A stretch of 64,000 nt of DNA, taken from Thermodesulfovibrionia bacterium. GTDB lineage: Bacteria; Nitrospirota; Thermodesulfovibrionia; JACRGW01. The position numbers and the translations under genes are program-made. Below the pieces are notes generated by a model. That model was not told the origin of the DNA. It ran no database searches and saw only the letters and a list, made by a program, of their open reading frames with translations. Location of the stretch: NCBI GenBank assembly GCA_919902995.1, contig CAKKSD010000050.1, positions 14,499-78,498 on the forward strand, written 5' to 3'. Each line of letters opens with the position of its first letter. Positions within the stretch are counted from its first letter, which is position 1. This document shows positions 1 to 64,000 of this stretch, piece by piece.

Positions 1-232
1 TCTGCACCTCGAAGGATTCAAAATCATTGCTGAAAACAAGATGGATTTTTCAAGGGTTCTCGGATTGAGTGAAAACCCACCTATTGAAGGAGTAAAGATA
101 ACTGCCATTGTAAAGAGTAATGCACCTGAAGACGAGATAAAAAGAATAGAAAAATTAGCCAAAGAGAGATGTCCCGTCGTCTTCTGTATCACAAATCCTT
201 TAAAGCTTGAAACCGATTTGTTGATTCAATGA
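1..232 (+). CDS. OsmC/Ohr family peroxiredoxin-like protein, C-terminal part (5' end outside window)
   Basis: The ORF frame is open to the window edge. The C-terminal motif ...ITAIV.S...E..I..L...A...CPV... resembles the OsmC family. Confidence 0.45.
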   Translation, partial: LHLEGFKIIAENKMDFSRVLGLSENPPIEGVKITAIVKSNAPEDEIKRIEKLAKERCPVVFCITNPLKLETDLLIQ

Positions 233-280
233 TGAGGTTATTTTAAATTCATTTTCTTTCTTCTGTCATACCTCAACATC

Positions 281-299
281 TTGACAAACCTCTTGACAA
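281..299. promoter_or_regulatory. Direct repeat TTGACAA-N5-TTGACAA upstream of clpC (tandem -35-like boxes or regulator site)
   Basis: Seen directly at 281-287 and 293-299. On the opposite strand it reads TTGTCAA-gaggt-TTGTCAA, which resembles the CtsR heptad repeat but is not identical in sequence or spacing. Confidence 0.3.
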
Positions 300-350
300 T
301 AAATGTTTAAATAAAGTATCATTTCTTTGTAAGCATAAGAGAAATTCAAA

Positions 351-2783
351 ATGTTTGAGAAATTTACTGACAGAGGACGAAAGGTCATAATCCTTGCAAG
401 AGAAGAGGCAGAGAAACATCAGAATGATTACCTCGGCACCGAACATCTCCTTTTAGGTATCCTCAAAGATGAGGAAGGGCTCCCTGTAGCGATCCTGAGA
501 AAGATGGGGCTCTCAATTGATGAAGTAAAATTAGAGGTGGAAAGGACACTGCCGAGCGGTTCAAATATCCTCACTTTTGGTGAAATACCGTTTACACCGA
601 GGGCAAAGAAGGTTCTCGAGTTAGCCGTGGAAGAAGCCAAACTTCTCGGTCACAATTATATCGGTAGCGAACATCTTCTTCTCGGCCTTATCAGAGAGGA
701 AGAAGGAATTGGAGGAAAGATACTCAGAAGTCTTGGGACAAACTTATTAGGTGCAAGACAGCTTACCATAAACTTTGTCCTGAGAAATCAGCCTCACGGA
801 AAGGACAAGAAGACAGCCACACCTGCCCTTGACGAGTTTGGAAGGGATCTCACACAACTTGCAAAAGAACATAAACTTGACCCTGTAATTGGGAGAGAAA
901 ACGAAATAGAGAGGGTTCTTCAGATCCTCTGCCGTAGAACAAAGAACAATCCTGCAATTATAGGGGAGCCAGGAGTTGGCAAGACCGCTATTGTCGAAGG
1001 GCTGGCACAGAGGATTGTCAATAACGACGTCCCTGAAAATCTGCTTAATAAGAGAATTGTATCCTTAGACCTGGGTTCACTGATAGCAGGAACCAAATAT
1101 AGAGGCCAGTTTGAAGAAAGGCTTAAGATCGTAATGAAAGAGATTACTCAGGCAGATAATATAATTCTTTTCATCGATGAACTCCATACCTTGGTAGGTG
1201 CAGGGGCTGCAGAGGGATCAATAGACGCATCCAACATGCTTAAGCCCGCCCTATCCAGAGGGGAAATACACTGCATTGGAGCCACAACTCTTGATGAGTA
1301 TAGAAAGTATATCGAGAAGGACGGATCCTTAGAACGGAGGTTTCAGCCAATATATATCCAGGCTCCTACTACAGATGAAACAATCAAGATCATTAAGGGT
1401 TTAAGATCAAGATATGAGTCCCATCATAGGGTAAAGATTACAGACGGGGCTATTATCTCTGCTGTAAAACTATCAGACCGTTACATCTCAGACCGATTCC
1501 TCCCAGATAAGGCTGTAGATGTTATAGATGAGGCCTGCTCAAGGGCTAAACTTATCAGGTTTACACCTCCCTCTGAACTAAAGAGCATGGAAAAGGAGCT
1601 GAAGAAACTATCAAGAGAAAAGAACCTTTATCTAAAACTACAGGACTATGAAAAGGCATCAACACTAAAGTTAGAAGAAGAACATCTTAGGGCACTACTT
1701 GAAGAGATGCAGAAGAGCTGGAGAGAGAACCAGGAAAAAGATCTTCCCATAATTACTGAAGAGGTTGTTGCTTCGGTTGTATCGAAGATCACGAGTATAC
1801 CCCTCTTCAAACTTGAAGAGAAAGAGTCAGACAAGCTTTTAAGAATGGAGGAGGGACTCCATAAGCGAATTGTTGGACAGGATGAAGCTATACAGGCTGT
1901 TTCAAGGGCTATAAGAAGATCAAGGGCAGGGCTTAAGAGCCGAAAGAAGCCGATAGGGTCTTTCATATTCCTTGGACCTACTGGTGTTGGAAAGACAGAG
2001 TTAGCAAGGGCGTTAGCTGCCTTCCTTTTCGATGATGAGAATGCCCTTATAAAAGTAGATATGTCAGAATATATGGAGAAGTTCAGTGTCTCCCGTCTTA
2101 CCGGTGCACCTCCAGGGTACGTAGGATACGAGGAGGGCGGTCAACTTACCGAGAAGGTAAGGCGAAGGCCCTATTCTGTTGTACTACTTGATGAGATTGA
2201 GAAAGCCCATCCTGATGTCTTTAACATTCTTCTCCAGGTTCTGGACGATGGAATTCTTACTGACAGTTTTGGAAGGAAGGTAGATTTTAAGAATACCGTG
2301 GTAATTATGACCTCAAATATCGGCGCAAGGGTCATAGAGAAGGATACCCCCTTAGGTTTCCAGAAATCTGATTTCAAGGACTCAGTACAGAAGATGAAGG
2401 AGATTGTCCTTCTTGAGCTTAAGAAAATCTTTAATCCTGAATTCCTCAACAGGGTAGATGAGTCAGTAGTATTCCATCCTCTTACAAAGGACCACCTTCT
2501 CAAGATAATTGACCTTTTAATTGGAGAGCTGAACAGTCAGATATCCGAACAGAGCCTGACACTGGAAGTGTCCCCTGAAATTAAAGACTGGATATTGGAT
2601 AAATATTACCAGCCTGCTTATGGGGCAAGACCTATGAGAAGGGCTATTCAGAAATGTATAGAAGATCCGCTCTCCGAGGAGATACTTAAAGGCAGATTTA
2701 AGGATACAAAAACCGTAAAGATTATCCTTGAAAATGGAAACTCTATCTTTGTAGAAGAAGAGGTAGGGATGCTTGCAAGCTGA
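351..2783 (+). CDS. clpC: ATP-dependent Clp protease ATP-binding subunit ClpC
   Basis: 810 aa with two Clp-N repeats ([10 protein letters not shown] twice), two AAA modules with Walker A motifs ([16 protein letters not shown]) and a UVR-like linker. Confidence 0.9.
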
Positions 2784-2788
2784 TAGAT

Positions 2789-3634
2789 TTAAACACCGAG
2801 AACTTCCCTAAGAACCTTAAGATTCCTTATATCATCCTCTTCCTTTTTCTTCGGAGTTTCAAGTATAAAGGGAATATCTCTTACCCAGGAATGATTCAAG
2901 AAAACCCTGAAACCTTTAATACCGATAAAACCCTTACCTATATTCTCATGACGGTCAATCCTTGAACCAAGGGGCCTCTTTGAATCATTAAGATGGATAA
3001 CCTTCAGTGACTTCATACCTATGGTTTGATTCAATTTATTAAAGACCTCCTCTATTCCCCGGGATGTAGAAATATCATAACCAGAAGAAAAGGCATGGCA
3101 TGTATCAAAACATATACCTCCTACAATTCCACCCTCTGTCTTTTTCAACATCTCTGACAACTGCTCAAAGGTATAACCAATCTCTCCCCTTTCACCTGCT
3201 GTATTCTCAAGGAGAACCTTTGTAGAACCTTTATGTTTTTCAGAGACAGAAATCAGTGTTTCTACCACCCTCTTTTCACCTTCCCTTTCATCAGAATCTC
3301 TGATACTACCAATGTGTGTAATGAGATAATCTGCACCTAAAATATCTGCCCTTTCAATCTCGGAAATAAAGAGTTCCTTAGATTTCCTGTAGAGTTCTTT
3401 ATCAGGTGTGCATAGGTTAATAAGGTATGAGGTATGAACATATAACGGTCTGATGTCTGCCTCTTCCCTGATCTTCCTGAAAAGCCTTACTTCATCATCA
3501 TTCAGTTCTTTTAGTCCCCATCCCCTCGGGCTATGGGAGAATATCTGCATCGTGTTGCATCCGAGTGTCTTAGCCCGTTCTACTGCTTTATGTATCCTTC
3601 CCGCTATAGACACATGAACACCCAAGCGAATCAT
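2789..3634 (-). CDS. nfo: Endonuclease IV (deoxyribonuclease IV)
   Basis: 281 aa TIM-barrel AP endonuclease family 2. The N-terminus MIRLGVHVSIAG....A...GCNTMQIF and HxSYLINL motifs match. Confidence 0.85.
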   Translation of the reverse strand: MIRLGVHVSIAGRIHKAVERAKTLGCNTMQIFSHSPRGWGLKELNDDEVRLFRKIREEADIRPLYVHTSYLINLCTPDKELYRKSKELFISEIERADILGADYLITHIGSIRDSDEREGEKRVVETLISVSEKHKGSTKVLLENTAGERGEIGYTFEQLSEMLKKTEGGIVGGICFDTCHAFSSGYDISTSRGIEEVFNKLNQTIGMKSLKVIHLNDSKRPLGSRIDRHENIGKGFIGIKGFRVFLNHSWVRDIPFILETPKKKEEDDIRNLKVLREVLGV

Positions 3635-3658
3635 ATTTAGAGAGGAACAATATCTTTG

Positions 3659-4168
3659 TTATTTCACTGCTTCTATTAAAAAGTTATCTTCATCTAAATG
3701 CTCAAATCTCACATTTCGAAAGCCTGATTCTTCTATGATTTTTCTAAGGTCTTCAAGCGTATAGAAGCAGCAGGTAGTTTTGTCTCTGACTTCTTTTATC
3801 ATGCACTCAACTACCACGAGTTTGCCTTTAGGTTTCATAATTCTTCTTATCTCATCAAGAGCTTGCAGGGGGTTCTCAAGGTGGTGCAAAGTGTAGCTAA
3901 GTGTTACTGAATCAAATTCTTCTTTTCTGAAGCTCAACCTTTGCGCATCCCCGCGAACGCAACTAACAAAAGGTGAGACCTTCTTTTTCTTGGCTGCCTT
4001 TTCAGCTTTTTTAAAGTTTGCGTCGCTCACGTCCAAGCCCACGACCAGCTTTTTCAGTTCCTTGGCTAAATCGGTTGCGAGGTCGCCGTCTTCGCAGCCT
4101 ATGTCCAGAACTTTCCGTGCCCCTCTAAGTTTCTGAACAATTTTTTTATTTATCGAGTCTTGACCCAT
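3659..4168 (-). CDS. Class I SAM-dependent methyltransferase
   Basis: SAM-binding motif VLDIGCEDG, then a downstream acidic residue and an LKPKGKLVVVE motif (Methyltransf_11-like). Confidence 0.7.
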   Translation of the reverse strand: MGQDSINKKIVQKLRGARKVLDIGCEDGDLATDLAKELKKLVVGLDVSDANFKKAEKAAKKKKVSPFVSCVRGDAQRLSFRKEEFDSVTLSYTLHHLENPLQALDEIRRIMKPKGKLVVVECMIKEVRDKTTCCFYTLEDLRKIIEESGFRNVRFEHLDEDNFLIEAVK

Positions 4169-4324
4169 AATCCTTTACCTCAGCCTTGAGAATCCCCTCC
4201 GCTTCTTTAAGTTACTATCTTTATTTTCCGCTAACCTATATTAGCATAGAAAAAATCTGATTTAAATAAAACCAATACAAAAAATCTTTTTAAATCATGA
4301 ATTACGAAAGGGTTATCGCTAAAG

Positions 4325-4385
4325 TGTCACCCTGAACTTGTTTCAGGGCAAGGTTCAGAACGACATTTTCAAGGTTCAGCATGAC
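4325..4385. repeat. Hairpin-repeat cluster (CTGAAC subfamily) between methyltransferase and lnt
   Basis: GTCACCCTGAActtgtTTCAGGG, then two GTTCAG(A/C)A(C/T)GAC half units. The last unit is the reverse complement of the GTCATGCTGAAC unit at 6049. Confidence 0.5.
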
Positions 4386-4511
4386 ACAGACCGTAGGTTT
4401 ATTAGGTTTATATTATACCCTTCGTAATTCGGGTTTATATCTAAAGTGTGTAGACTATTCAGACCAGTCTCCTTGAAAAATAAGGATAATACCGTTATAG
4501 TAGAGACATCT

Positions 4512-6044
4512 ATGAGATCATCCGCTCCTAAAAGTATAAATTTCTATCTCCCTTCTTTCTCAGGAATCCTCCTGATACTCATATTCCCTAAATTCGATCT
4601 TGAATTGGTTGCCTGGGTAGCGCTGGTTCCACTCCTCCTTTCTATCTCGATGACTGATGATCGAAAGACTGCCTTTCATTCAGGGTTCATCGCAGGTTTT
4701 ATCTATTTCTTGGGAACAACCTACTGGGTAGTGAATTCTATATACTATTACGGTCATCTCCCTTTTTTTCTGAGTGTCATGATCCTCTTGGGTATGGTTG
4801 TAACCCTGAGTCTTTATATTGGTCTATTCAGCTTTCTCTATCACTTTATTTTAAAAAATATACCCCTACCTTCCTCTCTTATTGCACCACTCCTCTGGAC
4901 ATCAATAGAGTTTGTGAGGACCTATCTACTTTCAGGATTCCCCTGGTCGAGTCTCGGTTATTCTCAGTATAGATCCCTTCCTGTAATTCAGATTGCGGAT
5001 GTTACAGGGATCTATGGAATTTCCTTCCTTATAGTTGCAATAAATGCGGCTATAGTTGATTTCTTCATGTTTAGAAAAACTAAGAGGATGTCTCTTATCC
5101 TTGGGCCCGTCCTCTCTATAATCCTTCTTGTCGTCACCTTAGGATATGGTTTTCTGGCACTTAAAGAATCAGATGCAGGTAAAGTTATTAAGATAAGTCT
5201 TGTACAGGGCAATATTGAACAGGATATGAAATGGAACCAGAAATATCAGAGGGAAGTCTTCAATGCATATCTGAGACTTACAAGGGATTCATTAAGTCAT
5301 AATCCTGATATTGTAATCTGGCCAGAGGCCTCAACACCCTTTTACTTTGGAAGGGATAAGGAATATACCGATGAACTTACCAGTTTTGTTAAGGAGCATA
5401 AAATCTACCTCCTTTTCGGAACACCAAGGGTTAAATCATTTGAAAAGGGAAGATATACTCTGGCAAATAGTGCCTATCTCTTATTCCCTTCTGGAGAAAT
5501 TAAAGGTATTTATGATAAAATACATTTAGTCCCTTTCGGGGAGTATGTCCCGATGAAGAGTGTACTCTTCTTCGTAGATAAACTCGTAGTGGCAATTGGA
5601 GACTTCTCGCCTGGAGAAAGATATGAGGTCTTCGAGACTCCAAAGGGGAAATTTGGACTGGTCATATGTTATGAGATAATATTCCCTGGGCTGGTAAGGA
5701 AATTTGTTAAAGGAGGTGCTGATTTTATTGCCACGATCACAAATGATGCATGGTTTGGGAATACCGCTGCCCCCTATCAGCATTTCAGCATGGCAGTTCT
5801 GAGGGCTGTTGAAAACAGGGTCTCTATAGCAAGGGCTGCTAATACAGGTGTCTCAGGATTTATTGATTCCAAAGGGAGGATCTTAAAGGCAAGTGGAATA
5901 TTTCATGAAGGAACATATACAGGCGACATAAGAATAGGGCCAAGAAAAACATTTTATACAACGTATGGGGATATATTCACATATGTATGTCTTGGTTTGA
6001 CCGTTGGGTTTTATTTTTTGGCTATGGCGTATAAAAAACCTTAA
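4512..6044 (+). CDS. lnt: Apolipoprotein N-acyltransferase
   Basis: Multi-TM N-terminal domain plus a C-terminal CN-hydrolase domain with the catalytic Cys in VICYEIIFP. The start is placed at the MRSS... ATG at 4512, because the ORF-track start at 4446 adds a non-conserved leader. Confidence 0.8.
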   Translation: MRSSAPKSINFYLPSFSGILLILIFPKFDLELVAWVALVPLLLSISMTDDRKTAFHSGFIAGFIYFLGTTYWVVNSIYYYGHLPFFLSVMILLGMVVTLSLYIGLFSFLYHFILKNIPLPSSLIAPLLWTSIEFVRTYLLSGFPWSSLGYSQYRSLPVIQIADVTGIYGISFLIVAINAAIVDFFMFRKTKRMSLILGPVLSIILLVVTLGYGFLALKESDAGKVIKISLVQGNIEQDMKWNQKYQREVFNAYLRLTRDSLSHNPDIVIWPEASTPFYFGRDKEYTDELTSFVKEHKIYLLFGTPRVKSFEKGRYTLANSAYLLFPSGEIKGIYDKIHLVPFGEYVPMKSVLFFVDKLVVAIGDFSPGERYEVFETPKGKFGLVICYEIIFPGLVRKFVKGGADFIATITNDAWFGNTAAPYQHFSMAVLRAVENRVSIARAANTGVSGFIDSKGRILKASGIFHEGTYTGDIRIGPRKTFYTTYGDIFTYVCLGLTVGFYFLAMAYKKP

Positions 6045-6048
6045 AATT

Positions 6049-6105
6049 GTCATGCTGAACTCGTTTCAGCATCTACTTGAGATTCTGAAATAAATTCAGA
6101 ATGAC
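6049..6105. repeat. Hairpin-repeat cluster downstream of lnt
   Basis: GTC-ATGCTGAA-ctcgt-TTCAGCAT-CT and G-ATTCTGAA-ataaa-TTCAGAAT-GAC, both perfect 8-bp stems. Confidence 0.55.
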
Positions 6106-6131
6106 ACAAAAGAAAACTATGGAGGTTATCA

Positions 6132-7230
6132 ATGTTAGACGAAGAATCGAGAGAGATAGAAGAACTCGAAACAAGGCTCAATACCCTCAGGGGGTATCTT
6201 TGAAATAGAAAAGAAAGAAAGCAGAATAAAGGAGATAGAGAAGATGATGGAAGCCCAGGATTTCTGGGAGAATGTTCCTTCTGCCCACGCCCTTCTGAAA
6301 GAGAAGTCCACACTTGAAGTGTCAATCAATAATTTCTATTACCTTCAGGGAAGGCTTGAAGACCTTGAGATAATGATCGAGCTTTCAGAGGAAGAAGAAG
6401 ATACATTTATATCAGAAATAGAAAAGGGTCTTAAAGAATTAAACAGTGAATTCCAGAAGATCGAAATAGAAACAATGTTAAGCGGTGAGAAGGACAGTCA
6501 TAATGCCATCGTCTCGATCCATCCCGGGGCTGGTGGTACAGAATCTCAGGACTGGGCACAGATGCTCATGCGCATGTACCTCAGGTGGGCAGACAGTCAT
6601 AATTTCAAGACTGAAATCATTGATATTCTTCCCGGAGAAGAGGCGGGTATTAAGAGTGTCACTATTATGGTCGCAGGTGAATATGCCTATGGTTACTTGA
6701 AGGCAGAGGCAGGGATCCATCGCCTCGTAAGGATTTCTCCTTTCGATGCAAGCAAACGCAGACATACATCGTTCGCTTCAGTATTTGTTCATCCTGAGAT
6801 AGAAGAAGACATAGAAATTGACATAAAGGATGATGATTTAAGGATCGAGACCTTCAGGGCAAGTGGTGCAGGCGGTCAGCATGTGAATAAGACATCTTCT
6901 GCAGTAAGGATAACCCATATTCCTACAGGGGTTGTTGTTCAGTGCCAGAACGAAAGGTCACAGCATAAGAACAAGGCGACCGCCATGAAGGTATTGCGGT
7001 CAAAACTCTATGAACTCAAGGAGGAAGAGCAGGCTAAGAAGATGGAAGAGATTTTAAGCGAGAAAAAGGAGATCGCCTGGGGAAGCCAGATACGCTCCTA
7101 TATCCTCCAGCCCTACCAGATGGTCAAAGACCACAGGACAAACCTCGAGGTCGGAAATGTAAACGCTGTCCTCGACGGAGACATAGACCAGTTCATTGAT
7201 GCCTATCTGTTACAGGAAGTCACCAAGTAA
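6132..7230 (+). CDS. prfB: Peptide chain release factor 2 with programmed +1 ribosomal frameshift (frame 0 6132-6200, shift at CTT TGA 6198-6203, +1 frame 6202-7230)
   Basis: The frame-0 ORF MLDEESREIEELETRLNTLRGYL ends at an in-frame TGA at 6201-6203. It is preceded by AGGGGG (6189-6194), a Shine-Dalgarno-like element, and then TAT CTT TGA. The +1 frame continues into the RF2 body with SPFDASKRRHTSFASVFVHPE and the GGQ motif RASGAGGQHVN. This is the canonical prfB autoregulatory site. Confidence 0.85.
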
Positions 7231-7246
7231 TCCCATCCCTCAACTT

Positions 7247-7756
7247 TTAACCCATCATTTCATCAATATCAAACCATTTCTGATCTGCCAAAATTATAGA
7301 GGTCTCAATTTGGCTTTCGGGAATTGACCAGTATTTCCTAAGCAATCTATCCTTTTCCTCTGTGGAAACCAAACGGAAATCATGTTTCTCATAGAATTTA
7401 ATAGCCCAAACAGCATCTGCCCAGGTACCAATTAATATCGGTCTATCTGTTTGCTTACAAAGATATGATAACAATTCCCCTCCTATGCCTTGATTTTGTC
7501 TCTTCCTTTGCACATAGGAGTGTCTGATTAGGGTTATATCTTGAACATCCTGGATTCCCATCACACCAATCAACTCCCTTCCTTCTTCGTATCCCCAGAA
7601 TACAACACCACTTTTTATCTCATGATGAAGTTCTACTTCAGACATATAAGGTTCTTTCCAGCAGTCTGCAGGGATTATACCTTTATATACCTTTGAAGCA
7701 TCATTTATTACTGAAAGGATAACATTGAACTCGCTTTTATTGCATAGACGTATCAT
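7247..7756 (-). CDS. GNAT family N-acetyltransferase
   Basis: 169 aa with an acetyl-CoA-binding motif RKRQNQGIGGELL typical of GNAT folds. Confidence 0.7.
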   Translation of the reverse strand: MIRLCNKSEFNVILSVINDASKVYKGIIPADCWKEPYMSEVELHHEIKSGVVFWGYEEGRELIGVMGIQDVQDITLIRHSYVQRKRQNQGIGGELLSYLCKQTDRPILIGTWADAVWAIKFYEKHDFRLVSTEEKDRLLRKYWSIPESQIETSIILADQKWFDIDEMMG

Positions 7757-7792
7757 AATTCTTATCCTGACTAAGAGTGGATGGTATAACTT

Positions 7793-8347
7793 TCAAGCTA
7801 AATGTTCAATCAATATTTTTATTCCAATACCGATTAATATCATACCTCCAACCACCTCTATTTTATTCTCAAAGAAATGTCCGAATCTATCTCCTACATA
7901 AACTCCTATGAATGATAGTAAAAATGTTATGACTCCGATTATTATTGCAGGATTTATAATCGAAATATCTAAGATCGAAAGGGTTAACCCTACTGCCAAT
8001 GCATCAATACTTGTTGCAATAGAAAGTATCAATATTACATAGATATTCAGTGGATCTAATTTCTTATCTGGATTCATCCTGGTCGATTCAAAAATCATTT
8101 TAAAACCGATCATACTTAGCAGTCCGAAGGCAATCCAGTGGTCAATGCCTGAAATAATATCTCTTAACCCTATGCCTGCCAACCACCCCACCACTGGCAT
8201 AATTGCCTGAAATAATCCGAAGAATGCTGCGAGCCTGAGGGCATGCTGGATTCTGAGATATTTAATTGTAAATCCACTTGCGACAGATACCGCAAAGGCG
8301 TCCATAGCCAGTCCTAAGGCTACAAATAGAATCGTAATTATATCCAT
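7793..8347 (-). CDS. mntP: Manganese efflux pump MntP (DUF204 family)
   Basis: 184 aa with six TM segments. The N-terminus reads LGLAMDAFAVSVASG, and duplicated DA motifs are characteristic of MntP. Confidence 0.8.
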   Translation of the reverse strand: MDIITILFVALGLAMDAFAVSVASGFTIKYLRIQHALRLAAFFGLFQAIMPVVGWLAGIGLRDIISGIDHWIAFGLLSMIGFKMIFESTRMNPDKKLDPLNIYVILILSIATSIDALAVGLTLSILDISIINPAIIIGVITFLLSFIGVYVGDRFGHFFENKIEVVGGMILIGIGIKILIEHLA

Positions 8348-8441
8348 TTATTATTTCGATTTAAACTTTATATCATTTAAAAACATTTTACAATAGTATC
8401 AGCATGTTAAAAGAGAATTGATAAGCTGTTTAATTTAGTCC

Positions 8442-8470
8442 TTGACATTCTTTGTAACATATGTTACAAT
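8442..8470 (+). promoter_or_regulatory. Near-consensus sigma70-type promoter for the ChrB-like gene (TTGACA-17-TACAAT)
   Basis: TTGACA at 8442-8447, a 17-nt spacer, then TACAAT at 8465-8470. Confidence 0.45.
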
Positions 8471-8488
8471 TATATCATATGTTACATA
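8452..8488. promoter_or_regulatory. Perfect 18-bp palindrome TTGTAACATATGTTACAA plus adjacent half-site copy (candidate operator overlapping spacer/-10)
   Basis: Positions 8452-8469 are self-complementary. Positions 8470-8488 (tTATATCATATGTTACAtaa) repeat the right half, CATATGTTACA. The core resembles the GAAC-N4-GTTC class of boxes but with TAAC arms. Confidence 0.4.
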
Positions 8489-8494
8489 ACAAAT

Positions 8495-8532
8495 CCCGCA
8501 CCTTCCAACGGGGTATTCTGTGAAGGTGCGGG
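8495..8532 (+). promoter_or_regulatory. Leader stem-loop (11-bp perfect stem CCCGCACCTTC/GAAGGTGCGGG) sequestering the first candidate start codon (GTG 8520) of the ChrB-like gene
   Basis: Inverted repeat at 8495-8505 and 8522-8532 with a 16-nt loop. It lies between the predicted TSS and the ATG at 8541. Confidence 0.35.
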
Positions 8533-8540
8533 ATAAACTC

Positions 8541-9506
8541 ATGGGCTGGCTACTGATATTTTACACGGTTCCCTCAAGGCCTGTAAGTAACAGGATGAGA
8601 ATATGGCGGAGGCTCTCAAAGATAGGTGCAGTTCAGCTCAAGGGTGCTGTTTACATACTCCCATACAACGAGGGAAACTATGAGTTCTGCCAGTGGGTTG
8701 TATCAGAGGTCTCATCAATGGGAGGTGAAGGGACATTCGTTAAGATAAAGACGATCGAGACAATGAAAGAGGCTGAGATAATCAATCTATTCAATTCTCA
8801 GAGGGAAATGGATTATCACAATATTTCAAAGGGGCTTGAAGATCTTGGTAGAAAAATCGAAAGTATAAGAAAGGGAGGCCGAACAAAAGACGCCAGGATA
8901 TTTCATGAGGAACACGGCAGATATGAAAAAGAGTTTAAAGAAATACGGAAGATAGACTTCTTCTCATCAAAGGCCGGAAGTACTTTAGAAAAGAGGCTTA
9001 AAGAACTGTACGGAAAAATCAGGGGCATATCGGGGATAGCCCCAAAGGAAAAGGGGATTGCCATAGTGCTAAAAAATATCAGGGACTATAGGAACAGGAT
9101 ATGGGTCACCCGAAAAAGGCCTTTTGTGGACAGGATGGCATCTGCCTGGCTGATAAAGAGATTCATAGATAAGAATGCCCAGATCAAGTTTATTGATGAA
9201 AGGGACATGAAGGGTTTGGACAAGGATTTAGTCACCTTTGATATACAGGAAGGAGAATTTACCCATGCGGCTGATATGTGCACCTTTGAAGTACTTCTAA
9301 AATCGTTCAATATTAAGGACAGGACATTAAAAAAGATCGCTGAGATTGTCCATGAGATTGATATAAGGGATGACAGATATAAGAACCCTGAAACCATCGG
9401 GATAGAGGACATATTAACAGGGATAAGGAAGGTTACTATCGATGACCAAGAGGCCCTTGAAAAAGGGATGTCTTTATTTGAGATGCTCTACGCATCAAAA
9501 ACTTAA
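8541..9506 (+). CDS. ChrB-like protein (ChrB_N plus Chrome_Resist C-terminal domain), putative oxyanion/metal-sensing regulator
   Basis: The N-terminal motif W..LY..P..PS..R.R.WR.L...GAV.L...V..LP and the C-terminal motif WVTRKRPFVDRMASAWLIKRFID both match the ChrB family. An alternative GTG start lies at 8520. Confidence 0.6.
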   Translation: MGWLLIFYTVPSRPVSNRMRIWRRLSKIGAVQLKGAVYILPYNEGNYEFCQWVVSEVSSMGGEGTFVKIKTIETMKEAEIINLFNSQREMDYHNISKGLEDLGRKIESIRKGGRTKDARIFHEEHGRYEKEFKEIRKIDFFSSKAGSTLEKRLKELYGKIRGISGIAPKEKGIAIVLKNIRDYRNRIWVTRKRPFVDRMASAWLIKRFIDKNAQIKFIDERDMKGLDKDLVTFDIQEGEFTHAADMCTFEVLLKSFNIKDRTLKKIAEIVHEIDIRDDRYKNPETIGIEDILTGIRKVTIDDQEALEKGMSLFEMLYASKT

Positions 9507-9524
9507 AAAAAGGAGGAAACGAAT

Positions 9525-9809
9525 ATGCCGCCAATTAATGACCATTTAAAGGTAAGTATGGAAAGGACAGGAAAGGATTATAGGGAGGTTCATGAATGGC
9601 TTGATGGAGACCCTGAGAAGAAGGCTGAAAGACATGACATTACAAAGATTCATGAGTATGGAAAGACAATAGAAGAAAAATACGGGAAGGAGGCACTTCA
9701 GGAATATATACAGCACATTCATGACGATGTGAAGGCAAAGTTTAATCACATACAGCATGACTTAGAAAAGGCAGTTACAGATGCGCTGGTATATTTTGGG
9801 GTGAAGTAG
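9525..9809 (+). CDS. Hypothetical small His-rich protein
   Basis: 94 aa with AAGGAGG 6 nt upstream of the ATG. It has many His/Asp/Glu pairs (HEWLDG, HDDV, HIQHD), suggesting metal binding, and sits 18 nt after the ChrB-like gene, so it is likely co-transcribed. Confidence 0.5.
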   Translation: MPPINDHLKVSMERTGKDYREVHEWLDGDPEKKAERHDITKIHEYGKTIEEKYGKEALQEYIQHIHDDVKAKFNHIQHDLEKAVTDALVYFGVK

Positions 9810-9826
9810 CGTAAATTTGTTTAAGT

Positions 9827-9977
9827 GTCATTCCTGCGGAAGCAGGAATCCAGAATAATGTCATTCCGCACTTGATGCGGAATCCAGTTCCTTAATAAGT
9901 AATAGATTCTCTATTATACGGAGACTTCACCTGTAAGCAAAGGAAGGCCACTGGATTCCCACTTTCGTGGGAATGAC
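9827..9977. repeat. Hairpin-repeat cluster (type cluster): three units GTCATTCC-stem-loop-GGAATCCAG, two forward and one inverted
   Basis: Unit 9827-9853 is GTCATTCCTGCGGAAGCAGGAATCCAG. Unit 9860-9887 is GTCATTCCGCACTTGATGCGGAATCCAG. Unit 9951-9977 is CTGGATTCCCACTTTCGTGGGAATGAC. Confidence 0.7.
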
Positions 9978-10003
9978 AAAAACGAGCTCAATCGGAGGAA
10001 ATT

Positions 10004-10558
10004 ATGACTTATAATATTCAAGACTCAGACATTGACCTTCTCAGAAATGCAGGGGTCTCTGAGGACGACATAAAACACTGTGTAAATGTAGCAGAAAAGG
10101 CATTAGAAATTGCAGAACGAACTGGCGCAAATGTTGACCTGGAACTCATCGGTAGGGGTGCCTTATTTCACGACCTCGGCAAAGCAATAACACATGAGAT
10201 TGAACATGGAAAGATCGGTGCCGAGATTGGGAATCATTTAGGACTTTCAAAGGAAATTACAGATATAATGGAGAAACACATCAGGGGAGGACTGACAGAA
10301 GAAGAGGCAAGAGAACTCGGATTGCCTGTAAAAGACTACACCCTCAGGACATTAGAAGAAAGGATTGTGATTTACTCTGACAGACTTGCAGATATAATCA
10401 TGGATGGCATTGTTGATATTAGAGGGGATGAACTGGAGGCTGAAAGGAGATTTGAGGAGATACTCATGGAATATCCGAAATACGGAAAGAATGAAAAAAC
10501 CCTGAATCGGTATATTGTATATCACAGGGAGATGCAGGGGTTGATGGGTAGCAAATAA
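10004..10558 (+). CDS. HD-domain (HDIG-type) metal-dependent phosphohydrolase
   Basis: 184 aa with the HD motif in LFHDLGK and downstream His/Asp residues. It is flanked on both sides by repeat clusters. Confidence 0.7.
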   Translation: MTYNIQDSDIDLLRNAGVSEDDIKHCVNVAEKALEIAERTGANVDLELIGRGALFHDLGKAITHEIEHGKIGAEIGNHLGLSKEITDIMEKHIRGGLTEEEARELGLPVKDYTLRTLEERIVIYSDRLADIIMDGIVDIRGDELEAERRFEEILMEYPKYGKNEKTLNRYIVYHREMQGLMGSK

Positions 10559-10573
10559 CGCTTAGCACAAAAT

Positions 10574-10676
10574 GTCATTGCGAGGAGTTCCGATTTATCG
10601 GAACGACGAAGCAATCTCAAAGCGTTACGAGTTACGACTTAAGAAAGAGATTGCTTCGCCTTCGGCTCGCAATGAC
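10574..10676. repeat. Nested inverted-repeat element (about 103 bp, MITE-like or structured RNA) with terminal IR GTCATTGCGAG/CTCGCAATGAC
   Basis: The outer IR is 10574-10584 against 10666-10676. The inner IR GAAGCAATCTC/GAGATTGCTTC is 10608-10618 against 10647-10657. Internal hairpins are GTTCCGATttatCGGAAC and GCCTTCGGC, with a tandem GTTACGA GTTACGA. Confidence 0.6.
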
Positions 10677-10694
10677 AGAAAGAAGCATTCATAG

Positions 10695-11993
10695 ATGAAA
10701 TTCAGTCCCTTCATACTACTCTGTACCACTGGCCTCTTCGCCATATTCAGTTCCACTATCTCAAAGAGTCCTGTATTGCCATTGTTTGCCTCTCATCTTG
10801 GAGCTGAGCCTTCTGGTGTTGGAATCATCGCCTCTACATCAGCATTCACAGGTATCATTGCAAGCATACCTGCGGGCATACTCTCTGATAGATTCGGAAG
10901 AAAAAGGATGCTGATCCTTTCTGCTGTAGTATTTGCGACTGCCCCCTTCCTTTATCTTTTAGTCACAGAGATTTGGCAACTCGTATTGATCAGGTTCTAT
11001 CACGGCCTTTCAACAGCCATATTCATTCCTGTCTCAATGGCCCTGGTATCAGATCTCTTTCATAAAGAGCGAGGAGAAAAAATAGGATGGTTTTCAACAT
11101 CGACACTCGTTGGAAGGTTTATCGCTCCTGTTGCAGGAGGCAGCATCATCGGCCTGCTAACTTTTAATCCAGATATGAGTTATAAGGTTGTTTATATTGT
11201 ATGCGGGATTGCAGGTGTAATCACCTTACTGCTAACACTGAGGATACCTGCTTTTGGAGATACTGCAACTACAAATCGTCATTCCCACGAAAGTGGGAAT
11301 CCAGACGCCGTCCCTGCGAAAGCAGGGAACTATAAAGATCTGGATTCCTGCTTCCGCAGGAACGACACAGAAATACTAAAACAGTCATCTCAGTCTTGGA
11401 AAGAGACTTTAAAGGCATTCAAGTCAGTAATATCAAATAGGGCTATTCTTATTACCGCTATTGTTGAGGCATCTATACTCTTTGCCTACGGGACATTTGA
11501 AACCTTTCTCCCCCTCTATGTAATAAATATAGGTCTTAGTGCATATGAAATCGGAATATTCCTCTCAGCACAGGTAATTACACTTGCAGTAACAAAACCG
11601 ATTATGGGAAGATTCTCTGACAGACATGGAAGAGGTCCGCAGATATTTGCGGGTGCCATAATCGGAGCAGTCTGCATCGGAAGCTTTTCTCTTTTCAGAT
11701 CTTTTATACCCCTTCTTGCCTTGAGTGTATTATTCGGTCTGAGCCTATCTGTTGTAACATCAGCCACATCTGCCTTTATCGCTGACCTCAGCAGACGTGA
11801 GACCCATGGTTCTGCAATGGGGATTTTGGGATCGATAATGGACATAGGCCATACAGCAGGCCCTCTTGTTTCTGGGATAGTGGCTACCTATTTAGGTTTC
11901 GGCAAGGCATTTATAGTGGCGTCGTTAATCCTTGTAGCAGTAGCCTGCATATTCTTAGCAAAAACCTCTCAACCCAAAAATTTCCTTATGTGA
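10695..11993 (+). CDS. MFS transporter
   Basis: 432 aa with 12 predicted TMs. An MFS loop 2-3 motif (SDRFGRKRM) is present, and a second copy (GRFSDRHGRG) follows TM8. Confidence 0.8.
   Translation: MKFSPFILLCTTGLFAIFSSTISKSPVLPLFASHLGAEPSGVGIIASTSAFTGIIASIPAGILSDRFGRKRMLILSAVVFATAPFLYLLVTEIWQLVLIRFYHGLSTAIFIPVSMALVSDLFHKERGEKIGWFSTSTLVGRFIAPVAGGSIIGLLTFNPDMSYKVVYIVCGIAGVITLLLTLRIPAFGDTATTNRHSHESGNPDAVPAKAGNYKDLDSCFRRNDTEILKQSSQSWKETLKAFKSVISNRAILITAIVEASILFAYGTFETFLPLYVINIGLSAYEIGIFLSAQVITLAVTKPIMGRFSDRHGRGPQIFAGAIIGAVCIGSFSLFRSFIPLLALSVLFGLSLSVVTSATSAFIADLSRRETHGSAMGILGSIMDIGHTAGPLVSGIVATYLGFGKAFIVASLILVAVACIFLAKTSQPKNFLM
11280..11368. repeat. Hairpin-repeat cluster embedded in frame inside the MFS transporter central loop
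   Basis: GTCATTCCCACGAAAGTGGGAATCCAG at 11280-11306, GTCCCTGCGAAAGCAGGGAAC at 11312-11332 and CTGGATTCCTGCTTCCGCAGGAACGAC at 11342-11368. Together they encode ...RHSHESGNPDAVPAKAGNYKDLDSCFRRND... without a stop. Confidence 0.65.
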
Positions 11994-13429
11994 GCTGCCT
12001 CTACAAGCATGCTCGGTATATTAGCATTGTCCTTTTCCTTAAAAGCCTTGATAATCCTTGACGTAATAGAATTATGTTCAAGGTTTACATTGTAATTACA
12101 CCAATCCAGTTTAAGGGATTTTTTAACCTCATCAGGCAGTATTGTGAGCACATCCTCATTGAAAAATGACATTGCTGTTTTCATATCGAACATAAAATTA
12201 ACATGCATGTCTTTCATGCAACTAATATCTTCAGAATTGAGCACATTCAAACCGAGAATTTCCGGGGGAAGTCCTATGGAATAACATGAGGCACAGAAGC
12301 TTATAACTCGAGGTAGCCTTACCTTTCCTACACTCCTTGCATATCCGAAAAGGCCAACATGAAGTTTACGCATTCTCCTTTTTGGCACAAAGCTGGCTAT
12401 ATGATTGATGATTGGGGCGAGATGCTCTATCATTCTTTTATATTCAACGGATACCTTATCTATAATCTCAATACATTTACCTTCATCCAGTTCCTGTCCT
12501 CTCTTCATAGGTGAGGTCTTTAACTTATTAATAGCAGCAATTACATCAGGAACAGGGTTATCATACTTAAATGCTGATTGCGCAGTGAATGTCTGGACAT
12601 CAGGATATTCTTCCAATACATTAGCAATAGTATAGGGAGAAAGATGTCCTCTGAAAGGTGCCGTACCAGCGCCAAGTATCGGATATATATTAACCCCTGT
12701 TTCTTCAGAAAGTCTTCTTAAACGTCGCAGTGCAATTTTGTTGCAAAGAATAGCGCTTACCATTCCATAGTTCATAGCAGGATCTGACCTTGCTAAAAAT
12801 ACCCTCTGGTGTTTTATATCTTTGTCTTTAAGATATTCTCCCATAATATTATGCGCCTCAAGCATATGCACCTTATCTTCAAAAAGTGGTATCACATTTA
12901 TTGATTCAGGTTTACACTCACCTATCCATTCAGATATGGTAATATCGCCTTGATAAAATGGTTGGTTTTGTTTTCCTACAACAAAGTCCTTGTAATAGTA
13001 GTAAACCCTGTTCAGACTTTGGTGGGACATCGTCATAGGAAGAATGACCTCAAAGATAGGTGGAACTTCCTTTCCATAAAAAAGTCTTGCGGCATCACAG
13101 GAACGGGGAATACTTTCAAGGGTCTCTATTAGAACCTTCGCTTCTTCTTTTTCTATATCAGGATTTGGAACCCTCACCGTAAGAAATACATCTTCTCCGA
13201 GTTTTGTATTCTTAAAATAATGTTCATATTTAGTTAGAAGCTTTCGTACCACAAAAGCATCGACCTCTTTACCTTCAGAGTCCCACATCTGTTCATCACA
13301 TCCAAGATGGGAAAAGGCATAATACGCTTCCTGAACCTCATCATCTCCTGACATGTCAGGACTTTCTGCAAAAAATGGTAAAAGGACATTGTCAGGGTGT
13401 TGGGTTGACATTACCCTCGGTATCTTCAT
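11969..13429 (-). CDS. ppcA: Archaeal-type phosphoenolpyruvate carboxylase (PpcA)
   Basis: 486 aa. The N-terminus MKIPRVMSTQHPDN is the hallmark of atPEPC, and the length and overall profile fit that family. Confidence 0.75.
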   Translation of the reverse strand: MKIPRVMSTQHPDNVLLPFFAESPDMSGDDEVQEAYYAFSHLGCDEQMWDSEGKEVDAFVVRKLLTKYEHYFKNTKLGEDVFLTVRVPNPDIEKEEAKVLIETLESIPRSCDAARLFYGKEVPPIFEVILPMTMSHQSLNRVYYYYKDFVVGKQNQPFYQGDITISEWIGECKPESINVIPLFEDKVHMLEAHNIMGEYLKDKDIKHQRVFLARSDPAMNYGMVSAILCNKIALRRLRRLSEETGVNIYPILGAGTAPFRGHLSPYTIANVLEEYPDVQTFTAQSAFKYDNPVPDVIAAINKLKTSPMKRGQELDEGKCIEIIDKVSVEYKRMIEHLAPIINHIASFVPKRRMRKLHVGLFGYARSVGKVRLPRVISFCASCYSIGLPPEILGLNVLNSEDISCMKDMHVNFMFDMKTAMSFFNEDVLTILPDEVKKSLKLDWCNYNVNLEHNSITSRIIKAFKEKDNANIPSMLVEAAHIRKFLG

Positions 13430-13501
13430 TATTTTAACCTCAAATCTAAATAAAAGATCTTTACTACAATAAACATTAAACTGTCAATCGTGGATAAAGT
13501 A

Positions 13502-14509
13502 TTAAGAGCTTCTTAGTATATAAAGTAATATCAGATTTATCAAATATATCAACAATATCCCTATAGAATCCCATGCTAAGAGTAATCGCTTCTTCTCGGC
13601 ACGGTAGGTCAGACCGATAATTGCAATCGTAATCATGGCAATGGCTGACAAAGCAGATATTATATGATTTGGACTAACAAAGGAAAGAATCGGACCTTTA
13701 GTAAAAAAGATATCGTCAATGGCAAGGATGAAGATATTAAATATATTGCTTCCAAAGAGATTGCCTATTGCAAGGTCTATTGCATCCATTTTCACTGCTG
13801 CAAAGGAAACAACAACCTCCGGAAGTGATGTAGAAAGGGCTATAAAGATATTGCCTACAAATGTCTGTCCAAGACCAGTCGTTTCTGCAATGCCTTTACC
13901 TATCTTTGGTAGAAAAGTGGCAGCAACTATAATAAAGACAGCATTTATGCTATAGTTTATAATAGCAGTCTTAGTTGAGACATTCCCGTATTTCAATACA
14001 ACCTCCATCTCTTTCATAAATAAAGATATCTGCCTTTTTTCGTAGGTATAAATTAATCTCATAGCAATGAAATAGACAATAATGAAAAATAGTGTGTAAG
14101 AACCGATCCAGCCAAATGGTAAAATTCGGATTCCAAAAAACATGCTTATTCCAACAACTGATAAAAGCAGTATCCCAAATCCGGCAGAGATTACATGGCC
14201 ATGATGTGCCCTGGTAGATATAGGGGCTGGACGATAAATAGCATCAAGAAAAGCAAGGATAAGCATATTGAACACACAGCTTCCAAGCACATCTCCTACT
14301 GCGATGTCAGGTACACCAGCATAGGTAACAGAGCTTATCCCTGTAACAAGTTCAGGGAGGGATGTAACAGATGCCATGAGGACCACACCTATCCATGTTC
14401 TGCCAAGACCAGATTTTTCGGCAATGATATCACCGTATTTTGAAAGCCTTGTTCCTGAATAAAATATTACAGATGTACATACTATAAATCCTATCCAGAG
14501 GAGCATCAC
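13502..14509 (-). CDS. Sodium/calcium exchanger family (CaCA, YrbG-like) membrane protein
   Basis: 335 aa with two alpha-repeat regions carrying GSS/GNxxG-type motifs (LPELVTGISSV ... GNLFGSNIFNI). Confidence 0.8.
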   Translation of the reverse strand: MMLLWIGFIVCTSVIFYSGTRLSKYGDIIAEKSGLGRTWIGVVLMASVTSLPELVTGISSVTYAGVPDIAVGDVLGSCVFNMLILAFLDAIYRPAPISTRAHHGHVISAGFGILLLSVVGISMFFGIRILPFGWIGSYTLFFIIVYFIAMRLIYTYEKRQISLFMKEMEVVLKYGNVSTKTAIINYSINAVFIIVAATFLPKIGKGIAETTGLGQTFVGNIFIALSTSLPEVVVSFAAVKMDAIDLAIGNLFGSNIFNIFILAIDDIFFTKGPILSFVSPNHIISALSAIAMITIAIIGLTYRAEKKRLLLAWDSIGILLIYLINLILLYILRSS

Positions 14510-16491
14510 ACCTCATCCCTGAAATATTTCATTGCCACATCCATATTCTTCTTTTCACCTGTAAATATTATAATATCTCCTTCTTTGAACCTGAAATCTG
14601 GTTCAGGGTTTGTAAAAACATTCGTGCCTCTCCTTACGGCTATGATTGTAACCCCGGTTATTTTCCTTACCTGAAGCTCTGCTATACTTCTCCTCACTAA
14701 ATGTGAATCCTCAGATACTTTATAGCCATCCACTTTAATTTCAGGAAGCCATTCATATTTTTCAAAAACATGCCTCCTTGGAAGTTCCACTTTTCTCAAC
14801 ATTGTATAACTATCACTCCTCACCTTATCAACCATATCAAGTATAATATTATTCGGGAAATTGTACTTATGAAGGACCCTTGAAAATATCTCTACCGATG
14901 TCTCAAACTCCTCAGGTATCACTTCATCTGCACCGAGTTCCCTCAGGTCATCTACCTCAACAAGGTATCTTGTCCTTACGATGATATAGATATCCGGGTT
15001 TTCATGTCTTGCAATAGCCACAATCCTCCTTGCGGAAGCAGGGTCTGATATGGCTATAACAAGTAGCCTTGCCTTTTCAATGCCGAGTTTATGAAGTATC
15101 TCTTTGGATGTCCCGTCACCATAATATATCGGCTCTCCTTTTTTCCTCATCTCTTTTACTGTATCGCTATTCATCTCAAGCACAACATAATGGACATCAG
15201 CCTCTTTCAATACCCTTGCAAGGTTCCTCCCGTTAAGTCCAAAACCGATAATTATTACATGGTCCTGTCTTTTCCGTGGGAAACCTTCTCTTTCTGAAAT
15301 CATTTTAAGTCTGCTAACCCTTTTCAATAGATGCCTCGATGTTATCCAGCCAGATATTGAAGGTGCAACATTCAGGACAAAGGGCGTAATCATCATCGTT
15401 AAGACTGAAGATGAAAGGAAAATCTGATAGAATTCTTCTGTTATAATACTCAATGCCTTTCCTGCAATTGCAAGTACAAAAGAAAACTCTCCGATCTGAG
15501 CAAGTCCGAGACCTGTATGGATAGAAGTCCTCAGCGGGCTTCCTATCATCAGGGCAGAAAACATGCCGGTTATTACCTTGAGTCCAAATATTAGTACAAC
15601 AGCAAGGCCTATCTTGAAAAGATTATCAGAGACATAACCTATATCCATTAGCATTCCGACAGAAACAAAAAAAAGGCCTATGAAGCTGTCCTTAAACGGC
15701 ATTATATCCGCTGTTGCCTGATGTGCATACTCTGATTCTGATACTATAAGGCCGGCTAAAAATGCTCCAAGCGCCAAAGAAAGGCCAAACCTTGAGGTTA
15801 AGAGTGCTATGCCGAGGCAGAGGAGTATTATTGTGGTTATAAAAAGCTCCCGGCTTTTCGTATGCACAACCTGGTGAAGGAGTCTCGGGACCAGCCATCT
15901 TGCACTGAGAAGTACAACCGCTATAATCAAAGCAGCCTTCCCCATTTTGATTGCAACCTCCATTATGTCTATCCCCTCTCCCGACAAGGCTGGAGTAAGT
16001 AGCATTAGAGGCACAACACAGAGATCCTGAAAAATAATTATTCCTACCATTATCCGCCCGTGTGGGGAATCTGTTTCACCTTTTTCAGCAAGTAACTTGA
16101 AGACAATTGCGGTACTGCTCAATGCAACAAGAAACCCGAAGAAAACAGACCTATTGATGTTCCCTGTCACAAAATAGAAAGCGATAGCTGATAGACTTAT
16201 AGTAAACAATACCTGTATGCCACCGCCTCCTATCACAGTCTTCCTCATCCTTAAGAGTTTTGCCATGGAGAACTCGATGCCAATGATGAAAAGAAGAAGT
16301 ATTACACCAATTTCGGCAAGCAACTCAACAGAATGGGTATCTTTTACAATTCCTATACCATGAGGACCTATGATGGCACCTGCAACAAGAAAGCCTACAA
16401 TGGAGGGTATCTTCAACCTATGGAGTAAAAATACTACTAAGGCAGAGACACCGAAGATAATAACCAGCGATTTTAAAAATTCGGATTCCAT
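14506..16491 (-). CDS. Kef-type monovalent cation:proton antiporter (CPA2) with C-terminal TrkA-N/TrkA-C (RCK) domains
   Basis: 661 aa with a membrane domain, a Rossmann motif IIIGFGLNGRNLA, and a C-terminal RCK_C. Its stop overlaps the CaCA start (ATGA), so the two genes are translationally coupled. Confidence 0.8.
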   Translation of the reverse strand: MESEFLKSLVIIFGVSALVVFLLHRLKIPSIVGFLVAGAIIGPHGIGIVKDTHSVELLAEIGVILLLFIIGIEFSMAKLLRMRKTVIGGGGIQVLFTISLSAIAFYFVTGNINRSVFFGFLVALSSTAIVFKLLAEKGETDSPHGRIMVGIIIFQDLCVVPLMLLTPALSGEGIDIMEVAIKMGKAALIIAVVLLSARWLVPRLLHQVVHTKSRELFITTIILLCLGIALLTSRFGLSLALGAFLAGLIVSESEYAHQATADIMPFKDSFIGLFFVSVGMLMDIGYVSDNLFKIGLAVVLIFGLKVITGMFSALMIGSPLRTSIHTGLGLAQIGEFSFVLAIAGKALSIITEEFYQIFLSSSVLTMMITPFVLNVAPSISGWITSRHLLKRVSRLKMISEREGFPRKRQDHVIIIGFGLNGRNLARVLKEADVHYVVLEMNSDTVKEMRKKGEPIYYGDGTSKEILHKLGIEKARLLVIAISDPASARRIVAIARHENPDIYIIVRTRYLVEVDDLRELGADEVIPEEFETSVEIFSRVLHKYNFPNNIILDMVDKVRSDSYTMLRKVELPRRHVFEKYEWLPEIKVDGYKVSEDSHLVRRSIAELQVRKITGVTIIAVRRGTNVFTNPEPDFRFKEGDIIIFTGEKKNMDVAMKYFRDEV

Positions 16492-16512
16492 GTTATTATA
16501 GTAGCATAAATC

Positions 16513-16659
16513 ATGTTCTACTTTTATGCAATTTGGTCAGCAATCCTTAATTCTTACAGAAAATGCCCTATATGCAGAAGGATTCAACACTTTAAAGGCA
16601 AAAAGAAGGGAGATAGTGTCAGATGTAAAAAATGCGGCTATCAGTTTGTGCTGAAATAA
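16513..16659 (+). CDS. Candidate small zinc-ribbon protein (48 aa, CxxC...CxxC)
   Basis: The ORF MFYFYAIWSAILNSYRKCPICRRIQHFKGKKKGDSVRCKKCGYQFVLK is followed by an intrinsic terminator. It is below the ORF-track length cutoff. Confidence 0.3.
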   Translation: MFYFYAIWSAILNSYRKCPICRRIQHFKGKKKGDSVRCKKCGYQFVLK

Positions 16660-16689
16660 CTTACTCTTCACCTTTCATTAAATTTATAT

Positions 16690-16726
16690 GCCCCGCTGCT
16701 TTCAGCGGGTGGGAAACCTTTTTTTA
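16690..16726 (+). terminator. Rho-independent terminator-like hairpin plus T7 run
   Basis: CCCGCTG-ctttc-CAGCGGG followed by tgggaaaccTTTTTTT. Confidence 0.45.
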
Positions 16727-16731
16727 GTTTT

Positions 16732-16824
16732 GTCATTCCCGTGAAACTTGTCCTCGACTGCGATCGGGGAACGGGAATCCAGAGACATACAAAATACTGG
16801 ATTCCGCATCAAGTGCGGAATGAC
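16732..16824. repeat. Hairpin-repeat cluster: a long unit (51 bp) plus an inverted unit identical to the reverse complement of unit 9860-9887
   Basis: GTCATTCCCGT...ACGGGAATCCAG spans 16732-16782. CTGGATTCCGCATCAAGTGCGGAATGAC spans 16797-16824 and is the exact reverse complement of 9860-9887. Confidence 0.7.
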
Positions 16825-16924
16825 GACGGTGTTTGTTTTTTAGTTCATGATACCCCACTGCTTGCTGCGAGGAGGTTCATTGTAAATCGTAATAATACAT
16901 AGTTCTATGCTGAATGGGATCTCT

Positions 16925-16950
16925 TATAAATCCTATCCAGAGAAGCACTA
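16925..16950 (-). other. Duplicated fragment of the CaCA gene 5' end (about 30 bp direct repeat with 14483-14516)
   Basis: tataaatcctatccagagAagca... matches the sequence at 14483. On the minus strand it encodes VLLWIGFI..., matching the CaCA N-terminus MMLLWIGFIV, then diverges and stops after 23 codons. Confidence 0.45.
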
Positions 16951-17568
16951 TACCTCTTTCCCCTTAAACATCTTCAACCTGTAATAGGCCTCCCTTTCCC
17001 TCTCTCCGATATACTGGGAGATTGTCTTTATCTGATTTCTGAGGTCAGGCTGTATCCTTTCTTCAAGAACCCGTATTCTCCTTGTTATCCTAAGAATCTC
17101 ATCACCGAGCCTTTTCAGTTTACTCTCGAAGGTTGAGATCTCAAGCATCGTAGCAACGATAGATTCAAAGCGATGGGTACATTCATCAAGATGTGGTGTA
17201 GTGGAGAGGTAGTCATAACCCCTCTCTTCGGGAGACCTAACAAGTGTTTCGTGTACTACTACATCCCTGTACTTCAGTCCCCAGATGCTCTTTTCGTTTA
17301 TCTCAACTCCTAATTCCCTTTTGGTAACTGCTGTTATTGACTCAATGCAGTCCTTCCCCTCATGTCCAAGGCTAAGTTTCAGTTCTTCGATAGCCTTTCC
17401 ATATGTCTTTCTTATCTCCTCCCTCGACCTCAGAAAGGGAAGGGTTGTATTAAGAAATTCCTTTATAAGGGCCTGTCTCCTTGCCTTGAGAATCCCTATA
17501 CTGTTTGTAACTGACCGCGATTTTTCCTTAAGTATTAATAGATTTGTCCTTGTAGGGTGTATTATCAT
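16948..17568 (-). CDS. V-type (A/V) ATP synthase subunit D
   Basis: 206 aa. The N-terminus MIIHPTRTNLL.LK....S...G..LK.RR.AL matches the PTRM.L motif, and the C-terminus ...RITRRIRVLEERIQP.....I..I...ERE..YRLK matches NtpD/AtpD of V-ATPases across the full length. Confidence 0.85.
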   Translation of the reverse strand: MIIHPTRTNLLILKEKSRSVTNSIGILKARRQALIKEFLNTTLPFLRSREEIRKTYGKAIEELKLSLGHEGKDCIESITAVTKRELGVEINEKSIWGLKYRDVVVHETLVRSPEERGYDYLSTTPHLDECTHRFESIVATMLEISTFESKLKRLGDEILRITRRIRVLEERIQPDLRNQIKTISQYIGEREREAYYRLKMFKGKEV

Positions 17569-17705
17569 CCTTTATTTATATGGCATGAAAAACATTCATC
17601 ATTTGTAAATGCATAAGATGGAACCGGCAGAAAGAAGATGAAGAATAAAAGTAGGAGAAACCCATGTGTCATGATTTTATTCCACAGAATCGATAGCTAT
17701 CATAC

Positions 17706-18716
17706 CTATTTCTTTTTAGGAAAAAAATAATCAATATTCGATTCTATGTACCCTTCGTATGCCACAACCAGTTCTACTTTTAAAGGTGTGACCTTCATTA
17801 ACTCCAGAAGTATATTAGGGTCCTGAGGTTGTGAAGTGGCTACAACAAGAATATCCTTTCCTTTCTTTTCAACTGGAATCACCTCTAACTTCCTCACAAC
17901 CTCTTCAGGTAAAATTGTAGCGACCTCTTTTGAAATACTCTTATCGGACAAATCTACCCATGGCAAATGAAGTTGAGTCGCCAAGGCAATACAGATATCA
18001 TTCGGTGTAAGATATTTAAGATCCACTAAGATTTGTCCCAATTTTTTCTTCGTATGCTCATGCTGGATGTTAAGTGCATTATCCAGTTGCTCATTTGAAA
18101 TGTAACCAGCCCCCATTAAAATCTCTCCTAATAAATTAGGTGTTTCCTTCTGTTTCTGCAAAGATTCATGCAATTGTTTTTGATTTATGATCTTCTTCTC
18201 TTGTAGAATAGAGCCAATTTTTTTCTCCCGCATCTTTCTCTGCTCCATGAGACCACTATTCAACCGTTGAATATCGATCTTTTTCTGATCAAGCAAGATT
18301 TTCCCTAAAAGCCTTTTTGAATCGATATTTTTTACTGCTTCGGCATTAACATAAATCCTCTCACTTTTATCTCCTGGATTAAGAGGAATCAAAAAGAATC
18401 CTTTATCGTTAGGATCATATTTAATAGTAGAACCGGTAATTATAGTGCCATCTTTTAATTCAATGGCAAGTTTAAAGGCCACTGTGCTCGCAAACATGGA
18501 TTGATCTATTGTTTCTGTTCGCAAAGGTGATCTTGTCTCGCCCTCTTTTTTTAAAAATAAAATCTCCTTTACTGAATCTATCTTTACTGTTTCAGTCTCT
18601 GTTGTTCCGTCTTCATTTTCGGTCTGCATGTGAAAGGTAGGTTGATTCATATGGAAGGAGTAAACAATTCCCCTTTTTTCTTCTCCGGAAAGAAATTTAA
18701 CTATAACTTTTGACAT
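17706..18716 (-). CDS. MshEN-type c-di-GMP-binding domain plus T2SSE_N (GspE N-terminal) domain protein without ATPase; N-terminal duplicated small beta domain
   Basis: Two tandem 24-aa MshEN motifs, KIGSILQEKKIINQKQLHESLQKQ and LLGEILMGAGYISNEQLDNALNIQ, are separated by a 5-aa spacer. They are followed by a GspE_N-like region, LATQLHLPWVDL...VVATSQPQDPNILLEL. Confidence 0.7.
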   Translation of the reverse strand: MSKVIVKFLSGEEKRGIVYSFHMNQPTFHMQTENEDGTTETETVKIDSVKEILFLKKEGETRSPLRTETIDQSMFASTVAFKLAIELKDGTIITGSTIKYDPNDKGFFLIPLNPGDKSERIYVNAEAVKNIDSKRLLGKILLDQKKIDIQRLNSGLMEQRKMREKKIGSILQEKKIINQKQLHESLQKQKETPNLLGEILMGAGYISNEQLDNALNIQHEHTKKKLGQILVDLKYLTPNDICIALATQLHLPWVDLSDKSISKEVATILPEEVVRKLEVIPVEKKGKDILVVATSQPQDPNILLELMKVTPLKVELVVAYEGYIESNIDYFFPKKK

Positions 18717-18721
18717 AGTAA

Positions 18722-18886
18722 TTAATTATACAATATGGACATACACATTTCGAGAAAATAAGGTCTTTCCCCAGAAATCCTATTTCTCCTCAAGACGAAA
18801 CCTCCAGACCTCCTCTTCTCACCATCGAGTGTATCCTGAATTTCTTTCTCAACCTCTATTACCTTTGTCAGTATATCCTTTTCCAT
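18722..18886 (-). CDS. Candidate small ORF (54 aa) immediately upstream of the MshEN gene; N-terminal half helical (MEKDILTKVIEVEKEIQDTLDGEKRR)
   Basis: The ORF ends 5 nt before the MshEN start. It has no clear SD, and its N-terminus loosely resembles a peripheral-stalk-type coiled coil. This call is very tentative. Confidence 0.2.
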   Translation of the reverse strand: MEKDILTKVIEVEKEIQDTLDGEKRRSGGFVLRRNRISGERPYFLEMCMSILYN

Positions 18887-18893
18887 CTTATAT

Positions 18894-18930
18894 AAAAACA
18901 GAGGGGTAACCTATAACGGTTACCCCTTTA
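18894..18930 (-). terminator. Rho-independent terminator for the repeat protein gene (bidirectionally palindromic)
   Basis: GAGGGGTAACC-tataac-GGTTACCCC, with TGTTTTTAT following on the minus strand. Confidence 0.55.
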
Positions 18931-18970
18931 CAATTTACGAGGTATCTGATCACAAACATAAAGTGATTTT

Positions 18971-19459
18971 CTATCTCCAATGTCCTGGAACCCAGCGGCC
19001 GCCTGGTCCACGACGTCCCGGCACCCACTTCTTCCCCCGGGGTGGTTCTCCCTTCCAGTGACCGGGAATCCATTTATCATCTTCCCAGTGACCAGGAACC
19101 CAATGAGCACCTGTGCCTGGTGATTGCATCGCCTTCCAGTGGCCTGCTACCCATCTTTTACCATCCCAGTAACCAGGAACCCATTCCTTGCCTGGCGGAG
19201 GAGGTGTTGGGTCAGGCACCCATTTACCTTCTACCCAGATATACGGTCCTTCTCCAGGCGGTGAGTCAACAGGTATCCATTTCCCTTCCGTTTTCACCCA
19301 TACTTTACCTGGAGGCGGTGGCTCTTTAGGTACCGCCATCGAAGAAGTACTTAAGAAAAAGAACAAAGATGCACTAAAAAGCGATATAAACATAACCTTA
19401 ATAAAGAACCGTTGATCAGTTCTTTTCCCTAACATTTCATTCTGCTTACTCCCTTCCAT
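18971..19459 (-). CDS. Secreted Pro/Trp-rich repeat protein with at least 6 copies of K/R-W-[VI]-P-G-[HY]-W
   Basis: There is GGAGG 6 nt upstream of the ATG. A positively charged N-region, a hydrophobic stretch and SMA-VP form a signal peptide, followed by PPPPG and repeats KWIPV, YIWVEGKW, EWVPGYW, RWVAGHW, HWVPGHW, KWIPGHW, KWVPG and RWVPGHW. Confidence 0.6.
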   Translation of the reverse strand: MEGSKQNEMLGKRTDQRFFIKVMFISLFSASLFFFLSTSSMAVPKEPPPPGKVWVKTEGKWIPVDSPPGEGPYIWVEGKWVPDPTPPPPGKEWVPGYWDGKRWVAGHWKAMQSPGTGAHWVPGHWEDDKWIPGHWKGEPPRGKKWVPGRRGPGGRWVPGHWR

Positions 19460-19507
19460 AGAACCTCCTTTCTCTGCCTTCTGCAGTAAGTTAAAATATT
19501 ATCTCTA

Positions 19508-20485
19508 TCATCCTTCTGTACCCTCTTCAAAGGTACCGATTCTTCTAAATTTCTCATATCTTCTGTTTATAAGCTCATCAATTGGCATTTGGAAAAGACC
19601 CCTCAAGTTTCTTTTTATTGCCTCTCCCAGGGTCTCGGCTGTTTCGTTAGGATTTCTGTGGGCTCCCCCTAATGGTTCCTTAATTATCTCATCCACTATC
19701 CCCAAATTAAAAAGTTCCTGGGCAGTTAGTTTCAGCGCCTCTGCTGCTCTATCGATCTCATCCTGATCTACAGACTGTCCATCCTTCTTCCATAGGATAG
19801 CGGCACACCCCTCAGGGGAAATAACAGAATATACAGAGTGCTCAAGCATAAGAATTCTATCACCAACACCCAATGCCAGTGCCCCACCACTTCCACCTTC
19901 ACCTATCACTACTACAATAATGGGCATTCTGATGGTTACCATCTCCTTAAGATTCCTGGCTATTGCCTCTCCCTGCCCCCTCTCTTCAGCCCCTATTCCG
20001 GGATATGCCCCGGGTGTATCAACAAAGGTGATAACGGGTTTCTGAAATTTCTCTGCCAGTTTCATAACTCTTAGTGCCTTACGGTTACCCTCCGGATGGG
20101 GCTGTCCGAAGTTTCTGTATATCCTTTCTCTCGTTCCTCTCCCCTTCTGATGACCTATCACTATCACAGGAATTCTATCGAGCCGTGCAAGGCCAGCCAT
20201 AATAGAGGGGTCATCTCCGAAGAAACGGTCTCCATGAATCTCTATAAAATCCTCCATAAGAAAGTCTACGTAATCAGTTGTGTAAGGTCTCGATGGATGA
20301 CGGGCTGTTAGGGTCTTCTGCCATGGAGTAAGGTGAGAATATATCTCCACCATTAAACCCTCTGCCTTTTGCTCGAGCCTCTGAATCTCTTCGATGCTCT
20401 TGCCATCAGAGAGACGTCTGAGTTCTTCAATCCTTTTATTTATCTCGGCAACAGGTTTTTCAAAATCTAAATAGTCAATAGTCAT
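19508..20485 (-). CDS. accA: Acetyl-CoA carboxylase carboxyltransferase subunit alpha
   Basis: 325 aa; the full-length profile, including the [12 protein letters not shown]-terminus and carboxyltransferase motifs, matches AccA. Confidence 0.9.
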
Positions 20486-20551
20486 TTCTTAAAAATCCAA
20501 ACAGCAAAATTCAAATGTCAAATTTGAACTTTGAGCTTTGATATTTGAGTT

Positions 20552-23500
20552 TTAGTCCTTAACAATAAGAACCTTCCCGTCCAGGGTTTTTTCTATCTCA
20601 GAGATGAAAGACTCAGAGGGATCGACCTTAAGGTTTCCCACTGCGATTAATGACTCCTTCTGGTTTACCCGAAACCTGATGAAAACAGGACAACTGCCAG
20701 GATAATTAAGAAAAATCTTCTTCATATGGGTTAGATCATCCTCTTTAATGTTGTCAGAATTGAGTCTCACCTCTACCCTCCTACTATTCCCCCCTGCGGA
20801 AATGCTTGAAAGAGTCCTGATGTTCTTAGCCTTTATTTTGATCCCATTTTCTGCCTTATCTATCTCACCTGTTATGATGAGGGGTAAATCCTTAGAAAGA
20901 TTCTCTGAATATTTTTTAAAAAGATCAGGAAAAACAAGTACCTCAACAGTACCATGAAGGTCTTCAACTGTTACAGTTGCCATTGCCTCACCTTTCTTTG
21001 TTGTTAATCTTTTCATCCTGTTCACAGTCCCACCAATGGTAACCTCCTGCCTGTCCTGGAGATCAGGGATTCTGGATGAGGGAATAGTATACCTGCTGAG
21101 TTCCCCTTCATAACTTGCAAGGGGATGACCCGTAATATATAGACCCAGTGTTTCCTTCTCAAAGGAAAGTATCTGGTGCTCACTCCACTCGGGTATTTCA
21201 GGGAGATCATAGTAGTGGTGAACTTCTGAATCTCTTACCGCATTGAAGATACTCACCTGTCCCTGTATATTCTCTCTCTTGAACCCTTCTGCCCATTCTA
21301 TTGCGGTTTCGAGAACATGCATAAGTTGAGACCTCTTCGCTCCTGAAGAATCGAATGCCCCTGCCTTAATAAGGACCTCCAGTACCTTTCTGTTAACCTT
21401 TCTGAGGTCTACCCTTTTACAGAAATCAAAAAGGGACGAGAATTCTCCTTCCTTTTCCCTGCTGATTAATATAGAGTCGAGTGCTGCTGTACCTACATTC
21501 TTTATTGCCGACAGTCCGAAACGGATACTATCTCTCTCTACAGTAAACTCTTTATAGCTTTTGTTAATATGAGGAGGAAGAACGCTAATGCCAATCTCCT
21601 TACATTCACTTATATATCTCGCTATCTTATCGGTATCGTCCATCTCACAGGTAAGGAGCGATGCCATGAATTCGAGGGGGTAATGGGCCTTGAGATAGGC
21701 AGTCCTGTAAGCGATCATAGCATAGGCAGCAGAATGAGATTTATTAAATCCGTATCCTGCAAAATAGGCCATAAGATCGAAAATCTTCTCTGCCTTCTTC
21801 TCACTTATACCCTTTGATTTAGCACCCTGAATGAAAAGCTTTTTCTGCTTTTCCATTTCGTCTGGCTTCTTCTTCCCCATTGCCTGCCTGAGGATGTCCG
21901 CCTCACCGAGGCTGAAACCTGCAAGGATGTTTGCTATTTCTATTACCTGTTCCTGATAAAGGATTACTCCGTGTGTTTCCCTGAGGATGTTCTCTAATTG
22001 AGGGACTTCATATTTTGTTGGAATAAGCCCTTTCCTTCTTTTGATATAGTCATCCACCATTCTGCTACCGAGAGGACCTGGTCTGTACAGGGCAACGAGC
22101 GCAATAAGGTCTTCAAAACTTTTCGGTCCCATTTTAATAATAAGCTCCCTCATGCCGGGGCTTTCGAGCTGGAATATTCCGAATGTATTCCCTGATGATA
22201 ACAGATCGTATGTCTTCTGGTCTTTGAGCGATATTACCTTTATAGAGAAATCACTCTGCCCATCTTTTCCTTTTCTTATCAGTCTTTCCGCCATGTCTAT
22301 GACAGTGAGGGTTTTAAGACCAAGGAAATCAAACTTAACAAGCCCTATCTTTTCTATGGCCTTCATACCATACTGGGATGTTATCTCATCATTTTGACCC
22401 TTATATAACGGGAGGTGTTCTGTGAGTGGATTCCGCGATATCACCACACCTGCGGCATGTGTCGAGGCATGGCGGGGAAGACCTTCAAGAGACCTTGCAA
22501 TACTAAAGAGTTCCTGTATCTTGGTGTTTGTCTCAACAATCTCCTTCAGCCTCGGCTCAGACTGTAGTGCCTTTTCAAGTGTGATGTGAGGAATATTGGG
22601 TACGAGTTTAGCAACCTTATCAACCTCGGCATAAGGGATATCTAATACCCTTCCCACATCCCTTATAACACCCCTGGCAGCCATTGTACCGAAGGTTATA
22701 ATTTGAGTAACATGGTCAGAACCGTATTTCTCTGTAACATAATCTATCACCCTTTCTCGGTGGTCCATACAGAAATCTACATCTATATCGGGCATGCTTA
22801 TCCTTGCAGGGTTAAGGAACCTTTCAAAAAGTAGCCCGTAAGGTATCGGGTCTATCTCTGTAATCCCAAGGGTAAGGGCAACAAGGCTTCCTGCGGCAGA
22901 GCCCCTGCCAGGTCCAACCGGTATCAGATTTTTCTTCGCATACTGAATGAAGTCCCAGACTATCAGAAAATATCCAGCAAAACCCATAGATCTTATTATC
23001 TTCAGTTCATTCTCCATTCTTCTTTTGTATATCTCCGGGTCGCCTGGTCTAATATCATCGAGATATTTATCAAGCCCCTTCCTCGCAAGTTCCTCCAGAT
23101 AGCCTTCCTTTGTATAACCATCAGGTACCTCAAAATAGGGCAGATTAATCTCGTCAAGTTTGAGTTCGAGGTTACATCTTTCAGCGATCTCCCTGGTATT
23201 GAGTATAGCCTCTGGAATTTCACTGAAGGATAATTTCATCTCTTCGGGAGATTTGAAGTAAAATTCATCAGTCGAAAACCTCATCCTGTCCTTATCATTT
23301 ACGGTCTTTCCTGTCTGTATACAGAGGAGGATATCATGGGCCTTTGCATCCTCTCTTCTGAGATAATGGCTATCAGCTGTTGCTACAACAGGGATATGGA
23401 GTTCCTGCCCGAGCTCTATCAGTTTACTATTCAAATTCTTCTGTTCAGGTATTCCGTTATCCTGAATCTCTAAATAGAAATTCCCTGCACCGAGAATTCT

Positions 23501-23998
23501 CTTATAGCGTAAGGCTGATTCCCTTGCTCCATCTATATTCCCCTGCGAGAGGAGAAAAGGTACCTCGCCCTTAAGACATGCCGATAATCCGATAAGTCCC
23601 CCGCAATACTGCTCGAGGATTTCATTGTCTATTCTCGGTCTGTAATAGAAGCCTTCTAAATAGGCAGCGCTCACAAGCTTCATAAGATTCTTATATCCAT
23701 TTATATCCCTGGCAAGAAGAACAAGGTGATAAGATGCCTCTGTTATCCCATGGGTTTTTTTCTCAAACCGACTATAAGGGGATATATAGACCTCACAACC
23801 TATGATAGGCTTTATACCTGATTTTATTGTTTCCCTGTAGAACTCTATCGCCCCGAAGAGGTTACCATGATCAGTAATAGCGATGGCCGCCATCTTGTAC
23901 TCATGAGCTTTCTCAAGCAGAGGTTTTATCCTTATCGCACCGTCAAGAAGGCTATATTTGGTATGAAGATGCAGAGGAACAAAATCGGAATGATGCAT
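20552..23998 (-). CDS. dnaE: DNA polymerase III subunit alpha
   Basis: 1148 aa with a PHP domain (HLHTKYSLLDGA), polymerase core and OB fold. No intein-sized insertion is present. Confidence 0.95.
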   Translation of the reverse strand: MHHSDFVPLHLHTKYSLLDGAIRIKPLLEKAHEYKMAAIAITDHGNLFGAIEFYRETIKSGIKPIIGCEVYISPYSRFEKKTHGITEASYHLVLLARDINGYKNLMKLVSAAYLEGFYYRPRIDNEILEQYCGGLIGLSACLKGEVPFLLSQGNIDGARESALRYKRILGAGNFYLEIQDNGIPEQKNLNSKLIELGQELHIPVVATADSHYLRREDAKAHDILLCIQTGKTVNDKDRMRFSTDEFYFKSPEEMKLSFSEIPEAILNTREIAERCNLELKLDEINLPYFEVPDGYTKEGYLEELARKGLDKYLDDIRPGDPEIYKRRMENELKIIRSMGFAGYFLIVWDFIQYAKKNLIPVGPGRGSAAGSLVALTLGITEIDPIPYGLLFERFLNPARISMPDIDVDFCMDHRERVIDYVTEKYGSDHVTQIITFGTMAARGVIRDVGRVLDIPYAEVDKVAKLVPNIPHITLEKALQSEPRLKEIVETNTKIQELFSIARSLEGLPRHASTHAAGVVISRNPLTEHLPLYKGQNDEITSQYGMKAIEKIGLVKFDFLGLKTLTVIDMAERLIRKGKDGQSDFSIKVISLKDQKTYDLLSSGNTFGIFQLESPGMRELIIKMGPKSFEDLIALVALYRPGPLGSRMVDDYIKRRKGLIPTKYEVPQLENILRETHGVILYQEQVIEIANILAGFSLGEADILRQAMGKKKPDEMEKQKKLFIQGAKSKGISEKKAEKIFDLMAYFAGYGFNKSHSAAYAMIAYRTAYLKAHYPLEFMASLLTCEMDDTDKIARYISECKEIGISVLPPHINKSYKEFTVERDSIRFGLSAIKNVGTAALDSILISREKEGEFSSLFDFCKRVDLRKVNRKVLEVLIKAGAFDSSGAKRSQLMHVLETAIEWAEGFKRENIQGQVSIFNAVRDSEVHHYYDLPEIPEWSEHQILSFEKETLGLYITGHPLASYEGELSRYTIPSSRIPDLQDRQEVTIGGTVNRMKRLTTKKGEAMATVTVEDLHGTVEVLVFPDLFKKYSENLSKDLPLIITGEIDKAENGIKIKAKNIRTLSSISAGGNSRRVEVRLNSDNIKEDDLTHMKKIFLNYPGSCPVFIRFRVNQKESLIAVGNLKVDPSESFISEIEKTLDGKVLIVKD

Positions 23999-24308
23999 AT
24001 AAATTATTATACCTTTTTATGCTTTAAAGTCAATAAATTGTATAAGCAACATCTTTCATAGAGTCTTCTTAGATTCCTTCTGCGTCTTCGGCCCTTTTGT
24101 TCTTCTGAATTATAGTACTTATGCTCTATTTTCTCTCTTGCAAATCCTGCTTAAAGCTATTAAGATTTAATCTGTTTATGACTCGTCTATGCCCCATGGG
24201 TAGAGTGGACGTGTCCATGACGGGGACATGAGAAAGAATGTTATTATCCATTAGCGTCTTTTACAGTTATAGAAAAAGCGGGTACTTTGATATAGAATAG
24301 GATAAACA

Positions 24309-24617
24309 ATGGACGTGGTAAAATCAATTAACGGTGTACCGGTGAGGCTGACCGATGAAAGGTGGATTCATATTATCGAAAACCATGATGATTTAGCCGG
24401 TTATTATGACGAAGTTCTCGGTACCATTGAATCTCCAGATTATGTTATTAAGGGCTATGAACACGCACTGATAGCATTGAAAAAATCAGAGGGAAACAGG
24501 TTTCTCGCCGTAGTTTATAAGGAGATTGGTAAAAAAGACGGTTTTATTATAACCGCATATTTCACAAGTAAAATAAAACTTGAAAGAGAGGTGATTGTAT
24601 GGCAACGACAGGCATAG
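24309..24617 (+). CDS. Putative toxin of DUF4258-like family (partner of DUF2283)
   Basis: 102 aa with 19-nt overlap onto the downstream DUF2283 gene. The family assignment is tentative. Confidence 0.4.
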   Translation: MDVVKSINGVPVRLTDERWIHIIENHDDLAGYYDEVLGTIESPDYVIKGYEHALIALKKSEGNRFLAVVYKEIGKKDGFIITAYFTSKIKLEREVIVWQRQA

Positions 24618-24838
24618 ACAAGACACTAAAGGAAGTTCAAGCGCTCGTTTCTCATTTAATAAAATTGCCGGCGACCAAGATGTGGATAGATTATGATAAA
24701 GAGGCTGATGTGCTTTATATCAGCTTTAAAAGGCCCCAGAGAGCAACTGATTCAGAGATGCTTAAAAACGGTGTATTGCTCCGATATAAAGAAAAAGAGT
24801 TAGTCGGTATAACAGTATTGGAGGCATCAAAAAGATAA
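24599..24838 (+). CDS. DUF2283 family protein (putative antitoxin)
   Basis: 79 aa with the motif WIDYDKEADVLYISF typical of DUF2283. Confidence 0.6.
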   Translation: MATTGIDKTLKEVQALVSHLIKLPATKMWIDYDKEADVLYISFKRPQRATDSEMLKNGVLLRYKEKELVGITVLEASKR

Positions 24839-25036
24839 ATCATGCCAAAAGAGAATAACAACCTTCCTCCTGGTCTTGCTGGCGGGGGAAAAGGACAGAG
24901 GCTGAAGGGATTCCCAGATCGAAGTTATCGACAAATAGTTTTGGGGACACATCCCATATTAGGGGCTTGGACGAGCATTGCTGGATCTCAAATTCCCTGC
25001 AAGGCAGGAAATATCAGGGACGGAATGGCAGTATAG

Positions 25037-25969
25037 TTACAATAATCCTTTTAACAACTTAACCCCTTCTCTCACTGCCTCTATTGATTTCAGGAAGGAA
25101 TTTTTTTCTTCTTCGGTAAGATCCAGCTCAACAACTTTTTCCACCCCTGCAGTTCCGAGAACTACAGGAACTCCCGCATAGATACCATCTATCCCGTATT
25201 CGCCATTGAGATAGGTAGAGCAGGGGAGGGTCTTCTTTCTGTTATTAACTATAGCATCAACCATTTCTACTGTTGCAGCAGCAGGTGCATAATAGGCGCT
25301 CCCTGTCTTCAGAAACCCTACTATCTCTGCCCCTGCCTTGCGTGTCCTTTCTACAAGTCTTTCTATCCTCTCTTTTGGAATCAACTCTGTTATAGGAGTT
25401 CCTGCTATAGTTGTATATCTTGGAAGGGGAACCATCAGATCTCCGTGATTCCCAATGACCATAGTATTTATCTTCTCAATGGATACATTGAATTCCTCTG
25501 CTATAAATGAGATAAACCGTGCAGAGTCGAGTACGCCTCCCATGCCTAAAACCCTTTTTTTGGGAAAACCACTGATCTCAGAGGCAACATATGTCATAAG
25601 GTCGAGGGGGTTAGTAACCACTATGATTAATGTCTGGGGAGATTTACTCGCAACCTCCCGAGTTACCAACTTCACTATCTCTGCGTTTGCCCTAAGGAGT
25701 TCATCCCTGCTCATACCGGGTTTCCTCGGAAGACCGGCTGTTATTATGGCTATATCAGAATCCGCAGTTTCTTTATAGTCATTAGTGCCGATAACACTAC
25801 AATCATATCCATAGAGGGGTGTAGATTGCTGAAGGTCCAGTGCCTTTCCCTGTGGAATCCCTTCGACTACATCTACGAGGATAACATCTCCGAGACCCTT
25901 CTCTAAAATCCTCTGGGCTACGGAGGCACCCACATTCCCCGCACCGACTATGGTGATCTTCTTATTCAC
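25037..25969 (-). CDS. mdh: Malate dehydrogenase (LDH-like MDH)
   Basis: 310 aa with the motif [14 protein letters not shown] and LDH/MDH core residues. Confidence 0.85.
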
Positions 25970-27234
25970 AGTTTCGTTATCCTTACCCTCTCGATCTTTC
26001 TTCCTTCCATTTCGAGGACGAGGAATCTCAGGTCATGGTAGCGGAGTTGTTCTCCGACCTTAGGAAGTCTTCCAAAGAGACCGAAAAGGAATCCACCGAT
26101 TGTATTGAAGTCTTCACTCTTGAGATCGATACCTGCAAGCTCGTTCACCTCATCAAGTCCTGTAGAGCCGGAAACTATAAAGGTTCTCTCATCGATTATC
26201 TCGACCTCTTTTTCGGCCTCCATCTCCTCGAACTCATCCTGAAGACCTCCGACTATCTCCTCAATAAGGTCTTCGAGGGTAATAAGCCCTGCTGTTCCTC
26301 CGTATTCGTCCACTACTATTGCTATCTGGAACTTACTCTTCTGCATCTCATCAAGGAGTTCAGTAACCATCTTATTCTCAGGAATATAGTAGGCCTCTCT
26401 TATTAGGTTCGTTATGGGGTCATCTGTCTCGAGCTTTTCCTCTGCCATCTTAATCAATATGTCTTTCACATAGAGTATTCCGGTTATATTATCGACAGTA
26501 TCCCTGATTACGGGATAACGGGAATACCCCTCCTTAGATACGAGTTCAAGGGCATCTGCGACTGTCGAACCCTCGGGTATTGATACTATCTCTGTTCTCG
26601 GTACCATCGCCTCAGATACCATTGTATCCCCGAACTCGAAGACCTTATGTAGCATCTCTTTTTCCTCTTCTTCGAGTGCCCCTTCCTCCTTTCCGATACT
26701 TATCATTGCCTTTATCTCTTCTTCTGTCACAAAAGGTATTCCTGGCTTTTTGCTTAACCCAAAAAGTTTCATAATGAGGTTCATAAACTTAGCGAACCCC
26801 CAGACTACAGGTCTCATCAGGAGCATGAGGAATTCTGTAAGGGTAGACAGACTGAGGGCGACCTTCTCGGAATATGATACGGCAATGGTCTTAGGTGTGA
26901 ACTCCCCGAATATAACTGTAAGGATTGTCATAACGATAGTTGCGATGGCTACCCCGTCTTTACCGAAGAGGTTGAGTGCAACGGCTGTAGCCGAGGAAGT
27001 GGCAAGGACTGTAAAGAAATTTCCGCCGAGGATTACTGTCCCGAAAAAACGGTCATGCTGATCTATAATCTTCTGGACTGTCTTTGCCTTTTTATCCCCT
27101 TTTTCTATGAGGTTCCTTATCCTGAACTTATTAACAGCAATCATAGATGCCTCTGATGCTGAGAGGAGGGCAATAAACAAGAGGCATATAAGGACGAGGA
27201 TAAGATTTACTATATCAAAATGGCTGAAGATCAT
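25966..27234 (-). CDS. HlyC/CorC family transporter (DUF21-CBS pair-CorC_HlyC)
   Basis: 422 aa with an N-terminal 4-TM DUF21, two CBS domains and a C-terminal transporter-associated domain. Confidence 0.8.
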
Positions 27235-27281
27235 TTTATTTATATTGTCTATTGGAAACCGTAGATTTTAAATTTTCAATT

Positions 27282-28361
27282 TTAAAGGTTCAATTTTTTT
27301 ATGATCGCCTCTGCAACCTGCGAGGTGCTTGCTGCCTCTGGGTCATCAGGGTTCGGTTTCATGTCGTATGTGACCCATCTCCCTTCTGAGAGGACAGAAG
27401 TTATAGCATTCTCGACCTTATCGGCAGCAGATTTTTCGCCGAGATGTCTGAGCATCATAACCCCTGAGAGAATCATTGCTATAGGGTTCACCTTATTCAT
27501 ACCTTTATATTTAGGGGCGCTTCCATGGGTGGGCTCGAATATAGCCATCTCCTTTCCGATATTTGCACCTGGTGAAACTCCAAGACCACCTATGAGACCT
27601 GCGGCGAGGTCGGATATAATATCCCCATAGAGGTTTGGCATGACCATGACATCGTAAAGTTCAGGTTTACTGACAAGCTGCATACACATATTGTCTACTA
27701 TCCTGTCCTCAAATTCAATTGAAGGATATCCCTTAGCTACTTCTCTCGCAACCTCAAGAAAAAGGCCATCAGTAGTCTTCATGATATTTGCCTTGTGAAC
27801 AGCGGTGACCTTCCGCCTGTTATATTTTCTGGCATAATCAAAGGCAAACCTTACTATCCTCTCGGAGCCGTAGAAAGATATAGGTTTAAGACTTATTGCG
27901 GCATCATCCCTGATGGTTATCCCGGTGCTTTTTTTTATGGTCTCCATGATAGCCCTTGCTCCTTCAGAGCCTCTTTCAAACTCAATTCCAGAGTAAAGAT
28001 CTTCTGTGTTCTCCCTCACTATAATAAGGTCCACACTTTCGAAACGTGACTTTACACCTGGATAGAGCTTGCAGGGTCTGAGACAGCAGTAAAGGTCAAG
28101 GGTCTTTCTCAATGTTACATTTACACTCCTGAAACCGGTTCCAACAGGGGTTGTTATGGGTCCCTTCAGTCCCACCTTATTTTTTCTCAGGGATTCGATT
28201 ATACCTTCTGGCAGAGGGTTCCCTGTCTTCTCGAAGACTTCTATGCCGGCAAACTGAATATCCCAGTCAAACCTTACTCCTGTAGCCTCAAGGACAAGTT
28301 TCGTTGCTTCGGTGATCTCTGGTCCTACGCCATCACCAGGGATGAGAGTAACTTTATGCAT
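27282..28361 (-). CDS. Isocitrate/isopropylmalate dehydrogenase family enzyme (likely NAD-dependent isocitrate dehydrogenase)
   Basis: 359 aa. The N-terminus [13 protein letters not shown] and the NLYGDIISD motif match the family. Confidence 0.7.
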
Positions 28362-28368
28362 TATCTTT

Positions 28369-29607
28369 CTATGGGGTTACAGTCATTATCTTTCTTGCAA
28401 CTTCGGGATGGGTTGCAATAAGCCTCAGTTCGTCATCGGTAAGAGGTTTCTGAGTATGGAGGTTTGCATACTGGACGAGCTCCAGCACCTTCCTTGCCTC
28501 TTTGTCATCATGAAAATGGATGCCGAGCTTGTCATAGACATGTCTGAAGCCTTTGATGCCGCCGTATTCTCCGGTTGTTATGATCCTTCCTGTTTCGAGG
28601 AGTTCCGGTTCACCTCTACCGACATCCTCAGGGTCATACAACTCATAATTCCTCCTGTCTTTTAAAGCCCCATCAGCATGTATACCAGACTCATGGGCAA
28701 AGGCATTGGCTCCAACACCGGGTTGATTTATCGGAATAGGTAGATTGAAGGCATATGATGCGTACCTCGCAAGCTTCCATGTCTTTTTCAAATCAACATG
28801 TTCATCAAGATGGACCTTTTCGGTCAAACCATGGGAGAATTTGAGTGCAAGGATGGTGGAAACGAGGTCACAGTTACCACAGCGCTCACCATAGCCGTTG
28901 ATTGTTGTATTTATATAGGCATCAACGCCACCTTCGATAGCACCCTGGGCACCTGCCACTGATACAGCCTCAGCCATACCGAGGTCATTATGACAGTGCA
29001 TCTCGATGGGAAACCTGGCTGCCATTGCAAGTGCCTTGATCCTTTCATATATGGTTATCGAGTCATCTGCACCGAGGGTATCACAGTATCTGAAGCGGTC
29101 AGCACCTGCTTCTTTTCCTGCATGGGCAAATTCTATCAGTTTGTCAAGCTCTGTCCTCGATGCGTCCTCTGCATTAATCCCTATAGTTTCCACACCCAGT
29201 TCTTTTGCAACCTTCACAGCATCGACAGCTGATTTGATGATGTCCCTGAATACCTTTCTTCCCTGAAACTTTCCCTGAATCATTATCTCAGATGTGGATA
29301 TAGAGATGTTCAGATGTTTTATCTCGGGACAGTTTTTGAATGTGAGCTTTACATCCTCAGGGATCGCCCTGCACCAGCCTTCAAGATGGAGCCTCTTAAT
29401 GACTCCGTTTTTCACAAGTTCGAGATTACCGTTAATATAGTTTATCTCATGTTTTATTGTAGGGAAACCGATCTCGCTCTGATAAATACCCATATCATCG
29501 AGATAGATATTCAGCATGGTCTTCGATAGTTTCGGCAGAAGTATTCTCGATGTCTGCACCCCATCCCTGTTCGTAACGTCTATAATGTAAATCTTTTTCT
29601 TTTCCAT
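28369..29607 (-). CDS. Homocitrate synthase / 2-isopropylmalate synthase family enzyme, candidate Re-citrate synthase
   Basis: HMGL-like TIM barrel (IIDVTNRDG ... HCHNDLGMA ... HESGIH). The start is chosen at MEKKK (29607), which has GGAG upstream. The ORF-track start at 29676 adds 23 aa with no SD. Confidence 0.65.
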
Positions 29608-29714
29608 ATTTTCTTTAATCTCCAGAATTGGCTTGGTTTCAATTTTTAAAATAACATAACTACAGAGGTTTTTCAATACATCTTCAGGGACTATAGGAAA
29701 AGATCCAACCTGTC

Positions 29715-31172
29715 TTAAACAGGGATTGTCTTTTTTTCTATGAGTCTGAGAGCTACTTCAGCAATAGAGGGATCGAACTGGGTCTTTGAAAATTTCCTGA
29801 GTTCTTTGATTACCCTTGTTATAGAGAGGACATCCCTGTAGTATCTCTTTGAGGTCATAGCCTCGATGGTATCTGCAACACAGAGAATCCTTGCCCCAAG
29901 AAATATCTCTTCTCCCTTCAGACCATCAGGATAACCTTTTCCATCATAACGTTCGTGGTGGTGACGGATAGATTTTGTGATTTCTTCCGAGAAACCTATT
30001 GGTTGAAGTATCCTTTCCCCGTGGAGCGGATGCTCTTTCATTATATTATACTCTTTGTTGGTGAGCTTACCGGGTTTATAGAGTACCTGCTCTTTAATCC
30101 CTATCTTTCCTACATCATGGAGGATACCGGCTATATGCATCTCTTCTATCTTTTCTTTTGACAGTCCCATCTCCCCAGCTATTGCGATGGCATATTTTGC
30201 AACCTGTGCCGAATGGCCTTTTGTATAAGGATCTTTTGCCTCTATTGCGGCAGCGAGGGCCGAAATGGTCTTAAAGTAATTTTCTCTGATCTCTTCATAG
30301 AGTTTGTTGTTTTCCAGAGAGACAGTCAGCTGTCCTGCAATAATCGAGAATAGATCGAGATCGCCCTTTGTAAAGGGAGAGAGCTGGTCAATCTTGCTGA
30401 TGTTTATGACGCCGAGGTTTTTCCCCTTTATTATAAGAGGCACACACATGCCTGCATTTATTTCGTGAAGTCCTATTGCGTCTTTTAATGCAGGATTGCT
30501 ATAGCCTTCATTATTAACGACAATTCCTTCACCTGTTCGTAAAACCCAGCCCGAAATACCTTCCCCTATCCCTGTCCTTGACCCTTTTACCCTTTCAGAA
30601 AACATTCCGCTCGATGCCCTTACAACAAGCTCCTGTGTACCCTCGTCTAAAAGCATTATTGAGATCCTGTCTGCCTTAATCTCTGAAAGTGCAACCTTCA
30701 TTATTGCATCGAATATATCATCCTGCCGCATGTCCTTAATCAATACCCTATTGACCTCAAGGAGTGGTATCAGTGCTTTCAACCGCATATTCTCCTTTAT
30801 AAGGCGTCCCTTCTCAAGGGCATTTTCAACCATATTTATCAATTCATTGCGTTTGAATGGCTTAAGGACAAAACCTTCTATTCCCATTTTTAAAGACTCT
30901 ATGGCTGATTCTATGGTTCCCTGACCGGTAATTACCACAGTCGTTATATCATCCCTAATCTTCTTTACAGCCTGATAGACCTCCAGGCCACTCATTCCGG
31001 GCATATTCAGATCAGTGAGAAGCAGATCAAAGGAATTCCTTTTTGCCTCTTCTACCGCTTTGGTACCCTCATTAACAGTAGTAACATCATAGCCTTCTTC
31101 GATAAGTATCTGGGCACAGAGGTTACCAACTACTTCTTCGTCATCAACAACTAAAACCGTTCTCTTATTCAA
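29715..31172 (-). CDS. Response regulator with REC-GAF-HD-GYP architecture (c-di-GMP phosphodiesterase)
   Basis: The REC domain has the phospho-acceptor D in LLLTDLNMPGMSG. The HD-GYP domain has HDVGK and HHERYDGKGYP. Confidence 0.8.
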   Translation of the reverse strand: MNKRTVLVVDDEEVVGNLCAQILIEEGYDVTTVNEGTKAVEEAKRNSFDLLLTDLNMPGMSGLEVYQAVKKIRDDITTVVITGQGTIESAIESLKMGIEGFVLKPFKRNELINMVENALEKGRLIKENMRLKALIPLLEVNRVLIKDMRQDDIFDAIMKVALSEIKADRISIMLLDEGTQELVVRASSGMFSERVKGSRTGIGEGISGWVLRTGEGIVVNNEGYSNPALKDAIGLHEINAGMCVPLIIKGKNLGVINISKIDQLSPFTKGDLDLFSIIAGQLTVSLENNKLYEEIRENYFKTISALAAAIEAKDPYTKGHSAQVAKYAIAIAGEMGLSKEKIEEMHIAGILHDVGKIGIKEQVLYKPGKLTNKEYNIMKEHPLHGERILQPIGFSEEITKSIRHHHERYDGKGYPDGLKGEEIFLGARILCVADTIEAMTSKRYYRDVLSITRVIKELRKFSKTQFDPSIAEVALRLIEKKTIPV

Positions 31173-31210
31173 TGCCTATCACTCATTAAATTTCAATATC
31201 ATTTTATTTC

Positions 31211-32182
31211 TTACCATCCAATATTACCTGTAAAGAAGTAAATGGCTGTAAAGACAGAGATGGCAGCAATCCATCCCAGAAAGGCGATAATCAATGGTCT
31301 GGGTCCTTCTTCAATTACTGCTTCTAAATCGATTGAAAGGCCGATGCTTGCAATAGCGATACTGAATATAAAAGTAATAAAGGGTTCTATCTTTACGCTT
31401 AAGGTGTTTAGGTCTGGAATGATATTAAAGAGGATCGCTGTCAGAATGAATGTTAATATAAACCATGGTGTATAGTAGCTTTTTTCTTTTCTTACCTTTT
31501 TGTAGGTTAGGGATAGTGTAAGTGCGAGAGGGGCCAACATCGCTACCCTGAGTAGCTTTACCTGAAGGGCCTCTTTAAAGACCCCTAAGGCAGAGGCAGC
31601 CAGCTTTACCTGTCCGATCTGCTGTAATGTAGACCCACACAGAAAGGCATAAGCTTCTAAAGGAATTGAAAACCATCCCTGGATAACAGGATAAAAGATA
31701 ACACCTGTCAGGCCTACGATCGTGATGGATATCAGGGAAATTGAGGTCTCTTCCTTTCTGGCTGCTATTACAGGTGAAAGTACAACTATAGCAGATGCCC
31801 CGCATATCACTGAACCGCAGGCAATGAGCAGTCCTGTATTCTTCGATATTGAAAGTCTTCTTGAAAGCCAGAGTATAACTGTGAAGTAAATCGCTATCAA
31901 GAAGATTACTCTAAAGGAATTATAATAGGGTAGAAGGGTATAGAAATTTAATTGACTTCCGTATAAGGTAATCCCAAGAGGAATAAAGACTCTCGAAGCT
32001 AATTTTATCCCCTTTTCTACAGGTTCTCGTTCCCTGATGAGATTTCCCAGGATGATACCCAGAAGGATGGCAACAACCAGGGAATCGAGTGCTGGATGGA
32101 AACTCGAAAAAAGATAGGCGATTGTTGCTATAAAGACAGGAAGGGAAAGCCCTTTAATGTAGGATTTGATTGTATCATTCAC
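31211..32182 (-). CDS. YeiH/UPF0324 family putative sulfate exporter membrane protein
   Basis: 323 aa, multi-TM, with an N-terminus typical of YeiH-like proteins. Confidence 0.65.
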   Translation of the reverse strand: MNDTIKSYIKGLSLPVFIATIAYLFSSFHPALDSLVVAILLGIILGNLIREREPVEKGIKLASRVFIPLGITLYGSQLNFYTLLPYYNSFRVIFLIAIYFTVILWLSRRLSISKNTGLLIACGSVICGASAIVVLSPVIAARKEETSISLISITIVGLTGVIFYPVIQGWFSIPLEAYAFLCGSTLQQIGQVKLAASALGVFKEALQVKLLRVAMLAPLALTLSLTYKKVRKEKSYYTPWFILTFILTAILFNIIPDLNTLSVKIEPFITFIFSIAIASIGLSIDLEAVIEEGPRPLIIAFLGWIAAISVFTAIYFFTGNIGW

Positions 32183-32196
32183 AGCAAGATACCTAA

Positions 32197-32535
32197 TTAT
32201 ATCCCTGCCTTATCTTTTTCCTTTATGAGTCGCTCTTTCTCCTTTTCCATTGCCTCTTTTCCCGCCTCTATAGCGGTAGTAATGATAGACTTTTTCTCTC
32301 CCATCAATCCCTTTCCTTCTTCGATTGCAGAATTTACTTTTTCTTTGATCTGATCTGCATACCGGGATGCCTTCTCCGTTACATCTTCAGTTAATCCCTT
32401 CAGTTTTTCCATCGTCTCTTTCCCTGACTGGGGAGCCAGGAGCAGGGCTAATCCAGCACCTATAGCCCCACCAAAAATAAATGCCATAAATACCGTTCCC
32501 GCAGAGAAACCTCTGTCATCTCCCATCTTTGTCAC
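32197..32535 (-). CDS. YtxH domain protein
   Basis: 112 aa with an N-terminal TM followed by a long Lys/Glu-rich helix. It overlaps the upstream DUF948 gene. Confidence 0.55.
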   Translation of the reverse strand: MTKMGDDRGFSAGTVFMAFIFGGAIGAGLALLLAPQSGKETMEKLKGLTEDVTEKASRYADQIKEKVNSAIEEGKGLMGEKKSIITTAIEAGKEAMEKEKERLIKEKDKAGI

Positions 32536-32917
32536 CTCCTTTTAAAAATCCCTTTAAGAAAACAATCAATCCCTTTCTGATACCGAATCCCAATGCGGTT
32601 AAAGTTATAAGTAATGTATTACCTGTGTTCCTTACGACTGAATTTATTGATTTGATGGTCTTTCCTGTATCTTCTATTATTTCCAGGAAGTTAAGCATCT
32701 TATCCACACCTTCCCTTGCCCCTGTAGAAATTCTATTAGCCTGAGAGGCAGTCTCTTTTAGTTCCTTTATGAGAGGTCCCAGGTTTTCTTCTGTATTATC
32801 AAAAAACCTCCTGACTGAGATGGCTGTTTTCTTCAACTCTTTAACCATAGGTATGAGATAAATTGTTAAGGCTAATAGAGCTATCGTAACCGTTACTGCT
32901 AAGATGTCATATAGCAA
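32516..32917 (-). CDS. DUF948 domain membrane protein
   Basis: 133 aa with an N-terminal TM and a helical DUF948-like region. The pairing with YtxH is commonly conserved. Confidence 0.5.
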   Translation of the reverse strand: MLYDILAVTVTIALLALTIYLIPMVKELKKTAISVRRFFDNTEENLGPLIKELKETASQANRISTGAREGVDKMLNFLEIIEDTGKTIKSINSVVRNTGNTLLITLTALGFGIRKGLIVFLKGFLKGGDKDGR

Positions 32918-33034
32918 GATTTATTCCCTCAGAATATATCGATTACCTTTGAACTTTGAGCATTATATCTCTTTGAGAATGGATACTGTTAATTTATAGA
33001 CTATACCATATGGCTCTATACTTTTCAAATCGCT

Positions 33035-34000
33035 TTACAATCGTATCTCTATAAAGGAATTGTCCCTGAGGCTGCTTATCCATTCCCTGTATCTATTTTC
33101 AGCCTCCTTCTCTATAAGGACTTTTCTTATTTCCTCCTTGACCTCTTCTAAAGGTCTGTAGTTGCCTTCAGCCCTTTCCTCGATCTTGAGGATATGAACA
33201 CCGTCTGAAGTCCAGATAGGGTCACTCATCTCACCGCTTTTCAGTGAAAAAGCTATCTTTTCAAGTTCTGGTGTCATCTCTCCCTTTCTGAGGATTCCGA
33301 GACTGCCGCCAGAGCCTGCAGTAGGACCCTGCGAATAAACCCTTGCGAGTTCTCCAAAGTCATCCCCGCCCTTGAGTTTTTTCAGGATTCCTTCGAGGAT
33401 TACTTTAATTTCATCTCTTTCCTTTTCCCCTGCCTTCTCAGGGATTTTTAAGAATATATGGCTCGCCTTTACATGATCTATAAGGAGATAATCTTTCTTA
33501 TTATTTTCATAGAACAATGCTATATCCTTCTCGGCTATTACCACCTTTGATCTCACCTCATGGTTAAAAAGTTTAGTCATTATTAACTGATTCCTGAGCT
33601 GTTCTTCATATTCCTTAAGGGTCATATTTTCTTTTGCCAGAGCCTTTTCGAAGTTGGCATCATCGAGGGCGTTTTTCTTTTTTATTCCCTCAATGGCTTC
33701 CTTCACCTCCTCTTTTGAGACATTTATCCCCAGTCTCTTAGCCGTCTGGAGCTGAAGGCGCCTTTCTATAAGTTCCTTCAGGACCTCTTTTCTGAGTTTT
33801 TCTTCAACCTTCAGTTTTTTATCATCACCGATACCTTTCATGGCTTCCTTAGATTCGATGGAAACAATCTTCTCCAGCTCACCCAGTGTGATAATCTCGT
33901 TATTTACGATAGCCACAATCCTGTCAATCTCGATGCCACCATAAGAGGCTGTGACATAAACACAGAATATAGTTAATACAATCATAAAGATACTTTTCAT
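33035..34000 (-). CDS. SurA/PrsA-like periplasmic chaperone with parvulin PPIase domain
   Basis: Signal peptide, a SurA_N-like region, and a parvulin domain (ASHIFLK ... SDPIWTSDGVHILKIE). Confidence 0.75.
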   Translation of the reverse strand: MKSIFMIVLTIFCVYVTASYGGIEIDRIVAIVNNEIITLGELEKIVSIESKEAMKGIGDDKKLKVEEKLRKEVLKELIERRLQLQTAKRLGINVSKEEVKEAIEGIKKKNALDDANFEKALAKENMTLKEYEEQLRNQLIMTKLFNHEVRSKVVIAEKDIALFYENNKKDYLLIDHVKASHIFLKIPEKAGEKERDEIKVILEGILKKLKGGDDFGELARVYSQGPTAGSGGSLGILRKGEMTPELEKIAFSLKSGEMSDPIWTSDGVHILKIEERAEGNYRPLEEVKEEIRKVLIEKEAENRYREWISSLRDNSFIEIRL

Positions 34001-34090
34001 AAAACGGCTCCTTTAAATTGGATCTCCCCGCAGCAAACTGCGGGGAATCTTCGAAATGTGACGACAAAGCAAACTTATTTCTTCAGTCTC

Positions 34091-34858
34091 TTATCTCAAA
34101 TAAATCCCTCCCAGGTAATATATAAAATGTCCTGTTATAGTAAGGTTCTCCAAATCCCAGTTTTCTGGCAAAGGCCAGAATGGGTCAGAATTTTTAAGGG
34201 CCTGCAGCGCTGCATCATCCAGGACTTTATAACCAGAAGACCTCAGGAGTTGGGCATCTCCTAATCTTCCATTCTTAAGGATTGCGAACCTTATATAGAG
34301 TTCTCCGGAGAGATGATTCAATCTTGCCATTTCCGGGTATTTCCAGATGAACTCAATACGGCTTTTGAGCCTTTCGAGATAGGATAGATACTTAAATTCA
34401 TCAGTATCGAGGGTGATACTTTTTTCTTTCTTTTTTAAATATGTGTCCTCAAATTTTGCAAACTTATCGAGATCCTTGTCTGTCAGAAGCGGAAGTCCCC
34501 TTATGCCCTTTTCTGAAGGACTACGGAGTGGAGGAGCAGGGGTGACAGACGGATTTTGGGCGCCTGATTTTTCCGATCCACTGCCTTCTGATCTCTTATT
34601 CTCTCCAGATTTCTCTGAAAGGTTCTGCAGGGATGGCATTATGGAGTCAAGGATTCCTTTACTTTTTGACTTTGCAATAGGATTTGTCTCAGCCTCCCTT
34701 TCAGGGAAGTTGCCCAGAAATGGAAGTTCTACAATCCGCACATAGGTCGGTCTGAACTCTTCTACCTTTTTCTGGAAATTTAACCTGAAAACAACCAGAA
34801 GGAAAAGGTGTAGAATTAGTGAAAGGATAATAAAATATTTGAACTTAATGTCTTCCAA
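34091..34858 (-). CDS. Energy transducer TonB-like protein
   Basis: N-terminal TM anchor, a Pro/Ser-rich linker, and a C-terminal TonB_C-like domain (GELYIRFAILKNGRLGDAQLLRSSGYKVLDDAALQAL). Confidence 0.6.
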   Translation of the reverse strand: MEDIKFKYFIILSLILHLFLLVVFRLNFQKKVEEFRPTYVRIVELPFLGNFPEREAETNPIAKSKSKGILDSIMPSLQNLSEKSGENKRSEGSGSEKSGAQNPSVTPAPPLRSPSEKGIRGLPLLTDKDLDKFAKFEDTYLKKKEKSITLDTDEFKYLSYLERLKSRIEFIWKYPEMARLNHLSGELYIRFAILKNGRLGDAQLLRSSGYKVLDDAALQALKNSDPFWPLPENWDLENLTITGHFIYYLGGIYLR

Positions 34859-34921
34859 AGAATGATCCCTTTAAGAATTATTCCTATAAGTAATGTAAAT
34901 TATACCATAAAGAATTTTTCC

Positions 34922-34950
34922 TTGACATATAAAAATAGATAAATTATTAT
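34922..34950 (+). promoter_or_regulatory. Sigma70-like promoter upstream of atpB (TTGACA-17-TATTAT)
   Basis: TTGACA at 34922-34927 and TATTAT at 34945-34950. Confidence 0.4.
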
Positions 34951-34989
34951 CCCCTCACTTTTGGGATCTATGAATTCTAATGTTTTAGT

Positions 34990-35676
34990 ATGGAAGAAGC
35001 GCCTTTAATATTCCATATAAATGGTGTCCCGCCTTATGTGACCTATTCCTGGGTTGCGATGGTTATTCTTATCGCCTTCTCTATCATTGTGAGGAAAAGA
35101 CTCGCACTCCTTCCTTCTGGAATTCAGAATGTTGCAGAGATTGCGATTGAGGGTCTCTATAACTTTACCGAGGGGAATATGGGCCATAGGGCTAACAGGA
35201 TTTTCTTCCCCTTAATAGGGACACTGGGTTTCTATATTCTTATATGTAATCTTATGGGCCTTGTACCTGGCTTTGAATCACCCACAAGTAATCTGAATAC
35301 GAATGCTGCCATGGCTGTCTGTGTGTTTCTTTCCACACATTTCCTCGGAATCAGGATCCATGGTTTAAAATACTTCGGACATTTTTTTGGACCAATAAGG
35401 TCCATACCGGCTATACCTCTTATGCTACTCATCTTCATTATCGAGATTATAGCCCATCTCGCAAGACCTGTCACCCTTTCTGTAAGGCTCTTCGGGAATA
35501 TGATCTCAAAACATATGATCCTTTTGATACTTGCTATACTTGTACCTATGATTTTACCAACTACCATCTTGGCTCTTGGTGTACTTGTGAGTGTGGTTCA
35601 GGCATTTGTTTTTCTCCTGCTGTCGACCCTTTATCTGGCAGGTGCCGCGGAGGCAGAAGAACATGAAGGAGATTAA
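34990..35676 (+). CDS. atpB: F0F1 ATP synthase subunit a
   Basis: 228 aa with 5-6 TMs and the conserved Arg in the LSVRLFGNM motif. Confidence 0.85.
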   Translation: MEEAPLIFHINGVPPYVTYSWVAMVILIAFSIIVRKRLALLPSGIQNVAEIAIEGLYNFTEGNMGHRANRIFFPLIGTLGFYILICNLMGLVPGFESPTSNLNTNAAMAVCVFLSTHFLGIRIHGLKYFGHFFGPIRSIPAIPLMLLIFIIEIIAHLARPVTLSVRLFGNMISKHMILLILAILVPMILPTTILALGVLVSVVQAFVFLLLSTLYLAGAAEAEEHEGD

Positions 35677-35700
35677 ATTCCTACGGAAAGGAGGAGAATT

Positions 35701-36048
35701 ATGAAAAAAACCTTAATAGTAACCCTCATCTTCTTAATCCTTTTTAGTTTTATGTCACCCTTAGCCTTCGCTCAAGAGGCTGCTAAATCTGAAGGAACGA
35801 TTAGTTACTTTACTATGGCGGTATTGGCCTGCGGTTTGGCAATAGGTATTGCTGCCTTTGGAACGGGCATTGCTCAGGGCATAGGCATCGGGAAGGCTGT
35901 TGAAGGAATTGCACGTAACCCAGGTGCCTCGGGTAAGATTACGATGACCCTTGTTATCGGCCTTGCTATGATAGAATCCCTCGCAATATACGCCCTCGTA
36001 GTTGTATTGATTGTCTTTTTCCTTGATCCATTTAAGTTTCTCAAATAA
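35701..36048 (+). CDS. atpE: F0F1 ATP synthase subunit c with N-terminal signal-peptide-like extension
   Basis: A hairpin of two TMs with GxGxGxG packing ([20 protein letters not shown]) and an ion-binding acidic residue in IESLAIYAL. It is preceded by [27 protein letters not shown]. Confidence 0.85.
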
Positions 36049-36054
36049 AGAATA

Positions 36055-36091
36055 GGGCAGGGAAATTTCTCCCTGCCTTCCCTTTCCTTCC
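36055..36091 (+). terminator. Terminator-like hairpin after atpE
   Basis: GGCAGGGA-aatttc-TCCCTGCC followed by ttccctttccttcc. Confidence 0.45.
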
Positions 36092-36129
36092 ATTCTTGAT
36101 AAGATTCAGAAAGAATGTTATAGTTCACT

Positions 36130-36294
36130 GACAGGCGAGACGCCTGTCCTACTGATGCTAAAACAATCACCCATATTTGGGTAGGACGGCCGTCTCGGCT
36201 GTCTGTTTTTCTGTCATTCCCACGGAAGTGGGCATCCAGAGAATAAATATTTGCTGGAGCTTAATAACTGGATTCCTGCCTTCGCAGGAATGAC
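36130..36294. repeat. Composite hairpin/repeat cluster between atpE and gltX
   Basis: GACAGGCG-aga-CGCCTGTC at 36130-36148. GTCCTAC...GTAGGAC at 36146-36187. GACGGCCGtctCGGCTGTC followed by TGTTTTTCT. Family units GTCATTCCCACGGAAGTGGGCATCCAG at 36213-36239 and CTGGATTCCTGCCTTCGCAGGAATGAC at 36268-36294. Confidence 0.6.
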
Positions 36295-36334
36295 GATATT
36301 ACTAAAGTCATTTGAAATAAATTAGAATGGTTTC

Positions 36335-37750
36335 ATGAATAAGAATGAAGTTCGTGTAAGATTTGCACCAAGCCCAACGGGACATCTCCATATCGGTGGG
36401 GTGAGGACTGCCCTGTTTAATTTTCTCTTCGCGAGACATCATGGGGGGAATTTCGTTCTAAGGATAGAAGATACAGACAGGAGCCGTTCTACAGAAGAAT
36501 CTATTGAGGCAATAATAGAAAGCATGAAATGGCTTGGACTTGAATGGGATGAAGGGCCCTACCTCCAGACAGAGAGACTGGATATTTACAGAGAAAAGGC
36601 AGAGGCCCTTCTAAGAGAAGGAAAGGCATACTACTGTTACTGTACACCTGAGGAACTCGATACAAGGAGGAAGGAGGCGATCACCTCAGGGAAGGTACCC
36701 AGGTATGACAGGAGATGTAAGAATCTCAAGTCACCCTTAGAGGGTAAGCCCCGTGCAATACGCTTTATTTCTTCAGATGAAGGACAGACAGTTGTTGACG
36801 ACCTTATCCGTGGAAGGGTAGTCTTTGATAATATCCAGCTCGATGACCTTATCATTCTCCGTTCTGACGGGTTTCCCACCTATAATTTCTCTGTTGTTGT
36901 CGATGATACCTCTATGGAGATAACCCATGTTATCAGAGGGGATGATCATCTCAATAATACACCGAGACAGATACAGCTCTATCATGGCCTCGGATATGAA
37001 CCACCAAGATTTGCCCACCTCCCTATGATCCTGGGCTCAGACAGGACAAGACTATCAAAAAGACATGGGGCTACATCAGTGATAGCGTATAAGGAAATGG
37101 GTTATCTCCCGGAGGCGATGCTTAACTACCTTGCACGACTCGGATGGTCATACGGTGACCAGGAGATATTCTCAAAGGAAGAACTGATAGAAAAGTTCTC
37201 TTTAGAGAATATAGGGAAATCGGCTGCAGTATTCAACCCTGAAAAACTTTTGTGGCTGAACAGCCAGTATATAATGAATGCCGACTCTGAAAAACTGGCC
37301 CGGATGGTGATTCCCTTTCTTATAAAAAAAGGAATCATTTCAGAAGGTGAGCCTTTCGACATGAAATGGCTGTCAAAGGCGGTCTTAACCCTTAAAGAGC
37401 GAGCAAAGACCATTGAAGAACTCTCAAAGTCCCTCAGATTCTATATTATCGAATATGTTGACTATGATGAAAAGGCAAAGACAAAATTTTTAAACCAGAA
37501 ATCTCGTGGCTTATTGATTGAACTCAGAGACAATCTTGAGTCCCTCACAGACTTTTCTGCGTCAGAGCTTGAAAATATATTCAAATCGATAATCGTGAAA
37601 CATAATATCAAGCTCGCATCCCTCGCCCAGCCTGTCAGAGTAGCCATCACAGGCGGAACAGAAAGCCCTGGGATCTTTGAGGTCCTCGAAATCGTGGGGA
37701 AGGAAAAGGTTATTAAGAGACTTGAGAAGGCGATAAAGGTAATCGGGTGA
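36335..37750 (+). CDS. gltX: Glutamyl-tRNA synthetase
   Basis: The HIGH motif (PSPTGHLHIGG) and KMSKS-like (LSKRHG) are present. The length, 471 aa, fits. Confidence 0.9.
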   Translation: MNKNEVRVRFAPSPTGHLHIGGVRTALFNFLFARHHGGNFVLRIEDTDRSRSTEESIEAIIESMKWLGLEWDEGPYLQTERLDIYREKAEALLREGKAYYCYCTPEELDTRRKEAITSGKVPRYDRRCKNLKSPLEGKPRAIRFISSDEGQTVVDDLIRGRVVFDNIQLDDLIILRSDGFPTYNFSVVVDDTSMEITHVIRGDDHLNNTPRQIQLYHGLGYEPPRFAHLPMILGSDRTRLSKRHGATSVIAYKEMGYLPEAMLNYLARLGWSYGDQEIFSKEELIEKFSLENIGKSAAVFNPEKLLWLNSQYIMNADSEKLARMVIPFLIKKGIISEGEPFDMKWLSKAVLTLKERAKTIEELSKSLRFYIIEYVDYDEKAKTKFLNQKSRGLLIELRDNLESLTDFSASELENIFKSIIVKHNIKLASLAQPVRVAITGGTESPGIFEVLEIVGKEKVIKRLEKAIKVIG

Positions 37751-37777
37751 GGGTGGTCAACCACCCTACTAATTTTG
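37751..37777 (+). terminator. Terminator hairpin after gltX
   Basis: GGGTGG-tcaa-CCACCC followed by tactaatttt. Confidence 0.5.
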
Positions 37778-37810
37778 ATCGCTAGAGATAAATTAGTTTA
37801 ATCTTGATTT

Positions 37811-37826
37811 ACACATTACAATGTGT
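37811..37826. promoter_or_regulatory. Palindrome ACACATT-ac-AATGTGT in vapBC promoter region (candidate VapB operator)
   Basis: Perfect 7-bp arms, located 28 bp upstream of the vapB ATG. Confidence 0.4.
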
Positions 37827-37853
37827 TATTTTTTGTGTAAAAGGAGGTGTAAC

Positions 37854-38051
37854 ATGGCGACTAATCTGGCATTGGACGACAAATTAATTATTCAGGCACA
37901 AAAGGCAGGACACCATAAGACTAAAAAGGAAGCTGTAACTACGGCGTTAAAGGAGTATATTGCACACAGAAAACAGATAGAGATTCTTGACCTGTTTGGC
38001 AAGATTGAATTTGATAAAACCTATGATTACAAAAAATCAAGGAAAAGATGA
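37854..38051 (+). CDS. vapB: Type II antitoxin VapB-like (DUF2191-like)
   Basis: 66 aa starting MATNLALDDKLIIQAQKAGHHKTKKEAVTTALKEYI, with AAGGAGGTG 4 nt upstream. It overlaps vapC by 4 nt. Confidence 0.65.
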   Translation: MATNLALDDKLIIQAQKAGHHKTKKEAVTTALKEYIAHRKQIEILDLFGKIEFDKTYDYKKSRKR

Positions 38052-38443
38052 AAATTCTTGTAGATACCTGTATCTGGTCTCAGGTGCTTCGGTATAAATC
38101 TCCTGATCCAGAATTACCATGTAAATTAAAGGATTTTATCACGGATGGTAGAGTAGTTATGATAGGCCCAATTCGTCAGGAAATACTATCCGGGATATCC
38201 GATACCTCTCAATTCAATAAATTAAAAGATTTTCTCTCAGCATTTGAAGATGTTGGTCTTAAAACTAAACATTTTATAAAAGCTGCGGAATTCAGTAACA
38301 TATGCCGTAATAAAGGTATCCAGGGATCAACGATAGATTTCTTAATATGTGCAGTTTCACATTTAGAAAATCTTATTATCTTTACAACTGATAAAGATTT
38401 TGAAAATTATAAAAGGTATTTACCCATAAAAGTAATTAAATAA
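38048..38443 (+). CDS. vapC: PIN-domain toxin VapC
   Basis: 131 aa with the N-terminal acidic residue in ILVDTCIW and a C-terminal D in TTDKDF, as in PIN folds. Confidence 0.75.
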   Translation: MKILVDTCIWSQVLRYKSPDPELPCKLKDFITDGRVVMIGPIRQEILSGISDTSQFNKLKDFLSAFEDVGLKTKHFIKAAEFSNICRNKGIQGSTIDFLICAVSHLENLIIFTTDKDFENYKRYLPIKVIK

Positions 38444-38470
38444 AACCCCACAAGCTTCATCTGGTTAAAT

Positions 38471-40162
38471 ATGGAAAACAAGGAAAGACCTGTCGATTTT
38501 ATAAGGGAGATCATCAGGGAAGACCTGAAGAACGATAAGTATGACGGAATGGTTCATACGAGGTTTCCTCCTGAGCCAAACGGATATCTGCACATAGGAC
38601 ATGCAAAGTCCATATGCCTAAATTTTGGAATAGCAGGGGAATTCAATGGGCTCTGTAACCTCCGTTTCGATGACACAAATCCAACGAAAGAAGAGGTAGA
38701 ATATGTAGAATCCATAAAAAGGGATGTTTCCTGGCTCGGTTTTGACTGGCAGGAAAGAGAATATTATGCATCGGATTATTTTGAGAATCTCTATGAATAC
38801 GCAGTAGAGCTTATAAAAAAAAGCAAGGCCTATGTCTGTGACCTTAGCTCTGACGAGATAAGGGAGTACAGGGGAACCCTCATGGAAGCAGGGAAGGAGA
38901 GCCCCTACAGAAACCGTTCGGTTGAGGAAAACCTTGACCTCTTCGAGAGGATGCGTAAAGGAGAATTCCCTGACGGCTCACGAACCCTCAGGGCAAAGAT
39001 AGATATGAAGTCAGGGAATATCAACATGCGCGACCCTGTTATGTACAGGATCCTCCATGCAGAACACCATAGGACAGGGAATAAATGGTGCATCTATCCG
39101 ATGTATGACTATGCCCACTGTTTCTCCGATTCGATAGAAGGGATCACCCACTCGATCTGCACCCTTGAGTTCGAGGACCACCGCCCTCTGTATGACTGGT
39201 TTCTTGACCAGCTCGGTGTCTATCATCCACAGCAGATAGAATTTGCACGCCTCAATCTCAGCCATACTGTGCTAAGCAAAAGGAGACTCATCCAGCTTGT
39301 GCAGGAAGGCAACGTCAGAGGCTGGGATGACCCGAGGATGCCGACACTTTCCGGGCTAAGAAGGCGCGGATATACACCCGAAGCGATAAGAAACTTCTGC
39401 GACAGAATCGGTGTTGCAAAAAGGGATAGCACTGTGGACATGGCGCTCCTCGAATTCTGCCTGAGAGAAAACCTGAATAAGCGGTCACAGAGAGTGATGG
39501 CAGTACTGAAACCCCTGAAGCTCGTGATAGTAAATTATCCTGAGGGTCAGCCAGAAGAGCAGCCAGAGAATCAAGTTGAAGAACTCGATGCGATAAATAA
39601 CCCCGAGGATCCGAGCATGGGGACAAGAAAGATACCCTTCTCACGGGTGCTGTATATTGAACAGGATGATTTCCGTGAAGAACCACCGAAGGAGTTCTTC
39701 CGTCTTGCGCCTGGCAGAGAGGTAAGGCTCAGGTATGCCTATTTCATCAAATGCGTTGACGTCATAAAAGATAAAAACGGAGAGATTATCGAGCTTCACT
39801 GCACCTATGATCCTGCAACACGTGGCGGAGATTCCCCTGACAGACGGAAGGTCAAGGCAACGATTCACTGGGTCTCGGCCTCTCATTCCATCGAGGCAGA
39901 GGCAAGGCTCTACGACCACCTTTTTGCAGTACCTTCTCCCGGAGAAGATTTTAAGAAAGACCTGAATCCAAAATCTCTTGAGATTCTACTGTCATGCCAG
40001 GTCGAGCCTTATCTTGCCCATGCAAAACCAGGGGACATATACCAGTTTGAAAGGCAGGGGTATTTCTGTGTCGATCCCGATTCTTCAGGAGGGAAACTTG
40101 TATTTAACAGAGCCACCACCCTTCGCGACACCTGGGCGAAGATCGAGAAGAGACTGAAATAG
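38471..40162 (+). CDS. glnS: Glutaminyl-tRNA synthetase
   Basis: The HIGH motif ([14 protein letters not shown]) and VLSKR (KMSKS) are present, with a GlnRS-specific anticodon-binding C-terminus. The length is 563 aa. Confidence 0.9.
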
Positions 40163-40199
40163 AGCTACACTACCTTTTTCATGGAGGGTGCAGTAGCAG

Positions 40200-40961
40200 T
40201 TACAAAAAAGACTTGATCTTCTCGATACTCTTTTCCACAGCCTCTTTGCTTCGAACCTCTATGGTGAGGAGGGGCATATTCTGAAAGCCCTTTAGAAGTC
40301 TGAAGAAAAGGTCGAAATCCAGCTTCCCATCTCCAATAGCAAGATGTTCATCCTCAATCCCATTATTGTCATGAATATGAACTTCGATAAGGCGGTGGCC
40401 TAATCTATCAATCCATTCCTTGAGGGGTTTTTTTGAGAAAAGATGGAAGTGGCCTGTATCGAGACAGAATCCGAACCTGTCGGAGTCGATTTCCTTAATA
40501 AGATCTTCAATGGTTGCTGGATCTTCTTCAAAGACATTCTCTATGGCTATTGATGCTGTGGTTTTTCTGGCACTCTCGAGAACCTGGCTCCAGGTCTTTA
40601 AGCTATTCTCAAGCCACTGGTCTTCGTGTCCGTGAAATCGCCACATGTCATAACCGGGATGGAAAATAAGTACTTTTGGTTTGAAGACCTCTGCGATTTC
40701 TACTAAATGGAGGAATCTTTCGAGGGTAAGCCTCCTGACCTTTTCGTCCATACCTCCAGGGCTCATATCCATAAAAGGACCGTGGAGGGAGAGGTTGGGA
40801 TTCCAGTCAAGGGACCACTTGAGGTTATGGATATCTTTCCCGGAAATATTATCGAGGGCCAGGGAATCGAAATAGATCTCGAGATCTAACTTTCTTTCTC
40901 TCACATAATTGATATTTTCTAAGAGTTTTTTATAGGGAAGGTGTACATGTGCTCTGGGCAT
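40200..40961 (-). CDS. Sugar phosphate isomerase/epimerase (xylose isomerase-like TIM barrel)
   Basis: 253 aa with conserved metal-binding E/D/H pattern (IAIENVFEE ... CLDTGHF ... HIHDN). Confidence 0.7.
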   Translation of the reverse strand: MPRAHVHLPYKKLLENINYVRERKLDLEIYFDSLALDNISGKDIHNLKWSLDWNPNLSLHGPFMDMSPGGMDEKVRRLTLERFLHLVEIAEVFKPKVLIFHPGYDMWRFHGHEDQWLENSLKTWSQVLESARKTTASIAIENVFEEDPATIEDLIKEIDSDRFGFCLDTGHFHLFSKKPLKEWIDRLGHRLIEVHIHDNNGIEDEHLAIGDGKLDFDLFFRLLKGFQNMPLLTIEVRSKEAVEKSIEKIKSFL

Positions 40962-40983
40962 AGTTATTACCCATGTAACACCA

Positions 40984-41295
40984 TTACTTATTGACCTTTG
41001 CAGGTTCTTTTGGACCAGACTTTTCGGTCAGGGTGGATTTTGTTTCTTCCTTTGGCTTATCTTCCTTTGGCTTATCTTCCTTTGGCTTTTCTGATTCCAT
41101 TGCCTTTTTCCTTGCCTCAGAAGGGTAATCGGTAACATACCAGCCAGAGCCTTTCAGGACGAAACCGGTCTGGGATAGAACCTTCTTCAGTTCTCCAGAA
41201 CATTTACTGCATGTGCTCAAAGGCTCATCGCTAATCTTCTGGATAACCTCGAATCGATTTCCGCATTGGATACATTCATACTCATAGATAGGCAT
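40984..41295 (-). CDS. FmdB family zinc-ribbon protein
   Basis: The N-terminus [17 protein letters not shown]...CSKCSG is canonical FmdB. The C-terminal tail carries [15 protein letters not shown] repeats. Confidence 0.7.
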
Positions 41296-41404
41296 AACGA
41301 AAAGATACTAACACAAGATATGAGTAATTTTCAAGATGTTTTTATAAATCTCTTTATCTTTTCCGCAGACTTTCTTATAATACAAAAAAGAGGGGTATTG
41401 AATT

Positions 41405-41494
41405 ATGAAAGAGATACTTTTCACCATTGGGTTTTTAGCAGTCTGGTATATCCTCCAGAGATATATACTTCCCAAACTGGGAATACCTACCTGA
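41405..41494 (+). CDS. Candidate small membrane peptide (29 aa)
   Basis: MKEILFTIGFLAVWYILQRYILPKLGIPT, with GAGGGG 8 nt upstream. It is followed by hairpin AAGGGAA-ggg-TTCCCTT plus TCT. Confidence 0.3.
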   Translation: MKEILFTIGFLAVWYILQRYILPKLGIPT

Positions 41495-41553
41495 GTGAAT
41501 AAAGAAAAAGGGAAGGGTTCCCTTTCTGATAGAGACTGAACGAGATCAAGGTT

Positions 41554-42294
41554 TCAGTCTACACTCGATATTCTTATAACTCCGAAATCCTCTGATTGGA
41601 AGATCCTTACAAGTTTCAGACGGATAATCTCGAGGAGGGCAAGGAATGTTATAATAACCTCAGCCTTTGTAACATCCTTAGCAAAGAGCTCATAGAAAGT
41701 TATACTCTTTTTCCCCTGTAAGGTGTCGAGTATCATCGATATCTTATCCTTGAGATTCAATTCCTCCCTTGTAACTTCATAAAAGGCCTTCTCAGGAATC
41801 TTCTCAAGGACTTTTTTTAATGAGGTCAAGAGGTCGAAGAGATTTAGACCCAGAATCAGAGGTTCTCCATCTGCGATTAAATGCTCAGGTTTTTGTGGTT
41901 GCCTTGAGAAGGCATCACGCCAGTATTGTTCTCTTGATGTAAGTTCCTCGGCGGCCTCTTTGAATCTTTTATACTCGAGGAGTCTCTGGACAAGCTCTGC
42001 CCTCGGGTCTTCCATCTTTTCTTCAGTTTCATCTTTTTCCTCTGAAGGAGGTAGGAGCATTTTAGACTTTATATGGATCAGTGTTGCAGCCATTACAAGG
42101 AATTCGCCGGCAATTTCGATATTAAGCTCCTTCATAATTTCAAGATATTCAAGATATTGCTGGGTGACCAGGGCTATAGGGATGTCATAGATATTTATTT
42201 CATTCTCTTTTATAAGGTGAAGAAGCAGATCTAAGGGGCCTTCGAAGACCTCGAGTTTTACTTTATAAAGTGGCTCTCCAGATGAACTTTGCAT
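41554..42294 (-). CDS. scpA: Segregation and condensation protein A
   Basis: 246 aa. The N-terminus KLEVFEGPLDLLLHLI is canonical ScpA. Confidence 0.8.
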   Translation of the reverse strand: MQSSSGEPLYKVKLEVFEGPLDLLLHLIKENEINIYDIPIALVTQQYLEYLEIMKELNIEIAGEFLVMAATLIHIKSKMLLPPSEEKDETEEKMEDPRAELVQRLLEYKRFKEAAEELTSREQYWRDAFSRQPQKPEHLIADGEPLILGLNLFDLLTSLKKVLEKIPEKAFYEVTREELNLKDKISMILDTLQGKKSITFYELFAKDVTKAEVIITFLALLEIIRLKLVRIFQSEDFGVIRISSVD

Positions 42295-42298
42295 ATTC

Positions 42299-43279
42299 CT
42301 ATATCTTCATTGCCTCCCGTACCATCGCCATTGTTTCAGAGGCAACAGCCTTTGCCTTTTCAACACCAGAGGCTATGACCTTATCAAGTTGGTCCGGACG
42401 TGCTTCAAGTTCCTTCCTCTTTTCAGAAAAGGGCTTCAGGATAGCAAGGGCTTCCTTGATAAGCATATCTTTGTGGTCAGTACATCCTATCGAGGCATCC
42501 CTGCAATTTCTGTCTATCCTTTCAATATCATCCTTTTTGCCAAATACCTTATGGAGGCTGTGGAGGGGACAGACATCTGGATTCCCAGGATCAGTTCTTC
42601 TTGCCCTTGCAGGGTCTGTGATCATTATCTTCATTTTTCTCTCCACCTCTTCAGGGATATCCGATAAAAAGACGGCATTCCCGTAGCTTTTGGACATCTT
42701 TCTTCCGTCAATCCCGATTATCTTTGGATACTCGGTAAGCAAGGCCTGAGGCTCAGGGAAAATATGACCATAGAAGTTGTTGAAACGTCTCGTTATCTCC
42801 CTCGTAATTTCGAGATGGGGTAATTGATCAACTCCGACAGGAACATACCCTGCCCTGTAGATTAATATATCCGCTGCCTGAAGCACTGGATAACCTAAGA
42901 AACCGTAGGTACAAAGATCTCTATCCTTGATCTCATCCTGTTTTTCTTTATAGGTTGGAACCCTTTCGAGCCAAGGGAGGGGAGTTATCATGGATAATAG
43001 AAGGTGAAGCTCCGCATGTTCAGGCAGTCTGGACTGTATAAAGATGGTTGACTTCTTTGGATCAAGTCCTGCTGCTAACCAGTCAATGAGTATATCCTTT
43101 ATATTAGACCTGATCTCACTTACATCGGCATAATTTGATGTGAGTGCATGCCAGTCAGCAATAAAATAAAAACAGTCGTACTCTTCCTGAAGTCTTACCC
43201 AGTTCTGCAAAGCTCCGAAGAGGTTACCGAGGTGGAGTTTTCCGCTCGGCTGCATCCCGCTTAAGACCCTTCCTTTCAT
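42299..43279 (-). CDS. trpS: Tryptophanyl-tRNA synthetase
   Basis: MQPSGKLHLGN (HIGH) and KMSKS are present. The length is 326 aa. Confidence 0.9.
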   Translation of the reverse strand: MKGRVLSGMQPSGKLHLGNLFGALQNWVRLQEEYDCFYFIADWHALTSNYADVSEIRSNIKDILIDWLAAGLDPKKSTIFIQSRLPEHAELHLLLSMITPLPWLERVPTYKEKQDEIKDRDLCTYGFLGYPVLQAADILIYRAGYVPVGVDQLPHLEITREITRRFNNFYGHIFPEPQALLTEYPKIIGIDGRKMSKSYGNAVFLSDIPEEVERKMKIMITDPARARRTDPGNPDVCPLHSLHKVFGKKDDIERIDRNCRDASIGCTDHKDMLIKEALAILKPFSEKRKELEARPDQLDKVIASGVEKAKAVASETMAMVREAMKI

Positions 43280-43971
43280 AGAAGTACCCTGAGAGGAGAA
43301 AAGATAAGGATTAAAAGACCCCTTATGACAGTTGCTACAGGGATAACGAAATAATCTGTTATCCCCAGGATTATCAGTGCAAAAACGATCATAAATCCAT
43401 AAGGCTCTATTTTTGAAAAACTATAGGCATATCTGTCAGGGAGCAGTCCTATGAGAACCCTTCCACCATCAAGGGGAGGGATAGGTATGAGATTAAAGGC
43501 AGCGAGGAAAATATTTATTGTCGCACTGAAACTCAGCATCTGTGAGACAGGAATTAGGAGTTTTGAGGCTAAAAACTGGGGAAGAAGGGTAGACAACTGA
43601 AGTGCAGCGATGATTATAACAAGAAGGATGCTTATGGCAGCGAGGAAAATATTTGTTGCAGGACCTGCGAAGGATACTATCGCCATATTCCTCTTCGGGT
43701 TTCTGAGATTAAAGGGGTTCACAGGTACGGGCTTTGCATAACCGAAAGAAAAATTCCCATGGCTGAAGATTAAAAGGATTATTGGCATAATTATTGTGCC
43801 AAAGATGTCTATATGAACGATAGGGTTTATGGTAAGCCTGCCCATTTGTTTTGCTGTGGGGTCGCCGAGTCTATTCGCTACCCAGCCATGGGCAATCTCA
43901 TGAAAGATAATTGCGAAAAGAAGGGGTATTGCTGCAATAGAGAGATTTTTTAGTATTGAATAAGGATCCAA
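43276..43971 (-). CDS. Site-2 protease family (peptidase M50) membrane protein
   Basis: The HEIAH zinc motif sits in TM1 (FHEIAHGW), followed by multiple TMs. Confidence 0.75.
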   Translation of the reverse strand: MDPYSILKNLSIAAIPLLFAIIFHEIAHGWVANRLGDPTAKQMGRLTINPIVHIDIFGTIIMPIILLIFSHGNFSFGYAKPVPVNPFNLRNPKRNMAIVSFAGPATNIFLAAISILLVIIIAALQLSTLLPQFLASKLLIPVSQMLSFSATINIFLAAFNLIPIPPLDGGRVLIGLLPDRYAYSFSKIEPYGFMIVFALIILGITDYFVIPVATVIRGLLILIFSPLRVLL

Positions 43972-43979
43972 GTTTCTCC

Positions 43980-45641
43980 TTATATAGGATGGAGTATGTT
44001 GTCAATCACAGTCCTTGCCGCAACGAGAGGGTCTATAAAGGCGCTCTCCATGTCATGTTCGATGTCCCTCTTATTTGAGAGATAGGTAATCCTGTCCTGC
44101 ATCCTGTCACGGAGATATCTGAGACATTCCTGATCCTTTGTGGGTTTGTATTTCTTATCATAATCAGGGCCAAAAAGATCATTGCCATTTTTCGGGAGGA
44201 GGAGCCCTTCGAATGCCTTCCACTCCTTCCATTCGATGTTATCCCTAACAAGTTCGGTAACGATATTAAGGGAAAGTTCCTTCGGGATATCTATAAGATT
44301 TTGTGGTAGACCGAAGGCATGGGTATTCAATATATAGCATTCTGTACCGAGTTTGAAGAGTTTTTTAAACTGCTGGCAGTCTACCATAAGGGGATGTATC
44401 CTGAAGGGGTTTGCAAAGGGCTCTATTACGAGTTTTTCGAATTCTTTAGGATCGACGTTCTCAACTCCCTTTGCGCGCAATGTGCTCAGGGATGCTCCCA
44501 TTGCGACTGCAAGCCCGACCGAATTGACCTTGCATATCGGTGGAAGACTTGTATCTTTCTGGAGCCATATTACCATGCCTGGTCTTTCGCAGGAATTGGT
44601 GTGATTGAACATATCCCTTGATTTAAGACATCGGCCATTTTCGTTTCTTATATCTTCAAAGACCATCTTCCTCTTTCCATCGGGGAGCATTGTGGTACCC
44701 ACATTCTGCGCAGTGTAGAAGTACTTTATACCAGGGTCATCAAATTTTACCGCGTCTGTTTTGTCAAAAAGTGCAGGTTCAAGACCAACGGTGAAGTTAT
44801 GTTCAAGGTCTATCAAAAAGGCATCATCGTGGATCACATTTACCTTTTCATTTTTCTTTAAAGTACCTGCATGGTCATGGCTGTTTGTTATGGAAGATTT
44901 TCCAGAACCGGAAAGACCGAATACAGCCACAGGCGGTTTATTCCCTATCTTCTTGATACCTCCGTGGCATGCGACCATATTCTGGCGGACACCAATTGTC
45001 CAAGCGATGGTGAGTGTGCCCTTTTTCCTTTCACCAAAGTATCTGAGACCGAGTATGGCAATACAGTTATTCTCCTCATCTATAATTACGAGACCATTGG
45101 GGAAATCGGGATGTGACCATTCAGGGTCAGCGAATATAAGTATATCAGGTTCATCTAATAGCCTTGATTTTTTATAGAGATCAGTCCAGGGCTTCATCCA
45201 AGGTGTAAAATTAATTCCCCAGTCAAGCATATTCTTTGCGTCTGTCTCAGGGCTTAAAATGTGGGCCTTTATCATGAAGTCCTGATGGAGCCCCACGATC
45301 CCTTCAAGCCATAAACCAGAACGACGATTAAAATTATAAATTGCCTCACCCAAAAGTCCGAGAAACCTGTCTTTTTCTTTGCCCATCTCCCTGACAAGAC
45401 GCCTTGCCCTCGCTGTTCTACCTACTATGCCACCATCGTTCGATACCAGTACCTTTGCGTTCTTAGGGAGACCGAACTGCAGGGGTTTATACATAGGGTG
45501 AGAGGTTACGACAACCTCTGGCTGTTTGATGCCAAGACTGTAGAGTTCAGCCATATTCGTCTTCCTCACAGAATTGGCATAGAAGGCGCTTTCTATATAT
45601 GCCCTCCAGGATGAGCGTGGAATCTTATGTTTGCTTGCCAT
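43980..45641 (-). CDS. Phosphoenolpyruvate carboxykinase (ATP)-like protein, divergent
   Basis: 553 aa. The P-loop FGLSGSGKSSIT is followed by HDDAFLI and FTVGLEP, which parallel the PckA motifs GLSGTGKTTLS, DDEHGW and FNxEGGCYAK. Confidence 0.5.
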   Translation of the reverse strand: MASKHKIPRSSWRAYIESAFYANSVRKTNMAELYSLGIKQPEVVVTSHPMYKPLQFGLPKNAKVLVSNDGGIVGRTARARRLVREMGKEKDRFLGLLGEAIYNFNRRSGLWLEGIVGLHQDFMIKAHILSPETDAKNMLDWGINFTPWMKPWTDLYKKSRLLDEPDILIFADPEWSHPDFPNGLVIIDEENNCIAILGLRYFGERKKGTLTIAWTIGVRQNMVACHGGIKKIGNKPPVAVFGLSGSGKSSITNSHDHAGTLKKNEKVNVIHDDAFLIDLEHNFTVGLEPALFDKTDAVKFDDPGIKYFYTAQNVGTTMLPDGKRKMVFEDIRNENGRCLKSRDMFNHTNSCERPGMVIWLQKDTSLPPICKVNSVGLAVAMGASLSTLRAKGVENVDPKEFEKLVIEPFANPFRIHPLMVDCQQFKKLFKLGTECYILNTHAFGLPQNLIDIPKELSLNIVTELVRDNIEWKEWKAFEGLLLPKNGNDLFGPDYDKKYKPTKDQECLRYLRDRMQDRITYLSNKRDIEHDMESAFIDPLVAARTVIDNILHPI

Positions 45642-45857
45642 TTTTCACCTTTTTAGATATTGAAGGAAATCAAGGTATGTGCTAAACACAGAATAACAAT
45701 GAAAGATGTATTATAAAATTAATAATTTCCTAATATAAGATTTTAATCAGAGGAATGTCAAGTTTAATAATAATTCTAACGTCTGGCGTAATCTCTACGA
45801 TTATTATGCTATAATTATTAAAAACATTACCCTGAATTTATCTATCGGGAGGTTAGA

Positions 45858-46886
45858 ATGGAGAATGAACTTAGAAGAGGGCCAATAACAGGTGTCTGGG
45901 TTGTAATGGTTAAGAATGGTACATCCATAGAGGGACTTCTGGATGGATGGGAAAGCAAGAGGCCCCTGCCTATCGAAGATATACAACCATGCCCTTTCTG
46001 CGAAGGAAACGAAAACGATGCACCATCTGAGATTTTGGCCTTCAGGAAAGGAGGAATACCAAATGGGCCAGGCTGGAAGATAAGGGTAGTCCCGAATAAA
46101 TTCCCGATCTTCCAGATCCATGGAGAACTGGATGGTAAGGCTGTAGGTATGTATGATAAGCTGGGCGGAATCGGCGCCCACGAAATAGTCGTAGAGACCC
46201 CTCTACACAACAGGACATTACTCACTCTGGATAATAAAGAGGTGGAGGATATTCTATGGGCATATAGGGAAAGGGTACTGGATCTAAAAAAAGATCGAAG
46301 GTTTAGGTATATACTGGTCTATAAAAACTACGGTCCATCTGTAGGGGCATCGATAAAACATTCCCATTCCCATATTGTAGCCACCCCTGTTACTCCGGGA
46401 AGAATAAAGGAAGAGTTAGAAGGATCTAAGTATTATTATAAAATAAAGGAAAGGTGTATTTACTGTGATATCATAAGACAGGAAATAAAAAATGAAGAAA
46501 GAATAATTCTTGAAAATGATCACTTCCTCTGCTTTTCTCCTTTTGCCTCCATATATCCGTTCCAGGCATGGATTACTCCAAAGACTCATGAGGTCTTCTT
46601 TGAACAGAATGAAAGGTATGACCTTCTTGCATCAATGCTCAGGGAGATACTGGACAAGATCAGCAAAGGACTTAAGGATCCGGACTATATCTTTGTCATA
46701 CATACAGGTCCAAACATTGAAGCAAAAAGAGGGAGGCATTACTGGCAGACACTCCAGTATGATTTTCACTGGCATATTGAGATAATGCCTAGGGTACGAA
46801 ACCTTACGGGATTCGAGATAGGTGCTGGGTTCCATATAAATCCTGTTCTCCCCGAAGATGCAGCGAAATATCTAAGAGGTATTTAA
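45858..46886 (+). CDS. Galactose-1-phosphate uridylyltransferase-like HIT superfamily protein
   Basis: A zinc knuckle (CPFCEG) and the histidine motif KHSHSHIV are present. GalT-like tandem half-domains fill 342 aa. Confidence 0.6.
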   Translation: MENELRRGPITGVWVVMVKNGTSIEGLLDGWESKRPLPIEDIQPCPFCEGNENDAPSEILAFRKGGIPNGPGWKIRVVPNKFPIFQIHGELDGKAVGMYDKLGGIGAHEIVVETPLHNRTLLTLDNKEVEDILWAYRERVLDLKKDRRFRYILVYKNYGPSVGASIKHSHSHIVATPVTPGRIKEELEGSKYYYKIKERCIYCDIIRQEIKNEERIILENDHFLCFSPFASIYPFQAWITPKTHEVFFEQNERYDLLASMLREILDKISKGLKDPDYIFVIHTGPNIEAKRGRHYWQTLQYDFHWHIEIMPRVRNLTGFEIGAGFHINPVLPEDAAKYLRGI

Positions 46887-46917
46887 AAGATAGTTGCAGT
46901 TTGAAGGATTCTGGGTC

Positions 46918-46995
46918 TGGCGGGGTGGACGGGACTTGAACCCGCGACCTCTGGCTTGACAGGCCAGCGTTCTAACCGGGCTGAACTACCACCCC
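46918..46995 (-). tRNA. tRNA-Asp (anticodon GUC), CCA encoded
   Basis: The minus-strand sequence is GGGGTGGTAGTTCAGCCCGGTTAGAACGCTGGCCTGTCAAGCCAGAGGTCGCGGGTTCAAGTCCCGTCCACCCCGCCA. It folds into a cloverleaf with anticodon loop CTGTCAA and is closely similar to bacterial tRNA-Asp. Confidence 0.85.
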
Positions 46996-47157
46996 TCTTG
47001 AAAACAGTATACAGCGAATAGATTTTTATTTACTCTAACAGATTCGGATTAGACCGTCAAGCCGTTTCAGTCACAAAACCTCTTTACAACTCTTTTTCTA
47101 TGACCTATAATTGCTTATCAGTAGGTTTAATAAAGGATCATTTAGATTGAGGCAAAA

Positions 47158-47565
47158 TTGGAAAGAACGCTTTCTATTATAAAGCCTGATGGGGTTGCCA
47201 AAGGAATCATAGGAGAAATAATAAAGAGATTCGAGAATGATGGACTAAGGATCAGTGCGATAAAGATGGTCTATCTCACCAAGAAGGAGGCAGAGGGATT
47301 TTATATTGTCCATAAGGAAAGACCCTTTTACAACAGTCTCACAGATTTCATGTCCTCAGGACCGATTGTAGTCATGGTCCTTGAGGGAAATGATGCTATA
47401 AGGAAGAACAGGGAGATAATGGGTGCCACGAATCCAAAAGATGCTGATACAGGAACTATCCGCAGGGATTTCGGTACCAATGTAGAGAAAAATACCGTCC
47501 ATGGCTCTGATTCTCTGGAATCTGCAGCATTTGAAATAGACTATTTCTTCAAATCCCTACATTAA
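47158..47565 (+). CDS. ndk: Nucleoside diphosphate kinase
   Basis: The N-terminus [11 protein letters not shown] matches Ndk and the active-site His lies in [12 protein letters not shown] start is likely. Confidence 0.85.
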
Positions 47566-47612
47566 TGTTTTACATTTTCCCCGCGTAGTAGTAGTGGCAG
47601 TTTTGCCTGCCC

Positions 47613-48758
47613 TTATAATCTTACGTACATCTTAAATAAAAGTTTATACGCCAATAATGTGAGGGGACCTAAATCCTTCTTCAACCATAGCGCCATCGAT
47701 GCCTTCTGTATCGCCTTGATCCCATGGATTTCTACAAGCTTCTCCCTCATCGCATCGGACTCGTAAAAAATCTCCTGTAGCCTCTTCATTAGACGGAACC
47801 TGTTCCCATATAATCTTTCCCATTTCTGGGCATATCCATCAAGTCCTGAATTTATTTCAGGATCTCCCATGAATTTAGATATAATCTCCTCAGCTGCCAT
47901 CTTTCCGCTCTTCATTGCATAATATATCCCTTCGGAAGATACAGGAAGTATAAGGCCTGCTGCATCACCGCATAGCAGTACCTTCCCACTAACCATAGTG
48001 CCTTTTAACTGAACAGGTCCTGGAGATGCCTCTCTTTTAATAACAGAAAAACCTTCTATCCTACATCCGAGTTTCTCCTTGAATCTCTTCAGATAAGAGG
48101 AGAGACCTTTTGAATTCCGGCCATCAACCGCTGTTCCGACACAGAGGTGATCTCCCTTGGGAAAGACCCATCCGTAGAGAGAAGGCGAGATCTCCGAACC
48201 ATACCAGAACTCACATCTATCCCTGTAGAAGTCCATCTGTTCTGATGAAACCTTTATCCTTTCCTGTAAGGCAAGAAAACTTTCAAGTGGTTTTGCTCCA
48301 ATAGCATGTGCCACAGAAGAATTTGCACCGTCTGCACCGATAAGGAAATCCCCTTCAAGTTTTTTTATACCCTGACCATTCTTGTACTCTATCTCTATCT
48401 TGCTTCCTATCTTCAGGTTCAGGAAAAGACCTTCTATAAGTTCTGCACCTGCCTTTTCTGCCATCTTCCTCAGATATGCATCAAAGACCTCCCTCCTGAC
48501 CATGGCGAGATATCCACCTCTTAACGGAATAGTCAGTTCCTTAAGGCTCGGTGATATCGCCCCTATCTTTGTCACTTTTTTCTCAATGATGCCCTCGGGT
48601 ATCCGGAATTCCTCGAATGCAGCAGAAGGGATACCACCTCCACAGGGTTTTACCCTTTTGAGGTCCATCTCTATAAGGAAGGTCCTTATACCTGCCTCAG
48701 CAAGTGTCTTTGCTGCAATAGAACCTGCAGGTCCTCCTCCGATAACTATTACCTCCAT
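47613..48758 (-). CDS. Geranylgeranyl reductase family FAD-dependent oxidoreductase
   Basis: The FAD motif VIVIGGGPAGS and the conserved KPCGGG of GGR/ChlP-like reductases are present. Confidence 0.7.
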   Translation of the reverse strand: MEVIVIGGGPAGSIAAKTLAEAGIRTFLIEMDLKRVKPCGGGIPSAAFEEFRIPEGIIEKKVTKIGAISPSLKELTIPLRGGYLAMVRREVFDAYLRKMAEKAGAELIEGLFLNLKIGSKIEIEYKNGQGIKKLEGDFLIGADGANSSVAHAIGAKPLESFLALQERIKVSSEQMDFYRDRCEFWYGSEISPSLYGWVFPKGDHLCVGTAVDGRNSKGLSSYLKRFKEKLGCRIEGFSVIKREASPGPVQLKGTMVSGKVLLCGDAAGLILPVSSEGIYYAMKSGKMAAEEIISKFMGDPEINSGLDGYAQKWERLYGNRFRLMKRLQEIFYESDAMREKLVEIHGIKAIQKASMALWLKKDLGPLTLLAYKLLFKMYVRL

Positions 48759-48834
48759 AATTGATATATACCTCGTATAAATTTAAAATTTTTAGTCTGC
48801 CATCTTGAATTTTTCATTTTGATATTTACATTTT

Positions 48835-51507
48835 TTAGTGGGCCTCGCTCCAGTTCTTTCCTACCCCGATATCTACCTTAATCGGCACCGAGAATTCAAT
48901 AACCACTTCCATCTCTTCTTTCACTACCTTTTTAATCTGTTCTATCTCTTCTTCGGGAGATTCAAAGACGAGTTCATCATGTATCTGGAGGATCATCCTG
49001 GCATTTGAATTCATTCCATGAAACCTCTTCGAAATATTCACCATAGCAAGTTTTATGAGGTCTGCTGCAGAACCCTGAATAGGGGTATTAATCGCAAGTC
49101 TCTCTCCTAATTGCCTCACATTTGAATTCTGGCTCATCAACTCCGGTATATGCCTCTGACGGCAGAGTATCGTTTTTACATAACCTTTTTCCTCTGCCTC
49201 TTTGAGATTTCTCTCAATAAAATCCTTTACACCTTTATGTCTTTCGAAATACCTCTCTATCAACTCCTTTGCCTTTTCAAACGGTATCCTCAGTTCTACT
49301 GAAAGTCCGTAGGGGCTTATCCCATAGATGATCCCGAAATTGACTGTCTTTGCCTGCCTCCTCATATCAGGTGTTATAGATTCAGGCGGAAGGTCAAATA
49401 TTTCCGTTGCTGTCCTTGTATGGATATCTTCCCCTCCCTTGAAGGCACCGACCAGTATCTCATCCTGAGCGAGATGTGCAAGGATCCTCAACTCTATCTG
49501 GGAATAGTCTGCTGAGAGAAGGGCATTCCCCTTTTCTGCTATGAATGCCTCCCTTATCCTCTTTCCGAGTTCACCCCTGATTGGGATGTTCTGCAGGTTT
49601 GGCTCACTGCTGCTCAGTCTCCCTGTTGCTGTCACTGTCTGGTTTAAAGATGTATGTATCCTTCCTGTCTTTGGATTGATAAGGTCGGGGAGTGTATCAA
49701 GATATGTAGATTTAATCTTAAAGAGATTTCTATACTCGAGTATTTCCCTTGGAAGTTCATGCTGGAAGGAAAGCTCTTCGAGCACCTCAACATTCGTTGA
49801 ATACCCTGTCTTTGTTCTTTTTGTAGGTTTAAGTCCGAGCTTTCTGAAGAGAATCTCAGAGAGTTGCTTTGGAGAATTGATATTGAATTCCTCCCCTGCG
49901 AGGAAATAGATCCTTTCGATTATTGTATTAAGCTGGCCCTCGAGTTCCTTAGACATCTCAGATAAAATTTCCCTGTCTATCTTGAAGCCATTCATCTCTA
50001 TATCCGCAAGAACTTTCAGTAAAGGCATCTCTACATCATAGAAAAGTTTCATGAGCCCTTTATTATCGATTAGTGTAGAAAGGACTCTTTTAAGCCTCAG
50101 GGTTATATCAGAATCCTCACAGGAATATTTTGTCGCCATATCGAGCGGAACATTTTCAAATCCTATCTGTTTCTTCCCTTTTCCTACCACTTCCTCGTAT
50201 GTGAGGATCTTGTAGTCGAGATACTCCAGTGCGATATTCTCGAGGTTATGGGCAGGCTTTACAGGGTTAAGGAGATAGGATGCAATCATAGTATCAAAAC
50301 TGATCCCTTTAAGATCTATACAATGATTCCTTAGAATGACTACCTCATACTTTATATTCTGACCGATCTTTCTCAGGGTTTCATCTTCGAGGATGGGTTT
50401 CAGTTTTTCCAGGACATATTCCTTTTTGAGCTGATGAGGGGCGTCGGGATAGATATGACTCAGAGGGATATAACAGGCGCTGTTAGGTTCTGTCGAGATA
50501 GAGATACCTACTATCTCTGCGATCATCGGGTCCTTGCCAGTACTTTCGATATCTATAGAAAATTCCCCTTTCACCTTCATTCTTTCTAATAGTTTGAGAA
50601 ATTCATCTTCGGATGTGATATTACTGTATTCACTTTTATCCAGGTCTGTATGGGGTGTGAGCGTTTTAAGGAGACTTGAGAATTCGAGTTCTCTGAAAAG
50701 TCTTAGAAGGGTTTCGTTATCAGGTTTAGTTATAGATAACTCCTTGAGGTCAATATCGATAGGGAGGTCGCTATGGATAGTAGCAAGGTTATGGCTTAGA
50801 CGTGCAATTTCTTCATTTATTTTAAGGGCCTCCCTCAGTTTCGGTTTCTTTACTTTTTCCAAATTCCTTAGCAGGTTTTCGATACTCCCGAATTCTTTTA
50901 TAAGTTCTACAGCTGTCTTTTCCCCGATTCCTGGAACTCCAGGGATATTGTCTATTGCATCCCCCATGAGTCCCATGACCTCAACGACCTTATCAGGACC
51001 AACGCCGAATTTATCTAATACATCCTTTTCTTCATATACCTTATCCTTCATGGTGTCATAGGTTCTTATATTCCGCCCTACAATCTGGAAGATGTCCTTA
51101 TCTCCTGTTACGATCGTTACACTGAGACCTCTTCCTTCTCCTTTTTTCGCTAAGGTCGCAAGTATATCATCAGCCTCATAACCTTCTATTTCGAGGACAG
51201 GAATCCTGAAGGCATCAACGATTCTTTTTATATATGGTATCTGGTTGATAAGTTCATTAGGGGTGCTTGGTCTCTGGGCCTTGTATGCCTCGAAGAGTCT
51301 ATGCCTTTCGGTAGGAGCAGGCGAATCAAAGGCGATAGCTATATAATCCGGCTTCTTCTCTCTCACCACCTTGAGGAGCATATTAGTGAATCCATATATC
51401 GCCCCTGTTGGTAAACCTTTAGAATTAGTAAGACCCTTTATGGCATGGTAGGCCCTGTATACATAGGAGTTACCATCTATAAGGTATAATTTAAGCCTTT
51501 CTGTCAC
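48835..51507 (-). CDS. polA: DNA polymerase I
   Basis: 890 aa with a 5'-3' exonuclease domain, a 3'-5' exonuclease-like domain, and polymerase motifs A (DYSQIELR), B (RRQAKTVNFGIIYG) and C (QIHDEL). Confidence 0.95.
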   Translation of the reverse strand: MTERLKLYLIDGNSYVYRAYHAIKGLTNSKGLPTGAIYGFTNMLLKVVREKKPDYIAIAFDSPAPTERHRLFEAYKAQRPSTPNELINQIPYIKRIVDAFRIPVLEIEGYEADDILATLAKKGEGRGLSVTIVTGDKDIFQIVGRNIRTYDTMKDKVYEEKDVLDKFGVGPDKVVEVMGLMGDAIDNIPGVPGIGEKTAVELIKEFGSIENLLRNLEKVKKPKLREALKINEEIARLSHNLATIHSDLPIDIDLKELSITKPDNETLLRLFRELEFSSLLKTLTPHTDLDKSEYSNITSEDEFLKLLERMKVKGEFSIDIESTGKDPMIAEIVGISISTEPNSACYIPLSHIYPDAPHQLKKEYVLEKLKPILEDETLRKIGQNIKYEVVILRNHCIDLKGISFDTMIASYLLNPVKPAHNLENIALEYLDYKILTYEEVVGKGKKQIGFENVPLDMATKYSCEDSDITLRLKRVLSTLIDNKGLMKLFYDVEMPLLKVLADIEMNGFKIDREILSEMSKELEGQLNTIIERIYFLAGEEFNINSPKQLSEILFRKLGLKPTKRTKTGYSTNVEVLEELSFQHELPREILEYRNLFKIKSTYLDTLPDLINPKTGRIHTSLNQTVTATGRLSSSEPNLQNIPIRGELGKRIREAFIAEKGNALLSADYSQIELRILAHLAQDEILVGAFKGGEDIHTRTATEIFDLPPESITPDMRRQAKTVNFGIIYGISPYGLSVELRIPFEKAKELIERYFERHKGVKDFIERNLKEAEEKGYVKTILCRQRHIPELMSQNSNVRQLGERLAINTPIQGSAADLIKLAMVNISKRFHGMNSNARMILQIHDELVFESPEEEIEQIKKVVKEEMEVVIEFSVPIKVDIGVGKNWSEAH

Positions 51508-51772
51508 TATGTATTTGTTCCCCGAAATCTACTTTTGGGGCCTCTCTGGCAGGAGTAGCTGCCTCAAAATAGGGTCGCTCTTAAAATTTTATAACACAGT
51601 ATATAATAAGGCAAGTATTTATGAGGATTAATTCCCCCTTTAACAATCTTGCTAATTTAAAGTAATTTGTTTATAATACACTCGCCTTTGTGTAAATGAT
51701 TCTAATCCCCTATCTGAAAGAAAAAATTATAATGACAGAAATTAACTATAATGTAAAGAAGTGTAAAGGGAA

Positions 51773-52609
51773 ATGAAGGTAGCAGTAGACATAAAGGACT
51801 TAGAGGAGAAGGCAAGGCTTATAAGGATAGACATATTAAAGATGCTCACCCTTGCTGGCTCAGGTCATACAGGGGGTTCACTCTCTGCAGCGGATATAGT
51901 TACTGCCCTTTATTTCTACAAGATGCGATATAACCCCAAAGACCCTTCCTGGAGAGAAAGGGATAGATTTATCCTTTCAAAGGGTCATGCAGCCCCACTA
52001 CTTTACGCCGCCCTTTCAAGGGCAGGTTATTTCAATCCTGAACTCCTTAAGACACTGAGGAAGATAGGAAGCCCACTTCAGGGACATCCAAGCCGTCAAA
52101 GCCTTCCCGGTGTTGAAGTTTCCACAGGATCCCTTGGCCAGGGTTTATCGGTAGCAAACGGTATAGCCCTCGGCCTCAGGCTGGATGGTATTGACTCAAG
52201 GGTTTACTGCCTCTTAGGGGATGGAGAAATACAGGAGGGACAGATCTGGGAGGCATCAATGACTGCAGCCCATTACCATCTCGATAACATCTGTGCTATT
52301 GTGGATAACAATGGCCTGCAGATAGATGGACCTGTAAAAGAGGTTATGAGGGTTGATCCTCTTCCACAGAAATGGAATGCCTTTGGCTGGCATATTATTG
52401 AGACAGATGGGCATAATATGGGAGAGATAATCACTGCCTTAGACGAGGCAGAAACTATTAAAGGGAAACCTACCGTAATTATTGCCCATACCGTAAAAGG
52501 TAAAGGGGTTTCGTTCTTTGAAGGTCGCGTTGAATATCATGGCATCGCACCTACTCAGGAAGAACTCACAAGGGCACTGAAGGAACTCGGAGAAGTTCAG
52601 CATGGGTAA
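51773..52609 (+). CDS. Transketolase, N-terminal section (split transketolase)
   Basis: TPP-binding motifs GHTGGSLS and GDGEIQEG are present. The length is 278 aa. Confidence 0.85.
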   Translation: MKVAVDIKDLEEKARLIRIDILKMLTLAGSGHTGGSLSAADIVTALYFYKMRYNPKDPSWRERDRFILSKGHAAPLLYAALSRAGYFNPELLKTLRKIGSPLQGHPSRQSLPGVEVSTGSLGQGLSVANGIALGLRLDGIDSRVYCLLGDGEIQEGQIWEASMTAAHYHLDNICAIVDNNGLQIDGPVKEVMRVDPLPQKWNAFGWHIIETDGHNMGEIITALDEAETIKGKPTVIIAHTVKGKGVSFFEGRVEYHGIAPTQEELTRALKELGEVQHG

Positions 52610-53576
52610 GGGATTAGAGACTAAGACTGGTACAGCAAAAGCTACAAGGGTTGCTTACGGAGAAGTTCTCCTCGAACTCGGCAAGAAGAGGCAAGATATA
52701 GTCGTCCTTGATGCCGACCTCTCAGGTTCTACAAACACAGGGAAATTTGGGAAGGCATTTCCAGACAGGTTCTTCAATATAGGGATCTCCGAACAGGATA
52801 TGATGGGTACAGCAGCAGGGCTTTCCCTCGCAGGAAAGCTCCCCTTTGCATCAACCTTTGCTATCTTTGCCACAGGCAGGGCATGGGAACAGGTGAGGCA
52901 GACGATCTGTTATAGCAATCTGAATGTAAAGATAGTCGCAACCCACGGGGGTATCACAGTAGGTGAAGACGGGGCATCCCATCAGTCCGTCGAAGACTTA
53001 ACTCTGATGAGGGTGTTACCGAATATGACGATAATTGTCCCTGCAGATGCAAAAGAAACAGAAGAGGTTATCGAAGTCATTTCCGATGAATATGGGCCTA
53101 CATACGTGCGTCTGGGTAGGGCGAAGGTACCTGTTATTATGCCTGAGGATTACAGATTCAATATAGGTAAGGCCTATATATTTCATATCGGGAAAGATGC
53201 GAATATCATATCCTGTGGCATTATGGTAGAGAAGGCTCTCAAGGCATCAGAAAGGCTGAAGAATGATGGTCTTGATGTAGGGGTAATAAATATGTCTACC
53301 ATAAAACCGATTGATGAAGAGACAATAATATCAGTAGCAAAAACAAGCAGGGCAATAGTGACAGCCGAGGAACATTCGATTATCGGTGGTCTCGGAAGTG
53401 CTGTCACAGAGGTCCTTTCAGAGAAGTATCCTGTCCCTGTAAAAAGGATAGGAGTCAAAGATTGTTTCGGATGTTCAGGTGATCCCGAGGGTTTACTCAA
53501 ACTCTATAGTCTTACAGTAGAAGATATTATTGCTGGAATAAGGGAAGTAGTAAGGATGAAGGACAATTTATGGTAG
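52602..53576 (+). CDS. Transketolase, C-terminal section (split transketolase)
   Basis: Pyrimidine-binding and C-terminal domains are present. It overlaps the N-terminal-section gene by 8 nt. Confidence 0.85.
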   Translation: MGKGLETKTGTAKATRVAYGEVLLELGKKRQDIVVLDADLSGSTNTGKFGKAFPDRFFNIGISEQDMMGTAAGLSLAGKLPFASTFAIFATGRAWEQVRQTICYSNLNVKIVATHGGITVGEDGASHQSVEDLTLMRVLPNMTIIVPADAKETEEVIEVISDEYGPTYVRLGRAKVPVIMPEDYRFNIGKAYIFHIGKDANIISCGIMVEKALKASERLKNDGLDVGVINMSTIKPIDEETIISVAKTSRAIVTAEEHSIIGGLGSAVTEVLSEKYPVPVKRIGVKDCFGCSGDPEGLLKLYSLTVEDIIAGIREVVRMKDNLW

Positions 53577-54235
53577 AGATGTTCAATGTCTCAAAGTATT
53601 ATGACAGAGAAGTACCTGCCCTTGAAGATGTGAGTCTAAAGGTTAATAAAGGTGAGTTTATATTCATTACAGGACCGAGTGGTGCAGGAAAGACGACCTT
53701 ACTTAAACTTCTCTTCTGTGCCGAGAAGGCAGATGCAGGCCAGATATTTATTGCTGGATGGGATCTCGATAGACTTAAAAAGAATAGTATTCCCTACCTG
53801 AGAAGGAATATAGGCATAGTATTTCAGGACTTTAAACTACTTCCTAACATGACTGTCCTTGAGAATATAGCCTTTGCCATGAGGGTCGTAGGAAACCCTG
53901 AAAAAGAAATCAAAAAGAAGGCACTTAATGTCCTTAAACTCGTTGACCTTATGCACAAGGCCGATGATTATCCTCTCCATCTCTCCGGTGGAGAGCAACA
54001 GAGGGTAGCTATTGGCAGAGCTGTCTGTAACGAACCCACAATTCTTCTCGCCGATGAACCTACGGGCAATCTTGATACCAAATCATCAGTGGCTATTATA
54101 GATATATTTAAAGAGATTAATTCAAAAGGGACGACTGTTTTAGTTGCAACCCACAATGAAAATCTTTTCCTTTCCTCAGGAAGAAGGGTTGTAATCCTGG
54201 ATAGGGGGAAAGTAACAGAGGAAGGGCTCCGTTGA
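53570..54235 (+). CDS. ftsE: Cell division ATP-binding protein FtsE
   Basis: ABC ATPase with Walker A GPSGAGKTT, the signature LSGGEQQR, and Walker B LLADEPT. Confidence 0.85.
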   Translation: MVEMFNVSKYYDREVPALEDVSLKVNKGEFIFITGPSGAGKTTLLKLLFCAEKADAGQIFIAGWDLDRLKKNSIPYLRRNIGIVFQDFKLLPNMTVLENIAFAMRVVGNPEKEIKKKALNVLKLVDLMHKADDYPLHLSGGEQQRVAIGRAVCNEPTILLADEPTGNLDTKSSVAIIDIFKEINSKGTTVLVATHNENLFLSSGRRVVILDRGKVTEEGLR

Positions 54236-55098
54236 TTTCATACCATCTCAGAGAAGGTCTAAGGAATATTAGCAGGAATAAGTTGCTTGCCATCACGGCT
54301 ACCTTTATTATTTCAATCTCAATGATGATCTTCGGGATTTTCCTCATTCTCTTTTTAAACCTCAACCATCTTCACCAGAGCTGGGCGGAAAGGGTGCAGA
54401 TAACGGTCTACCTCAAAGAGGACGCGGATGAAAGCAACCTGATAGAGATTATAGGAAAGGAAAAAGAGGTGGCTGAAATTTTTTATACATCCAAAGAAAA
54501 GGCACTTATAGAGTTCAAGAAAGAACTTGGAAGAGACAAAGATATTTTGTATAGCATCGGAAACAATCCACTCCCCTCCTCTCTCGATATAATACTCAAG
54601 AAAGAGTATAGATCATCAGAATCTGTAGAACCCTTAGTAATAACCTTTAAGAGGCTTCAAGGAGTCGAAGAGGTTCACTATGGAGAAAACTGGGTGAGAG
54701 ACCTTACAGCCCTTTTAAAAGGACTAAAGATAACAGGTCTCTTCCTAGGTACTCTCCTTGCCTTCGGGGTTGCATTTATTATATCGAATACCATAAGGCT
54801 TACACTTTATGCACGCCAGGAGGAGATAGAAATCATGAAACTTATAGGAGCGACTAAGGGCTTCATCAGGGGACCCTTCCTTGTAGAAGGAGCCCTTCAG
54901 GGAATTTGTGGTGGGGCTTTATCAATCTTATTACTCTACGGTTTCTACCATATTATAGCTTATGAGATCAATACCAGATTTCCCGGATTTCATCCGGACT
55001 TCCTCGCTCCTTCTCTACTTATTCAAATATGCCTTTCCGGCTTATTTTTAGGTTTCTTAGGTAGTTTCTCTTCCATAGAGAGATTTCTTAAGATGTAA
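54232..55098 (+). CDS. ftsX: Cell division permease FtsX
   Basis: Four TMs with a large periplasmic loop and the FtsX C-terminal domain. Its start overlaps the ftsE stop. Confidence 0.8.
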   Translation: MISYHLREGLRNISRNKLLAITATFIISISMMIFGIFLILFLNLNHLHQSWAERVQITVYLKEDADESNLIEIIGKEKEVAEIFYTSKEKALIEFKKELGRDKDILYSIGNNPLPSSLDIILKKEYRSSESVEPLVITFKRLQGVEEVHYGENWVRDLTALLKGLKITGLFLGTLLAFGVAFIISNTIRLTLYARQEEIEIMKLIGATKGFIRGPFLVEGALQGICGGALSILLLYGFYHIIAYEINTRFPGFHPDFLAPSLLIQICLSGLFLGFLGSFSSIERFLKM

Positions 55099-55136
55099 AA
55101 TCATAGAAGGATAACGGAGGTTCGTGGAGAGAATAA

Positions 55137-56285
55137 ATGATCCTGAAAATACTTATTTTTATCACGGTCTTCCTCTATCTGTCATCTTCTTCAAATGAAG
55201 TATTGGGCAAATCAAAAGAGGAGGAATTAAAAAGGTTTCGTAACAGGATTAGAGAAGAGAAGACAAGGATTAAGAAGGTTGAAAAGAAAGAGAGGTCCGT
55301 ACTATCAGAACTTGAGTTGATAGAGAAAGCTATTAAAGAGAAGGAAAGAGAATTTAAGGACTATGACCACAAACTCAAAGAGACCGAAAAGAAGATAAAG
55401 GAGGTAGAATCAGGACTCGTCCTGCTTAATAAAAGAATTATAGTGAAGAGAGACCATCTCAGAGAAAGGCTTAGGGCTGTATATAAACAGGGAAGGAGAG
55501 GTTACTACTATGGAGTCCTTATAGGTGCTAAAGACTCTGAGGATCTTTTCAAGAGATATAAATACCTTAGGGTTACAGCAGATCAAGATTATCGTTTTAT
55601 CGAGTCATATAAGAAAGACATGGCTCACTTAAAGAAAAATCTGGTATCCATGGAAAAACTCAAGGAAGAATTCTCTTCTTATAGAGACAAAGTAAAGGAA
55701 AAAGAAAAAGAGATGAAGGATGGAAAAAATAAGAAACTTACCCTTCTCACTTCCCTCAAGACAGAAAAAAATACACGGGAAAGACTAATCAAAGAGTTAG
55801 AAGAGGCCGCCAAGAATTTAGAAACTCTTATTAAGGAATCAGATAGGAAAATAGAAGTACCACCAGTATCCGGTACCGGTTTTGCTGGCCAGAAGGGAAG
55901 GCTCCCATGGCCTAGTGAAGGAAGGCTTATGACCCTCTTTGGTAAACAGATAGATGCAGAATTTAATACACCTATATTTAAAAGGGGTATAGAGATACGC
56001 ACCCAATCTGGTGATGATATCAAGGCTATTCATAAGGGCTCTGTTGTGTATGCCGACTGGTTCAAGGGTTATGGAAAAATGTTGATTATTAACCATGGTG
56101 AACGTTATTATAGTGTGTATGCACATGCCTCAGATATCTTTCCAAAGGTTGGAGAGACCGTATCTGATAGTCAGGTGATAGGTAAGATAGGGGATACAGG
56201 TTCTATCAAAGGACCAATCCTCTATTTTGAAATACGCTATAAAGGGGAACCACAGGACCCTTTGGTATGGTTAAGAAAAAAATAG
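55137..56285 (+). CDS. EnvC-like murein hydrolase activator (coiled coil plus peptidase M23 domain)
   Basis: Signal peptide, a long coiled coil, and a C-terminal LytM/M23 domain (IINHGERYYSVYAH). Confidence 0.7.
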   Translation: MILKILIFITVFLYLSSSSNEVLGKSKEEELKRFRNRIREEKTRIKKVEKKERSVLSELELIEKAIKEKEREFKDYDHKLKETEKKIKEVESGLVLLNKRIIVKRDHLRERLRAVYKQGRRGYYYGVLIGAKDSEDLFKRYKYLRVTADQDYRFIESYKKDMAHLKKNLVSMEKLKEEFSSYRDKVKEKEKEMKDGKNKKLTLLTSLKTEKNTRERLIKELEEAAKNLETLIKESDRKIEVPPVSGTGFAGQKGRLPWPSEGRLMTLFGKQIDAEFNTPIFKRGIEIRTQSGDDIKAIHKGSVVYADWFKGYGKMLIINHGERYYSVYAHASDIFPKVGETVSDSQVIGKIGDTGSIKGPILYFEIRYKGEPQDPLVWLRKK

Positions 56286-56300
56286 GCAATCTTTAAAATT

Positions 56301-56375
56301 GTCATTCTGAGTGTAAGACTAAGAATCTCATTTAGGGAATCTGCCCCTGAATCTGACTCAGGTGCAGGATAATAT
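56301..56375. repeat. Degenerate hairpin-repeat cluster between envC-like and ctpA
   Basis: GTC-ATTCT-gagtgtaagacta-AGAAT-CTCA and CCTGA-atctgac-TCAGG; these are imperfect family members. Confidence 0.35.
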
Positions 56376-56396
56376 AATAAAAATCAGGAGGATAAA

Positions 56397-57704
56397 ATGG
56401 GAAAAAGATTCAAGAAAATAACAGGCTATATTGCCTTCGTCCTCATAATTGCTATGCTCGGAGTTTTCATGGGACGATGGTCTGCAGAAGGGGTTCGTTT
56501 AGAGGGAGAGACATACGAAAGCCTTAAAATTTTTACAGAGGTTTTCTCCCTCATCCAAAAAAATTATGTTGAAGAGGCCAATTCTAAAGAACTATTAAGG
56601 GGAGCCATAAAGGGAATGCTCAATTCCCTTGATCCTCACTCCTCTTTTATGACGCCCGAGCAATATAAAGAGATGCAGGTCGACACAAAAGGGGAATTCG
56701 GTGGGATCGGTATCCAGATAGGAGTAAAGGATAGCCATCTCACAGTGATCGCCCCTATAGAGGGAACCCCAGCTGATAGGGCAGGTATAAAGGCAGGTGA
56801 TAGAATAGTAAAAATAAATGGAGAACCCACAAAAGATATGTCCCTGCAGGATGCCGTGGGAAAGATGAGGGGTTCCAAAGGAACATCAGTCACTATAACG
56901 ATAATAAGAGAAGGTATTACGGAACCAAAGGATTTCACTATGGTAAGAGATATAATAAAGATAAAGAGTGTAAGGTCAAAGATGTTAGAAGATGGAATTG
57001 GGTATATAAGGGTCAGCCAGTTTCAGGAACAAACAGGGTCAGACCTGGCAGAAGCATTAAAAGGTTTAGAGAAGGAAAATGCACATTCGCTTGTCCTCGA
57101 TCTCAGGAATAATCCGGGGGGTTTACTAAATATTGCGGTCGAAGTTACAGGAGAGTTTATCCCACCTGGTAAATTGGTAGTCTTTATAAAAGGACGGAAT
57201 GGAGAAAAGAGCGAATACGTCACTGATGCCAAGAGGCCTTACTATAATCTCCCAATGATCGTTTTGGTAAATGAGGGTAGTGCCAGCGCCTCCGAGATTG
57301 TGGCAGGGGCAGTACAGGACTGGGGCAGGTCTATAGTACTTGGCACTCAGACCTTTGGAAAAGGCTCTGTACAGACTGTGATACCTTTAAGCGATGGTTC
57401 AGGGTTAAGACTTACTACAGCAAAATATTTTACACCAAAAGGAAACTCTATCCAGAATACTGGTATCACCCCTGATATTATAGTCAAAGTAAAGGGTATT
57501 AAGACACAACCAAGAGAGAAGGATTTAGATCACCATCTTACGAATGAGCAGAAAAAGGATGCAGATATCAAGAAAAAGCTCCCAGAAGAGGAGGTTTCTG
57601 CAGGCGTAGAGGATAAAGAAGGAAAGGAAGATATCCAGCTTCAGAGGGCAATTGATGTTCTTAAAGGATGGAAGGTTTTTAAAGGAATTCAAAGCAAAAG
57701 CTAA
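56397..57704 (+). CDS. ctpA: Carboxyl-terminal processing protease (S41)
   Basis: A PDZ domain plus S41 catalytic region with the Ser in NEGSASASE and the Lys in TFGKGSVQ. Confidence 0.8.
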   Translation: MGKRFKKITGYIAFVLIIAMLGVFMGRWSAEGVRLEGETYESLKIFTEVFSLIQKNYVEEANSKELLRGAIKGMLNSLDPHSSFMTPEQYKEMQVDTKGEFGGIGIQIGVKDSHLTVIAPIEGTPADRAGIKAGDRIVKINGEPTKDMSLQDAVGKMRGSKGTSVTITIIREGITEPKDFTMVRDIIKIKSVRSKMLEDGIGYIRVSQFQEQTGSDLAEALKGLEKENAHSLVLDLRNNPGGLLNIAVEVTGEFIPPGKLVVFIKGRNGEKSEYVTDAKRPYYNLPMIVLVNEGSASASEIVAGAVQDWGRSIVLGTQTFGKGSVQTVIPLSDGSGLRLTTAKYFTPKGNSIQNTGITPDIIVKVKGIKTQPREKDLDHHLTNEQKKDADIKKKLPEEEVSAGVEDKEGKEDIQLQRAIDVLKGWKVFKGIQSKS

Positions 57705-57794
57705 GAATTTTGAATAATTATGAGAAATTATATTGTTTTATGTATAAAATAGGATATAAGAATCAGAACTGCCTGCTAATCCCCCAGAATTAGA

Positions 57795-57820
57795 CTTGCC
57801 TTTTATAATAATAGTAATTA
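57795..57820 (+). promoter_or_regulatory. Sigma70-like promoter for groESL (TTGCCT-17-TATATT)
   Basis: TTGCCT at 57795-57800, a 17-nt spacer, and TATATT abutting the CIRCE element. Confidence 0.4.
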
Positions 57821-57822
57821 TA

Positions 57823-57849
57823 TTAGCACTCTCTTAAGAAGAGTGCTAA
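57823..57849. promoter_or_regulatory. CIRCE element (HrcA operator) TTAGCACTC-N9-GAGTGCTAA
   Basis: A perfect match to the CIRCE consensus lies 24 bp upstream of the groES start. Confidence 0.85.
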
Positions 57850-57872
57850 TATTTTAAAGGAAAGGAGGAGCT

Positions 57873-58133
57873 ATGAAATTTAAGCCATTGAAAGACAGGG
57901 TATTTGTTAAATATTCAGAAGATGTGGAGAAGACATCAGGTGGTATTTATGTACCTGATGTAGCAAAGGAGAAACCACAGAAAGGTACTGTTGAGGCGGT
58001 AGGAAAAGAGGTGAAAGAGGTGAAGGTAGGTAACACAATTCTTTTTGATAAGTTTTCGGGTTCTAAAATAAATCTCGATAATACAGAGTACCTCATCCTA
58101 AAGGAAGAGGATATCCTCGGTATAATAGAGTAA
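57873..58133 (+). CDS. groES: Co-chaperonin GroES
   Basis: 86 aa with the canonical pattern MKFKPL.DRV.VK.....KT.GGI..PD. Confidence 0.9.
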   Translation: MKFKPLKDRVFVKYSEDVEKTSGGIYVPDVAKEKPQKGTVEAVGKEVKEVKVGNTILFDKFSGSKINLDNTEYLILKEEDILGIIE

Positions 58134-58154
58134 TTAAATACAAGGAGGAAGACT

Positions 58155-59780
58155 ATGGCTAAACAATTGCTTTTTGATGATGCTGCAAGGACATCTATCC
58201 TAAAAGGGGTAATAGTCCTTACCGATGCGGTAAAGGCAACCCTTGGTCCGAAGGGAAGAAATGTTATTATTGACAAAAAATATGGTGCCCCTACTATCAC
58301 AAAAGATGGCGTAACAGTAGCAAAAGAGATAGAGTTAAAGGACCCATACGAAAATATGGGGGCCCAGCTTGTAAGAGAAGTAGCGAGCAAAACAAGTGAT
58401 GTAGCAGGCGATGGAACTACTACTGCTACTGTCCTTGCCTATTCCATCTTTAAGGAAGGCATAAAATATGTAACAGCTGGCGCCAATGCCATGGAAGTGA
58501 AGAGAGGAATAGACAAGTCCGTTGCTGTTGTTGTGGAGGAACTCAAGAAACTTTCAAAGCCAACACAGGAGAAGAAAGAGATCGCTCAGGTAGGAACCAT
58601 CTCTGCCAATAATGATTCAGAAATAGGGAATCTGATTGCTGAGGCAATGGATAAGGTTGGAAAAGACGGTGTAATTACTGTTGAAGAGGCAAAGAGCATG
58701 ACTACCTCTTTAGAGGTGGTAGAAGGGATGCAGTTCGACAGGGGCTATATCTCACCGTATTTCGTTACTGATCCAGAAAGAATGGAAGTCAATCTCGAGG
58801 ATGTCTACATCCTGATCAACGAAAAGAAGGTCAGCGGAATGAAAGATCTCCTTCCGATCCTTGAACAGATCGCGAAGATGGGAAGGCCTCTACTCATAAT
58901 TGCTGAGGATATAGAAGGTGAGGCCCTTGCTACCCTTGTAGTTAATAAACTGAGAGGAACTTTAAGTGTAGCGGCTGTTAAGGCACCTGGATTTGGAGAT
59001 AGACGTAAGGCTATGCTTGACGACATTGGTATCCTTACTGGTGGTCAGATGATTTCAGAGGATATAGGGCTTAAGCTTGAAAATGTGAAGCTCTCTGACC
59101 TCGGCAGGGCAAAGAAGATCCACATTGATAAAGACAACACAACAATAGTAGAAGGCGCTGGGGATTCTGCCAAGATACAGGGTAGGGTTAAACAGATAAA
59201 GACACAGGTAGAAGAAACTACATCTGATTATGACAGGGAAAAGCTCCAGGAAAGGCTTGCTAAACTTGTGGGCGGAGTTGCTGTCATAAATGTTGGTGCC
59301 GCTACAGAGACCGAGATGAAAGAGAAAAAGGCAAGAGTAGAGGATGCCCTGCATGCAACGAGGGCAGCGGTAGAAGAGGGAATCGTCCCTGGTGGAGGTG
59401 TTGCACTATTAAGGTGTATCCCTGCACTCGAAAAGCTTAAGCTTGAAGGGGATCAACAGTTAGGTGTCGCGATTGTTAAGAGGGCCCTCGAGGAACCGAT
59501 AAGGCAGATCGTTAATAACTGTGGGCTTGAAGGCTCAGTAGTAGTTGAGAAGGTGAAGACTGAAAAGACAAACATGGGCTTCGATGCGAATATAGAACAG
59601 TACGTTGATATGATAAGTGCCGGAATCATCGATCCCACAAAGGTCACCCGCTATGCCCTCCAAAATGCCTCCAGCGTAGCAGGACTAATTCTCACAACCT
59701 CTGTTATGGTTACCGATATTCCTGAAGAGAAAAAGGAACCCATGATGCCACCAGGTGGAGGTATGGGCGGAATGTATTAA
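58155..59780 (+). CDS. groEL: Chaperonin GroEL
   Basis: 541 aa with a C-terminal GGM-repeat tail ([10 protein letters not shown]). Confidence 0.95.
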
Positions 59781-59993
59781 AGATTAAAAATCTGAGTTTT
59801 ATTGAAGGCCCTTTCTTGTTTAATTATGGAAAACAGAAAAGGGCCTTCTCTTCATAATTCCTTTCCTTCCAATACCCGGTCTATATTCTACCTTTCGGTT
59901 TTAGATTGACAATAAAAGAGCAGGTATAATATACTTACAAAAATTTAATCTTATAGATATTCTTTGATGACAAAGAAATAAAAAAATTTATAT

Positions 59994-60344
59994 TTGAAAG
60001 AGGAGGAGATTCTTATGGAAGGTTTATTAAAGGTCAACAGTGAATCATGGGAAAGGGAAGTCTTGGAGGCTAAAGGCCATGTCTTGGTCGATTTCTGGGC
60101 TTCATGGTGTGGTCCATGCATGATGATCGCTCCTATAATTGAAGAAATGGCAACCGAATACGCCGGTAAGCTCAAGGTTTTGAAGTTAAATACCGATGAA
60201 AATCCAGAAATAGCAAGCAGATATAAAATTATGGGGATCCCTACGCTTATATTTTTTAAAGATGGGAAGATCGTAGATCAGATCGTTGGTGCAGTGCCAA
60301 AGTCTCAACTCAAAACAAAAATCGATTCTATGATGGTTAAATAA
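59994..60344 (+). CDS. trxA: Thioredoxin
   Basis: WCGPC active site; the length is 116 aa. Confidence 0.85.
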   Translation: MKEEEILMEGLLKVNSESWEREVLEAKGHVLVDFWASWCGPCMMIAPIIEEMATEYAGKLKVLKLNTDENPEIASRYKIMGIPTLIFFKDGKIVDQIVGAVPKSQLKTKIDSMMVK

Positions 60345-60428
60345 TAACACATTGCTCAAGGGATCATGGTGTATCAGTGTATTGCGATACACCCATACAG
60401 AATCGTCAGATTATAAATCCTTCAGTAA

Positions 60429-61353
60429 TATGACTGGAAAATACGATGTGGTTATTATTGGTGGTGGCCCTGCAGGACTTACTGCAGGGCTTTATACTTC
60501 AAGGGCCATGATGAAATCACTTCTCATAGAAAAAGGCATTCCCGGCGGTCAGATGGCCACTACCTACCGTATTGAAAATTATCCAGGTTTCGATGAAGGC
60601 ATTTCTGGTTTAGAACTTTCGCAAAGAATGGAGAGACAGGCAAGAAAATTCGGTCTTGAGTTCAGTTCGGGAAGGGTTGAGGAAATTAGACTTGATGATA
60701 ATGAAAAGGTTCTTATAACAGATGATGGTCTTGAAATAAGGACAAAGGCATTAATCATTGCGACAGGAGTAGAGCCAAAGAGTCTTAAAGTGGATGGGGA
60801 AGAAAGATTCAGGGGAAGGGGGGTTTCCTATTGTGCTACCTGCGATGGTGCCTTCTTCCGTGACAAGAAGATAGCGGTAATAGGAGGGGGAGACTCGGCA
60901 CTCGAAGAAGCACTCTTCCTTACACGCTTTGCAGAGGAGATCTTCATTATTCATAGAAGAGATAAGCTCAGGGCAACAAGGATATTACAGGAGAGAGCCT
61001 TTGAAGAGAGTAAAATTAAGTTCATATGGGATTCCTTTGTAGAAAAAATAGAGGGGGATGATACTGTAAATAAAATAGTAATACGAAACCTTAAGAACGA
61101 TAAAACTGAATTCTTTTCAGTTAGTGGGGTCTTTATCTATATTGGCTCCAACTCAAATACAGAGTTTCTCCGTGGTTTAGTTAATCTCGATAGTAATGGT
61201 TTCATAATTACAGATGAAAAAATGGCTACTTCTGTTCCAGGCATATATGCAGCCGGAGATGTAAGAACTAAAACATTAAAACAGATAGCTACTGCTGTTG
61301 GTGATGGTGCAATAGCTGCCAAATCAGCTGAGAAATATATAGAAGATAAGTAA
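60429..61353 (+). CDS. trxB: Thioredoxin-disulfide reductase
   Basis: The FAD motif VVIIGGGPAG and the redox-active CATC are present. The start is chosen at MTGKYDV. The ORF-track start at 60352 adds a non-conserved 26-aa leader. Confidence 0.8.
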
Positions 61354-61859
61354 TGGTGATAAGAAGAGGAATCACAGTTGGAATTATCTTATCCTCTCTT
61401 TTTTTAATCGCTAATGGCTGTGTAAAAAAAGAACGAAAGGCTACTATTGGAAACCCTGCCCCTGAATTTACACTCACCGATCTCACTGGGAAAAAGGTAA
61501 GATTATCAGATTATAGCGGGAAGGTAGTGCTTATTGATTTCTGGGCAACCTGGTGTCCTCCATGCAAGGAATCTATCCCTTTCTTGGAATCTCTTTATCA
61601 AAGATACAAGGAAAGGGGGTTTGTGGTTATCGGAATATCACTGGATGAAGAGACTGAAATAGTAGAGAGGTTTAAAAAGAGATTCAAAATTACCTATCCT
61701 ATCCTTATGGGGGAAGAAAAGACTAAAAAAGACTATCGCATTACAGGGCTTCCTGAGATGTTTATCCTGGAAAGGAATGGTAATCTCAGGTATCACCACT
61801 TAGGCTTTAACAAGTCTCTTAAAGACAAGATTGACAAAGAGATAAAAGGTCTCCTTTAA
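61353..61859 (+). CDS. TlpA-family thiol:disulfide oxidoreductase lipoprotein (redoxin)
   Basis: A lipobox (LIANGC) and a thioredoxin fold with WCPPC are present. Confidence 0.7.
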   Translation: MVIRRGITVGIILSSLFLIANGCVKKERKATIGNPAPEFTLTDLTGKKVRLSDYSGKVVLIDFWATWCPPCKESIPFLESLYQRYKERGFVVIGISLDEETEIVERFKKRFKITYPILMGEEKTKKDYRITGLPEMFILERNGNLRYHHLGFNKSLKDKIDKEIKGLL

Positions 61860-61865
61860 GGTATC

Positions 61866-63287
61866 TCAACCCAACCTCTTTTTTAGGAGCTCATTAACCA
61901 TGGCAGGGTTAGCTTTACCATGGGTTGCCTTCATGACCTGACCTACAAAGAACCCGAAGAGCTTTTCTTTTCCTGCCTTATATTCAGTAACCTGATTTGA
62001 GTTTTCCTCTATAATTCCATCAATTATTTTAAGAAGTTCATCCTGATCAGATACCTGAAGTAATCCCTTATCCTTAACTATTGCCATCGCAGCCTTACCC
62101 GTTCTGTACATATCCTCAAATACTGTTTTTGCAATCTTACCGCTTATCACATCTTCATCAATAAGTCTCAGCATATCGACAAGCTGTTGGGGACGAATCG
62201 GACATTCCATTATTTCTTTATTATCCAGATTAAGCAGTCTCATAAGTTCACCCATAATCCAGTTACTTATTACCTTAGGCTGTCTGTAATGCCTTAGGCA
62301 TTCTTCAAAATAATCTGCCATTTCCTTAGTTGATGTGAGAAGGTCAGAATCGTATTCAGGAAGACCATAATCCTTTACAAACCTCTCTCTCTTTATATGT
62401 GGTAACTCAGGTAAGCCCTCCCTTATCTCATCTATCCACGCCATATCAATTACAACCGGAACAAGATCTGGTTCGGGAAAATAGCGGTAATCATGTGCCT
62501 CTTCCTTTGTCCTCATCGACATCGTTATTCCCTGTTCGGGTTCCCAGAGCCTTGTTTGCTGAATGATTTTTCCCTTTTCCTCTAATATATCCTTCTGTCT
62601 CTTAATCTCATATTCGAGCGCCTGTCTCACATGTTTGAAGGAGTTCATATTCTTTATCTCTGTCTTTATTCCAAATTCTTCTGCCCCCACCGGCCTGATA
62701 GAGACATTCGCGTCGCACCTGAGACTCCCCTGCTCCATATTCCCATCACAAACATCGAGATACCTGAGGATAGACCTCAATTTTATCACATACTCCGATG
62801 CCTCTTCAGGGCTTCTTATATCAGGTTTACTCACTATCTCCATAAGGGGAACCCCTGCCCTGTTTAGGTCCACATGGCTCGCCCCAATTTCATGGATATT
62901 CTTTCCTGCATCCTCCTCGAGATGGACCCTTGTAATGCCTATACCCCTGATTTTTCCATTAACAACTATCTCAATATACCCTTCTGTTGCTATAGGAAGT
63001 TCATACTGTGAGATCTGGTATCCTTTTGGAAGATCGGGATAAAAATAGTTCTTCCTCGCAAACCGGCTGTATGAAGCAATCGAGCAGTTTAATGCAAGGC
63101 CTGTCTTTATAGTAAACTCAATTGCCTTCTTATTCATAACAGGAAGTACACCGGGCATGCCAATACAAATCGGACAGGTCTGGGAATTTGGAGGCTCCCC
63201 AAATTTAGTGCTACACCCACAAAACATCTTCGATTTCGTTAAGAGCTGTGCATGTACCTCAAGCCCTATGACCGCTTCGTATCGCAT
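61866..63287 (-). CDS. gatB: Asp-tRNA(Asn)/Glu-tRNA(Gln) amidotransferase subunit B
   Basis: The N-terminus [15 protein letters not shown] matches GatB. Length and overall profile fit the family. Confidence 0.9.
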
Positions 63288-63352
63288 AATTAACCTTCTT
63301 ATCTTTTCTTATTTAGGTTTCACCTTTATTATAAACACACCCCTACCCCTCT

Positions 63353-63751
63353 TTAATGTGTTTCCAAAAAACGCTGCGGTGTTACTATATTGATTCCCAT
63401 ATATTCCTTTATAACAAGGATCTTCTTATCACCTGTTATAACAGCATCCGCTTTTAATGCCACAGCACATTCAATAAACTTATCATCATCAGGGTCTTTT
63501 TTTACAATACTTATCTTTGGTGTTTTTGTGGTAAACAGGAGGTTAAAGCCCCTTGAGAATAGAGCTAACAACTCTTCAAGCTCATGCTCGTCTTTCAGAC
63601 CGATTCTGCAAAGGACATCCACATATTCTTCAAGAATTGCCTTTGACAGGCAGAGGGTTATTTTTTCTTTCTTCCACAGATCAATAATTTTTCTCGGATT
63701 TCCGCCAAAAAAAGATGAAACAAAGATATTCGTATCAATGACAACCTTCAT
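63353..63751 (-). CDS. PIN-domain toxin-like protein (TIGR00305-type)
   Basis: 132 aa with an N-terminal VVIDTNIF acidic motif and C-terminal ITGDKK. It overlaps the upstream RHH gene by 4 nt. Confidence 0.7.
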   Translation of the reverse strand: MKVVIDTNIFVSSFFGGNPRKIIDLWKKEKITLCLSKAILEEYVDVLCRIGLKDEHELEELLALFSRGFNLLFTTKTPKISIVKKDPDDDKFIECAVALKADAVITGDKKILVIKEYMGINIVTPQRFLETH

Positions 63752-63996
63752 CCCTGTTTAATGCGAGATGCCTTTATAGCCTTTTCTATCCCTGCAGGAG
63801 TTACGCCTTTTGATTTAAGCTTTTTCCCTGTTCTATTCCATAGGTCATCAATGTATGCTCCGATATCGCGTTCATTAATACGTTCTTCTATTATCTCCCT
63901 GACCATTTCGCTTGTTGTTTTACCTTCAAGTCTCGCAAGTCTATTGAGCCTGTTTTTGACCTCTTCATCTATCCTTATAATCATCTGTGTCGTCAT
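63748..63996 (-). CDS. Ribbon-helix-helix (CopG-like) putative antitoxin
   Basis: 82 aa. The N-terminus MIIRIDEEVKNRLNRLARLEGKTTSEMVREII fits the RHH beta-alpha-alpha pattern. Confidence 0.55.
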   Translation of the reverse strand: MTTQMIIRIDEEVKNRLNRLARLEGKTTSEMVREIIEERINERDIGAYIDDLWNRTGKKLKSKGVTPAGIEKAIKASRIKQG

Positions 63997-64000
63997 ATCC

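Follow-up and report, generated by a model that had tools for sequence, protein, structure and literature searches.

A widely conserved putative ChrB operator and its p94-HD-MFS operon in a Nitrospirota lineage

To our knowledge, ChrB is the only chromate-sensing regulator that has been described, and it is in use in biosensors. The DNA-binding mode, operator, and regulon of ChrB have been poorly defined so far, and the literature we searched has no paper that describes an operator consensus or a structure for ChrB, or that deals with ChrB in Nitrospirota. The closest described systems are the chrBACF regulators ChrB of Ochrobactrum tritici (TnOtChr) and ChrB1 of Cupriavidus metallidurans (pMOL28). 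In O. tritici, ChrB binds its own promoter in EMSA, the chr promoter is constitutive without chrB, and an inverted repeat overlaps the -10 element and ends at -4 from the ATG (PMC3817168). Substitutions R18A and R23A result in constitutive expression, while R180A, R187A, and H229A make the system non-inducible (PMC3817168). The EMSA needed at least 1 μM ChrB, and the study gives no transcription start (PMC3817168). Because chromate failed to release ChrB from DNA and a mutated repeat was still bound (PMC3817168), a model in which ChrB simply dissociates from DNA upon induction may be wrong.

In this work, we analyzed a 64-kb window (i.e., the whole stretch of DNA under study) in which a chrB-like gene is followed by genes for an orphan protein (p94), an HD-domain phosphohydrolase, and an MFS transporter (Table 1). 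The window protein shares both Pfam domains with ChrB and ChrB1, and chrB is the first gene of its operon as in those two systems, but the sequence identity is only 28-35%. Based on sequence comparisons, we consider it probable (roughly 0.7) that chrB-p94-HD-MFS is an autoregulated operon of the ChrB family, transcribed from one strong sigma-70-type promoter with ChrB boxes as the operator.

Table 1. Coordinates of the features in and around the chrB operon of the window.
Feature	Coordinates	Strand	Remarks
-35 hexamer TTGACA	8442-8447	+	Sequence reading; conserved 5 nt upstream of O1
Putative ChrB box O1 TGTAACATATGTTACA	8453-8468	+	Core of the 18-bp palindrome; fills the spacer and overlaps the -10
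-10 hexamer TACAAT	8465-8470	+	Shares its first four bases with the 3' end of O1
Putative ChrB box O2 TATATCATATGTTACA	8471-8486	+	Degenerate left arm, conserved right arm
Putative ancestral start ATG (8479-8481), heading a 14-codon uORF MLHNKSRTFQRGIL followed by a stop	8479-8523	+	Translation; ATG at the center of O2
44-nt insertion	8494-8537	+	Missing from aligned L092-L094; boundaries ambiguous by 3 nt
chrB-like gene	8520-9506	+	Start GTG 8520 or ATG 8541; Pfam, AF2 model
p94	9525-9809	+	18 nt past the chrB stop; all-helical, His/Asp-rich orphan
HD/HDIG-domain phosphohydrolase	10004-10558	+	TIGR00295-like, below cutoff
MFS transporter, last operon gene	10695-11993	+	Repeat-derived 38-aa insertion in the central loop

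The ChrB protein and the promoter of its gene

The two ChrB domains reported in the initial annotation both pass the Pfam gathering thresholds (family pair PF20229 and PF09828; ChrB_C, 151.4 bits against a cutoff of 25; ChrB_N, 37.8 bits against a cutoff of 23). The open reading frame is intact and has every family-invariant residue. These include the five residues mapped by mutagenesis in O. tritici, namely, R18, R23, R191, R198, and H242 of the window protein, which align with R18, R23, R180, R187, and H229 of a Klebsiella plasmid ChrB (the O. tritici positions were mapped through their identical numbering with this protein). Together, these features suggest that the gene encodes a bona fide two-domain member of the ChrB family.

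The AF2 model of the protein (pLDDT 84) shows a Cas2-like domain at the N-terminus as well as three long helices and the ChrB_C domain. With this model, the best Foldseek matches were Cas2 and PaaX, a phenylacetyl-CoA-responsive repressor (PDB 8a39); both were limited to the N-terminal beta-alpha-beta-beta-alpha-beta domain (E ~0.01-0.1), and no fold match was found for the C-terminal domain. Pfam reported a weak PaaX_M match, and a PDB profile search for ChrB found no structure. PaaX binds DNA via a separate N-terminal winged helix, whereas ChrB is without one, and neither a recognizable DNA-binding motif nor a helix-turn-helix was found in the ChrB fold with AF2 and Foldseek.

Upstream of the gene, the TTGACA-17-TACAAT promoter is present as initially described (11 of 12 hexamer matches, with a TG just upstream of the -10), and the perfect 18-bp palindrome TTGTAACATATGTTACAA is at 8452-8469 as reported. 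A half-site copy was also reported and is present; its position had been given 1 nt too far left (8475-8485), and the right-hand part of this second copy, CATATGTTACA, is at 8476-8486. Read as a 16-mer, the second copy (O2) has two mismatches, lies exactly 18 bp from the first (O1), and spans both the presumed ancestral start codon and the predicted site of transcription initiation. No further copy was found in the 64-kb window with up to three mismatches allowed. An operator-like segment at 8370-8393 (75% resemblance) was rejected for its four arm mismatches and AT-rich spacer. Taken alone, the window offers weak evidence for the operator and promoter: it contains eight promoters with at least 11 of 12 matches, and Markov simulations yield 0.45 perfect palindromes of 18 bp per 64 kb. 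The significance of the operator comes from comparative data, not from window statistics.

Distribution of the palindrome among related loci

For comparison, we used 80 orthologous chrB loci from 80 genomes (811 kb of locus DNA) and counted as a box every TGTAAC-N4-GTTACA with at most one arm mismatch. About one box is expected by chance in these 811 kb (0-2 in shuffles). Each of the 73 boxes found is either no more than 462 nt upstream of chrB or immediately in front of p94, and none precedes an unrelated gene in these loci. The proposed promoter/operator arrangement holds up. Of the 80 loci, 65 share one layout that consists of TTGACA, 5 nt, O1 overlapping the -10, and a weaker O2 at +18. 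This layout spans Nitrospirota, Desulfobacterota, and Geobacteraceae despite differing neighbor genes, and its sole constant partner is the chrB gene. Conservation per position is 72-90% for TTGACA (at the fixed distance of 5 nt from O1) and 81-100% for the O1 arms, and the consensus among relatives is TACAtT for the -10 and wTATCAnnnGTTACA for O2. No box was found at this threshold in the other 15 loci, some of which are contig ends or carry boxes with two mismatches.

Box-like elements also accompany chrB into plasmids of Proteobacteria, Actinobacteria, and Deinococcus. An element of the form TGTWnC-N4-GnWACA (score of at least 8/10, within 160 nt upstream of chrB) was found in 13 of 14 canonical plasmid chrB loci compared with 17% of shuffles, these canonical boxes being diverged and the score having been designed after some of them had been inspected. 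Most of these 14 loci have chrA alongside chrB. For example, an Arthrobacter plasmid locus has TGTAACCGTGGTTACA, and Klebsiella and Pseudomonas plasmid loci have tandem boxes. Within the 811 kb compared, the palindrome thus appears to be a real and widely conserved operator (hereafter, the ChrB box) of ChrB-type regulator genes and their cargo.

Among the regulators considered in the initial annotation, ChrB itself is the best-supported option. The exclusivity of the box, the shared layout, the boxes at canonical loci, and the conserved residues make ChrB the likely cognate autorepressor, and the palindrome most likely lets ChrB repress its own operon. Alternatively, another dedicated regulator or a small protein of the locus (p94 or an AFAEAG peptide) may bind the box, with ChrB acting only as a sensor or accessory. 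The lack of a helix-turn-helix would be consistent with this alternative, as the Cas2-like ferredoxin fold of the N-terminal domain is paired with a separate winged helix in PaaX, and so would the ChrB concentration needed in the O. tritici EMSA and the binding of the mutated repeat (PMC3817168). However, the AFAEAG ORF is found in 14 and p94 in 32 of the 80 loci, compared with 65 for the boxes, and there is no syntenic regulator gene among these loci. Moreover, the box-like elements follow chrB into the plasmids described above, and in O. tritici purified ChrB binds its own promoter and R18/R23 mutants are constitutive (PMC3817168). We consider a different binder quite unlikely.

A metal or SOS-type regulator shared with mntP had also been proposed. 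The neighboring gene was confirmed as mntP, the site is located in the divergent intergenic region beside this metal efflux gene, and its 6-N4-6 repeat superficially resembles GAAC-N4-GTTC. Nevertheless, it is very improbable that a global regulator (LexA/Cheo-like, or Fur/Zur/MntR-type) binds the palindrome and co-regulates mntP and chrB. The position of the Cheo-box G is T in 98% of boxes, and no other box is found in the window or away from chrB and p94 promoters in 811 kb. Furthermore, the box lies where the chrB promoter is, with 105 nt between it and the start of mntP. None of the 80 orthologous loci has mntP, nor does the syntenic locus L092 (76% identical). We rejected co-regulation of mntP based on this lack of synteny, and a LexA Cheo-type SOS box based on the arms (TGTAAC/GTTACA) and the location of all 73 boxes. 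The annotated absence of a manganese riboswitch upstream of mntP was borne out, with neither yybP-ykoY (RF00080) nor anything else relevant found by Rfam in 7000-11000 at E<=1. Two sub-threshold chance matches were at 9824-9875 and 10602-10661.

With ChrB as the autorepressor, the operator would consist of two adjacent boxes 18 bp apart, each made of two TGTWACA heptamers spaced 9 bp apart. Without inducer, ChrB dimers (likely two) would occupy O1 and O2 and block RNA polymerase, contacting DNA via the Arg-rich N-terminal Cas2-like domain and not via a helix-turn-helix. Binding of a chromate-like tetrahedral oxyanion to the C-terminal domain would relieve the repression, which would provide more ChrB, a two-part HD phosphohydrolase (p94 and HD), and an MFS exporter. 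As Cr(VI) is short-lived in anaerobes such as these hosts, the effector could differ from chromate. A broader generalization is tentative, and we regard it as somewhat doubtful: ChrB may represent a one-component family without a helix-turn-helix that reads a co-evolving, family-wide box via its Cas2-like domain, and its main output in anaerobes (Nitrospirota/Desulfobacterota) may be a two-part metallo-phosphohydrolase (p94 and HD) not recognized before, which is coupled to an MFS exporter, and not ChrA efflux. A sharply footprinted operator makes the DNA-binding mode and regulon of ChrB testable. With a fixed promoter layout and two 16-bp boxes at a spacing of 18 bp, it would be a concrete probe for binding and co-structure work, and the ChrB box would allow regulon prediction in any genome.

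A repeat insertion at the translation start

The three closest relatives (L092-L094; 76-82% identical) lack the hairpin that follows O2 in the window. The 44-nt insertion is flanked by an AAA duplication (8491-8493 and 8535-8537) and frameshifts the ancestral chrB start after codon 5; the MLHNK of the uORF corresponds to the first five codons of chrB in L094. An in-frame start inside a box, usually the only candidate, was found in 21 of the 80 orthologous loci, and L092-L094 all have one. In loci that share the layout, box geometry places the central ATG of O2 7-9 nt past the -10 (9 nt for ATG 8479 in the window), and many chrB orthologs appear to have no leader at all. Because the sole start codon in the closest relatives is the ATG within O2, we infer that the ancestral chrB mRNA was leaderless with its start codon in the center of O2.

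The perfect stem of the hairpin had been described as 11 bp; it is present and comprises 13 pairs (8493-8505 with 8522-8534). RNA folding of 8477-8560 predicts a strong structure (-30.1 kcal/mol, z = -4.4), and the hairpin is terminator-like on the minus strand only. The GTG at 8520-8522 is at the base of the 3' arm, and ATG 8541 is 7 nt past the stem. The initial annotation viewed this hairpin as a control element that sequesters the start codon. This view is not supported by the comparison, as the hairpin is missing in L092-L094 and copies of the repeat occur in unrelated contexts. Identical 13-nt arms with a similar loop were found in six metagenome contigs, in which the ~42-nt element is usually next to T-runs, and a BLAST search of these contigs against the window DNA and the proteins of this operon gave no match. 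No convincing further copy of the arms was found in the 64-kb window. The hairpin appears to have arisen by recent insertion of one copy of a dispersed palindromic repeat and not as a dedicated control element.

Dispersed palindromic repeats of the REP/MITE-like kind include the Correia elements and the Rickettsia palindromic elements. The element described here resembles them in being short (~42 nt), palindromic, and GC-rich with stem and loop conserved across unrelated contexts, in its presence/absence polymorphism between close relatives, in the short A/T duplication at the insertion site, and in its tolerated insertion into a coding sequence. It differs from them in that no associated transposase is known and in that the 64-kb window has a single hairpin copy. 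The hairpin shows no relation in sequence to the GTCATTCC...GGAATCC repeats, which occupy the remaining intergenic gaps of the window.

A selected cis-regulatory leader that gates ChrB synthesis (e.g., an attenuator, RNA thermometer, or riboswitch-like element) would account for the very high stability of the hairpin (-30 kcal/mol), for its enclosing GTG as well as the AAGGTG and GGGA Shine-Dalgarno-like motifs for ATG 8541, and for the overlap of the uORF stop TGA (8521-8523) with GTG. We find such a leader rather improbable, given the hairpin-free close relatives, the lack of detectable similarity of the six contigs to the window or operon proteins, and the lack of an Rfam match; a conserved chrB leader RNA was also rejected in view of the many orthologs that appear leaderless. 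The insertion may also have crippled chrB translation and left the operon constitutively derepressed as a natural regulatory knock-down. The ancestral start is indeed frameshifted, and the new starts lie within a 13-bp GC-rich stem or directly behind it. However, the open reading frame is intact with all family-invariant residues kept, MGWLL of the window protein matches the canonical ChrB N-terminus, the GTGA overlap permits coupling, and an independent metagenome contig (L095) carries the same insertion allele, so we consider a knock-down unlikely. With the repeat having landed after codon 5, the old start would now open the uORF that runs through the hairpin, and ChrB translation would begin at GTG 8520 or ATG 8541, with termination-reinitiation coupling as the probable mechanism. 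If so, this locus is an example of how insertion of a mobile palindrome can change where translation of a leaderless regulator gene begins.

The operon cargo and comparison with known systems

As initially annotated, p94, HD, and MFS are operon partners of chrB, and neither a promoter with 11 of 12 matches nor a terminator-like site was found between chrB and the MFS stop. The p94 protein matched no family in Pfam and NCBIfam, and sequence and fold searches against PDB gave no significant match; the AF2 model is helical (pLDDT 93). Its homologs comprise 143 cluster representatives, and p94 is fused N-terminally to an HD domain in five clusters. Among the 80 orthologous loci, p94 is syntenic in 32, and an HD protein (54-81% identical) is also found in 32, nearly always directly after p94. 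A phmmer search for HD found nothing. The synteny and fusions suggest that p94 is an accessory partner of the HD hydrolase. Where p94-HD-MFS is transcribed separately, it has its own box promoter (L011, L015, L030, L040, L055, L088, and the Thermodesulfovibrio locus L109).

The initial annotation noted the absence of chrA near the gene, and no chrA homolog was found in the 64-kb window. This lack of chrA is a local variant and does not support independence from chrA, which is present in 31 of the 80 orthologous loci and occurs together with p94/HD in 12. Based on these distributions, p94-HD-MFS appears to be a conserved cargo of the ChrB box that is alternative or additional to chrA. It would replace the ChrA chromate pump in this lineage and accompany ChrA in other genomes. 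If true, this unstudied output module with an orphan domain may represent a new detoxification pathway for oxyanion or redox stress, with a trigger possibly other than chromate.

The lambda cI gene, as transcribed from PRM, is a leaderless autoregulated repressor gene. The arrangement proposed here resembles it in that operator sites overlap the promoter of the regulator's own gene and the start codon is predicted to be at or within ~2 nt of the transcription start. Unlike lambda cI, the regulator has an unrelated fold, and the leaderless start in the window has been uncoupled from chrB by the insertion.

Compared with the described chr systems, the host is an anaerobic Nitrospirota lineage unlike the known ChrB hosts, and the cargo is p94-HD-MFS in place of the chrA and superoxide dismutases of chrBACF. 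The arms are TGTAAC/GTTACA in the window and TGTAGC/TCTACA in the known ChrB system, and the published operator is a 12-bp imperfect repeat with a 9-bp linker, whereas we read the elements as 16-bp tandem boxes. As in the O. tritici operator, the repeat covers part of the -10 and stops just short of the start codon, and tandem boxes about two helical turns apart are common to the window and the ChrB systems of O. tritici and C. metallidurans.

The chrB promoter and its operator boxes

Reading of positions 7400-10400 confirmed the TTGACA-17-TACAAT promoter and the perfect palindrome that the initial annotation had placed upstream of chrB, where mntP lies divergently. Promoter scoring gave 11/12 matches with a TG upstream. 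The half-site reported beyond the palindrome is also present, with coordinates 1 nt off. The open reading frame after the hairpin contains ChrB_N and ChrB_C, both above the Pfam thresholds, as proposed from the sequence; it is followed by p94 (encoding a 94-aa protein), an HD/HDIG hydrolase gene, and an MFS transporter gene, with no 11/12 promoter-like site or terminator-like site between these four genes. As initially stated, no riboswitch was detected at mntP. The MFS gene and a convergent gene for an archaeal-type PEP carboxylase (PEPcase_2, 643 bits) share 25 nt at their 3' ends.

Features of the window, the ChrB model, and boxes at canonical chrB loci
Feature	Position	Strand	Details
-35 TTGACA	8442-8447	+	sequence reading of 7400-10400
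-10 TACAAT	8465-8470	+	17-nt spacer after TTGACA
Perfect 18-bp palindrome (its core is box O1)	8452-8469		TTGTAACATATGTTACAA
Weaker second box (O2)	8471-8486		TATATCATATGTTACA; exactly 18 bp downstream of first
Hairpin stem	8493-8505 with 8522-8534		13 perfect bp
44-nt insertion	8494-8537		flanking AAA duplication; shifts frame
p94	9525-9809
MFS gene	10695-11993
MFS in-frame insertion	11278-11366		38 aa, central loop (...HSHESGNPDAVPAKAGNYKDLDSCFRRND...)
MFS overlap with convergent gene	11969-11993
Repeat clusters	9827-9977; 16732-16824; 36213-36294		GTCATTCC...GGAATCC
Inverted repeat, HD-MFS gap	10607-10658		CGAAGCAATCTC/GAGATTGCTTCG; perfect, 12 bp
Further perfect 16-bp palindromes	13346-13361; 40873-40888
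ChrB part 1	residues 3-69		beta-alpha-beta-beta-alpha-beta domain; AF2 model
ChrB part 2	residues 77-164		three long helices; AF2 model
ChrB part 3	residues 187-318		ChrB_C domain; AF2 model
Arthrobacter box			TGTAACCGTGGTTACA
Ralstonia box			TGTAGCGGTCTCTACA
C. metallidurans box			TGTAGCGATCTCTACG
Klebsiella			two boxes, spacing 19 bp
Pseudomonas			two boxes, spacing 21 bp
Deinococcus box			TGAAACATCTGTTACA
Box of three alphaproteobacteria			TGATACAnnTGTTGCA

Judged from the window alone, the palindrome is unremarkable (~0.45 perfect 18-mers expected per 64 kb). A protein search with ChrB recovered >5000 relatives, among which the close ones (55-80% identical) all belong to Nitrospirota/Thermodesulfovibrionia and, in some cases, Desulfobacterota. 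Scanning all 811 kb of 80 genomic loci for TGTAAC-N4-GTTACA with at most one arm mismatch gave 73 matches, compared with 0-2 in shuffled sequence. All of them (73/73) precede chrB by no more than 462 nt or stand directly in front of p94. When the sites were aligned in register, 65/80 loci had a fixed scaffold of cTTGACA, 5 nt, TGTAACAnnTGTTACA, and TT, such that the 3' end of the box makes the -10 (TACAtT); 18 bp downstream of the first lies another box, wTATCAnnnGTTACA. Each box consists of two near-palindromic TGTWACA heptamers 9 bp apart, which gives the promoter four heptamers in all, spaced in a register of 9 bp. Because neighboring genes vary among loci, the box has no constant partner other than the chrB-like gene. 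These patterns identify the palindrome as an operator that is conserved and specific to such loci, with a significance far above what the window alone suggests.

LexA or a regulator shared with mntP, both raised in the initial annotation, were not supported: in the 811 kb scanned, boxes occur only at chrB/p94, and none of the 80 fetched loci has mntP, nor does the syntenic locus L092 (prfB-GNAT-chrB-p94-Usp-HD-MFS). The adjacency of mntP to chrB in the window is incidental.

The hairpin insertion and the chrB start codon

The leader hairpin (-30.1 kcal/mol, z = -4.4) has a perfect stem as first described, although its length is 13 bp. Its interpretation as a designed control leader found no support. 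The three closest relatives (L092, L093, and L094; 76-82% identical) keep the promoter and both boxes and lack the hairpin. Moreover, a scan of metagenome contigs showed that both 13-nt arms recur in six of them around a loop similar to that of the window (ATCCCGCACCTTCC-loop-GGAAGGTGCGGGAT), flanked by T-runs; by BLAST, these contigs match neither the DNA of the window nor any of the operon's proteins. The hairpin thus belongs to a family of dispersed palindromic repeats and is a mobile-repeat insertion. Since it lacks a U-tract on the plus strand, transcription termination is not expected. Copies of this 42-nt element adjoin T-runs in L103-L108 (metagenome contigs), and the L103 copy directly follows another terminator-like hairpin, which suggests that T-tracts or terminators are preferred insertion sites.

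In L092-L094, the sole in-frame start codon is the ATG at the center of O2 (ATG TTA CAT AAC AAA CTC AGG GGC TGG in L094, encoding MLHNKLRGW), and an in-frame start codon lies within a box in 21/80 loci, usually as the sole candidate. Where this codon is the central ATG of O2, it lies 7-9 nt after the -10 by box geometry, which suggests a leaderless or near-leaderless ancestral chrB mRNA. The window reads ATG TTA CAT AAC AAA, 44 extra nt, and then CTC ATG GGC TGG. The ATG at 8479 now heads a 14-codon uORF (MLHNKSRTFQRGIL, then stop), the TGA of which overlaps GTG 8520. As read from the sequence, chrB must start at GTG 8520 or ATG 8541; the latter gives MGWLL, matching the N-terminus of canonical (plasmid-locus) ChrB. 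Reinitiation after the uORF would be a plausible route past the stem.

Other palindromic repeats occur in the window. Those of the GTCATTCC...GGAATCC type occupy the 194 nt between p94 and HD as well as two further sites (exact GTCATTCC octamers: 8 vs. 2.25 expected), and compose the 38-aa MFS insertion, which is absent from the L088 ortholog (69% identical). The inverted repeat between HD and MFS coincides with a sub-threshold Rfam match (Spy392987, E = 0.073).

Genes associated with chrB

Among the 80 loci, chrA was found in 31, often as small ORF-chrB-chrA-DUF2148-MFS, p94 and/or HD in 38, and both chrA and p94/HD in 12. Separately transcribed p94-HD-MFS genes with their own box promoter are present in six loci (L011, L015, L030, L040, L055, and L088). 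In a Thermodesulfovibrio MAG (L109, 4900-5000), only a short remnant of the decayed chrB is left (..RMTSAWLIKKFID..), while the TTGACA promoter and box TATAACATATGTTACT are kept 48 nt upstream of p94-HD-MFS. Genes for a heavy-metal P-type ATPase and thioredoxin/AhpC neighbor this cluster.

The p94 proteins (143 representatives) form an orphan family that has invariant His and Asp residues and belongs to no known family; the model is confident and all-helical, with no PDB match. In five clusters, p94 is fused N-terminally to an HD domain, so the two most likely act together. Fusions were seen in P0242 (383 aa), P0241, P0249, P0265, P0296, and P0253, one cluster having an adenylate/guanylate cyclase domain; weaker relatives have TPR or HEAT repeats.

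In L090 (7651-7923) and about 14-19 other chrA-type loci (e.g., L026:5661 and L037:395), the ChrB box and chrB are separated by a conserved 70-100-aa ORF. It has repeated AFAEAG(D/E)(Y/F) motifs, a C-terminal HPDDCQYGDNDxC motif, and no Pfam family; its small product possibly binds a metal or an oxyanion. In L063 (8244-8648) and L070 (6989-7387), the same clusters contain an additional gene that stands alone and encodes ChrB_C only (31-35% identical).

Predicted ChrB structure and comparison with characterized ChrB

The AF2 model of ChrB (pLDDT 84) has three parts and no helix-turn-helix. Foldseek matched only PaaX and Cas2 proteins, for the N-domain only (E about 0.01-0.1), and a PDB profile search found no solved structure of any ChrB relative. 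In the Cas2-like domain, helix 1 bears R18, W22, and R23.

In O. tritici, EMSA showed binding of the mainly dimeric ChrB to its promoter, which is constitutive when chrB is absent and has an inverted repeat that overlaps the -10 and stops 4 nt before the ATG (Branco and Morais, PMC3817168). Mutants R18A and R23A are constitutive, and R180A, R187A, and H229A are non-inducible (PMC3817168). Aligning the window protein with seven canonical plasmid ChrBs (28-35% identity) showed no variation at any of these five positions; among the seven, the Klebsiella protein, numbered identically to that of O. tritici, aligned them to R18, R23, R191, R198, and H242 of the window. That these effector residues are conserved and that chrA co-occurs both suggest a response to a chromate-like oxyanion; the natural signal in these anaerobes may be different.

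Across 14 canonical chrB loci, most with chrA annotated alongside, 13 have an upstream box with a symmetric score of at least 8/10, compared with 17% of shuffles. The published O. tritici sequence holds TGTAGTAACATCTAC, the same pattern as the ChrB boxes. Because of these related boxes and the O. tritici precedent, we infer that ChrB itself, one candidate of the initial annotation, is the cognate regulator, a reading favored by co-occurrence and one experimental precedent. A known regulator system would here be paired with an uncharacterized output module.

Follow-up and report, generated by a model that had tools for sequence, protein, structure and literature searches.

The 64-kb stretch of DNA analysed here, called the window below, carries short hairpin repeats scattered among its genes, and we asked what these repeats are, whether the DNA or the transcript is under constraint, and what could have spread them. 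The window was an ordinary piece of core chromosome with clpB, lnt, prfB, dnaE, polA, groEL, aminoacyl-tRNA synthetases and ATPase subunits. A probable mur/fts-type block was also seen in it. Proteins identical to those of the window were found on Hainich groundwater (well H51) assemblies. The archaeal-type PEP carboxylase (PEPC) was at most 86% identical to those of Nitrospirota/Thermodesulfovibrionales MAGs in GTDB, and therefore the host was placed as an uncultured Thermodesulfovibrionales-like Nitrospirota, a species absent from the GTDB representatives.

The first-pass annotation had described a family of hairpin repeats, and the family proved to be real. In total, 18 units were identified in eight clusters, comprising 10 A-type units, six B-type units (two of them partial) and two C-type units. 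The A-type consensus was GTC-ATTCC...GGAAT-CCAG, the B-type consensus was GTC-AT[GT]CTGAA...TTCAG[CA]AT-CT with the loop between the arms, and the C-type consensus was GTC-ATTGC-GA...GA-(A)GCAAT-CTC. All shared one plan, in which an unpaired YGTC tag preceded a stem of about 8 bp opening with A-T and T-A, the loop measured 4-5 nt and a C stood directly after the palindrome. Bacterial REPs fall into two superfamilies, tagged by GTAG or by CGTC (Di Nocera, De Gregorio & Rocco 2013, PMC3733652), and these names are used in the list of features that follows.

4326 to 4353, plus strand: B-type unit GTC-ACCCTGAA-CTTGT-TTCAGGG, from its fold.
4349 to 4385, minus strand: two partial B-type units, GTCGTTCTGAACCTTG and GTCATGCTGAACCTTGAAAAT, facing the unit at 4326.
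6049 to 6076, plus strand: B-type unit GTC-ATGCTGAA-CTCGT-TTCAGCAT-CTAC, fold z -5.0.
6078 to 6105, minus strand: B-type unit GTC-ATTCTGAA-TTTAT-TTCAGAAT-CTCA, forming a tags-outside dimer with 6049 across a 1-nt spacer.
9827 to 9853, plus strand: A-type unit GTC-ATTCCTGC-GGAA-GCAGGAAT-CCAG, with an 8-bp stem and a 4-nt loop, CGTC-1-like; 50.8 bits, DNA fold -7.8 kcal/mol, z -5.9.
9860 to 9887, plus strand: A-type unit GTCATTCCGCACTTGATGCGGAATCCAG, with a 5-nt CTTGA loop, CGTC-2-like, from covariance model and fold; this is the exact 28-mer found on more than 120 metagenome contigs.
9951 to 9977, minus strand: A-type unit with a CAC-GAAA-GTG core, tags-outside partner of 9827 and 9860, whose cluster it closes; identical at 27/27 positions of the orthologous site in a related species.
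10574 to 10618, plus strand: C-type unit GTC-ATTGC-GA-..-GA-(A)GCAAT-CTC with a long inner hairpin, from its fold.
10647 to 10676, minus strand: C-type unit GTCATTGCGAGCCGAAGGCGAAGCAATCTC, differing from a unit beside a Thermodesulfovibrio ssn gene (locus L213, 4671-4696) only in two compensatory stem pairs.
11278 to 11304, plus strand: A-type unit inside an MFS transporter gene, in frame (..RHSHESGNPD..), differing from the Neisseria NTS consensus at two positions, which form one compensatory pair.
11310 to 11330, plus strand: shortened variant GTC-CCTGC-GAAA-GCAGG-GAAC inside the MFS gene (..VPAKAGN..); E 0.0036, z -6.9.
11340 to 11366, minus strand: A-type unit with the tag variant GTCG inside the MFS gene (..LDSCFRRND..); 48 bits, tags-outside pair with 11278.
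16732 to 16782, plus strand: A-type unit with a 28-nt loop insertion that is itself a hairpin, from covariance model and fold.
16797 to 16824, minus strand: second copy of the exact CTTGA 28-mer, forming a tags-outside heterodimer with 16732 across a 14-nt spacer.
16686 to 16882, minus strand: composite mosaic of about 190 bp, made of hairpin X (..ATGAAC-CCTCGCAGCAAGCAGTGGGG-TATCA), the CGTC dimer and hairpin X' (CCCGCTGAAAGCAGCGGG), recurring in unrelated metagenome contexts with sharp boundaries.
36124 to 36209: separate GTAG-tagged REP dimer beside two CGTC units, with the tag type associated with RAYT.
36213 to 36239, plus strand: A-type unit with one stem mismatch (GGGCAT), 45.8 bits.
36268 to 36294, minus strand: A-type unit forming a tags-outside dimer with 36213, two mismatches from the NTS consensus.
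56301 to 56330, plus strand: degenerate unit GTCATTCTGAG..AAGAATCTCA, whose head and tail match the ssn-flanking Thermodesulfovibrio units; weak fold, z -0.7.

Chance hairpins or a local duplication were considered as the origin of the units and were refuted, and we give this explanation no credence. The strict pattern GTCATTCC-N(11-12)-GGAATCCAG gave six exact matches in the window (9827+, 9860+, 9951-, 11278+, 16797- and 36268-), and 0.00 matches were expected from 100 dinucleotide shuffles. The units extended over 52 kb of the window. Identical units were present in other Nitrospirota species, and the 28-mer GTCATTCCGCACTTGATGCGGAATCCAG occurred exactly on more than 120 unrelated metagenome contigs among the matches listed, with a GC content of 0.30-0.60. 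The description as a dispersed, REP/BIME-like hairpin family was thus upheld. The units at 16797-16824 and 9860-9887 were also confirmed to be exact reverse complements of each other.

The common consensus ATTC...GAAT-CCAG that had been proposed for all clusters held for the A-type units. However, the clusters at 4325, 6049, 10574 and 56301 were related B and C sub-types without it. Two clusters also needed correction. In the cluster at 36130-36294, only 36213-36239 and 36268-36294 were CGTC units, while 36130-36212 was a different, GTAG-tagged repeat pair. In the cluster at 56301-56375, the degenerate unit covered 56301-56330, and 56331-56375 was left unassigned.

A covariance model was run over every window position. 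It was built from nine 4-nt-loop units and under-scored the B and C types, and it returned 10 A-type units (9827+, 9860+, 9951-, 11278+, 11310+, 11340-, 16732+, 16797-, 36213+ and 36268-) and nothing else convincing. The model was restricted to 4-nt-loop units because MAFFT set the 4-nt- and 5-nt-loop units out of register. Folding as single-stranded DNA gave the same geometry for all full units, with three unpaired nucleotides (GTC), a stem starting from the A and an unpaired tail. The best units had z values of -4.4 to -6.9, and for the seven best none of 200 shuffles folded as well. The fold was weak for the units at 56301 (z -0.7) and 10647 (z -1.5). Rfam was searched at gathering thresholds and gave only tRNA-Asp in the window, and only RNase P was found on 19 repeat-bearing contigs. 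The units and the conserved hairpins flanking them belong to no curated RNA family in Rfam.

The tag was unpaired in every fold. The position before GTC was T in 77% and C in 19% (T or C in 96% of 233 units). GTC was invariant, and the C after the palindrome was at least 90% conserved, in a 15-unit MAFFT alignment of A, B and related units from three other loci (L010, L011 and L016), in which units of the two loop lengths stood out of register and C-type units were absent. The C-type units, which lay outside this alignment, also carried both GTC and the C after the palindrome. In the A-type tail, CAG followed GGAATC in 220 of 252 units, which gave CCAG, and the B and C tails were CTC or CTA. 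The A and B units had 8-bp stems opening with AT, and in the C units an internal loop separated a 5-bp outer stem from an inner stem. Loops were GGAA, GAAA and GAAG (4 nt) or CTTGA, CTCGT, TTTAT and CTTGT (5 nt), and long loops were seen at 16732 and 10574.

The units were found mostly between genes. Fifteen of the 18, in seven of the eight clusters, were intergenic in a window that was 91% coding (8.8% non-coding), and our own binomial estimate of this bias gave a probability of about 3e-7 per cluster. Five clusters were located between tandem genes, one between convergent genes, one between divergent genes and one inside a gene, which corrects the placement given in the first-pass annotation. 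The intragenic cluster consisted of three units of 21-27 nt each in the central loop of an MFS transporter, and the ORF was kept in frame. Such repeats explain odd peptides of the 'VIPAKAGIQ / HSHESGNP' type in predicted proteins. They also explain assembly behaviour, as a short Hainich contig (L004) ended inside the unit at 6049.

Stem pairing was examined to determine the level at which the units are constrained. The inner stems in the window were TGC/GCA, GCA/TGC, CAC/GTG and CGT/ACG, and all four were Watson-Crick paired. From the 120 metagenome contigs listed, 252 A-type units gave 45 distinct cores, and at least three inner pairs were kept in 35 of these 45, compared with 1.7% of random cores. 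The covariance-model test of the stems that had been suggested was also performed, and covariation was present. In 123 distinct model-aligned units, 99.1% of cells were paired, compared with 16-56% in slid controls. Double-sided changes occurred in 69 cells, compared with 12.5 ± 2.8 in shuffles, and none of 500 shuffles reached 69. The 123-unit alignment was fitted to the model and so favours structure, whereas the 45-core count was based on a regular expression and is free of that bias. These results supported the earlier claim that compensatory changes in the stems preserve pairing. The first two pairs were nearly fixed (A-U in 118/123 units for pair 1, U-A in 122/123 for pair 2). Two loop classes recurred among the metagenome units, GNRA-like/GNNG tetraloops (GAAA, GGAA, GAAG, GCAA and others) and the pentaloop CTTGA, and the stems covaried around each. 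The core GCGAAAGC was common in the family, and we take it to be the classic extraordinarily stable DNA mini-hairpin.

G-U pairs were nearly unused (7 of 962 cells). Since the units also occurred in both orientations, a constraint that acts on the DNA rather than on the transcript fits the data. Selection on the hairpin had been proposed at either the RNA or the DNA level, and it was the DNA part of this proposal that fitted. A primary RNA role, in which the units would be intrinsic terminators, 3'-end stabilisers or processing sites of upstream genes, would agree with the six clusters between tandem or convergent genes and with the T-rich flanks. Many REPs have also been argued to be transcribed (Di Nocera et al., PMC3733652). 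However, a stem followed by a T-run was seen in only one of 18 units, and this was the only terminator-like unit. A scan found eight terminator-like sites in 13.5 kb compared with 10.2 in shuffles, which meant no enrichment and spoke against the terminator role suggested before. In addition, one cluster was located between divergent genes and one inside coding sequence, and any transcript through the dimers would contain both orientations. Because the units occur as inverted pairs, their orientation relative to transcripts carried no signal. The rarity of G-U pairs suggested that the constraint acts on DNA or on both strands, and the nuclease SsnA, discussed below, showed no interaction with RNA (PMC11893778). 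A primary RNA role was therefore considered improbable.

The anatomy of the units was compared with published repeats. CGTC elements have a tag that is often TGTC, stems of 8-9 bp opening with A-T and T-A, the tail CCA, and loops of 4 nt in family 1 and 5 nt in families 2-4 (PMC3733652). They are mostly arranged as tags-outside inverted dimers ('HH'), heterodimers are common in CGTC-2, and intragenic units occur (PMC3733652). CGTC-1 in Neisseria is dRS3 (PMC3733652), which was extended to the 28-nt Neisseria Transformation Sequence (NTS), CGTCATTCCCGCGMAVGCGGGAATCYRG (Chenal et al. 2025, PMC11893778). The window units agreed with the CGTC superfamily in unpaired tag, stem, loop, tail and tags-outside dimers. 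The first-pass annotation had given the family its own consensus. This did not hold, because the published CGTC-tagged REPs and the Neisseria dRS3-NTS have the same tag, outer stem and tail (PMC3733652, PMC11893778).

The NTS is the substrate of SsnA, a 94-aa GIY-YIG protein that binds and cuts it only as single-stranded DNA and only on the tagged strand (PMC11893778). In vitro, cutting by SsnA requires the 3 nt that precede the palindrome, and the C that follows it matters most for binding (PMC11893778). GTC and this C were the positions conserved in the 15-unit alignment, and the C-type units carried both, so that conservation coincided with the cleavage and binding determinants of SsnA. Homologues of ssn across phyla are flanked by 'Ssn-related motifs' (SRM) (PMC11893778).

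The literal published strings did not detect the units. None of the 18 matched the NTS string at up to one mismatch. The best, 11277-11304 and 36268-36295, had two mismatches, which were one compensatory stem pair each. The SRM string, HGTCWYN(0-2)YYVSBRHN(0-5)WNVSBRGN(0-2)RNCYNB (PMC11893778), did match the canonical NTS but none of the 18 units, and its two matches in the window were unrelated coding sequence. Both strings missed the units because their inner-stem letters are fixed, whereas tag and tail fitted. This meant that the published SRM string is too narrow, as it missed 18 of 18 units in which tag, tail and geometry were conserved. Because the structure fitted but the literal strings failed, the units were filed as dRS3/NTS-type CGTC REPs, and they are treated as probable Ssn substrates.

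We next describe how the units are arranged and dispersed. A tags-outside inverted arrangement was found in seven of eight clusters, namely 4326 / 4349-4385, 6049 / 6078, 9827 + 9860 / 9951, 10574 / 10647, 11278 (+ 11310) / 11340, 16732 / 16797 and 36213 / 36268. The same arrangement was seen in the metagenome. At 110 non-redundant sites of the 28-mer, an inverted unit was located downstream in 70 cases and upstream in six, typically 9-17 nt downstream. The partner was usually a tetraloop unit, giving a heterodimer of a CTTGA-loop unit and a GNRA-like-loop unit. Contigs carrying the 28-mer held 276 matches in 706 kb. The pair 16732/16797 was the centre of the composite of about 190 bp, which was present twice in one other locus (L117), with the copies 152/152 identical and 1306 bp apart.

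Related species were compared to follow the clusters over time. Identical units were present in three related species (L010, L016 and L214) and absent from most other relatives. Among 80 GTDB loci around PEPC, the 22 closest (L009-L030) shared no neighbouring gene with the window. The syntenic locus L214, which belongs to another species, was reached via the MFS homologue (78% identical). There, the unit upstream of the HD gene (9951..9977) was kept at 27/27 positions while its surroundings had diverged, and all other window units were replaced by different repeats. The kefB-atpD spacer was 38 bp in L214 compared with 456 bp in the window. Because L214 kept one unit and the rest were replaced, the clusters are gained and lost on the time-scale of speciation. 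Strain-level polymorphism was sought in L001, L002 and L209, and these were near-identical at the clusters.

As a rival explanation, the units could mainly be landing sites for other mobile elements or hotspots of homologous recombination. In Neisseria, dRS3 is a known phage recombinase target, used by the Nf prophages via an IS110-like recombinase (PMC11893778). In our data, unrelated contigs showed at least five different conserved sequences directly adjoining the 28-mer at its 5' tag, A-type units were common in a viral/prophage collection, and the spacers that hold units differed greatly between species. However, no integrase, transposase or prophage adjoined any window cluster. Moreover, use as a landing site is a consequence of the repeats and does not explain their origin, the covariation or the dimer geometry. 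As the main explanation we regarded it as quite improbable, while a landing-site role as a side effect is plausible.

The possible partner of the repeats was then considered. The first-pass annotation had pointed to a REP-associated or IS200-like transposase, and under this reading the units would be REP/REPIN elements mobilised by RAYT (a Y1 HUH transposase) encoded elsewhere. The general REP look, with tagged hairpins, inverted dimers and intergenic clustering, agreed with it. Because the genuine GTAG-tagged dimer at 36124-36209 adjoins two CGTC units, RAYT may also exist in this genome. However, the tag of the units is YGTC and not GTAG. In the 2013 survey no associated transposase was found for CGTC REPs, and RAYT genes were never flanked by CGTC units (PMC3733652). 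A Pfam scan of 42 window ORFs gave no transposase, integrase or RAYT / Y1 transposase, and the matched ORFs belonged to housekeeping, toxin-antitoxin or other unrelated families. In relatives, it is ssn, which encodes a GIY-YIG protein, that is flanked by the units. A RAYT partner was thus very unlikely.

A search for Ssn homologues with a query modelled on the family consensus gave about 8000 single-domain PF01541 proteins with a length near 95 aa. These included Ssn-family GIY-YIG proteins from Thermodesulfovibrio species, which measured 96-98 aa. Dense arrays of near-identical units surrounded their genes, and within ±800 bp L213 had at least 13 units and L210 at least six. The adjoining units had the form tGTC-AYYCY-GAG..GA-RRRAT-ctc. 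In the high-GC loci L259, L319 and L215, A-type units flanked ssn with tags outside, which is the geometry of the gene-less dimers. On an AT-rich contig (L154), a distance of 171 bp separated the exact 28-mer from a different single-domain GIY-YIG ORF, and this ORF gave weaker support because it resembled the Ssn queries weakly. It was the one GIY-YIG gene among the 120 listed 28-mer contigs and not a clear Ssn-family member. One GIY-YIG gene per 120 contigs would fit a ratio of one ssn to hundreds of units, although it is not positive evidence. No GIY-YIG or ssn gene was present in the window, in the adjoining 9.6 kb on its left side or in L004, and a GIY-YIG motif and tblastn search of the window and 88 related loci found none. 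The association in relatives suggested that the partner is likely the small single-strand-DNA GIY-YIG nuclease Ssn and not a RAYT transposase.

The observed anatomy, covariation, dispersal, between-species gain and loss and ssn association in relatives were brought together in one explanation, which we hold to be probable. The units are read as CGTC-tagged REPs of the dRS3/NTS type with Ssn as their inferred partner, and the dimers as probable gene-less cassette derivatives that spread selfishly. Each unit is a DNA hairpin made asymmetric by the unpaired 5' YGTC tag and the C just 3' of the palindrome. When the DNA becomes single-stranded during replication, repair or as incoming DNA, the tagged strand would fold. 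A single-domain GIY-YIG nuclease of about 95 aa, of the Ssn family and encoded elsewhere in the genome, might then recognise the fold and nick just upstream of the tag. The dimers would derive from a unit-ssn-unit cassette that has lost its gene. As selfish, REPIN-like elements they would spread and be turned over where they are tolerated, namely intergenic spacers and one cytoplasmic protein loop. The dimers can be embedded in larger mosaics. By extension from the relatives, the host genome presumably has ssn, its Ssn would act on the units, and Ssn would mediate their spread. The mechanism of an Ssn-driven spread is speculative.

A stronger version is that the tags-outside heterodimers and the composites of about 190 bp are non-autonomous mobile elements copied by, or homing through, Ssn. 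This version is compatible with the geometry shared by cassette and dimer, with the way units come and go between species and with the in-frame insertions. However, Ssn is a nuclease and to our knowledge has no strand-transfer activity. An Ssn-driven mobile system would also have to cross phyla, because the 28-mer spans contigs with GC from 0.30 to 0.60. We consider the version possible but doubtful. If it were true, it would be a REPIN-like system driven by a nuclease of the GIY-YIG class, and its demonstration alone would be new. We know of no prokaryotic transposon powered by this class. An IS-like idea for the Ssn system was already raised by Chenal et al. (PMC11893778).

The family itself was described in 2013 and 2025, and what is new here is the host phylum, the failure of the search strings and the architectural detail. 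The tags-outside heterodimer and the same geometry around ssn bear on how the repeats spread, and neither alters the knowledge of the family. Compared with CGTC-1 and CGTC-2, the window units had the same C/T-GTC tag, AT-opening 8-bp stem, 4- or 5-nt loop and C-rich tail. Tags-outside dimers, heterodimers, coexisting sub-types, occasional intragenic units and the absence of RAYT nearby were also shared. In contrast, Nitrospirota (Thermodesulfovibrionales) are not among the reported host phyla, the B and C tails in the window were CT(C/A), and the C units had GA-rich internal loops. Some window units also had long loop insertions, and units were embedded in the composite of about 190 bp with extra hairpins.

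The likeness to dRS3/NTS was close, as the head CGTCATTCC...GGAATCCAG, the outer stem and the tail were identical and the orientation was set by the tag. As in dRS3/NTS and NIME, units were clustered in mosaics, and the ssn homologues in related genomes were flanked by units. However, the inner stems in the window differed, so that no unit passed the published NTS or SRM strings, and the 64-kb window had no ssn gene. The REP/BIME and REPIN-RAYT systems resembled the units in tagged hairpins, inverted dimers as the likely replicating unit, intergenic accumulation and a partner gene in few or single copies flanked by repeats. They differed in the tag, which is GTAG instead of YGTC, and in the partner, an HUH Y1 transposase instead of a GIY-YIG nuclease. 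Transposition chemistry is established for relatives of RAYT and not for Ssn. Rickettsia palindromic elements (RPEs), originally described as being about 100-150 bp, also insert in frame into coding genes and leave the ORF intact, whereas the block inserted in the window consisted of three units of 21-27 nt. RPE-6 and RPE-4 have been classed as CGTC-1 and CGTC-4 (PMC3733652). In practical terms, the finding extends the known pairing of CGTC-REP / NTS with Ssn to uncultured groundwater Thermodesulfovibrionales (Nitrospirota).

Three CGTC units, which are short hairpin repeats with an unpaired YGTC tag, lay in frame within the central cytoplasmic loop of an MFS transporter. The features of the window concerned here and in the next paragraph were:

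10695-11993, MFS transporter gene, with an insert at 11278-11366
16517-16662, small unannotated ORF of ~48 aa in the kefB-atpD spacer

The insert lengthened the transporter by ~36 residues and was absent from its shortest homologues. The homologues ranged from 389 to 470 aa, and this loop was an insertion hotspot for other hairpin repeats, which encoded PPL/F-x-KGG-like peptides.

The kefB-atpD spacer was 456 bp in the window, compared to 38 bp in L214, the syntenic locus of a related species. The ~48-aa ORF in this spacer carried two CxxC pairs (..KCPICRR..CKKCGY..). It may have come in along with the repeat mosaic.

We then considered the 28-mer, an exact A-type unit (GTC-ATTCC...GGAAT-CCAG) with a CTTGA loop. 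At least five distinct conserved sequences adjoined its 5' tag on unrelated contigs (the metagenome carriers L089-L208), and such a sequence was also found at 16826-16885 of the window. Examples were AACTTGTAATTCCCCGTGGTCTTGCCACGGGGTTACC.., AGTAGTCTGTCAAGTTCGATTAGGTAGGTT and ..CCCCGCAGCAAGCTGCGGGGTATCAA.. No Rfam family matched these sequences when 19 repeat-bearing contigs were searched. They may represent the termini of other small mobile elements; alternatively, they may be more modules of mosaic elements.

A-type units were present on at least 120 contigs of the IMG/VR viral and prophage collection (L215-L334), and certain loci had 5-12 copies. Among the matches listed, four of these loci (L215, L259, L319 and L303) contained a homologue of ssn, the gene for a single-domain GIY-YIG ssDNA nuclease. 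Tagged units were confirmed to adjoin the homologue at L215, L259 and L319. At L303, no tagged unit was found within 500 bp of it.

Other genes of the window were:

6132-7230, prfB, with a programmed +1 frameshift site at 6198
11969-13429, archaeal-type PEP carboxylase (PEPcase_2) in a bacterial host
24309-24617, lone 102-aa ORF in a 1-kb gap after dnaE
38048-38443 and 63353-63996, two PIN-domain toxin-antitoxin pairs (VapBC-like; RHH-PIN)

The prfB site (AGGGGG TAT CTT TGA) was of the canonical +1 type, and the short upstream ORF terminated in ..LRGYL*. The 102-aa ORF was weakly similar to PBECR2, a barnase/EndoU/RelE-like nuclease. Close PEPcase_2 homologues were scattered among Nitrospirota, Thermodesulfobacteriota and archaea. 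In tblastn of the 22 closest GTDB loci (L009-L030), the window's neighbour genes were absent next to PEPcase_2, except for one mntP-like match in L019.

A repeat of another type immediately adjoined two CGTC units:

36124-36209, inverted pair of GTAG-tagged REPs, tags inside, spacer of 28 nt

Each REP consisted of GTAG, an 8-bp stem (GACAGGCG/CGCCTGTC) and a 3-nt loop. The whole pair folded into a single long hairpin (-25.1 kcal/mol, z -7.7), and it was the sole GTAG-tagged pair in the window. Since it lay directly next to the CGTC units, both REP superfamilies were present together in the source genome. The GTAG pair belongs to the REP superfamily associated with RAYT, the Y1 transposase that is the partner of GTAG-tagged REPs.

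Follow-up and report, generated by a model that had tools for sequence, protein, structure and literature searches.

REP, REPIN and BIME repeats of Enterobacteria and Pseudomonas are mobilised by RAYT (IS200/IS605-like Y1) transposases. Rickettsia palindromic elements (RPEs; Ogata et al. 2000, as summarised in PMC10969869) are described as occurring between genes and, with unusual frequency, in frame in unrelated genes, at places that the protein fold allows. In-frame fusions are also reported for intragenic ERIC elements and other bacterial MITEs (Delihas 2007, cited in PMC10969869).

The Neisseria Transformation Sequence (NTS), defined by Chenal et al. 2025 (PMC11893778), is a 28-nt repeat, CGTCATTCCCGCGMAVGCGGGAATCYRG, with the classical dRS3 repeat ATTCCC-N8-GGGAAT inside it. 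It is bound by SsnA, a small GIY-YIG nuclease that cuts next to NTS and in single-stranded DNA (ssDNA) only, and across phyla Ssn genes (cd10448) go together with NTS-like repeats, termed “Ssn-related motifs” (SRM), which often flank them; a role of NTS in transformation has been shown only for Neisseria (PMC11893778). In the literature searched, NTS and SRM were treated by this paper alone, no mention of in-frame or intragenic NTS copies was found in its text, and no report linking RPEs to GIY-YIG nucleases came up.

Here we describe an NTS-type element inside the gene of an MFS transporter, in a window (the whole 64-kb stretch of DNA that was analysed; G+C 41.6%) from a Nitrospirota (Thermodesulfovibrionia-like) MAG. 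With good confidence we take it to be selfish or neutral repeat DNA that was inserted recently, and is tolerated by selection, at the sole permissive internal site of a protein that probably works.

Anatomy, copies and family of the repeat

The host gene and the parts of the insert are as follows.

10695..11993, + strand: gene that carries the insertion, an MFS transporter of 432 aa (ORF, Pfam MFS_1, AF2 model, synteny, dN/dS)
11277..11366, + strand: 90-nt composite repeat, two inverted terminal units and a 35-nt interior (missing in orthologs; fold; pLDDT)
11277..11304, + strand: left terminal unit, NTS-like hairpin CGTCATTCCCACGAAAGTGGGAATCCAG (match to the NTS consensus; identical 27-mer elsewhere)
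11310..11330, + strand: inner truncated hairpin unit GTCCCTGCGAAAGCAGGGAAC (sequence; own stem-loop in the fold)
11340..11367, - strand: right terminal unit in reverse orientation, TGTCGTTCCTGCGGAAGCAGGAATCCAG on the minus strand (similarity to the unit at 9827-9853)

The insert (11277-11366, 90 nt) comprises exactly codons 195-224 and encodes the peptide RHSHESGNPDAVPAKAGNYKDLDSCFRRND, one junction of which reads, for example, TATTNR/HSHESGNPDAVPAK. An initial annotation had placed three repeat units, GTCATTCCCACGAAAGTGGGAATCCAG (11278-11304), GTCCCTGCGAAAGCAGGGAAC (11310-11330) and CTGGATTCCTGCTTCCGCAGGAACGAC (11340-11366), inside the 432-aa ORF, and the sequence agrees with it on the sites and on the uninterrupted frame; the two terminal units are full, whereas the middle one is a truncated or degenerate copy that has the CCTGCG-AA-GCAGG stem in common with the unit at 9827-9853. 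The folding energy that the annotation had proposed to compute came out at -46.7 kcal/mol (z -7.75 vs shuffles), with the RNA of the insert forming one long hairpin whose arms (11278-11305 and 11339-11366) are 79% complementary with 33 nt between them. The encoded peptide, which had been called hydrophilic and His/Pro-rich, is indeed hydrophilic but holds only two His and two Pro in its 30 residues. An Rfam search yielded chance matches below threshold and no family above it (mir-550 reached 28.5 bits vs a gathering score of 81). Furthermore, the element is free of stops in four of the six frames, so that an open in-frame insertion needs little luck and an open frame alone is weak evidence of function.

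Altogether the window holds ten units, three in the MFS gene and seven in the non-coding 9.6% (the remainder after a greedy ORF map), and the pattern GTCATTCC-N8-14-GGAATCCAG has six matches in it vs 0.00 expected from shuffles. Membership in an intergenic family, for which the annotation had given the unit at 9827-9853 as an example, was thus correctly called. The exact 27-mer of the left unit occurs again at 9951-9977 on the minus strand (0 expected by chance) and with two mismatches at 36213-36239 (none expected by chance). Coincidental similarity to the repeat was considered and rejected, given an exact 27-mer shared with 0 expected.

Forward and reverse units face each other across a short interior in four composites (9826-9978, 11277-11366, 16731-16825 and 36212-36295), every one of which folds as a single long hairpin. 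Three of them lie between genes.

9826..9978, no strand assigned: intergenic composite (units 9826-9853 on +, 9859-9887 on +, 9951-9978 on -)
16731..16825, no strand assigned: intergenic composite (long-loop unit on +, unit on -; dG -36.7, z -4.2)
36212..36295, no strand assigned: intergenic composite upstream of a Glu-tRNA-synthetase-like gene (dG -30.1, z -3.8)

The closest relative of the MFS copy is the composite at 9826-9978 (dG -60.0, z -7.2), which lies 1.3 kb upstream in inverted orientation. Its units are identical to the terminal units of the MFS copy at 27/27 and 26/27 positions, the lone A-to-G change between the right unit and 9827-9853 being synonymous in the MFS frame (AAT to AAC), and two inverted repeats (I1 and I2, 36 and 35 nt) are 92% and 91% complementary. 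This suggests that the terminal units of both derive from a recent common source, and it is on account of their near-identity that we consider the insertion itself probably recent.

Across the window, eight units have the same flanks, (Y)GTCATTCC and GGAATCCAG, while the stems covary: 89% of cells are paired, vs 17-48% with slid partners, and double compensatory substitutions (C-G to U-A and A-U to G-C) occur in two pairs of the apical stem. No common direct repeat, as a target-site duplication would leave, flanks any of the four window composites.

Several lines of evidence bear on the identity of the family: i) the left unit (11277-11304) agrees with the NTS consensus CGTCATTCCCGCGMAVGCGGGAATCYRG at 26 of 28 positions, and its two mismatches make up one compensatory stem pair (G-C to A-T); ii) three other window units match the same consensus with 2-4 mismatches; iii) the orienting 5' flank (H)GTCAT is present, and in no window unit does a G precede GTC. 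On the other hand, the published SRM pattern HGTCWYN(0-2)YYVSBRHN(0-5)WNVSBRGN(0-2)RNCYNB, which was copied from the plain text of the paper and may have suffered loss in transcription, has no exact match among the window units, because their apical stems (CAC/GTG and TGC/GCA) fall outside it; its only two matches are unrelated and near the random level. On sequence and structure, we file the unit as an NTS/SRM-type repeat. The annotation's claim of a repeat family held, although it had recognised neither the NTS/dRS3/SRM identity nor the REPIN-like composite nor the other repeat families of the loop (see below).

The repeat pattern was found in at least 120 stretches (one genome per species), with hosts listed among Dehalococcoidia, Gamma-, Beta- and Alphaproteobacteria, Desulfobacterota, Planctomycetes, Patescibacteria, Bacteroidota and Nitrospirota and including Bradyrhizobium and Neisseria lactamica. 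A derivation of the intergenic repeats from the MFS gene was rejected, as the family spans many phyla.

Residence inside genes is not peculiar to the window. Among 147 sampled NTS-like units from other phyla, five were in frame inside Pfam-confirmed genes, namely those of a UvrA-like ABC protein (L083), TruB (L100), a queuine tRNA-ribosyltransferase (TGT; L047), an N6/N4 DNA methylase (L098) and an MmeI-like enzyme (L122). All five are long ORFs in which the Pfam domain continues on both sides of the unit, and the inserted peptides equal the translations seen in the window (…HPREGGDP…LDSRLRGND… and VIPAKAGIQ…). In-frame residence within genes is thus low in frequency but general to the NTS-like family.

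Orthologs of the MFS gene and the state of its product

Homologs of the MFS protein number thousands, and most of the 120 best have a length of 390-400 aa. Its orthology to the proteins of four loci (L003, L004, L005 and L207) is supported by a conserved gene order (ChrB-like, a 94-aa gene, in some cases Usp, HD, MFS, PEP carboxylase). Between the conserved “IP” after TM6 and the “W-x-ET” motif, the loop measures 55 aa in the window protein vs 16-18 aa in ~50 orthologs, which are 56-72% identical to it, and codon alignments show 90 nt missing from the syntenic orthologs, as the alignment check proposed with the annotation had anticipated (~90 bp). Orthologs with the same loop sequence, which the annotation had held up against its own reading, were not found: none of the orthologs and homologs compared carries the window loop sequence, and the reading stands. 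A protein database search with the 40-aa loop peptide, aimed at counting proteins that bear the repeat, returned 0 candidates for lack of shared words. An ancestral loop sequence was considered as well and rejected, being absent from all orthologs. The 90-nt sequence is thus an insertion relative to orthologs, and the core of the initial annotation, a hairpin repeat of an intergenic family inserted in frame and lengthening an MFS loop (55 vs 16-18 aa), is borne out.

The nearest relatives (78-83% aa identity) have a different insert at the same place, and no empty-site allele from the same population was found in databases. With another insert in these relatives and no empty site at hand, neither the precise ends of the insertion nor a target-site duplication can be fixed.

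Assemblers may be led astray by short repeats, which raises the question of a chimera made by the repeat itself; equally, with an element open in four of six frames, the gene might be a recent pseudogene that stays open by chance. Both we regard as scarcely credible. A separate ENA assembly from Hainich groundwater well H51 contains the identical gene with its insert (1 mismatch in 3264 nt), and the same junctions are seen in the MAG contig (79.7 kb) and in a separate ENA contig (3.3 kb), so that an assembly chimera is unlikely, even if the two assemblies possibly come from the same or sister read sets. Moreover, both flanks continue one MFS frame with conserved residues, and comparable in-frame inserts are found in many independent assemblies of orthologs.

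The host gene appears to be alive. Pfam MFS_1 matches the product of ORF 10695-11993 with E = 6e-61, and all columns that are invariant across a 64-sequence alignment are preserved. An AlphaFold2 model built from this 64-sequence alignment has a mean pLDDT of 87.7 and a pTM of 0.85, with a 6+6 MFS fold in which helix bundles flank residues 183-248. Residues 194-224, which TM6 (helix 164-182) precedes and helices 225-247 and 249-278 follow, are the sole internal stretch of low confidence (pLDDT below 50) and are predicted to be disordered. The insert therefore sits where the annotation had put it, in the TM6-TM7 loop, which by general MFS topology we take to be on the cytoplasmic side. Core dN/dS (Nei-Gojobori) vs the four nearest relatives is 0.13-0.17, a value that describes the whole lineage and not the time since insertion. 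A terminator scan found 0 terminator-like sites in the MFS gene, and a promoter scan found promoter-like sites at chance level only.

By sequence and model, the MFS gene looks intact (invariant residues, a confident model outside the insert, dN/dS of 0.13-0.17). Its protein probably still folds and transports while carrying 30 extra hydrophilic, unstructured residues, in keeping with the annotation's expectation that the gene probably still works (pLDDT 87.7).

The annotation had gone further and thought that the insert looks like a domesticated element or, alternatively, that it may regulate through translation or mRNA structure in mid-gene. Such a function would lie either in an mRNA structure within the gene, slowing ribosomes or tuning mRNA stability, or in the loop as a new regulatory or interaction surface, and we consider it very improbable. 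Its hairpin does have great stability (-46.7 kcal/mol, z -7.75), MFS proteins could plausibly use their central loop for regulation, and loop inserts recur in related lineages; yet those inserts are unrelated in sequence and in length (9 to 73 aa, at least three families), which fits tolerance rather than a selected function. Moreover, the window insert is near-identical to intergenic copies with no sign of adaptation, is predicted to be disordered and was seen in only one population, and the searches for Rfam families and terminator-like sites gave 0 of either. A domestication that gave the insert a function of its own thus finds no support here, and tolerance of a neutral repeat is the reading that we retain.

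The TM6-TM7 loop as a permissive site

Among the 120 closest homologs, 31 proteins have internal insertions of at least 6 aa, all of them at core positions 187-194; outside the TM6-TM7 loop, 0 such insertions were found in these homologs. The TM6-TM7 loop is thus the sole internal site at which this MFS family tolerates extra residues. As all 31 of 31 internal insertions in the 120 homologs fall in one loop, the family offers a clean natural experiment on where a membrane protein will tolerate added residues.

The inserts of the homologs (9 to 73 aa) belong to at least three hairpin-repeat families, not of NTS type, and encode peptides such as “PPSPPFSKGG...PPLEKGDxGGF” or “PLPPGERE...GGGEGEGE”. 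They are hairpins of G/C runs with fold z of -3 to -9, vs -1.5 to +0.2 for insert-free loops. In one locus (L134), the loop insert at 3553-3640 has a near-identical intergenic copy at 2894-2969, ~600 bp upstream, which indicates that the loop inserts of the homologs, too, are members of intergenic repeat families. In a neighbour-joining tree of the core, insert bearers appear at no fewer than eight separate places among insert-free sequences, and the clade around the window protein otherwise consists of sequences with a “KGG”-type insert.

A possible trace of such an older insert lies just upstream of the NTS-type composite.

11247..11263, + strand: tentative decayed older hairpin repeat, CCTGCTTTTGGAGATAC vs CCCCCCTTTGGAAAAGG in L206 (codon alignment; weak resemblance)

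In the closest relative (L206, 83% identity), CCCCCCTTTGGAAAAGG stands in place of the window's CCTGCTTTTGGAGATAC, just upstream of the composite. This is a weak hint that the NTS-type element entered a loop already holding a decaying older repeat, which would account for the eight extra loop residues beyond the 30 inserted codons.

One might go further and see in the loop a self-reinforcing landing pad, in which a first hairpin repeat attracts, or is replaced by, repeats of other families. We think this unlikely. Were it true, repeat families would turn over inside coding sequence, KGG-type first and NTS-type afterwards in the window lineage, and in-gene NTS sites would expose the locus to ssDNA cleavage of the Ssn type, altering exchange between cells. 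A related, and in our judgement distinctly unlikely, alternative is that in-gene NTS units act on DNA, as Ssn ssDNA cleavage sites or recombination hot spots with an effect on horizontal exchange or diversification of the locus, or that repeats home preferentially into older repeats, which would turn the loop into a repeat nursery. Homing would agree with the other family held by the sister sequences at the same site, with the possible remnant beside the insert, and with a nearest copy of the loop repeat only 0.6-1.3 kb upstream in two loci; survivorship alone, however, explains clustering at one permissive site, and the resemblance of the remnant is weak. As to an action on DNA, SsnA binds and cuts the NTS consensus as ssDNA, and the unit agrees with that consensus, but the transformation role is established for Neisseria only, and the ~75 kb of this genome that were searched showed no Ssn gene.

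The search for mobilising enzymes covered those ~75 kb. A six-frame motif scan of the 64-kb window revealed no GIY-YIG (Ssn) ORF, the window likewise has no RAYT-like ORF (HUH and Y-x-x-N-P motifs), and no Ssn (GIY-YIG) or RAYT-like gene was present among the called genes of a contig extension of ~11 kb. Motif scans of 205 fetched loci gave nothing credible for either type of ORF.

Tolerated insertion, the reading that we favour, could have come about as follows. A 90-bp NTS-type composite would have been copied into the DNA encoding the disordered TM6-TM7 loop of the MFS protein, with hairpin-mediated template switching or recombination as one candidate route and a trans-acting enzyme encoded elsewhere (e.g., a GIY-YIG Ssn nuclease or a transposase) as the other. 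Selection would then have failed to remove the insert, a piece of selfish or neutral DNA as with Rickettsia palindromic elements, whose effect on the protein is presumably neutral. Such an insertion survives because it is a multiple of three, stop-free in frame and placed at the only tolerant internal site.

Comparison with known systems

In behaviour the window element is closest to the RPEs: both are small palindromic repeats that add a peptide at a site compatible with the fold and leave the host gene intact. RPEs, however, are ~150 bp long, specific to Rickettsia and encode a conserved peptide per family, while the window element is 90 bp long, built of NTS-type 28-nt units and hosted by Nitrospirota. 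The likeness drawn here is one of behaviour. In-gene palindromic repeats, well documented mainly for Rickettsia, are hereby extended to the phylum-spanning NTS/SRM repeats.

With NTS/dRS3/SRM the window element shares the 28-nt unit itself (CGTCATTCC-stem-loop-stem-GGAATCCAG, core ATTCC...GGAAT), the orienting 5' flank, the many copies and the spread across phyla. It differs in that the published repeats flank genes (PMC11893778) whereas this copy is intragenic, in that its apical stem is altered by compensatory changes, and in that no ssnA was found nearby. For Ssn biology, this raises the question of what a cleavage site does inside a transcribed gene.

The 90-nt composite is REPIN-like in plan, with terminal inverted repeats that are MITE-like. 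As in REP, REPIN and BIME sequences, two short imperfect inverted palindromes with a short spacer form one long hairpin, and the copies are mostly intergenic and clustered; unlike REPINs, the window family lacks a GTAG head, a RAYT gene was not seen with it in the window, and this copy is intragenic. ERIC, other MITEs and the Neisseria Correia elements are likewise small, non-autonomous, bounded by terminal inverted repeats and sometimes situated inside ORFs, but their size is greater, and for several of them target-site duplications are defined, whereas none is discernible at the window insert.

For annotation, peptides like HSxESGNP, VIPAKAGIQ and LDSxFRxND in real proteins are signs of repeat insertions and not conserved motifs. 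Against these known systems, the novelty comes down to three points: i) a different, recently characterised repeat family; ii) a different host phylum; and iii) a single loop that has been colonised repeatedly, by at least three families.

Loop inserts in orthologous MFS genes

Insertion of repeats into the loop that carries the window's insert was also seen in two orthologous loci, L134 and L004:

L134 2894-2969 (intergenic) and 3553-3640 (MFS loop, in frame): two near-identical copies of a non-NTS repeat composite
L004 6607-6876: in-frame 73-aa loop insert in ortholog P0005 (470 aa)

The L134 composite (CCCTCTCCC..GGGGAGAGGG + CCCCCTCCC..GGGAGGGGG) occupies the same MFS loop as the window's insert, and its intergenic copy lies ~600 bp upstream of the loop copy. 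The layout parallels that of the window; the repeat composite itself differs. In the P0005 insert, five or more C-run/G-run hairpins of the CCCCCTTTGAAAAAGGGGG type form an array, which folds at a dG of -101.8 kcal/mol and still keeps the reading frame.

Flanks of the window MFS gene

Further features adjoin the window MFS gene on both sides:

Window 10574-10676: inverted pair of a second hairpin-repeat family, in the gap that separates the HD-domain gene from the MFS start codon
Window 11969-13429, minus strand: archaeal-type PEP carboxylase gene (PF14010), convergent with the MFS gene

The arms of the inverted pair are GTCATTGCGAGG...CGACGAAGCAATCTC opposite GAGATTGCTTCG...CTCGCAATGAC (fold -45.8 kcal/mol, z -6.8). 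Because this repeat also starts with GTCAT, it may be a further variant of the Ssn-related motif. The 3' ends of the MFS and PEP carboxylase genes overlap by 25 bp (11969-11993), and the identical overlap was found in the gene calls of L001 and L002.

NTS-like pairs inside genes of other phyla

In-frame NTS-like hairpin pairs were located in five Pfam-confirmed genes of other phyla, most of which read the pair in a hydrophilic frame (H-x-R-E-x-G-x-P / LDSRLRGND):

L083 7194-7220: UvrA-like gene
L100 1690-1716: TruB gene
L047 6951-6977: TGT gene
L098 1508-1534: N6_N4 DNA methylase gene
L122 510-536: MmeI-like gene

Clustering with other repeats

In a Nitrospirales chromosome (L018 3501-4036), two NTS-like units flank a tandem array in which a 21-nt repeat occurs ~25 times; in one frame this repeat translates as AGMTEGR. 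Two PLSDB records, NZ_CP119140.1 and NZ_CP119142.1 (L209), are 2.17-Mb Neisseria gonorrhoeae chromosomes listed as plasmids and nearly without annotation; their NTS pairs are surrounded by "PSPxGEGxGEG"-type repeats, which look like the "GERE" loop inserts of some MFS orthologs.

Within the window, one further site was found:

Window 36100-36210: additional, unrelated G+C-rich hairpins (GACAGGCGAGACGCCTGTC; GGTAGGACGGCCGTCTCGGCTGTC)

These directly precede the NTS composite (36212-36295). Thus different hairpin repeats cluster, as they also do in the mosaic elements of Neisseria.

Follow-up and report, generated by a model that had tools for sequence, protein, structure and literature searches.

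The window (the whole 64,000-nucleotide stretch of DNA analyzed here) contains, on the reverse strand, an intact gene for V/A-type ATPase subunit D (positions 16948 to 17568; 206 amino acids; accession MEK6691372.1, MAG locus tag AABY78, Hainich well H51), the last gene of a former operon. PF01813 (ATP-synt_D) spans residues 9 to 202 of the protein and profile positions 1 to 195 of 196 (E value, 1.6e-37; 129.7 bits against a cutoff of 25.7), and TIGR00309 scores 109.7 bits against a cutoff of 72.25, confirming the original prediction that this open reading frame (ORF) encodes a full-length subunit D. The protein is 68 to 76% identical to the terminal D proteins of the canonical operons in the related genomes L006, L008, and L009, and the range becomes 68 to 89% once L023 and L091 are added. 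The synteny of D with the neighboring CPA2 cation:proton antiporter gene is shared with L023 and L028, which indicates that the window gene is the original copy. Identity and gene order together make it orthologous to the D genes at the end of complete V/A-ATPase operons. In a tblastn search of the 64-kb window with the full subunit sets of three canonical operons, the only matches were D and the first 24 to 28 codons of a 54-aa ORF, and a Pfam search of the larger ORFs of the window likewise found no A, B, F, C, E, I, or K alongside D, in line with the earlier statement that no other V-ATPase subunit adjoins it. The F-type genes atpB (positions 34990 to 35676) and atpE (35701 to 36048) were both located in the window, as had been noted. 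A close A homologue, MEK6693188.1, belongs to the sister MAG AABY44 and not to AABY78.

Upstream of D, on the same strand and separated from it by 137 bp, lies a gene for a 336-aa protein (positions 17706 to 18716) that is a candidate stand-alone c-di-GMP receptor, based on family matches, an AF2 model, and a low dN/dS ratio (see below). Conserved domains were identified at residues 2 to 131 (DUF6982), 196 to 248 (NF053729, an NCBIfam c-di-GMP motif domain; 92.6 bits against a cutoff of 38), and 250 to 333 (Pfam MshEN, PF05157), and the Pfam and NCBIfam profiles revealed no ATPase domain. The predicted architecture is a pair of small beta-barrels (DUF6982), then a helical linker carrying degenerate MshEN-like motifs, and finally a complete MshEN domain. 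Two 24-residue motifs separated by a short spacer were found at residues 195 to 218 and 225 to 248, in agreement with the original description of an ATPase-less protein with a motif pair, but "textbook," as they were called there, does not strictly apply. In comparison with the strict consensus (PMC5013675), motif I starts with LLG and not RLG and so is without the Arg, and motif II has Lys and not Gly at position 10. Neither the strict nor the authors' relaxed MshEN regular expression matches, whereas the NF053729 profile does; the assignment to the MshEN family rests on profile and fold and not on regular expressions. A second, more degenerate motif pair is present at approximately residues 135 to 190. 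In the AF2 model (pLDDT, 79), the C-terminal ~140 aa match chain B of 5HTL, the structure of MshE-N with c-di-GMP (E value, 1.8e-9; TM score, 0.69; 31% identity), and the predicted fold has both the four-helix bundle and the GspE_N-type alpha/beta part. The window protein resembles the MshEN receptors Vibrio cholerae MshE (5HTL), Thermus thermophilus PilF GSPII, and NfrB (PMC5013675, PMC11731258) in that a GspE_N-like fold comes after a tandem-motif domain of 53 residues. Unlike these receptors, it has no attached ATPase or glycosyltransferase output domain, and its N terminus is composed of the two beta-barrels, with the extra degenerate motif pair upstream of the tandem motifs.

The 54-aa ORF (positions 18722 to 18886, reverse strand), which PGAP did not call, ends 5 nt upstream of the MshEN gene. 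It had been noted as a possible small helical ORF; the ORF exists, but tblastn and alignments identify it as a fusion scar and not a gene, composed of codons 1 to 26 of the first operon gene, the 3' end of B out of frame, and the spacer between B and MshEN. The first part (positions 18809 to 18886) derives from the gene for a small peripheral-stalk subunit of the Thermus G/archaeal H type (G/H; ~107 aa when intact), as recognized by tblastn against the first operon genes of L006, L008, and L009 (E values down to 5e-5) and by nucleotide alignment with the intact gene of L028 and L091. The B remnant (positions 18780 to 18808) comprises the last ~7 codons and the stop codon (FRLEEK-stop) and aligns to the B 3' end that precedes MshEN in L088. 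L090, a strain ~8% diverged from the window, carries both deletion junctions identically, and there the same G/H::B scar forms an ORF of 58 aa whose tail differs. A second scar lies within the 137-bp gap between MshEN and D. This 35-codon stump of a multiheme cytochrome c gene (positions 17565 to 17672, reverse strand), MTHGFLLLLFFIFFLPVPSYAFTNDECFSCHINKG, covers the signal peptide and the first CxxCH and aligns to the N termini of the 323-aa cytochromes of L088 and L023. Its TGA overlaps the ATG of D (ATGA), and in the relatives the stop codon of a radical-SAM gene overlaps the D start codon in the same way, so that the predicted stop-start coupling at D is common to the window and the intact operons. 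The breakpoints are clean, with 4-nt microhomologies (GGAG and GATG). Insertion by a mobile element was also considered and was rejected, as no transposon-like inverted repeats were detected on either side of the MshEN gene in a repeat search.

A promoter-like sequence, TCGAAA-17-TATAAT (positions 18725 to 18753, reverse strand; 10 of 12 matches in a consensus scan), ends 8 nt before the MshEN ATG, suggesting that the mRNA would be leaderless or near-leaderless. Both hexamers are conserved in L088 and L090, while the flanking spacer has diverged, and the site likely drives a transcript comprising MshEN, the stump, and D. The upstream accA/WXXGXW unit is closed by a terminator-like hairpin with a T-run (positions 18902 to 18927, reverse strand), which is conserved ahead of the operon, with its intact first gene, in L028. 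Another terminator-like hairpin was found by sequence scan 127 nt past the D stop codon (positions 16801 to 16821, reverse strand); it lies within a REP-like insertion absent from L090 and L023 and is likely the 3' end of the MshEN-D transcript. The coding strand of the 137-bp gap contains no terminator-like site, as originally stated, and an Rfam search of positions 16000 to 20000 found nothing, which excludes a riboswitch in the gap, the c-di-GMP riboswitch included. The 39 nt upstream of D are perfectly conserved. A D-specific promoter in these 39 nt was rejected because the candidate -10 element is not conserved in L090. Translation of D would probably be coupled to the 35-codon stump, which would act as a leader ORF.

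Thermus-type bacterial V/A-ATPase operons have the gene order G-I-L-E-C-F-A-B-D. The relatives carry G/H-I-K-E-C-F-A-B-(cargo)-D between accA and the CPA2 antiporter gene, and the operon is intact in L006, L008, L009, L023, and L091, with window D orthologous to its terminal gene. The nucleotide identity with the window is ~86 to 89% across D and CPA2 (L023 and L028) and across accA (L028 and L091). The order is I-K-E-C-F-A-B-cytc-cytb-216-rSAM-D-CPA2 in L023 and dnaE-accA-G/H-I-K-E-C-F-A-(PIN toxin-antitoxin)-B-'cytb-216-rSAM-D in L091. L088, which has the nearest relative of the window MshEN protein (76%), reads B 3' end-MshEN-cytc-cytb; its contig is 2.3 kb long and does not reach D, and the ancestral position of MshEN between B and cytochrome c rests on this one contig. 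In L028, genes I through B were lost independently, with D kept and the G/H gene intact. A D-based metagenome scan yielded 12 further loci (62 to 80% identity), all with plain B-D adjacency, and in every related genome examined the sole visible V-ATPase operon was at this same locus. Compared with the Thermus-type operon, the window locus has lost what would follow the start of G/H, all of I, K, E, C, F, and A, and nearly all of B (seven and a half genes in total), whereas the start of the first gene and the tail of B persist as scars in the expected order and orientation. It also differs in that the window clade has foreign cargo between B and D and in that D alone is retained, under selection. 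The V-ATPase locus is hypervariable, with at least six structural alleles in groundwater Nitrospirota that occur together, one of them the deletion allele seen in the window.

The original prediction left two possibilities for D and MshEN, a regulatory module or a remnant of a remodeled ATPase operon. With the whole operon found here in relatives and both deletion junctions readable in the window, the second proved correct. The gene orders show that D is the original subunit of an ancestral V/A-type ATPase operon located between accA and the CPA2 gene. In a genus-level clade of groundwater Nitrospirota, this operon had gained cargo between B and D, namely, the MshEN gene and genes for the multiheme cytochrome c, for a cytochrome b, for a protein of 216 aa, and for a B12/radical-SAM enzyme. 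One deletion then took out the stretch that starts at codon 27 of the first gene and stops ~7 codons short of the B terminus, and another took out all that lay between codon 36 of cytochrome c and the 3' end of the radical-SAM gene. The scar ORF, MshEN and its putative promoter, the cytochrome stump of 35 codons, and D are what remains. Transcription of D probably begins at the MshEN promoter, and translation of D is probably coupled, stop to start, to that of the stump ORF, as it would have been to that of the upstream gene before the deletion.

Reductive operon decay via microhomology-mediated deletion is a general phenomenon. The window shares with it the clean 4-nt-microhomology breakpoints, the truncated stumps, and the coexistence of several independent deletion alleles among co-occurring strains. 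In contrast to such decay, the terminal gene that survives here is not decaying, and the constraint on it equals that in relatives with the operon. Between the window and L090, D has a dN of 0.0275 and a dS of 0.282 (dN/dS, 0.097), with 13 nonsynonymous and 32 synonymous changes, and the dN/dS ratio of the MshEN gene is similar (0.090). D has thus been under strong purifying selection since the deletions, and this selection equals that on the MshEN gene, which shows that D is still in use by the cell. The earlier suggestion that D could be a recent pseudo-duplicate is contradicted both by this selection and by the D-CPA2 synteny. D shows about two clade-specific substitutions only, with no burst of change and no domain-specific relaxation. 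Import of D by recombination from operon-bearing strains, which would have explained the low ratio, was largely rejected by a segment-wise comparison: L090 D is as near or nearer to window D than to the operon-bearing relatives in six of seven 150-nt segments, and the seventh is a tie with L026 (92.0 versus 92.7%).

We therefore consider it likely that the locus is the remnant of a deleted V-ATPase operon whose D gene is still selected, most likely because it serves V1 subunits encoded elsewhere in the genome, for which it would form the rotor stalk. Such a role appears more likely than a new, free-standing one. The independent loss of I through B in L028 bears on this point, as it suggests that the V-ATPase is dispensable and disfavors a relocated copy. 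Also against V1 subunits encoded elsewhere, the one operon visible in each related genome examined lies at this locus.

An alternative, which we regard as possible but unlikely, is that the V-ATPase has been lost entirely and that D has been exapted, in the manner of FliJ, to a new client and placed under one promoter with the c-di-GMP receptor, by which it may be controlled. To our knowledge, FliJ/YscO is the only precedent for a protein of the D/gamma type with a role outside rotary membrane ATPases. FliJ is described as able to substitute for the DF rotor in A3B3 (PMC3665681), and the stalk proteins of type III export ATPases are, as far as PMC3665681 and PMC6367419 describe them, coiled-coil stalks without an encoded rotor partner such as F, a condition shared by the window D. 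In contrast to FliJ/YscO, the window protein has the sequence of a genuine V-type D and has kept the globular middle region, and no FliI-like ATPase is encoded near it; the analogy is a lead only.

A dedicated signaling module, in which MshEN would sense c-di-GMP and act through or on a free-standing D that works FliJ-like on a hexameric ATPase, independently of any V-ATPase, is rather improbable. In its favor, D and MshEN survived both deletions together, are probably cotranscribed, and are under equal purifying selection (dN/dS, 0.09 to 0.10); in the nearest relative, L088, the MshEN gene lies inside the operon; two lineages have lost the V1 core at the locus, making a hidden second operon less likely; and the FliJ substitution described in PMC3665681 points to stalk proteins being interchangeable in principle. 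However, the original idea of a conserved pair was not borne out: none of 36 species-representative genomes with full-length MshEN-family homologues (48 to 65% identity) had a V-ATPase subunit within 8 kb on either side of the homologue, and in these genomes, which do not include the species of the window, the neighbors were highly variable, with no conserved neighbor at all. D-MshEN adjacency was found only in the window clade (L001 to L005 and L090), where the deletions fully explain it. Furthermore, the 64-kb window contains no candidate hexameric ATPase of a type II or type III secretion system or type IV pilus, and the few clade-specific substitutions in D do not form the burst or relaxation that a change of partner would predict. 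These comparisons of gene order show the adjacency to be a by-product of operon remodeling and not an ancient functional pair.

It is still less probable that D is a dead relic that has lost its function and has not yet decayed, its low dN/dS ratio being an artifact of the recent or recombinational spread of the deletion allele. The remainder of the operon is gone from the locus, loss of the V-ATPase would be tolerable given the F-type ATP synthase, and L028 is an independent case of loss with D retained. Recombination does act at the locus, since the 300 nt to the left of deletion 1 are 100% identical in the window and L090, and such exchange might in principle obscure when the deletions arose. 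However, D itself has a dS of 0.28 between strains that carry both junctions, and only 13 of its 45 changes are nonsynonymous, against ~35 expected under neutrality (P = 3e-12), with the synonymous excess seen separately on the window and L090 lineages. The noncoding spacers on either side of the MshEN gene are strongly diverged between the two, which indicates that the junctions are old. All 13 D variants in the 90% identity cluster are intact (205 to 206 aa). Broken frames or a dN/dS ratio near 1, as expected of pseudogenes, characterize the G/H::B scar and the cytochrome c stump (six of eight changes nonsynonymous, counted by eye, window versus L090) but not D.

An artifact of metagenome assembly or binning, conceivable since the window derives from a MAG, can be dismissed with near certainty, as the same junctions with an identical D protein occur in five independent assemblies (JGI, ENA, and Logan) and the same junctions occur in L090. 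In at least five further assemblies, moreover, the D and MshEN cluster members lie on contigs of matching length.

Ordinary genome dynamics account for most of what was found. The locus provides an unusually clean case of operon remodeling, resolved to the base pair, in which cargo entered between the rotary-ATPase genes B and D and piecemeal deletion followed; the cargo types at the locus include a c-di-GMP receptor, cytochromes, a radical-SAM enzyme, and a toxin-antitoxin pair. The isolated stalk subunit D is still strongly selected, and if the genome is truly without A and B, it would be the first V-type D known to act outside a rotary ATPase.

The 206-aa ORF at 16948-17568 (-) was confirmed as V/A-type ATPase subunit D by an end-to-end match to Pfam ATP-synt_D (E 1.6e-37) and by a score above the cut-off of the NCBIfam V-ATPase subunit D subfamily. 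All three ORFs named in the original prediction lie on the minus strand, and the D and MshEN proteins correspond to MEK6691372.1 and MEK6691373.1 (locus tag AABY78_08780) of a Nitrospirota MAG from Hainich groundwater. Five independent assemblies share the arrangement, each with an identical D protein. As predicted, no other V-ATPase gene was found in the 64 kb by tblastn with the complete subunit sets of three canonical operons; by Pfam, the remaining large ORFs are housekeeping genes, including the predicted F-type atpB and atpE. These two stand alone at 34990-36048 (+) and are followed by gltX instead of the rest of the atp operon, so the F-type operon is split in this genome.

The ORF upstream of D, at 17706-18716 (-), encodes the expected MshEN-domain protein (336 aa), with DUF6982, an NCBIfam c-di-GMP motif domain (residues 196 to 248), and Pfam MshEN (residues 250 to 333); neither Pfam nor NCBIfam identified an ATPase domain in it. 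In an AlphaFold model (29 homologues as input; pLDDT 79), the C-terminal ~140 residues match c-di-GMP-bound V. cholerae MshE-N as solved by crystallography (5HTL; E 1.8e-9, TM 0.69), and two small beta-barrels, whose Sm/Tudor-like matches are only weak, make up the N-terminus. Both 24-residue motifs are present (residues 195 to 218 and 225 to 248) and near the published consensus (PMC5013675), but they do not match it exactly, and "textbook" was too strong a term. Residues ~135 to 190 (18150-18320 (-)) carry another such tandem, MshEN-like but degenerate and with a 5-residue spacer of its own, LLGKILLDQKKIDIQRLNSGLMEQ-RKMRE-KKIGSILQEKKIINQKQLHESLQKQ; both copies miss the position-10 Gly, and model confidence is low there (pLDDT 52 to 72). 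In a 4x-coverage assembly of the same strain (L003:2889-3899), the gene is broken into 206-aa and 106-aa ORFs, probably by an assembly or sequencing frameshift. The sole other c-di-GMP signalling candidate seen in the window is a response regulator-GAF-HD (HD_5/HD-GYP-like) protein at 29715-31172 (-), a possible c-di-GMP phosphodiesterase.

The pairing of D with MshEN had been proposed to be either a regulatory module or a remnant of a remodelled ATPase operon. A profile search of genomes, one for each species, yielded 36 full-length MshEN-family members in Nitrospirota, Aminicenantes, Omnitrophota, Ratteibacteria, and other groups. None of the 36 had a V-ATPase subunit gene within 8 kb, and the set had no conserved neighbour at all. 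D and MshEN are thus not a conserved pair, and conservation gives no support to a regulatory module.

Three canonical loci (L006, L008, and L009) have the order (105-aa gene)-I-K-E-C-F-A-B-D, the terminal D being 68% to 76% identical to the window D, and B-D adjacency recurs in 12 further metagenome loci. The gene order is the same as in the Thermus V/A-ATPase operon, G-I-L-E-C-F-A-B-D. The first gene resembles archaeal subunit H only weakly (E 2.8e-4, below the cut-off), and we infer from its position that it encodes the small peripheral-stalk subunit (G/H). Close relatives (D 86% to 92% identical) have the same flanks as the window. The same well also yielded a sister MAG, L023 (AABY44), in which D and the antiporter gene each show ~86% nucleotide identity to the window and the order is I-K-E-C-F-A-B-cytochrome c (323 aa, multihaem)-cytochrome b-216 aa-B12/radical SAM-D-CPA2 antiporter. 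L091 reads dnaE-accA-G/H-I-K-E-C-F-A-(PIN toxin-antitoxin)-B-'cytb-216-rSAM-D, which fixes the left flank, and L024 reads A-(PIN toxin-antitoxin)-B-methyltransferase-D. In L028, with accA-G/H-[I codons 1 to 50 fused to cytb codon ~147]-216-rSAM-D-CPA2-PEPC, the ATPase core was deleted independently. Since the relatives' operons lie between shared flanks, the accA...CPA2 interval is the operon's home; in this clade, the locus carries cargo genes between B and D and is structurally hypervariable.

At least six structural alleles of this interval (16948-19507 in the window) occur among closely related, partly co-occurring strains: the full operon with cytochrome/radical-SAM cargo (L023), the PIN toxin-antitoxin pair between A and B (L091 and L024), the methyltransferase between B and D (L024), MshEN after B (L088, a 2.3-kb contig), the separate I::cytb deletion (L028), and the doubly deleted form (the window and L090, a diverged strain). 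The cargo between B and D in L023 (L023:5857-10004) is a four-gene cassette translationally coupled to D, found also in L027, L028, L091, and L026 (upstream of D); its products are a multihaem cytochrome c whose C-terminus has a TM helix, a Ni_hydr_CYTB-like cytochrome b, a protein of 216 aa without a family, and a B12/radical-SAM enzyme of TIGR04190. Over its first 42 aa (L088:2190-2315), cytochrome b of L088 is 98% identical to that of L023, whereas the adjoining cytochrome c is just 72% identical; the cassette is therefore a recombination mosaic.

Both deletion junctions are readable in the window. The possible small helical ORF upstream of MshEN does exist (54 aa; 18722-18886 (-)), and it is composite: codons 1 to 26 correspond to the N-terminal end of that operon's first gene (tblastn, E 5e-5) and are directly followed by the tail of B (FRLEEK and stop), which matches the B 3' end in L088. 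L088 carries the nearest MshEN relative (76% identity), with the B 3' end immediately before MshEN and cytochromes c and b after it; MshEN therefore once lay, as cargo, between B and the cytochrome c gene. In the 137-bp gap between MshEN and D, alignment with L088 identified a 35-codon ORF (17565-17672 (-)) as the N-terminus of the multihaem cytochrome c, the stump MTHGF...SYAFTNDECFSCHINKG aligning with ...SFAFTNDECYSCHGKKG. The stump abuts D, its TGA overlapping the ATG in the same manner as the radical-SAM stop does in L023 and L028. By inspection, the junctions have short microhomologies (GGAG and GATG). The window arrangement is thus that of an inferred ancestor, G/H-I-K-E-C-F-A-B-MshEN-cytc-cytb-216-rSAM-D, with two segments lost. 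With a full operon at this locus in relatives and both scars legible, the remnant alternative was right: two deletions in a V-ATPase operon laden with cargo brought D and MshEN together.

Several smaller features surround the locus. D and the antiporter gene are separated by a ~240-nt insertion (16690-16930) bearing REP-like hairpins (GTCATTCCGCACTTGATGCGGAATCC...), with a 29-nt hairpin copy at 9860-9888; L090 and L023 lack the insertion and have a D-antiporter spacing of 38 nt. The 23 nt right after the D stop (16925-16947) duplicate 14483-14505, the antiporter end/Na/Ca-exchanger gene start, at 95.7%; both copies encode an 'LLWIGFI' N-terminus, L090 has the same stump, and a further small rearrangement probably left this scar. 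Between accA and the scar, a 162-aa secreted WxxGxW/PPPG-repeat protein is encoded at 18971-19459 (-) in the window and L090 (dN/dS 0.32) but not in L028 or L091, where the operon directly follows accA. A 48-aa zinc-ribbon ORF (CPIC...CKKC; 16513-16659 (+)) just upstream of the antiporter gene, on the opposite strand, is kept in L090.

A promoter-like TCGAAA-17-TATAAT, kept in L088 and L090, ends 8 nt 5' of the MshEN ATG. As predicted, the 137-bp gap has no terminator-like site on the coding strand, and of two terminator-like hairpins, one (18902-18927) precedes the scar and the other (16801-16821) follows D by 127 nt; no Rfam family matched in the region. Judged from these elements, MshEN-stump ORF-D is likely a transcription unit, with D translated by stop-start coupling.

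L090, from the same JGI sample, has both junctions at identical positions at ~8% nucleotide divergence, with D 94% identical. The non-coding spacers on both sides of MshEN are strongly diverged between the two, indicating that the junctions are old. For D, dN is 0.0275, dS is 0.282, and omega (dN/dS) is 0.097, with 13 nonsynonymous and 32 synonymous changes (departure from neutrality, p = 3e-12); for MshEN, omega is 0.090 at a dS of 0.283. Outgroup-polarised D codon changes show a synonymous excess in each lineage (synonymous:nonsynonymous, 10:5 in the window lineage and 17:6 in L090). The 205- to 206-aa D ORF is intact in 13/13 sequence variants of the 90% cluster. D is thus still selected and not decaying. 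Recombinational import of D is unlikely, as in six of seven 150-nt segments no operon-bearing relative is closer to L090 D than the window D is; in the last segment (451 to 600), L090 D is marginally closer to L026 (92.7%) than to the window (92.0%). The window and L090 differ by 5% to 10% across most of the locus but are 100% identical over a 300-nt block (18832-19131) that takes in the WXXGXW gene 3' end, the terminator hairpin, and much of the G/H stump (all but a small part of it); the block points to a recent recombination or conversion event or to an unexplained constraint.

Omega of the orphan D equals that among operon-bearing relatives (0.04 to 0.09), and clade-specific substitutions number about two (T92N and P109L). 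This unchanged level and pattern of constraint favours an ordinary role for D, with V1 subunits encoded elsewhere in the genome. Because D sits 1 to 5 kb distal to B in this clade, a G/H-through-B copy lacking D is conceivable; however, the only visible operon of every relative is at this locus, and L028 independently lost the ATPase core. The one close, named A subunit comes from the sister MAG (AABY44). Exaptation of D as a free-standing protein, perhaps in concert with the MshEN protein, seems improbable beside an ordinary V1 role. The locus reflects mostly ordinary operon decay, in which a selected orphan stalk subunit is the one unexplained feature.
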